Part shown: piece after piece, positions 1 to 32,000 of the stretch | Numbering within the stretch: the first letter of the stretch is position 1 | Layout: each line of letters begins with the position of its first letter | Origin: Mycolicibacterium smegmatis | Lineage (GTDB): Bacteria > Actinomycetota > Actinomycetes > Mycobacteriales > Mycobacteriaceae | Length of the DNA: 32,000 nt | Assembly (NCBI RefSeq): GCF_001457595.1 | Contig: NZ_LN831039.1 | Coordinates: 4,590,001-4,622,000, forward strand | Direction: 5' to 3' | Position numbers and translations under genes: made by a program | The notes under the pieces: generated by a model | Databases searched by the model: none | Told to the model about the DNA's origin: nothing | The model's input: the letters and a program-made list of their open reading frames with translations, nothing else

Positions 1-974
1 CAGATCGGCGGCCTCGCGCTGCACCGCGAGGCACTGCCGGCCCACGGATCGCGCCGGATCGAGCCGGATGCGCAGCGGAACGGTGTTGATGAACAGGCCG
101 ACCATGGACTCGACACCGGACAGTTCGTCGGGACGGCCCGACACGGTCACGCCGTACACCACGTCGGTGCGGTCGGTAAACGCCGAGAGGATTGCCGCCC
201 AGGCCATCTGGAACAGCGTGTTGACCGTGACACCCCGCGCGCGTGCGCCGTCGAAGATCTCCGCGGACGCCTGCTCGTCCAGCGTGACCTCGGTGCGTGC
301 GGGCAGTCCCGGTTCGGCCTCGCGGCCCGACAGCGCGGGCGACAGCAGTGTCGGGCCGTCCAGCCCGTCGAGGTGGGCGCGCCACCTCGCGCGGCTGGCG
401 TCGTGATCGCGCCCGGCGAGCCAGCCGATGTAATCACGGTATGGACGCGGCGCCGCGGGGAACACCGCGGTGTCGCCGTCGGCCGCGTACAGCGTGATGT
501 ACTCGCCCACGAACACGGGCAACGACCAGCCGTCGATCGCGATGTGGTGAGCCGTGACCACCAGACGCCAACGCTGCGCGGGCATCTCGATGAGCAGGAA
601 CCGGATGAGCGGTCCACGCCCGAGATCGAAACGGCGCGTGCGCTCCTCGGCCTCGATGGCAGCGGCGGCCTCGGCCGTGGGCGCGGTGACGTGCCGCCAC
701 GGGAGATCGACGGCCGTCGGCACCACCGCGACCGGGCGGGTCAGGTTGCCCTGGAAGAAACTCGCCCGCAGGTTGGGGTGGCGCACCAGCATCGCCTCGG
801 CGCACGACCGCAGCAGCGCCGGATCGACGGCACCCTCGATGTCAGCCGCCATCGCGATGACGTACGGGTCGGCACCCGTGTCCTCCTCGGTGAGCCCGGC
901 CAGCGAGTACAGGCCCTGCTGCAGCGGGCTCAGCGCCAGGACGTCCTCGATGCCCGGCGGGGTTCCGGTGGCGG

Positions 975-978
<4 letters not shown>
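1..978 (-). CDS. mbtF: Mycobactin NRPS MbtF, N-terminal part only (condensation domain); ORF is open to the left edge
   Basis: Absent from the ORF track because it runs off the window. Hand translation from ATG 978-976 (ATGA overlap with the mbtE stop at 975-977) gives 326 codons with no stop: MTATGTPPGIEDVLALSPLQQGLYSLAG...LVVTAHHIAIDGWSLPVF...VNTLFQMAWAAIL...GLFINTVPLRI. These include the C-domain motifs C1 and HHxxxDG. Its position after mbtE matches the M. tuberculosis order. Confidence 0.85.
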
Positions 979-6426
<5,448 letters not shown>

Positions 6427-6434
<8 letters not shown>

Positions 6435-9420
6435 GCGAGAACGTTTCCTTTTCGGGTCTTTCGAGGTGCTCGATCAGCTCGGTGGCGGTCACTCCGCCGA
6501 GCAGGGTGGCCAACGGCACGGAGCGTCCGGTGGTCTTCTTGAGCTTCTTGCGCAGGTCGAGCGCCAGCAGTGAGTCGACGCCCAGGTCCAGCAGCGACGC
6601 GTCGAGGTCCAGACCCGTGGTGTCGGCCAGCTTGAGAACCGCAGCCAGCGCGATGCGTACCGCCGCACCCGTGTCGTGGTGCTCGGCATCGGCGGGTGGG
6701 CCCGCATCGCGGTGCTGCGCTGCGTGGGTGGCTTCCCGTCCGGTGCCGGTATCGGCATCGGTGCCGAGAAAAAGTGCGAGGCGCTGCGCGTCGGCGCTGA
6801 ACACCAGCGGGTCACCCGCAAAGTCCTGCAGCGCGGTGTCGACCGCCCGGTCAGGCGCCATGGCCCGCAGGCCCGAGCGTTCGACGCGCGTGATCTCGTC
6901 TGCGTCGATGATCCCCGCACCCGGCCACAGACCCCAGCGCACCGCGGTGCACCGGCGGCCCTCGGAGCGAAGCCGTTCCGCCATGACGTCGAGCAGACGG
7001 TTCGCGGCCGCGTACGCGGCGTGTCCGTGGCCGCCCCACAGCCCGGACACCGACGAGCACAGCAGGATTCGCGCGTCCGGCCGCACGGGCCACGCCGCGA
7101 GCACGTTCTCGATGCCCGCGAGTTTCGCGGTGAACGTGGCCTGCGCGGCCGCGCCGGTGAGTGCGGAGCCTGCCGCGATGGTTGCCGTCGCCGCGGCGTG
7201 CACGATCAGAGACGCACCCTGTCCACCGAATTCGGCGGCGACGTCGCGTACCCGTGGAATGTCGGTGAGATCGCAACGCGGCGCGACGATCTCGACGCCG
7301 AGAGGAAGCTCGTCCACGCGGTTCCCCTCGATCCCGTTGCGGCTCAACAGCACGATGCGCCGTGCGCCCAGCGCCGCGAGGCGTCGGGCGAACTGCAGTC
7401 CGACCGCGCCGGTACCGCCGGTGATCACGACGTCGTCCAGGACGCCGGTGGGCCACGGCGCTGCCGCGGCCGACGCGTCGCGCATACCGCGGCGCCACAG
7501 GGTTGTCCCGGGACCGTCGGCAACGTCACACCGCAGCGCGAGATCCGTGGTGCCCGTGACCATCGCGGCGACAGCGGTGACCGCGGCCTCGGTGTCCAGG
7601 CCCATCGGGACGTCGAGTTGCCGGAAGTTCTGGTCGGGGTGTTCGAAGGCGATGCTGCGGTGCATCGCGGCCACGGCCGCCCCGACGGGCAGTGACCCGT
7701 CCCGGTCCACCGGGACGTGCTCGCCGCGGCCGGTCACCAGCCACACGTCACGCGTGGTCTCGGTGAGCAGGTCGGGGTAGCGCAGCAGACCTTCGTCGAT
7801 GCGCCTGCCGAGTACCTCGGCCGCGACCACCGGATCGTTCTCGCCGATCATCGGTGCGACCACGACCAGCTTGTCGGCCTCGGCGGGTGCGACCACCTCG
7901 ACGCCCTCGATGCGCCGCGCCGCGTCACGCAGGTGGTCGGTGACAGCGCATCCCGGATCGAGTCCGACCACCGCGATGTGGTGGTGTCCGGACACGGCGG
8001 GCACCGCCACCGGATGCCATTGCTCGGCCGCGACCGTCAGACCCGTGACCGGCGGGAGGGGATCGGGTCGGGCCCAGAGGTGTTCGGCGCGCATGGGCGC
8101 GAACGGGAAGTCGGGCAGGACGGCAAGGCTGTCGCCGAGTTGGTCGCTCCAGCGGTATCCCGTGTCGGCCAGCGCGACCGTGATGACGTTGTCGGCGAGG
8201 CGCTCCGGCAGGGGTTCGTCACGCCTGCCGGATCCGACGAGCACCACGCCGCGGGTGGACTCGAGCAACTCGCCCATGTTGAACAACAGCGCGGGATGTG
8301 CCGAGAGTTCGACGAAGATGCGGGCCCCGCGCCGGGCGGCGCGTGCGACCGCCTGATCGAACCGCACGGTGGTGCGCAGGTTCGTGTACCAGTAGTCGGC
8401 GAAATCCGTTCCCGCCGTGACGACATCGGCCGTGGCCGAGCCGATGAACTGCACGGGCGTCTCGGCGAACCGCCCGGCAGGCAGCAGGGCGTCGAGGTCG
8501 GCGCGCACACCGTCGAGCGCGGTGGTGTGCGCGGGGAACCACATCTCGATCTCCCTGGCGAACGCACCGCGTGCGGCGACCGTGCGCACGGCGGCGGCCA
8601 CGGCGTCGGTCTCCCCCGACACCGCGACCGACGACGGTGAGTTCACCACGGAAAGCTCGAGCCAGCCCGGGGTTTCGGCGATCACTTCGGCTGCCTGCTC
8701 CGGTGTGATGCCGAGTACCGCGACGCGGTACGGGCCGGTGAGCCGGTCGAGCACCGTCGCGCGGGCGATGACGATCGCGACCGCCTCGGGCAGGGTGATG
8801 GCCCCGGCGACATAGGCCGCGCCGATCTCGCCGAGGCTGTGGCCCACCGTGATGTCGGGCACCACCCCGTAGGACCGCCAGACCCGCGCGAGTGCGACGC
8901 CGTGCACGAACTGGGCGCCCTGGATCTGCACCTGCGAGAAGTCGTTGGTGCTGACGCCGGAATCCGGGTCGGCGAGCAGGTAGTCCAGCGGTGAGGCCGC
9001 ACCGGCCGCGTCGAACGCGGCGGCGCAGCGGTCCACCTCGGCGCGGTACTCGTCGAGTCGGTAGGCCTCGACGCCCATCGACGGCCACTGGCTGCCCTGG
9101 CCGGGGAACACGAACGCGACGCGGCGCCGCGAACCGGGCTGCGGCGCCGCGGCTCTCGTCACGAGCGGATGGTCGACGCCGTCGGCGAGCGCCCGCAGTC
9201 CCGCGGTGAGTTCGTCGAGGCCCCCGGCCCGGATCACGGCGCGGTGCCTGCGCAGGCGGCGGGTGCGCAGCAGCGTGTGCGCCACGTCGGACGGCGCGGT
9301 GTCACCCCTGCCTTCGAGGTACCGCAGGATCGCCGCCGCGTCGTGGGTGATCAGATCCTCGGCGTGTGCGCTGAGCACGATCGGCACGCGCGCGTCGGAC
9401 AACGTTCCGTCGGTCATCAC
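6427..9420 (-). CDS. mbtD: Mycobactin polyketide synthase MbtD (AT-KR-ACP)
   Basis: Track ORF of 997 aa. It starts with a post-KS linker (VPIVLSAH). AT motifs are FVFPGQGSQW and GHSLGE; the KR Rossmann motif is ITGGTGAVGLQFARRLA; the ACP motif is LGVDSLLALDL. Start is GTG 9420 or ATG 9417, overlapping the mbtC stop. Confidence 0.9.
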
Positions 9421-10718
9421 GCGGCCTCCGGGATCGCGACGATCGCGTGCGCGTTGGTGCCGCTCATCCCGAACGCCGACACCGCCGCGATGCGTTCACC
9501 GCCGACCGCGGGCCACGGCGTGAGCTTGGTGGCCAGGCGCAGTCCCTGCGCTTCCCAGTCGATCTCGCCACTGGGCTGGTCGACGTGCAGGGTCGCCGGG
9601 ATCGCCGCACGTCGCCCGGCGAGCAGCACCTTGGCCAGCCCGAGTCCGCCCGCGGCGGCCTGTGCGTGGCCCACGTTCGATTTCACCGAGCCCAGCACGG
9701 CACCCGCACCGGGGGCGGTGGCGCCGTAGGTCTGTGCGAGCGAGCGCAGTTCGGTGCGGTCGCCCAGTCGGGTCCCGGTGCCGTGGCCTTCGATCATCCC
9801 GACGTCCTCGGGGCGGATCCCGGCCCGGTCGATGGACTTGCGGAACAGGCGTTCCTGCGCCGCACCGCTGGGCGCGGTGAGCCCGGTGGTGCGTCCGTCC
9901 TGGTTGAGTGCGGTGGCACGGATCTCGGCCAGGATGCGGCGGCCGTCGCGCACTGCGGCGGATCGGCGTTGCAGGACGAACATCGCCGCGCCCTCGGCCC
10001 AGACCGTGCCGCTCGCGTGGGCGCTGTAGGGGCGGCAGTGGCCGTCGTCGGACAGTGCGTGCTGTTTGGAGAATTCGACGAAGTACCCCGGTGAGCCCAT
10101 CACGCACACCGCGCCGGTCACCGCCAGATCGCAGTCTCCCGCGCGCAGCGCGCCGACCGCGGTGTGCAACGCGGTGAGCGCCGACGAGCACGAGGTGTCG
10201 ACCGTGACGGCGGGCCCGGCCAGGTCCAGCGTGTATGCGATGCGGCCGGCGATGACCCCGAGCGAGGTCCCGGTGATGAGATGCCCGCTGTGGTGGGAGA
10301 ACTCGGAAAGCGGCGGGCCGTACTCCAGGCCGGAGGCGCCGATGTAGCAGCCGGCGTCGTGGCCGGCGAGATCGTCGGGGTTGATCCCGCTGTTCTCCAG
10401 CGCCCGCCACGCGACGCGCAACGCGACGCGTTGCTGCGGATCCATGGCGACGGCCTCGCGCGGCGAGATGCCGAAGAACGCCGGATCGAATTCACCCGCA
10501 CCGGACAGGAAGCCGCCCAGATCGTTGATGGGCTTGAAGCCGTCGCGGCGGGAGCCGTCGAACAGTGCCCCGATGTCCCAGCCACGGTCGCGCGGGAACC
10601 GCCCGAGTGCCTCGCGTTCCTCGGTGAGCAGCGTCCAGTAGTCGTCGGCGGTCGTGACCCCGCCGGGGGCCTCGAGCGCCATCCCGACGATGACGACCGG
10701 GTCCTCACCAGAGCTCAT
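9417..10718 (-). CDS. mbtC: Mycobactin polyketide synthase MbtC (ketosynthase)
   Basis: Track ORF 9417..10769. KS motifs are DTSCSSAL (active-site Cys), EGHGTGT and NVGHAQ. I prefer ATG 10718 (MSSGEDPVVIVGMALE...), which overlaps the upstream stop by 14 nt. The 10769 start would add a Thr/Ser-rich 17 aa and a 65-nt overlap. Confidence 0.88.
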   Translation of the reverse strand: MSSGEDPVVIVGMALEAPGGVTTADDYWTLLTEEREALGRFPRDRGWDIGALFDGSRRDGFKPINDLGGFLSGAGEFDPAFFGISPREAVAMDPQQRVALRVAWRALENSGINPDDLAGHDAGCYIGASGLEYGPPLSEFSHHSGHLITGTSLGVIAGRIAYTLDLAGPAVTVDTSCSSALTALHTAVGALRAGDCDLAVTGAVCVMGSPGYFVEFSKQHALSDDGHCRPYSAHASGTVWAEGAAMFVLQRRSAAVRDGRRILAEIRATALNQDGRTTGLTAPSGAAQERLFRKSIDRAGIRPEDVGMIEGHGTGTRLGDRTELRSLAQTYGATAPGAGAVLGSVKSNVGHAQAAAGGLGLAKVLLAGRRAAIPATLHVDQPSGEIDWEAQGLRLATKLTPWPAVGGERIAAVSAFGMSGTNAHAIVAIPEAA

Positions 10719-11451
10719 TGACCAGCTCCGCGACGTCGTCGGTGTAGTCGTTGATGTAGAAGTGCCCACCGTCGAACATCGACAGCGTGAACGCCCCTTC
10801 GGTGTGGATCTGCCAGCCGCGCAGCATGTCCTCGCTGATGCGGTGGTCCTGTTCCCCGCCGAGGGCGTGGATGTCGGCCGCGATCGTCACGCCCTGATCG
10901 CACGAGTACCGGTTGAACGCCTCGTAGTCGGCGCGCACTGCCGTGAGCAGCAGCTCCACGAAGTCGTCGTCGGCCAGCAGCTGCGGGTCGGTGCCGCCGA
11001 GGTCCACCATCTCGGCGATGATCTCGGACTCCCCCATCGGCAACGCCGGGGATGCGGCGACCGCGGACGGCGCCTCGCTCGCCGAAACCCAGAGCGCCTC
11101 CACCGCAACGCCGTTGCGTTCGGCGACACGGGCGAACTCGAAGGCCACGACCGCGCCCATGCAGTGGCCGAACAGACACAGCGGCCCGAGCCGTGTCCAG
11201 TCGCCCGCCTCGAAGAGGTCACGTGCCAGGTCGCCGACCGTGGCCGGCGCGGGATGCGACAGCCGGTCGCCGCGGCGCGGGTACTGCATGACGTAGGCGT
11301 CGGAGCCGGCCTCGGCCAGCGCGAGTGCGAAGGGCCGGTACGCCAGGGCCGCACCGCCGGCGTGCGGGAACACCAGTGTGGGCCCGCTGGCGGTGTTTTC
11401 GGCTGGATACCTCTTGATCCAGGATTCGAGCGAGACCTCGGTGCCCGTCAC
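10705..11451 (-). CDS. Stand-alone type II-like thioesterase (alpha/beta hydrolase), equivalent to the TE domain fused to MbtB in M. tuberculosis; nucleophile motif GHCMG
   Basis: Track ORF of 248 aa. The GTG start overlaps the mbtB stop (GTGA at 11448-11451). TEII-like pattern: LVFPHAGGAALAYRPF, YPRRGDR, LFGHCMGAVVAFEFA, GGEQD and FDGGHFY. Confidence 0.85.
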   Translation of the reverse strand: MTGTEVSLESWIKRYPAENTASGPTLVFPHAGGAALAYRPFALALAEAGSDAYVMQYPRRGDRLSHPAPATVGDLARDLFEAGDWTRLGPLCLFGHCMGAVVAFEFARVAERNGVAVEALWVSASEAPSAVAASPALPMGESEIIAEMVDLGGTDPQLLADDDFVELLLTAVRADYEAFNRYSCDQGVTIAADIHALGGEQDHRISEDMLRGWQIHTEGAFTLSMFDGGHFYINDYTDDVAELVNELW

Positions 11452-14400
11452 GATGTCGCGGCGGTGTCGAGTGCGGACATCACTGCGGCGTCATCCATCG
11501 CGGCGACCTCCAGATAGAGTTCGGCGACTTGTTCGAGGCGGCTGCCGTCGGCCTCCCTGGCGACCAGACGGCTCGCGAGTTTCTCGACCGTGCGGGTGGC
11601 GAAGATGTCGGGCACCATCACGGTCGGGGTGTCCAGCCAATCGCGGATCCGTGCGACCGCCGCGGTCGCGAGCACGGAATCTCCGCCCAGTTCGAAGAAG
11701 TCCTCGTCGGCGCCGACATCGGCCACCGAGAGCAGTTCACCCAGGATCGCCGCGAGAGCACGCTCCAAGCTGGTCTCGGGTCGCCGTGCGGTGCCGCGCC
11801 CACCAGCCTGCGCCTGTTCGACGGCCTCGGCGAGCAGACGCGCAACCGCACGCCGATCGGTCTTGCCGCCGACGGTGAACGGCACCTTTCCGGTGAGTTC
11901 GAAGTGCCGCGGAACCATGTGCGGCGGAAGCAGTTCCGCCAGACCTGCCCGCAGGTCGGCGTCGGTCACCGAGGTGTCGTCGAGCCCGACGACGGCGGCC
12001 AGCAGGTCACCGGCAGGGGTGTCCACGATGTCGGCGACCGCGGCATGCACACCGGGAAGGCGCTGCAGTGCGGCCTCGACCTCGCCCAGTTCGATGCGGT
12101 AGCCGCTGAGCTTGACGCGGTGGTCGGCGCGACCGACGAATTCCAGTGTGCCGTCCGGCCAGTAGCGTGCCAGGTCTCCGGTGCGGTACCAGCGGCGGCC
12201 GCACCAGGTGACGAACTTCTCGGCGGTCAGGTCGGGCTTGCCGCGGTAGCCGCGGGCGATCCCGCGACCGCCGATCCACAGTTCACCGGGCACCCAGTCG
12301 GGGCAGTCCTGTCCCGCGGCGTTGACCACGCGGCACGCGTTGTTAGGGAACGGCGCGCCGTACGGCACCGCCGTCCAGTGCTCGGGCAGCTCCTTGGCCT
12401 CGAAAAGCGTCGCGTGGATCGCGGTTTCGGTCGCCCCGCCCAGACCCGTCAACACCACGCCCGGTGACAACTGCTGCAGCTTGCGCACCATGGTGGTGCG
12501 CACCCAGTCACCCCCAGTGGGCACGGCGCGCAGTGAGGGCATGGATGTCCTTGTCGACCATGCGGTTTCGACCAGCATCTCCAGCGATCCGGGCAGGAAG
12601 TTCAGCGTCGTGACACCGTGGGCGTTGATCTGGGCGACCCAGTGATCGGGATTGCGCCGGTCGGCCTCGTCGACCATCACGATGGCGCCACCTGCGGCCA
12701 GCGTGCCGAACACGTCGAGCACCGACAGGTCCGATTCCAGATGGGTCAGCGCCAGCACGCTGTCGTCGGGTCCGGTGCCGAAGTAGGTGTTGAGCGTCTC
12801 GACGGTGTTCATCGCGGCGTCGTGGGTGACCTCGACGCCCTTGGGCTCGCCCGTCGAACCGGACGTGAACAGCACGTAGGCCAGGTCGTCGGGCGCAGCG
12901 GAGACCGGTTCGACCGTCTCGTGGCGCCGGCCCACCAGGACGGCCTCGGTGACCGTCAGCGCGGGCAGCCATGTCGGGGTGGCGTCTGCGCAGAACAGTG
13001 CCATGCGGACGCCGGCGTCGGCGAGCATGCGTTCGGCGCGGTCGGTGGGCTGGTCGACACCGACCGGCACGTACACCGCACCGGCAGCCAGGATGCCCAG
13101 CAGCGCCGGAATCTGGTCGGGCCCTTTGGGTCCCATCACCGCGACGCTCTCACCGCGGCGCACACCCGCGACACGCAGGGCCGTCGCGACGGCCAATGCC
13201 TGCTCGCGCAGTTCGGCGTAGGTCAGCGGGCCTTTCGACCCGATCAGGGCCACGGCGCCGGGGCGCATCGCGGCCTGTTCGAAGAAGCCGTCGTGCAGTG
13301 CGCGTCCGCTCGGCGGGGCGGACCTCGCGTTCACCGCGTCACGCACATCGCGCTGGGACTGCGGCAGCAGCGGCGGCGACGGGATGTCCCACGCGGTGTC
13401 GTCGGTGGCGAGCCTGCGCAACTCGGCGATGTGGCGCGCGAACATCGCGTCGATCACGCCGGGGCGGAAGGCGTCCTCGCGCACGTCCCAGTTCACCAGC
13501 ACGCCGCCGTCGAACTCGGTGACCTGCGCGTCGAGCAGCACCTGCGGGCCCTGCGAGTTGATCCACACCGGCTTGCCGAACGCATCGGTCACCTCGGTGG
13601 CGAACAGCTCGCCGAGGCCGAGCGCGCTCGTGTACACCACCGGCGCGATGACCTGGGTGCCGCGGTGACGCCCGAGATCACGCAGCACCGACAAACCCGG
13701 GTAGTTCGCGTGCCCGGCAGCGGCGCGGAAAGTGTCCTGCACGACCTTGGCGCGTTGCGTGGGCGTCGTCGTATCGGTCAGGTCGATGTCGAGCAGCAGC
13801 GACGACGTGAAGTCGCCGATGATCTTGTCGACGTCGGGATGACGCTGCTCGCGCCCGAACAGGGGCACGTTGAGCAGGAAGCGCTGATCGGCAGACCATC
13901 CCGCGAGCACCTCGGCGAACGAGGCCGCCAACGCCATGGCGGGCGTGATGCCCCGCTTGCGGGCCGCGGCGAACAGTGCGTCGCGTGTCTGCGGATCCAG
14001 CCAGTGGTGCCTGCGGGTGGTGTGGTGCGGGTCGGCCTGCTCGGCGACCGGCACCAGCGGCAGCCGCGGCGGATCGGGCAGATCGGGGATCCGCTCGGCC
14101 CACCACTTCTGGTCGGCGTCGCGTGCGGGGCCGCCCTCGGGAGTCTCGAGCCGGTACTCGCGGTAGGTGTAACCCAGCGCGGGCAGCGAGGTGCCCGAGT
14201 TGTACAGCGCGGCCAGGTCGGCCATCAGCGTGCGGTAGCTCATGGCGTCACCGGCCTGCATGTCGAGGTCGACGTGCAGGCGCGTGGCCCCACTCGGCAG
14301 CAAAGACAGTGTCAGCTCGAAGACCTCACCCTGCAACTGCTGATGCGACTTGGCCCGCTGGATCTCCGACAGACGCCGTGCCACCTCGTCGGGTGTGGCG

Positions 14401-14957
14401 GCCCGCAAATCCTCGACGGTGACCGGAAATTCGTTCGCCGGCGCGCCGATGCGCTGCGTGCCGTCGGGCAGGAACTCCACCCGCAGCATGGGGTGACGCT
14501 CGGCCAGCGCGGTCGCCGCGCGCCGCAGCCGCTCGGGGTCCACGCCCGTGCCGTCGAACTCGACGTAGAGATGCCCCGCGACCCCGCCGAGCTGCTGGTC
14601 CTCTTCGCGGCCCACCCACATCGCGTGCTGCATGGGGGCCAGCGGGAACGGTGCACCGGCCTGCTCGCCGGTCTCGGAGGGACGTGAGTTCGCGTGCGCC
14701 GACGACGCCTTGGAATCCGCCGAACGCGCGGCGATCAGCCGGGCCCAGTCGGACACGGTGGGATTGGCGGCCAGCGTCGCGAAATCGATGTCGATGCCCT
14801 GCTGACGCCAACGCCCGGCCAGCGACATCATTCGGATAGAGTCCAGGCCCTGTCCGATCAGATCGGCGTCGGGGTCGACGGCTTCGCTACCGATGCCGAG
14901 CAGATCGGCCACGGCCCCTCTGATCGTCTGCGAGTTCGCACCAGCGACGTCGCCCAT
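11448..14957 (-). CDS. mbtB: Mycobactin NRPS MbtB (ArCP-Cy-A-PCP; phenyloxazoline synthase)
   Basis: Track ORF of 1169 aa. Motifs: N-terminal aryl carrier GQGLDSIRMMSL; cyclization motif DxxxxDxxS (DMQAGDAMS); A domain LFTSGSTGEPKGV, YRTGDLARY and GRADHRVKLSGYRIELGEVE; PCP FFELGGDSVLA. SD GGGAGG lies 4 nt upstream of ATG 14957. Confidence 0.92.
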   Translation of the reverse strand: MGDVAGANSQTIRGAVADLLGIGSEAVDPDADLIGQGLDSIRMMSLAGRWRQQGIDIDFATLAANPTVSDWARLIAARSADSKASSAHANSRPSETGEQAGAPFPLAPMQHAMWVGREEDQQLGGVAGHLYVEFDGTGVDPERLRRAATALAERHPMLRVEFLPDGTQRIGAPANEFPVTVEDLRAATPDEVARRLSEIQRAKSHQQLQGEVFELTLSLLPSGATRLHVDLDMQAGDAMSYRTLMADLAALYNSGTSLPALGYTYREYRLETPEGGPARDADQKWWAERIPDLPDPPRLPLVPVAEQADPHHTTRRHHWLDPQTRDALFAAARKRGITPAMALAASFAEVLAGWSADQRFLLNVPLFGREQRHPDVDKIIGDFTSSLLLDIDLTDTTTPTQRAKVVQDTFRAAAGHANYPGLSVLRDLGRHRGTQVIAPVVYTSALGLGELFATEVTDAFGKPVWINSQGPQVLLDAQVTEFDGGVLVNWDVREDAFRPGVIDAMFARHIAELRRLATDDTAWDIPSPPLLPQSQRDVRDAVNARSAPPSGRALHDGFFEQAAMRPGAVALIGSKGPLTYAELREQALAVATALRVAGVRRGESVAVMGPKGPDQIPALLGILAAGAVYVPVGVDQPTDRAERMLADAGVRMALFCADATPTWLPALTVTEAVLVGRRHETVEPVSAAPDDLAYVLFTSGSTGEPKGVEVTHDAAMNTVETLNTYFGTGPDDSVLALTHLESDLSVLDVFGTLAAGGAIVMVDEADRRNPDHWVAQINAHGVTTLNFLPGSLEMLVETAWSTRTSMPSLRAVPTGGDWVRTTMVRKLQQLSPGVVLTGLGGATETAIHATLFEAKELPEHWTAVPYGAPFPNNACRVVNAAGQDCPDWVPGELWIGGRGIARGYRGKPDLTAEKFVTWCGRRWYRTGDLARYWPDGTLEFVGRADHRVKLSGYRIELGEVEAALQRLPGVHAAVADIVDTPAGDLLAAVVGLDDTSVTDADLRAGLAELLPPHMVPRHFELTGKVPFTVGGKTDRRAVARLLAEAVEQAQAGGRGTARRPETSLERALAAILGELLSVADVGADEDFFELGGDSVLATAAVARIRDWLDTPTVMVPDIFATRTVEKLASRLVAREADGSRLEQVAELYLEVAAMDDAAVMSALDTAATS

Positions 14958-14975
14958 ATGGCCTCCCGAACACGA

Positions 14976-14994
14976 TTAGCACAGGCTGTCCTAA
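14976..14994. promoter_or_regulatory. IdeR iron box 1 in the mbtB/mbtA divergent promoter
   Basis: TTAGCACAGGCTGTCCTAA matches the 19-bp IdeR consensus TTAGGTTAGGCTAACCTAA at 14/19 positions, including both TTAG/CTAA ends and the central AGGCT. Confidence 0.7.
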
Positions 14995-14995
14995 C

Positions 14996-15014
14996 TTCGT
15001 GGAGGCTACCCTAT
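14996..15014. promoter_or_regulatory. IdeR iron box 2 (weaker), directly abutting box 1
   Basis: TTCGTGGAGGCTACCCTAT matches the consensus at 13/19 positions, with a perfect central AGGCTA. It overlaps a candidate mbtA -10 (TATATT, 15012-15017) and, on the other strand, a candidate mbtB -10 (TAGCCT, 15003-15008). Confidence 0.5.
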
Positions 15015-15053
15015 ATTCGGGTGACCGATTTCGCCTACCCCCGAGGTCCAGCC

Positions 15054-16730
15054 GTGACTCTGACCACGCCCCACCCCCGCCCCGAGCAATCCGAATCTGC
15101 AGCTCGATCAAGCCTGCTGGCCGGATTCACGCCGTTTCCGGCCGAGCGCGCACAGGCCTACCGGGCAGCCGGGTACTGGCGAGACCAGCTACTGGATTCG
15201 GTGCTGCGGACGGCGGCCCGCACATGGCCGGACCACATCGCGGTGATCGATGCGGACCACCGGCACACGTACGCCGAACTCGACCGCCTCGCCGACCGCG
15301 CCGCGGCAGGTATCGCGGGCCTGGGCATCGGCCCCGGCGACCGTGTGCTGGTCCAGCTGCCCAACACCGCGGAGTTCGCCGTCGCACTGTTCGGCCTGCT
15401 GCGCGCGGGCGCGGTGCCCGTCATGTGCCTGCCCGGGCACCGGCTCGCCGAGCTCACGCATTTCGCCGAGGTCAGCTCGGCGGTGGCGCTCGTCGCGGCC
15501 GACACCGCAGGTGGTTTCGACCACCGCGACCTCGCACGTGAACTCGTGAGGTCCCATCCGAACGTGCGCCACGTCCTCGTCGACGGCGACGCTGCGGAGT
15601 TCCTGTCCTGGGCGGAGGTGACGCGGGCGGCGTCGGGACCCGTCCCCGACATCGCACCAGATCCGGCCACCCCGGCGCTGCTGCTCGTGTCGGGCGGCAC
15701 CACCGGTGCGCCGAAACTCATCCCGCGCACACATCAGGACTACGTCTACAACGCCACGGCCAGTGCCGAGCTGTGCCGGCTGACCGCCGACGACGTCTAC
15801 CTCGTGGCGCTGCCCGCCGCCCACAACTTCCCACTGGCGTGCCCCGGCCTGCTCGGTGCGATGACCGTCGGTGCCACCACGGTGTTCACCACCGACCCGA
15901 GCCCCGAGGCCGCGTTCGCCGCGATCGACGAACACGGCGTCACGGTCACCGCACTGGTGCCTGCGCTGGCCAAGCTGTGGGCGCAGGCGTGTGCGTGGGA
16001 ACCCTTGGCTCCCAAGACGCTGCGCCTGCTCCAGGTGGGCGGGGCCAAGCTGGCTGCGCCGGACGCGGCGCTGGTGCGCGGGGCCCTCACCCCGGGACTG
16101 CAGCAGGTGTTCGGCATGGCCGAGGGCCTGCTGAACTACACCCGCATAGGCGATCCCCCCGAGGTGCTGGAGAACACCCAGGGCCGCCCGTTGTCACCGG
16201 ACGACGAGATCCGCATCGTCGACGAGGTCGGCAACGAGGTGCCGCCAGGCGCCGAGGGGGAACTGCTGGTGCGCGGACCGTACACGCTCAACGGCTATTT
16301 CAACGCCGAGGCCGCCAACGAGCGCTCGTTCAGCCCGGACGGCTTCTACCGCAGCGGCGACCGGGTACGCCGCTTCGCCGACGGCCCGCTCGCCGGGTAT
16401 CTGGAGGTGACCGGCCGGATCAAGGACGTCATCGTGCGCGGCGGCGAGAACGTCTCCGCACTCGATCTCGAAGAGCACCTGCTGACCCACCCGAGCGTGT
16501 GGGCCGCCGCAGCGGTTGCGCTGCCCGACGAGTTCCTCGGCGAGAAGATCTGCGCCGTGGTCGTTTTCAACGGACCCCCGGTCAGCCTGGCCGAGTTGCA
16601 CGCGCATCTGGAGCAGCGCGGCGTCGCTGCCCACAGCAGGCACGACGCGCTGGTCCCGATGCCGAGCCTGCCCACCACGGCCGTCGGCAAGATCGACAAG
16701 AAGGCGATCGTGCGTCAGCTCGGCGGGTAG
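15054..16730 (+). CDS. mbtA: Salicyl-AMP ligase / salicyl-S-ArCP synthetase MbtA
   Basis: In-frame part of track ORF 14694..16730. The aryl-acid adenylating motif is LLLVSGGTTGAPKLIPRTH; further motifs are YRSGD, GRIKDVIVRGGENVS and VGKIDKK. I chose GTG 15054 because a GAGG SD sits about 7 nt upstream. GTG 15021 is possible. The longer ORF would overlap mbtB and the IdeR boxes. Confidence 0.9.
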   Translation: MTLTTPHPRPEQSESAARSSLLAGFTPFPAERAQAYRAAGYWRDQLLDSVLRTAARTWPDHIAVIDADHRHTYAELDRLADRAAAGIAGLGIGPGDRVLVQLPNTAEFAVALFGLLRAGAVPVMCLPGHRLAELTHFAEVSSAVALVAADTAGGFDHRDLARELVRSHPNVRHVLVDGDAAEFLSWAEVTRAASGPVPDIAPDPATPALLLVSGGTTGAPKLIPRTHQDYVYNATASAELCRLTADDVYLVALPAAHNFPLACPGLLGAMTVGATTVFTTDPSPEAAFAAIDEHGVTVTALVPALAKLWAQACAWEPLAPKTLRLLQVGGAKLAAPDAALVRGALTPGLQQVFGMAEGLLNYTRIGDPPEVLENTQGRPLSPDDEIRIVDEVGNEVPPGAEGELLVRGPYTLNGYFNAEAANERSFSPDGFYRSGDRVRRFADGPLAGYLEVTGRIKDVIVRGGENVSALDLEEHLLTHPSVWAAAAVALPDEFLGEKICAVVVFNGPPVSLAELHAHLEQRGVAAHSRHDALVPMPSLPTTAVGKIDKKAIVRQLGG

Positions 16731-16737
16731 GTCCGCC

Positions 16738-17337
16738 TCAGCGCCGGCCGAGTTCGATCAGCTCTTCGACCAGGTCGCGCGCGGCGGTGATCGGTTTGGT
16801 GGAGCGTTCCAGTTTCGACCCGAGAAGCGCGCCGTCATAGAGCAACTGGATGCGCCGGGCCAACGCGACCGGAGATCCGACCCCTGCCTGCTTCAGCAGG
16901 CCGGCCAACGTGGATCGCAGCCACGCGCGGTGCGCCCGGACCGGTTCGAGCTCGACGCCGGGGTATTCGGTGGCGGCGTTGGCGTACAGGCAGCCTCGAA
17001 AATCGCGCCGGGCCGCATTCCGCGACGCGAGGTCGAAAAAGGTCAGGACACGCTGCACCGGATCCTCCACCCCGGCGACCGTTTGCTCCCAGCGGTTGCG
17101 ATCAGCGTGATCCAAATTGGCGAGATAGGCGATCACCAACGCGTCTTTCGAGCCGTATGTGCTGTAGAGGGAGGCCTTGGCAACCCCCGCCTCGCGCAGG
17201 ATCAGGTCGATGCCGACGGCGCGAATGCCCTGGCCGGCGAACAGTTCGGAGGCTGTGTTGAGCAGGCGTTGTGCCGGCGGCAGGGAAACAGCCTGGTGCG
17301 CAGACTTTGGGGCAATGGCGGGCCGGGTCGTGCTCAT
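16738..17337 (-). CDS. TetR-family transcriptional regulator
   Basis: Track ORF 16738..17364 begins at a TTG; I prefer ATG 17337 (MSTTRPAIAPK...). The N-terminal HTH is LLNTASELFAGQGIRAVGIDLILREAGVAKASLYSTYGSKDALV. The gene is divergent from the DUF4242 operon. Confidence 0.85.
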   Translation of the reverse strand: MSTTRPAIAPKSAHQAVSLPPAQRLLNTASELFAGQGIRAVGIDLILREAGVAKASLYSTYGSKDALVIAYLANLDHADRNRWEQTVAGVEDPVQRVLTFFDLASRNAARRDFRGCLYANAATEYPGVELEPVRAHRAWLRSTLAGLLKQAGVGSPVALARRIQLLYDGALLGSKLERSTKPITAARDLVEELIELGRR

Positions 17338-17363
17338 GGCGACAGGGTAACCCGAAAACGGCA

Positions 17364-17385
17364 ATAGACAGCCCTGTCTGTCTAT
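17364..17385. promoter_or_regulatory. Nested palindrome, candidate TetR operator
   Basis: In ATAGACAGCCCTGTCTGTCTAT, the outer repeat is ATAGACAG/CTGTCTAT (8 bp, 6-nt spacer). The inner perfect palindrome is AGACAG-CC-CTGTCT. It lies in the 92-bp divergent intergenic region. Confidence 0.45.
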
Positions 17386-17429
17386 GCCACCGTGATGTCG
17401 TACCGCTCCTGCGACGCCGAGGAAGTCAC

Positions 17430-17960
17430 GTGACTCTTCATCTCTACGAAATCACCCCCGAAGCCACCGACACGGCCGCGGTGGGCCAGCTGATCAAACG
17501 GGCCGATGCCGAAATCGCCGGTCACGGTGGCGAACTGATCGAGTCAGAGGTCACCGCCCAGGGCCGTCGGGTCTTCGTGATCGCCGAGTTCGCTGCCGAG
17601 GCGGCCACTTTGGACACCGCCGGACTGGGCGCTGCCGCCGTCGACGGCCCACACCGGGTACGACTCGTCGGAGCAGACCTGGCGGAGCTCAAAGCCGCCC
17701 GCCCGCAGGCCGGTTATCTGGTCGAGTGGGATCTGCCTGCAGATCTGGACATGGAGTCCTACCTGGCCCGCAAGAAGGCCAACTCCCCCAAGTACGCGGA
17801 TGTGCCCGAAGTGCGGTTCCTGCGCACCTATGTCCGTGAAGACATGGACAAGTGCCTGTGTCTGTACGACGCGCCGGACGAGGCCGCGGTGCGACGCGCG
17901 CGCGATGCGGTGAGCGCGCCCATCGACCGCCTGCACGGATTGGACGGGCAACTTCCATGA
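17430..17960 (+). CDS. Tandem DUF4242-like protein (SCO4226-like small alpha/beta fold), 176 aa
   Basis: In-frame part of track ORF 17271..17960. GTG 17430 is preceded by a GAGGAAG SD. The C-terminal half, YLVEWDLP...VRFLRTYVREDMDKCLCLYDAPDEAAVRRARDAVSAPIDRL, fits the DUF4242 pattern as I remember it. The N-terminal half repeats the pattern more weakly. Confidence 0.6.
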   Translation: MTLHLYEITPEATDTAAVGQLIKRADAEIAGHGGELIESEVTAQGRRVFVIAEFAAEAATLDTAGLGAAAVDGPHRVRLVGADLAELKAARPQAGYLVEWDLPADLDMESYLARKKANSPKYADVPEVRFLRTYVREDMDKCLCLYDAPDEAAVRRARDAVSAPIDRLHGLDGQLP

Positions 17961-18979
17961 CCGCCATGCTCGCGGACTCGGCCCTCGACCGGGTTGCGCG
18001 CACCGTGGCGGCGCGTGCCGCCGAACTCGACGAGCAGCGCACCGATGTCCGCACCGACCTGGCCGAACTCGGGCGGGAAGGACTGCTCGACCTCGACCTG
18101 CCCGGCATGGTGCGCGTCATCGACGAGGTGTCCGCCCACAGCTTGGCTGTCGGCTTCTCCACCTGGGCTCACCACATGAGCCTGCGATATCTGAACGCCT
18201 CGTCCACCGGTGGGTTCGACGAGCAGATCAGCGCCCTGGCCGCGGCACGCAAGATCGGTGTCACCGCGATGGCCGCCGGGCTCAAGCAGATCGCCGGTCT
18301 CGGCCAGGTGCCGGTCACCGGCGACAACGACGGCTCGGATCTGATCGTCAGCGGGCCGATCCGGTGGGCCACCAACGTGTTTCCCGACGCTTTGATGGTG
18401 CTGCCGGTGCGCGTCGGTGAGCACACCGTCGTCGTCGCGGTGGGCACCGGCGACGATGGTGTCACCGTCGACCCGGCCCCACCGCTCACCGCGCTCGGGG
18501 CCACCGCTTCGACGTCATTGCACCTGAACGAGGTTCGCGTTGCGGCAGATCAGGTTCTCGCCACCGACCTGGCTGCGTTCGTCGCCAGAATCCGGCCCGC
18601 GTTCCTGTTGTTACAGACGGCTTTCTGTGTCGGCATCACACGCGCGGCTCTGACCGCGGCCACGGAGGCGCACACCGGCCCGCTGGCACGGTTCGGCGCG
18701 GAACTCGACGACGCGGCCACCCGCGCCGCCGACATCCGAGCACGGCTGTACGGGTGGGCCTCGGACCCCGGCACGGCGACGGTGCCCGACCTGATCCGGC
18801 TGCGATTGGATGCCGCACATGCAGCGGTGGACGTCACCCGGCTGGAGCTGTCGCTGACCGGTGGTGTCGGCTACACCCTGGGAAGCGCCGCCAACAGGCG
18901 TTTCCGGGAGGCCGCGTTCCTGCCCGTGCAATCACCGTCGGAAGGACAACTGCGGTGGGAACTCACGCGCTACGAATAG
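17957..18979 (+). CDS. Acyl-CoA dehydrogenase-fold flavoprotein (ACAD / SfnB-DszC-like family), 340 aa
   Basis: In-frame part of track ORF 17852..18979. ATG 17957 overlaps the upstream stop (ATGA). The ACAD-like layout includes middle-domain GPIRWATN and C-terminal helices ending RRFREAAFLPVQSPSEGQLRWEL. Substrate is unknown. Confidence 0.6.
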   Translation: MTAMLADSALDRVARTVAARAAELDEQRTDVRTDLAELGREGLLDLDLPGMVRVIDEVSAHSLAVGFSTWAHHMSLRYLNASSTGGFDEQISALAAARKIGVTAMAAGLKQIAGLGQVPVTGDNDGSDLIVSGPIRWATNVFPDALMVLPVRVGEHTVVVAVGTGDDGVTVDPAPPLTALGATASTSLHLNEVRVAADQVLATDLAAFVARIRPAFLLLQTAFCVGITRAALTAATEAHTGPLARFGAELDDAATRAADIRARLYGWASDPGTATVPDLIRLRLDAAHAAVDVTRLELSLTGGVGYTLGSAANRRFREAAFLPVQSPSEGQLRWELTRYE

Positions 18980-19671
18980 CGCACGGCACCAGACGGTTCG
19001 GCGGGACGCCTGCGCTGGCCGACATCGACCTGCAGATCCACACAGGAGAGTTTCTCGCGGTGCTCGGCCCCAGCGGCAGCGGCAAGTCGACGCTGCTGCG
19101 GATCTGCGCCGGCCTGGATGCCCTGACCTCCGGCACCTTGACCTGGTCGGGTGACGGCAGCCGGCCGCGTACGGGCGTGGTCTTCCAACAGCCCCTGCTC
19201 ATGCCGTGGCTGACCGTCGCGGACAACGTGGCTTTCGCGCGCCGGTTCACGGCACAGCGCAAGGGGTTCGATCCCGGGTACGCCGCCAGGCTCATCACCA
19301 GATTCGGCCTCGACGACCTCGCCGACCGCTACCCCGACGAGTTGTCGGGCGGTCAGGCCCAGCGGGTCGCCATCCTGCGCGCCGTCGCCACCCGTCCTCA
19401 GCTGCTACTTCTCGACGAACCCTTCAGCGCGCTGGACCCGGCCACTCGCGGCGATCTGGCCGGGTGGCTGAGGGACCTGGCACGAGAACTCGACGTCACG
19501 GTCGTACTCGTCACCCACGACGTCGACGAAGCGCTCGCTTTGGCGCAGCGCATCGTGCTGCTCGACGCAGGCAGTATCCGCGCGGAGTGGACAGTGCGCG
19601 GCGACGGACTCCCCACGCGGAGCGAAATTCTCGCCCACTACCGCGCCGACCCCGCGGTGGAGGTGTCGTGA
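18955..19671 (+). CDS. ABC transporter ATP-binding protein, NitT/TauT (SsuB/TauB-like) family
   Basis: In-frame part of track ORF 18754..19671. Motifs: Walker [10 protein letters not shown], signature LSGGQAQR, Walker B LLLLDEPF and an H-loop VTHD. GTG 18955 is the only in-frame start close to the conserved N-terminus; a GGAAGGA SD sits about 8 nt upstream. Confidence 0.85.
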   Translation: MGTHALRIAHGTRRFGGTPALADIDLQIHTGEFLAVLGPSGSGKSTLLRICAGLDALTSGTLTWSGDGSRPRTGVVFQQPLLMPWLTVADNVAFARRFTAQRKGFDPGYAARLITRFGLDDLADRYPDELSGGQAQRVAILRAVATRPQLLLLDEPFSALDPATRGDLAGWLRDLARELDVTVVLVTHDVDEALALAQRIVLLDAGSIRAEWTVRGDGLPTRSEILAHYRADPAVEVS

Positions 19672-20830
19672 CGGCCCTGACCCGACGCGCGCTGCTGGCC
19701 GGGGCGGGCGGATTGACCGCTGCCGGTGGGCTCTTCGGCCTCGGCGGGCTCGCACACAGCGCACTCTTCAGCGCACCGGATGCCGGCGGTGCGCTCCGGG
19801 TGGGCTACCTGCCCATCACCGACGCCGCACCGCTGTTGATCGCCCACAGCGCCGGGCTGTATCCCGCCTGGGCGGTGAGCACGTCACGTCCGGTGCTCTT
19901 CAGGAGTTGGGCCGCCCTGGCGGAGGCCTTCATCTCGCGCCAGATCGATATTGCCCACCTGCTGATGCCGATGGCCGTCCAGTTGCGCTACACCCTGGGT
20001 GCCGGGGTACGGGTGCTGGGCTGGAACCACACCAACGGATCGGCGCTCACGGTCGCGCCGCGCGTCCAGGAACTGGGCGATCTCGCAGGCAGCCAGGTGG
20101 CCATCCCGTTCTGGTGGTCGATACACAACGTCGTGCTGCAACAGCTGCTGCGGGCGCATGGCCTGCGACCGGTGGTGCGGCGCGGCGCTTCTCGCTCCGA
20201 ACGGACCGTGGAACTCGTCGTGATGAGCCCCTCGGACATGGTGCCCGCTCTGGCCAACGGCACGCTCGGCGGTTACGTGGTGGCAGATCCGTTCAACGCC
20301 GCCGCGCAGATCAAGAAGATCGGCCGTATCCACACGTTCCTCGGCGATGTCTGGCGTGATCACGCCTGCTGCGCGCTGGTCACGCGGGACGATGTCATCG
20401 CCGGTCGCCCACAGGCGGTACAGGCCGTCGCCCATGCGGTGGTGGGGGCGCAGCTCCGCATCGACGCCGACCGCGCGGCCGCCGCGGCGGCCTTGACCGA
20501 GGGCCGATACCTCCCGCAACCCACACCAGCTGTGACTCTCGCGCTGACCTACCCGAATCCGCCCTACCCGCTTGCGCATCCGGATTGGCTGCCCCAGCGC
20601 CTGGGTTTCCGGCCCTTCCCGTATCCGAGCTTCACGCGCCGCCTCGTCGAGGCCATGTGTGACACCGTCGTCGACGGCGACCGCAAATTCCTCGACCGGC
20701 TCGACCCCGCTGCGGTTCACGACGATCTCGTCGAGGACCGATTCGTCCGCAGATCCATGAGCGCTCACGGCGGACCTGACGCCTTCGGACCGACCGCCGA
20801 TCTCACCAGAACCGAACAGGTGCAATTCTC

Positions 20831-20834
<4 letters not shown>
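19668..20834 (+). CDS. ABC transporter substrate-binding protein (NMT1/SsuA/TauA-like) with a twin-arginine signal
   Basis: In-frame part of track ORF 19206..20834. GTG 19668 overlaps the ATPase stop (GTGA). The N-terminus VTALTRRALLAGAGGLTAAGGLFGLGG is Tat-like, and LRVGYLPITDAAPLLIA is typical of the family. The upstream 154 codons of the ORF are Arg/Pro-rich junk overlapping the ATPase gene. Confidence 0.8.
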
Positions 20835-23002
<2,168 letters not shown>

Positions 23003-23024
23003 CTACGAAAGGTGCACCACGCCG

Positions 23025-24197
23025 TCAGGCCAGCAGTGCGCGCACCACACCGTCGGCCAGTAACCTCCCACGGTCGGTCAGCACCACGCGCTCACCCGCG
23101 GTGTCGAGCAGGCCCTCCGCGACGATCTCGGGCACCCGCGCGCGCTCGTCGGCCGCGAGGTCGTCCAACGCCAGACCGCGCCGCAACCGCAACCGCAACA
23201 TCACGTCCTCGGTGTGCCGGTCGGCCGCGTCGAGCACCTCGAAATCGGCGATGGGCAGCGCGCCTTCGGCAAGGGTCTGTGCATATGCGTTGGGGTGCTT
23301 GGCGTTCCACCACCGTGTCGCGTTGAGGAAGCCATGCGCACCGGGACCTGCGCCCCACCATTCTCCGCCGTCCCAGTAGCCGAGGTTGTGCAGGCACTCA
23401 CCGCCGGGTCTGCTCCAGTTCGACACCTCGTACCACGCGAAACCAGCGGCCGACAGCTGCGCGTCGAGCAGTTCGTAGCGGTGCGCGAGCACGTCGTCGT
23501 CGGGTGCGGCGATCTCGCCCCGGCGAACACGCCGCGCCAGCGCGGTCCCGTCCTCGACCACCAGCGCGTAGCCGGACACGTGGTCCACGCCCGCGTGCAC
23601 GGCCGCATCGACCGAGCGAAGCAGATCGTCGTCGGACTCCCCCGGCGTGCCGTAGATGAGGTCGAGGTTGACGTGCTCGAAGCCCGCGGCCTTGGCCTCG
23701 GCCACCGCGGCCGGCGCGCGCCCCGGCGAGTGCGTGCGGTTGAGCACCGCCAGCACATGCGGCGCCACCGACTGCATGCCGAGCGAGATGCGGGTGTAGC
23801 CCGCGTTGCGCAGCGCCGCGAACAGCTCGGGTGACGTCGACTCGGGGTTCGCTTCTGTGGTGACCTCGGCGCCGGTGGCCAGCACGAAGTTGTCGCGCAC
23901 CGCGTCGAGCACCGCGCTCAGGCCGTCCCCGCCCAACAACGAGGGCGTACCGCCGCCGACGAACACCGTCTGCACCGCCAGCGCACCCACCCGCTCAGCG
24001 GCCAGGCGCAGTTCGACGCGCAACGCCTCCAGCCAGCCCTCGGGGTTGGCGCCGCCGAGCTCGGACGGTGTGTAGGTGTTGAAGTCGCAGTACCCGCAGC
24101 GTGTCGCGCAGAACGGGACATGGATGTAGATGCCGAAGGGCCGGCCCGGTGTGGGGGCCAGATCGGGCTGGCCGAGGGGCGCGGTCCGGGTGGTCAT
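23025..24197 (-). CDS. hemW: Radical SAM heme chaperone HemW (HemN-like, oxygen-independent coproporphyrinogen oxidase family)
   Basis: Track ORF 23025..24239. The radical SAM motif is HVPFCATRCGYCDFNTY (CxxxCxxC), and the HemN C-terminal domain is present. ATG 24197 (MTTRTAPLG...) is preferred; GTG 24239 is possible. Confidence 0.88.
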   Translation of the reverse strand: MTTRTAPLGQPDLAPTPGRPFGIYIHVPFCATRCGYCDFNTYTPSELGGANPEGWLEALRVELRLAAERVGALAVQTVFVGGGTPSLLGGDGLSAVLDAVRDNFVLATGAEVTTEANPESTSPELFAALRNAGYTRISLGMQSVAPHVLAVLNRTHSPGRAPAAVAEAKAAGFEHVNLDLIYGTPGESDDDLLRSVDAAVHAGVDHVSGYALVVEDGTALARRVRRGEIAAPDDDVLAHRYELLDAQLSAAGFAWYEVSNWSRPGGECLHNLGYWDGGEWWGAGPGAHGFLNATRWWNAKHPNAYAQTLAEGALPIADFEVLDAADRHTEDVMLRLRLRRGLALDDLAADERARVPEIVAEGLLDTAGERVVLTDRGRLLADGVVRALLA

Positions 24198-24283
24198 CTC
24201 TTGATTTTCCCAGACTGTCCAGCGGAGACTTTTGCTCACCCTGAGCGCAAATCTGGGCCGGTTAGGGCCGGTGGGCGCATACG

Positions 24284-24292
24284 TGGCAGAAT
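24284..24292 (+). promoter_or_regulatory. Candidate extended -10 (TGgCAGAAT) for a leaderless transcript starting at about 24299
   Basis: The hexamer CAGAAT is preceded by TGn and ends 6 nt before GTG 24299. That spacing is expected if the start codon is the transcription start. Confidence 0.35.
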
Positions 24293-24298
24293 GGGCGC

Positions 24299-24394
24299 GT
24301 GACTTCCGCCCGCAACAGCATCACCGGCGTATCGCTGGTGGCCCGGCGGCATGTCGACTTCAAGCGTGTTTGTAGCTGTTGCTGTCTGCCTTGA
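24299..24394 (+). CDS. Polycysteine leader peptide (31 aa) upstream of sirA-cysH-che1; candidate cysteine-responsive attenuator uORF
   Basis: Below the track size cut-off; hand translation gives GTG..TGA = VTSARNSITGVSLVARRHVDFKRVCSCCCLP. Codons 25-29 are TGT AGC TGT TGC TGT. The stop lies 124 nt upstream of the sirA start. Confidence 0.6.
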   Translation: MTSARNSITGVSLVARRHVDFKRVCSCCCLP

Positions 24395-24493
24395 TCCTGC
24401 GTTGATTTCGGAACCTAGCCCACCCAGAATTTTCAGCTGGCCCGGATCTGCGCCGCCGGACAGCCACCGGTGATCAGCGCGATCCGTACGCCG

Positions 24494-24511
24494 GCTCCTT
24501 CACGAAGGAGC
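24494..24511 (+). promoter_or_regulatory. Hairpin sequestering the sirA Shine-Dalgarno
   Basis: GCTCCTT-CACG-AAGGAGC forms a perfect 7-bp stem with a tetraloop. The 3' arm is the AAGGAG SD, 8 nt upstream of GTG 24519. Confidence 0.5.
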
Positions 24512-24518
24512 ATCCACA

Positions 24519-26228
24519 GTGACATCTTCCGAGGCACCAGCCAAAACGGCTGAGAAGCCCGCACCCAAGACACGGCCTGCCAAGCGCCCCCGCGGCGAGG
24601 GCCAGTGGGCACTCGGTTACCGCGAGCCGCTCAACGCCAACGAGCAGGCCAAGAAGGACGACAACCCGCTCAACGTGCGGGCGCGCATCGAGAACATCTA
24701 CGCCAAGAACGGCTTCGAGAGCATCGACAAGGGCGACCTGCGCGGCCGGTTCCGCTGGTGGGGCCTGTACACGCAGCGCAAGCCCGGGTACGACGGCACC
24801 TGGACCGGTGACGAGAACACCGACATGCTCGAAGACGAGTACTTCATGCTGCGCGTGCGCTGCGATGGTGGCGCGCTGACCACTGCAGCGCTGCGCACGC
24901 TCGGCGGCATCTCGACCGAGTTCGCGCGCGACACCGCCGACATCTCCGACCGCGAGAACGTCCAGTACCACTGGATCCAGGTCGAGAACATGCCCGAGAT
25001 CTGGAAGCGCCTCGACGCCGTCGGCCTGCAGACCACCGAGGCGTGCGGCGACTGCCCGCGTGTGGTCCTCGGCTCGCCGCTGGCCGGTGAGTCCCTCGAC
25101 GAGGTGATCGACGGGACCCCCGCGATCGACGAGATCGTGCGCCGCTACATCGGCAAGCCCGAGTACTCGAACCTGCCGCGCAAGTTCAAGACCGCGATCT
25201 CGGGGCTTCAGGACGTGGTCCACGAGGTCAACGACGTCGCGTTCATCGGCGTCAACCACCCCGAGCACGGCCCGGGCTTCGACCTGTGGGTCGGTGGCGG
25301 CCTGTCGACCAACCCGATGCTGGCCCAGCGCGTCGGGGTGTGGGTGCCGCTCGACGAGGTGCCCGACGTCTGGGAGGGCGTCGTCAGCATCTTCCGCGAC
25401 TACGGTTACCGGCGTCTGCGGTCGAAGGCGCGGCTGAAGTTCCTGATCAAGGACTGGGGCGTCGAAAAGTTCAGGGAAGTGCTGGAAACCGAGTACCTCA
25501 AGCGCCCCCTGATCGACGGCCCGGCACCCGAACCGGTGACCCGCCCCATCGACCACGTCGGTGTGCAGAAGCTCAAGAACGGCCTCAACGCCGTGGGCGT
25601 CGCCCCGATCGCGGGTCGCGTCTCGGGCACGATCCTGACCAAGGTGGCCGATCTCGCCGAGGCGGCCGGGTCCGACCGGATCCGCTTCACGCCGTACCAG
25701 AAGCTGATCATCCTCGACGTGCCCGACGACAAGATCGACGAACTGCGCGCTGGCCTCGACGCGCTCGGCCTGCCGTCGACGCCGTCGCACTGGCGCCGCA
25801 ACCTCATGGCGTGCACGGGTATCGAGTTCTGCAAGCTGAGCTTCGCCGAGACCCGTAAGCGGGCCCAGGTGCTGGTTCCCGAGCTGGAGAAGCGGCTCGA
25901 CGACATCAACGCCCAGCTCGACGTGCCCATCACGGTCAACATCAACGGCTGCCCCAACTCGTGCGCGCGTATCCAGGTCGCCGATATCGGGTTCAAGGGC
26001 CAGATGGTCGACGATGGCAACGGCCCCGAGGAGGGTTTCCAGGTGCATCTGGGCGGCAGCCTGGGCCTGGACAGCGGGTTCGGCCGCAAGCTGCGCCAGC
26101 ACAAGGTGCTCTCGTCCGAGCTCGGCGACTACATCGAGCGCGTCGTGCGCAACTTCGTGAAACAACGCGAGGACGGCGAGCGTTTCGCCCAGTGGGCCGT
26201 GCGGGCCGACGAAGCGGATTTGAGGTAG
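24519..26228 (+). CDS. sirA: Ferredoxin-dependent sulfite reductase (siroheme/4Fe-4S), SirA/NirA
   Basis: Track ORF of 569 aa. It has a duplicated nitrite/sulfite reductase fold with cluster and siroheme Cys motifs (ACTGIEFCKL, NGCPNSCAR). Its position next to cysH matches M. tuberculosis Rv2391-Rv2392. Confidence 0.9.
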   Translation: MTSSEAPAKTAEKPAPKTRPAKRPRGEGQWALGYREPLNANEQAKKDDNPLNVRARIENIYAKNGFESIDKGDLRGRFRWWGLYTQRKPGYDGTWTGDENTDMLEDEYFMLRVRCDGGALTTAALRTLGGISTEFARDTADISDRENVQYHWIQVENMPEIWKRLDAVGLQTTEACGDCPRVVLGSPLAGESLDEVIDGTPAIDEIVRRYIGKPEYSNLPRKFKTAISGLQDVVHEVNDVAFIGVNHPEHGPGFDLWVGGGLSTNPMLAQRVGVWVPLDEVPDVWEGVVSIFRDYGYRRLRSKARLKFLIKDWGVEKFREVLETEYLKRPLIDGPAPEPVTRPIDHVGVQKLKNGLNAVGVAPIAGRVSGTILTKVADLAEAAGSDRIRFTPYQKLIILDVPDDKIDELRAGLDALGLPSTPSHWRRNLMACTGIEFCKLSFAETRKRAQVLVPELEKRLDDINAQLDVPITVNINGCPNSCARIQVADIGFKGQMVDDGNGPEEGFQVHLGGSLGLDSGFGRKLRQHKVLSSELGDYIERVVRNFVKQREDGERFAQWAVRADEADLR

Positions 26229-26233
26229 GCAAC

Positions 26234-26944
26234 GTGACCGACGTGACGACGTCAACGGAGAACGAACTGCGCGAACTCGCCGAGCGCGGCGCGGCCGAGC
26301 TCGCGGACGCGAGCGCCGAGGAGCTGCTGCGCTGGACCGACGAGCACTTCGGCGGCAACTACGTGGTGGCATCGAACATGCAGGACGCGGTGCTCGTCGA
26401 GATGGCCGCCAAGGTGCGTCCCGGCGTGGACGTGCTGTTCCTCGACACCGGATACCACTTCGCCGAGACCATCGGCACGCGTGATGCCGTCGAGGCGGTC
26501 TACGACGTGCACGTGGTCAACGTGACCCCCGAGCGCACGGTCGCCGAGCAGGACGAACTGCTGGGCAAGGATCTGTTCGCGCGTGACCCCGGTGAGTGCT
26601 GCCGGCTGCGCAAGGTGGTGCCGTTGACCAACGCGCTCAAGGGTTATTCGGCGTGGGTCACCGGCATCCGCCGGGTCGAGGCGCCCACCCGGGCCAACGC
26701 CCCGTTGATCAGCTGGGACAACGCGTTCGGCCTGGTGAAGATCAACCCGATCGCGGCGTGGACCGACGAGGACATGCAGAACTACATCGACGCCAACGGC
26801 ATCCTGGTCAATCCCCTTGTCTACGAAGGTTATCCGTCGATCGGCTGCGCGCCCTGCACCAGTAAGCCGATTCCCGGGGCCGATCCGCGCAGTGGCCGCT
26901 GGGCCGGGCTGTCCAAGACCGAATGCGGGCTGCACGTCTCGTGA
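26234..26944 (+). CDS. cysH: Adenosine 5'-phosphosulfate (APS)/PAPS reductase, Fe-S type
   Basis: In-frame part of track ORF 25961..26944. GTG 26234 has a GAGG SD 8 nt upstream. Motifs: LFLDTGYHF, the CC pair in CCRLRKV, CAPC and the C-terminal ECGLH. Confidence 0.9.
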   Translation: MTDVTTSTENELRELAERGAAELADASAEELLRWTDEHFGGNYVVASNMQDAVLVEMAAKVRPGVDVLFLDTGYHFAETIGTRDAVEAVYDVHVVNVTPERTVAEQDELLGKDLFARDPGECCRLRKVVPLTNALKGYSAWVTGIRRVEAPTRANAPLISWDNAFGLVKINPIAAWTDEDMQNYIDANGILVNPLVYEGYPSIGCAPCTSKPIPGADPRSGRWAGLSKTECGLHVS

Positions 26945-27654
26945 CGCTCGTCCTGACCGCACACGGCAGCGCGGATCCGCGTTCGTCGGCCAATGCCCAC
27001 GCTATCGCCGGGCATGTGCGGCGCCTGTTGCCCGACACCGAGGTCCGTGTCGCGTTCTGTGAGCAGAACGAACCGAATCTCGCCGACGTCCTCACGGCTG
27101 TCGAAGCCGGTTCCGTGGTGGTGCCCCTGCTGCTCGCCAGCGCCTACCACGCACGCATCGACATCCCGGCGCTGATCGCGCAGACCGGTGCCGACGTGGT
27201 GCAGGCCGATGTGCTCGGGAACGATCCGCGCCTCCTGCAGGTGATGCGGGAACGCCTCACCGCCCTTGGTGTTTCACGCTTCGATTCGTCTCTCGGCGTG
27301 GTGCTCACCGGCGTCGGGTCCTCACACGCCGCGGCCAACGCGCGCACCGCGGAACTCGCCGCCGATCTGGCCGAGGGCACCCGGTGGGTCGGCACGCACG
27401 TCGCGTTCGCGACCGGGCAGGATCCGTCCGTGAGCCGGGCCGTCGAGCGGTTGCGCGCCCGGGGAGCGACGCGACTGGTGATCGCGCCGTGGTTCCTGGC
27501 GCACGGCCGCATCACCGACCGCGTCGCCGAATATGCCCGCCGCGAAGGCATTCCGATGGCCGAACCGCTCGGCCCGCACCGCCTCGTCGCCGCCACGGTG
27601 CTCGACCGCTACGAAGAGGCGATCGAGGCCCGCACCGCCGGTTTCGCCGCCTAG
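26941..27654 (+). CDS. che1: Sirohydrochlorin ferrochelatase (CbiX/SirB-type)
   Basis: Track ORF 26923..27654. GTG 26941 (VTLVLTAHGSADPR...) overlaps the cysH stop (GTGA); ATG 26923 is an alternative. The two-lobed CbiX pattern has VPLLLASAYH in one half and LVIAPWFLAHG in the other. Position after cysH matches Rv2393. Confidence 0.8.
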   Translation: MTLVLTAHGSADPRSSANAHAIAGHVRRLLPDTEVRVAFCEQNEPNLADVLTAVEAGSVVVPLLLASAYHARIDIPALIAQTGADVVQADVLGNDPRLLQVMRERLTALGVSRFDSSLGVVLTGVGSSHAAANARTAELAADLAEGTRWVGTHVAFATGQDPSVSRAVERLRARGATRLVIAPWFLAHGRITDRVAEYARREGIPMAEPLGPHRLVAATVLDRYEEAIEARTAGFAA

Positions 27655-27672
27655 ACTCCCCTGCCGCGCCGG

Positions 27673-28758
27673 CTACTGCGCCAGTGCGGCGTCGGCGTTC
27701 ACGTTGTTGGTGGCGGTCCGCGGCACCTGGGCCTCACCCGCGATGTGCGGTACGCGCGTCGCGCGCACGTACACCGTGTCGCCCTCTTCCAACCCGAGCG
27801 CCTCGGCGTCGCCCCGCGTGATCTGCGCGGTGAACGGCACATGCGATGCGGCGCTGGTGAGTTCGACGCGCACCTCGAAGCCCAGCATCACGATGCGGTC
27901 GATCGTGGCGCGCAGCACCCCGGTGGCCTCGGCCGTGCCGTCGCTCGCGGCGATCGCCATCTCCGGGGTGCGACCCACCCGGATATCGTGCGGACGCACC
28001 AGGGTCCCGTTGATCTCCGACACCGCACCGAGAAACGACATCACGAACGCGTTGGCCGGCTGGTCGTACACCTCGGTCGGCGACCCGATCTGTTCGATGC
28101 GGCCCTTGTTGAGCACGGCGATGCGGTCGGCCACATCGAGCGCCTCCGACTGGTCGTGGGTCACCAGCACCGTGGTGACGTGCACCTCGTCGTGCAGGCG
28201 ACGCAGCCACGTCCGCAGGTCGTCACGGACCTTGGCGTCCAGCGCACCGAACGGTTCGTCGAGCAGCAGCACCTGCGGATCCACCGCGAGTGCACGGGCC
28301 AGGGCCATGCGCTGACGCTGACCGCCGGACAGCTGGTTGGGATAGCGGGTCTGGAAGCCGCTGAGCCCCACGACTTCCAGGAGGTTGTCCACACGCTCGG
28401 CGATCTCGGCCTTGGGACGCTTGCGGATCTTCAGGCCGAAGGCCACGTTGTCGCGCACCGACAGGTGCTTGAACGCCGCATAGTGCTGGAACACGAAACC
28501 GATACCGCGCTGCTGCGGGGGCACCCCGGTGACGTCACGCCCGTTGATGGTGACGGTGCCCGAATCGGGCTGATCCAATCCGGCGATGGCCCGCAGCAGT
28601 GTCGACTTGCCCGAACCGCTGGGGCCCAGCAGCGCGGTCAGCGAGCCGGAGGGCACCTCGAAGTCGATGTTGTCGAGCGCCGCGAAATCGCCGTAGTGCT
28701 TGTTGGCGCCGCGCACCACGATCGCGCTCGTGTTGGTTTGCGTACTGGTGTCAGACAT
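27673..28758 (-). CDS. cysA: Sulfate/thiosulfate ABC transporter ATP-binding protein CysA
   Basis: Track ORF of 361 aa. Motifs: Walker [10 protein letters not shown], signature [15 protein letters not shown] and Walker B LLLDEPF. A C-terminal TOBE-like domain is present. Confidence 0.92.
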
Positions 28759-28773
28759 CGCCCCTCACCCCTT

Positions 28774-29598
28774 CTAAGACTGTTCGGCCTTGGCGCGGCG
28801 CTTGTCAAGAAGCACCTGGGCCACCAGGACCACGACCGCGACCGCCATGAGCAACGTCGATATGGCGTAGGCGCCGTACACGGAATCGGCGGTGCCGCGG
28901 TTGTACCGGTCGGCCACCAGCAGGGTCAGCGTCTGCGAGACACCCGGCAGGTTGGACGACACCATGATCACCGCACCGAATTCGCCGAGCGTGCGGGCGA
29001 TGGTCAGCACGATGCCGTACGTCAGGCCCCACCGGATCGACGGCAGCGTGATGCGCCAGAAGGTCTGCCACCAGGTCGATCCCAGCGTGGCCGCGGCCTC
29101 CTCCTGATCGGTGCCGATCTCGTGGAGCACGGGTTCGACCTCGCGGATGACGAACGGCACCGTCACGAAGATGCTCGCCAGCACGATGCCAGGGAAGCCG
29201 AAGATGATCTTCAAGCCCAGGTTGTTCTCGACGAAACCGAACAACCCCGCCGAGCCCCACAGGAGGATGAGCGCGACGCCGACCACCACGGGCGACACCG
29301 CGAACGGCAGGTCGATGACGGCCTGCAGCGCACTCTTGCCGCGGAACTTGTTGCGTGCCAGCACCAGGGCCGTCGGCACGCCGAACAACACGTTGAGCGG
29401 CACCACGATCGCGACCACCAGCAGCGACAGGTTCAGCGCCGAGATCGCCGCAGGTGTCGAGATCGACGTGACGAAAGCGCCGATGCCCGGTGCGAACGTG
29501 CGCCACAGGATCAGGCCCACCGGCACCACGACCAGCACCAGGATGTAGGCCAACGCGGTGAAGCGCAGCAGCCGGCGCACGACAGGTGAGAGCGTCAT
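28774..29598 (-). CDS. cysW: Sulfate ABC transporter permease CysW
   Basis: Track ORF of 274 aa, multi-TM. The permease loop is EAAATLGSTWWQTFWRITLPSIRWGL. The ATG overlaps the cysT stop. Confidence 0.9.
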   Translation of the reverse strand: MTLSPVVRRLLRFTALAYILVLVVVPVGLILWRTFAPGIGAFVTSISTPAAISALNLSLLVVAIVVPLNVLFGVPTALVLARNKFRGKSALQAVIDLPFAVSPVVVGVALILLWGSAGLFGFVENNLGLKIIFGFPGIVLASIFVTVPFVIREVEPVLHEIGTDQEEAAATLGSTWWQTFWRITLPSIRWGLTYGIVLTIARTLGEFGAVIMVSSNLPGVSQTLTLLVADRYNRGTADSVYGAYAISTLLMAVAVVVLVAQVLLDKRRAKAEQS

Positions 29599-30452
29599 CC
29601 CTCGAGCTCCTCACGTTTGGCGGCGCGCGCGCCCACGGCGCGCAGCACGAACAGCACCGCGAACGAGATCACCAGCAGCACAATCGAGATCGCCGCGGCA
29701 CCGGTGCGGTCGTCGTTCTCGATGAGGGTGCGGATCCACTGCGACGACACCTCGGTCTTGCCGGGCACCGCGCCGCCGATCAGCACGACGGAGCCGAATT
29801 CGCCGATGGCGCGCGAGAACGCCAGGCCCGCGCCCGACAACAGGGCGGGCAGCAGGGCAGGCAGGATCACGCGCAGGAAGATGGTGCGGTTGCCGGCGCC
29901 CAGGGACGCCGCGGCCTCCTCGACCTCGCGGTCGAGTTCGAGCAGCACGGGTTGCACCGAGCGCACCACGAACGGCAGCGTCACGAACAGCAGCGCGATG
30001 CCGACGCCCCATTTGGTGTGCTGCAGGTGCAGGTCCACCGGGCTGGCCGGGCCGTACAGGGCCAGCATCACGAGGCTGGCCACGATGGTCGGAAGCGCGA
30101 ACGGCAGATCGATCACCGAGTCGACGATGCGCTTGCCGGGGAACTCGTCACGGGTCAGCACCCACGCGACCAGCAGGCCGAACACCGCGTTCACGACCGT
30201 CACGCCCGCGGAGATCGTCAGCGTGACCTGGAAGCTGTCGACCGCCGCGTTGGAGGTCACGGCGCGCCAGAACGCGTCCCAGCCACCACCGGCGGCCTGC
30301 CAAAGGATCGCGGCCAGCGGCAGCAGCACGATCACGCTCAACCAGATCGACGCCGCGCCCACGCGCAGCGAGGTACTGCCGTAGCGTCCACGGGCCGCGC
30401 GGGGAGCGGGTGCTCCCGGCGCGGCCGTCGACGCCTCGGCGGGTGCGGTCAT
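29595..30452 (-). CDS. cysT: Sulfate ABC transporter permease CysT
   Basis: Track ORF 29595..30551. ATG 30452 (MTAPAEAST...) overlaps the subI stop (ATGA) and removes an Arg-rich 33-aa extension. The permease loop is EEAAASLGAGNRTIFLRVILPALLPAL. Confidence 0.88.
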   Translation of the reverse strand: MTAPAEASTAAPGAPAPRAARGRYGSTSLRVGAASIWLSVIVLLPLAAILWQAAGGGWDAFWRAVTSNAAVDSFQVTLTISAGVTVVNAVFGLLVAWVLTRDEFPGKRIVDSVIDLPFALPTIVASLVMLALYGPASPVDLHLQHTKWGVGIALLFVTLPFVVRSVQPVLLELDREVEEAAASLGAGNRTIFLRVILPALLPALLSGAGLAFSRAIGEFGSVVLIGGAVPGKTEVSSQWIRTLIENDDRTGAAAISIVLLVISFAVLFVLRAVGARAAKREELEG

Positions 30453-31498
30453 CCAGTGGCCTGCTTGTAGATCTTGGTGATGGTGCCGTTGTCCTTGTCG
30501 AACAGCGACGGATCGACGGCGTCCCAGCCACCGAGGTCGTCGACCGTCCACAGCTTCTCCGGCGCCGGGAAGTCCGCGGCGAACTCGGCGGCGACCGCGG
30601 GGTCGACGGGCCGGAAGCCGGCCTCGGCCCAGATCTTCTGGCCCTCGGGGGTGAACACGAAGTTCTTCAGCGCGTTGGCCGCCTCCGAGTGCGACGTGGT
30701 GTTGACGACCGCGACCGGATTCTCGATCTTGAAGGTCTGCGGCGGGTTGACGTGCTCGACGGGCTTGCCCTGCCGCTCGACGTAGATCGCCTCGTTCTCG
30801 TAGCTGATCAGCACGTCGCCCGTGCCCTGCAGGAACACGTCGGTGGCTTCACGGCCCGAGCCCGGGCGGGTCTTGACGTGCTCGGTGACCAGCTTGTTGA
30901 CGAAGTCGATGCCCGCCTCGGGGTCCTGACCGCCGTTGCTCTTCGCGGCGTACGGCGCCAGCAGGTTCCACTTGGCCGAACCCGAGCTCAGCGGACTCGG
31001 GGTGACCACCTCGAGCCCCGGCTGCAACAGATCGTCCCAGTCCTTGATGCCCTTGGGGTTGCCCTGGCGCACGACGAGCGAAACCACCGAACCGAACGGG
31101 ATGCCCTTGGTGGCGCCGGCATTCCAGTCCTCGGCGACCTTGCCGGCCTTGACCAGACGGGTGATGTCGGGTTCGACCGAGAAGTTGACGATGTCGGCGG
31201 GCTTGCCGTCGACGACGGCGCGCGACTGGTCACCGGAGGCACCGAAGGACGTGCGCACCGCGACACCCTTGCCCTCATCGGTGGCGGTGAACGCGGGGAT
31301 GATCTTGCTCCAACCCGGCTCCGGCACGGCGTAGGCGACCAGCGTCAGCGTGGTCTCGGCGTTCGCGTCGGCACCGCCGTCGTCGCCTGCGACGTCACTC
31401 GCGCCGCCGCCGCAGCCGACGGCGAGGATGCCGGTGGCGGCGAGTGCTGTGGCGGTGCGCCAGAACTTGAACTTGGTGAGCTTCTCGGTGGTGGGCAC
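30449..31498 (-). CDS. subI: Sulfate-binding lipoprotein SubI
   Basis: Track ORF of 349 aa with a GTG start; a GAAGGAAAGG SD sits 6 nt upstream. The signal peptide carries the lipobox LAVGC. It is the sulfate/thiosulfate-binding family, first gene of subI-cysTWA as in Rv2400c-Rv2397c. Confidence 0.9.
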   Translation of the reverse strand: MPTTEKLTKFKFWRTATALAATGILAVGCGGGASDVAGDDGGADANAETTLTLVAYAVPEPGWSKIIPAFTATDEGKGVAVRTSFGASGDQSRAVVDGKPADIVNFSVEPDITRLVKAGKVAEDWNAGATKGIPFGSVVSLVVRQGNPKGIKDWDDLLQPGLEVVTPSPLSSGSAKWNLLAPYAAKSNGGQDPEAGIDFVNKLVTEHVKTRPGSGREATDVFLQGTGDVLISYENEAIYVERQGKPVEHVNPPQTFKIENPVAVVNTTSHSEAANALKNFVFTPEGQKIWAEAGFRPVDPAVAAEFAADFPAPEKLWTVDDLGGWDAVDPSLFDKDNGTITKIYKQATG

Positions 31499-31615
31499 TG
31501 ATGACCTTTCCTTCGGGGCTGGGGACAGAGTTGAACCGTCACAGCGGAAGGCAATGGATCAGTTTGTCGGCAAATGATCAGCCACGACTGACCCCGAACC
31601 GCGGACGGTTGGGAA

Positions 31616-31705
31616 TCAGCGACAACAGTGCGCGTCAGCGACGACGCAGAAGCCGGCAGCAGGAAGCACCACGACGTGGCTCCCCATCGCACCGGCGGAA
31701 TGCAT
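31616..31705 (-). CDS. Candidate leaderless Cys-containing leader peptide (29 aa) upstream of subI-cysTWA
   Basis: Hand translation gives MHSAGAMGSHVVVLPAAGFCVVADAHCCR, with TGT TGT at codons 27-28. A TANNNT -10 (TATTCT, 31718-31713) ends exactly 7 nt upstream of ATG 31705. The stop lies 117 nt upstream of the subI GTG. Confidence 0.4.
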   Translation of the reverse strand: MHSAGAMGSHVVVLPAAGFCVVADAHCCR

Positions 31706-31754
31706 GGCGCGAAGAATAACAGAGACGACGGTGAACGCCGCGCCGAGAGGGGTC

Positions 31755-31841
31755 TCAGCGCGTGAGAAACCACATGACGATGACCAGCAAAACCAGGATG
31801 ACCAGCACCAACGTCACCCGCGAGCGCGGCATGCCGGTCAT
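31755..31841 (-). CDS. Small hydrophobic peptide (28 aa, single TM), start coupled to the upstream gene's stop
   Basis: Hand translation gives MTGMPRSRVTLVLVILVLLVIVMWFLTR. The ATGA overlaps the stop of the upstream membrane protein. Third-position G+C is high (25 of 28 codons). Confidence 0.4.
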   Translation of the reverse strand: MTGMPRSRVTLVLVILVLLVIVMWFLTR

Positions 31842-32000
31842 TCCGATCCCGCTTCCGCCGAATCGGCGCGGCGCAGCCTGCGCACGGCGTGAACGGCCTG
31901 CGCCAGCGCGCCGTCGAGCACCACGGCGATGCCGTACGCCAACGCCAGAACCACCGGCATCACGACCGCGGTCTGCGCCAAGAAGGGCAGTCCCGTCAGC
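31838..32000 (-). CDS. C-terminal end of a membrane protein of unknown function (ORF open to the right edge)
   Basis: Hand translation gives ...LTGLPFLAQTAVVMPVVLALAYGIAVVLDGALAQAVHAVRRLRRADSAEAGSE*. It has a strong third-position G/C bias, a TM helix and a basic tail. It is absent from the track because the start lies outside the window. Confidence 0.55.
   Translation of the reverse strand, partial: LTGLPFLAQTAVVMPVVLALAYGIAVVLDGALAQAVHAVRRLRRADSAEAGSE

Follow-up and report, generated by a model that had tools for sequence, protein, structure and literature searches.

The conserved leader of the leaderless polycysteine sORF Ms4527A upstream of sirA in Mycolicibacterium smegmatis

Leaderless small open reading frames (sORFs) with C-terminal cysteine codons have been described upstream of sulfur metabolism genes in M. 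smegmatis, where they form the Cys ribulon (Canestrari et al. 2020, Mol Microbiol 114:93; bioRxiv 10.1101/834739). Unmasking of a ribosome-binding site was demonstrated in that work for Ms5788A only, as was the response test based on Cys-codon recoding and frameshifts, and the choice between transcriptional and translational control was left open for the other loci. One of these loci is a leaderless sORF at position 4614209 (+) in Table S1, named Ms4527A in Fig S4C, and the gene 3' of it is MSMEG_4527, the orthologue of Rv2391. Transcription of Ms4527A was found to start at the GTG, with RNA-seq and Ribo-seq signal, and the Ms4527 (SirA) protein was detected when cysteine was absent but lay below detection when it was supplied (bioRxiv 10.1101/834739). 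The same authors reported the sORF in most of the 41 mycobacterial species that they tabulated and regarded Ms4528 as probably misannotated. The M. tuberculosis orthologue is now annotated as Rv2391A, a Cys-response attenuator, on which ribosomes stall at Cys codons upon cleavage of tRNA-Cys, and later papers treat the set of Cys ribulon sORFs as established.

This analysis revealed that a sORF at positions 24299-24394 (+) of a 32,000-nt stretch of the M. smegmatis genome, hereafter the window, is already known: it is Ms4527A, and we have rediscovered it, with no new element involved. The published coordinate 4614209 corresponds to window position 24299 (M. smegmatis mc2 155 coordinate = window position + 4,589,910). 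A second Table S1 sORF mapped onto the window, Ms4533A (4621615, -), gives the identical offset of 4,589,910, so that the published leaderless start is exactly window 24299. The peptide given in Table S1 is VTSARNSITG(V)SLVARRHVD(F)KRVCSCCCLP, in which the bracketed letters, dropped in the reading of the PDF, have been restored. A previous sequence-only reading of this DNA had named Canestrari et al. 2020 as describing the same architecture; the paper in fact lists exactly this ORF. Its remark that the ORF is usually unannotated was partly right, since the ORF is called in some NCBI records, at its full 31 aa or in an 18-aa form. The 18-aa call, found in some NCBI M. smegmatis assemblies, starts at an internal in-frame GTG at 24338 (24338-24394, +), and the Val codon at this position is GTG in 74 of the 81 loci compared below.

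The sORF comprises 31 codons and a stop, beginning GTG ACT TCC and ending TGT AGC TGT TGC TGT CTG CCT TGA, and encodes VTSARNSITGVSLVARRHVDFKRVCSCCCLP, which finishes with C-S-C-C-C-L-P. Its boundaries follow from the translation, from the Table S1 coordinate and from its recurrence in 80 of 80 related loci, and agree with the 31-codon ORF opening at GTG 24299 that had been proposed from the sequence. As had also been proposed, Cys occupies four of the five consecutive codons at 24371-24385 (+; TGT AGC TGT TGC TGT), a tract seen in the sequence and in the 81 loci which is presumed to sense the supply of Cys-tRNA. Three of these four Cys codons are TGT, and the claim that this codon is disfavoured is borne out by the neighbouring genes hemW, sirA, cysH and che1, in which TGC was counted 16 times and TGT once. 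Taken alone, the Cys run is only mildly improbable, and composition by itself is no proof of significance: six-frame translation of the window contains two occurrences of at least four Cys in five codons, and dinucleotide shuffles contain 0.16 such runs per window, with at least one in 15% of the shuffles. The second run, CCSCC at 29642-29656 (-), is out of frame with the sulfate-transporter permease gene and was dismissed as chance. For 24299-24394 itself, a chance ORF is ruled out by conservation and by the codon-position pattern described below.

The extended -10-like site reported 6 nt before the GTG was found as TGGCAGAAT (TGn + CAGAAT) at 24284-24292 (+). It is conserved across the 81 loci as CGTGGCA[C/G]AAT, the hexamer ending 5-7 nt 5' of the start codon in nearly all of them and 4 nt in two. 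The leaderless start that had been predicted on this basis coincides with the published transcription start site, 4614209 or window 24299, and the conserved spacing of the extended -10 fits it. A generic two-hexamer sigma-70 scan of 24100-24600 gave no promoter match because no -35 was matched; such a scan requires a -35, is blind to extended -10 promoters, and does not count against the promoter. In the intergenic region between the sORF and the upstream, divergent hemW (23025-24197, -), there are an imperfect palindrome, TTTGCTCACCCTGAGCGCAAA, at 24232-24252 and a motif, CCGGTTAGGGCC, at 24258-24269. Both lie 30-67 nt 5' of the sORF start and, among the few related loci inspected, seem to be conserved in most; they could represent an operator, or else the divergent hemW promoter or 5' UTR.

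Downstream, sirA (MSMEG_4527, GTG start; 24519-26228), cysH (26234-26944) and che1 (26923-27654) lie on the same strand (+) as the sORF, with sirA beginning 124 nt past the sORF stop. SirA, a ferredoxin-dependent sulfite reductase of the NCBIfam NirA family, matches PDB 1ZJ8, the NirA/SirA of M. tuberculosis (E = 0, 1081 bits). CysH, an APS/PAPS reductase of 236 aa, was assigned by NCBIfam and PF01507 (PAPS_reduct), and Che1, a CbiX-type sirohydrochlorin chelatase, by PF01903; these matches uphold the description of sirA-cysH-che1 as sulfide-making genes. The che1 start overlaps the cysH end by 22 nt (26923-26944). The mechanical ORF list stretches cysH back to 25961, within sirA, and gene callers start it at 26234. 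The locus shows these features of a Cys ribulon member: a leaderless start, at least two consecutive C-terminal Cys codons and a same-strand sulfur operon downstream. The other published sORF in the window, Ms4533A, was placed at 31616-31705 (-) from its Table S1 coordinate and encodes MHSAGAMGSHVVVLPAAGFCVVADAHCCR, both of its Cys codons being TGT. A -10-like hexamer, TATTCT, precedes its ATG by 7 nt, and the sulfate-transporter operon subI-cysTWA lies downstream.

For the comparison, a SirA scan with one genome per species supplied 80 Mycolicibacterium loci from fast growers, M. smegmatis itself being absent from this set; counts over 81 refer to these 80 fetched loci together with the window sequence. 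Among the matches listed, the SirA protein search returned only Mycolicibacterium, at 89-94% identity. Alignment of the hemW-sirA intergenic regions, which the sequence-only reading had suggested as a check, revealed a sORF with a Cys tract in the same place in 80 of 80 loci. In each, a GTG or ATG start lies 13-15 codons 5' of an LVxRRHVDFKRVC block, which is followed by the Cys tract and a stop. Consecutive Cys codons occur in 76 of the 81 sequences, whereas the tract is interrupted in five (CTCRC, CSCTC, CTSAC); the commonest forms are CTCCC(LP) and CSCCC(LP). TGT outnumbers TGC by 249 to 72 among the Cys codons of the tract, and it is found at the second Cys in 76 of 81 loci and at the fourth in 73 of 73. 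This distribution indicates that TGT is strongly selected within the tract.

The peptide block L-V-A-R-R-H-V-D-F-K-R-V (24335-24370, +) is near-invariant: all 81 loci carry L, V, R, D and R unchanged, and more than 92% of them retain R, H, V, F and K. Entropy within the block is 0.30, 0.12 and 0.94 at the first, second and third codon positions, so variation falls mostly on the third position, which indicates a translated sequence with purifying selection on the peptide. Together with the strong TGT bias, the block suggests that selection acts on something beyond the simple presence of Cys codons. An RRxVDxxRV motif is common to Ms4527A (RRHVDFKRV, 24344-24370) and Ms5788A (VSTRLELSLTKRRAVDLCRVAGCCCCCCCC), in both cases just 5' of the Cys tract, and both peptides begin V-[ST]-[ST]; the ribulon sORFs 0113A, 0932A, 5280A and 4533A do not carry the motif. 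The shared motif suggests a common origin or a shared role of the nascent peptide.

With regard to the leader RNA, the sirA Shine-Dalgarno (SD) sequence AAGGAGC (24505-24511, +) is predicted to pair, as the 3' arm of a 7-bp local hairpin with a CACG loop, with GCUCCUU (24494-24500), at -10.2 kcal/mol in the window. A local SD hairpin is predicted for every one of the 81 leaders, its energy ranging from -7 to -15 kcal/mol; loops and stem extensions vary, and several UA/CG exchanges occur among its pairs. It was analysed sequence by sequence because MAFFT misaligns its loops. The Cys tract takes no part in this SD-sequestering structure.

Between the sORF and the SD hairpin, three short conserved elements surround a long hairpin. 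The first is the C-rich motif GCCCACC(CAG) (24418-24427, +), detected in the alignment, which can pair with CAGCUGG. This helix (alignment columns 148-154:168-173) displays an A-U to G-C compensatory change at one pair in five sequences, and just 4 bp of it are possible in the window sequence. The second, CAGCUGGC (24434-24441, +), has two possible partners, 24418-27 or GCCGGCU at 24490-96. With the latter it forms a closing helix, AGCUGGC (24435-41):GCCGGCU (24490-96), for which about 96-97.8% of alignment cells are paired (columns 168-175:238-244). This helix would enclose the central hairpin (24444-24485, +), which consists of GGAUCUGCGCCGCCGG, an ACAGCCA loop and CCGGUGAUCAGCGCGAUCC in the centroid structure of the window leader and has 94-97% of cells paired over the 81 loci. 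Almost no covariation is seen in the central hairpin or the closing helix because the sequence barely varies. Applied to the whole leader, RNAalifold retained two helices only, AGCUGG:CCGGCU and the inner part of the central-hairpin stem, with no compensatory pairs. The third element, GCCGGCUCCUU (24490-24500, +), is predicted from folding to pair with 24435-41 through its 5' part, and the anti-SD is its 3' part, GCUCCUU (24494-24500). GCU/GGCU is common to the closing helix and the SD hairpin, and the full helix is mutually exclusive with that hairpin. The two are nearly isoenergetic, with a mean ddG of +2.1 kcal/mol and a value of -2.2 kcal/mol in the window.

A competing arrangement, which we call Fold II, was identified from pair probabilities. 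In this fold, the 3' half of the sORF and the first bases after its stop (24364-24405, +) are the antiparallel complement of 24447-24480. The helices concerned are GCGCG:CGCGC, GCUG paired with CAGC of the loop, and CGUAGA:UCUGCG, and GCCCACC pairs with CAGCUGG in the same fold. Average base-pair probabilities for Fold II range from 0.2 to 0.45 over the 81 leaders, and 88.6% of its cells are paired, compared with 27-38% in slid controls. The duplex between the sORF 3' half and the central hairpin scores a mean z of -2.3 against shuffles (-1.6 in the window). In contrast, complementarity between the sORF 3' region and the ribosome-binding region is not above that of shuffles (mean z +0.33 in 21 sampled leaders). 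The whole leader folds no better than shuffles (z = -0.86). No meaningful Rfam family was returned for the leader at gathering or permissive thresholds. A search of 24100-24600 gave zero terminator-like sites, and the hairpins of the leader have no U runs following them.

The influence of a ribosome was modelled by masking. A footprint placed on the Cys tract reduced the energy needed to open the ribosome-binding site from about 9.5 to 8.9-9.0 kcal/mol, a drop of 0.5-0.7, and masking of the whole sORF reduced it to 7.9 kcal/mol, a drop of 1.7. For the window sequence, the tract footprint made no change (7.93 to 7.91), and the probability of the SD being unpaired barely shifts upon masking in equilibrium folding. 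These effects are in the right direction, and they are too small to prove or exclude unmasking.

Given its published record, its conservation and its position, Ms4527A is best explained as a leaderless cis-acting sensor of cysteine supply for sirA-cysH-che1 and a member of the Cys ribulon, a reading to which we assign a probability of about 0.85. Transcription would begin at the G of GTG 24299, driven by the extended -10, and 70S ribosomes would initiate directly on the 5' end of the transcript. When Cys-tRNA is ample, the ribosome would pass through C-S-C-C-C to the stop and leave. With the sORF free of ribosomes, the sirA SD would stay locked in the 24494-24500:24505-24511 hairpin, and SirA would barely be made. 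When Cys-tRNA is scarce, the ribosome would stall on the Cys codons, probably with further ribosomes queued behind it. By occupying the 3' half of the sORF it would alter the fold of the leader, thereby opening the SD hairpin and allowing translation of sirA. Promoter regulation could account for part of the rise in Ms4527 protein under low cysteine. The sequence-only reading had expected a stall to unmask the ribosome-binding site. A hairpin hiding the SD is indeed predicted in all 81 leaders; nevertheless, folding did not reproduce a direct duplex between the Cys tract and the SD.

Given a local SD hairpin, and a sORF whose complementarity is to the central hairpin and not to the ribosome-binding site, a relay is suggested in place of a direct duplex. 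We propose this route from the stalled ribosome to the SD tentatively, as a folding model whose chances we place well short of even. In the OFF state, the free 3' half of the sORF (24364-24405) would pair with 24447-24480 and block the central hairpin, and the anti-SD would pair with the SD. In the ON state, the stalled ribosome would prevent that pairing, which would allow the central hairpin to form and be closed by AGCUGGC:GCCGGCU. The closing helix would take part of the anti-SD away from the SD and thereby weaken the SD hairpin.

Four other explanations may be set against these proposals. The locus might work exactly as Ms5788A, where the Cys codons pair with the ribosome-binding site and a stalled ribosome breaks a duplex that was proven by compensatory mutagenesis. 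A candidate duplex is present: UGUUGCUGU (24377-85) is fully complementary, with G-U pairs counted, to ACAGUGACA (24516-24), which holds the sirA GUG start, and the minimum-free-energy fold of the window leader uses this pairing. However, it is not conserved, with just a 4-bp core, GUUG:UGAC, being kept among the loci. The third Cys codon (TGC/TGT) does not covary with the ATG/GTG start of sirA, and the complementarity of the two regions does not exceed that of shuffles, as given above. Moreover, masking of the tract leaves the SD sequestered in its local hairpin, and we consider the same arrangement at sirA unlikely. The proposed pairing could explain TGT at the fourth Cys codon, though not at the second; the TGT preference might instead stem from slow wobble decoding. 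It is also conceivable that the sORF controls transcription, through Rho- or hairpin-dependent premature termination, and not the initiation of sirA translation. Transcriptional attenuation was left open for Ms4527A by Canestrari et al. (bioRxiv 10.1101/834739), and a conserved stretch rich in C and poor in G (GCCCACC...; GC skew near -0.2) lies in the untranslated 124 nt that follow the stop. A ribosome at 24371-85, given a typical footprint size, would reach only about 24398-24400; the C-rich 24418-27 lies outside this footprint and would therefore be naked in both the stalled and the free state. The absence of a terminator-like hairpin with a U tract in 24100-24600 also speaks against this explanation, and the SD hairpin predicted for all 81 leaders argues for control at initiation, which makes termination quite improbable as the output.

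Protection of the mRNA 5' end from RNases by a stalled ribosome is a known effect at ermC and ermA. A stalled ribosome on Ms4527A could likewise mainly stabilise the mRNA by shielding its 5' end, with no refolding of the leader. The small size of the equilibrium refolding effects is in keeping with this, and so is the position that a ribosome would take, right at the 5' terminus of the leaderless transcript. Stabilisation would, however, leave the conserved alternative helices and the SD hairpin unexplained, and we judge it very unlikely to be the main effect. The least probable of these explanations is that the 31-aa Cys-rich peptide is conserved for a function of its own, such as metal or redox binding, and that the regulation of sirA is incidental. 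Purifying selection on LVxRRHVDFKRVC does exceed the needs of a bare Cys-codon sensor. On the other hand, the related literature holds that such peptides are probably unstable leader peptides, and a cis-regulatory role agrees with the position of the sORF, with its leaderless start and with the SD hairpin. An action of the conserved block within the exit tunnel of the ribosome is conceivable, and the peptide and cis roles are not exclusive.

Ms4527A, read as a cis-acting sensor, links cysteine supply, with no protein regulator involved, to the expression of SirA, CysH and the siroheme chelatase, and the sulfite-reduction pathway matters for redox defence and persistence in mycobacteria; both points have already been published. 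The residual interest of the locus lies in its RNA mechanism, in the conserved peptide block and in the selected TGT codons. Being conserved in the genus, with an apparent local SD hairpin and competing long-range helices, it would make a good second model for how stalling on a polycysteine sORF is transmitted.

In comparison with known systems, the element is the same as Ms4527A/Rv2391A of Canestrari et al. (2020), from which it shows no difference in peptide, coordinate or downstream gene. Ms5788A, which lies upstream of Ms5788 and controls Ms5789 (cysA2) and Ms5790, likewise has a leaderless GTG start, about 30 codons, a C-terminal Cys tract preceded by RRxVDxxRV, and sulfur metabolism genes downstream. 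It differs in having eight consecutive Cys codons up to the stop, where Ms4527A has C-S-C-C-C-L-P-stop. Furthermore, its Cys codons pair directly with the SD region, according to the compensatory mutants, whereas the sirA SD downstream of Ms4527A is predicted to lie in a local hairpin.

The enterobacterial trpL and hisL leaders also consist of a short uORF rich in codons for the end product, on which stalling reports the level of charged tRNA. They act through an intrinsic terminator and antiterminator; in Ms4527A, by contrast, no intrinsic terminator with a U tract is detectable between the sORF and sirA, translation starts without a leader, and it is SD accessibility that appears to be the output. 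Closer in output are the ermCL and cat leaders, a comparison already made by Canestrari et al., in which a stalled ribosome likewise remodels SD-sequestering hairpins. Their stall depends on an antibiotic and the nascent peptide, unlike the aminoacyl-tRNA shortage presumed for Ms4527A. Arrest peptides such as TnaC, SecM and ErmCL require a specific conserved nascent peptide, and LVxRRHVDFKRVC in Ms4527A is conserved with synonymous variation. It may be, although we find this somewhat doubtful as a whole, that a relay here takes the place of the Ms5788A-type duplex and that RRHVDFKRV and the TGT codons tune the stall, which would make Ms4527A a hybrid between a hungry-codon sensor and an arrest peptide.
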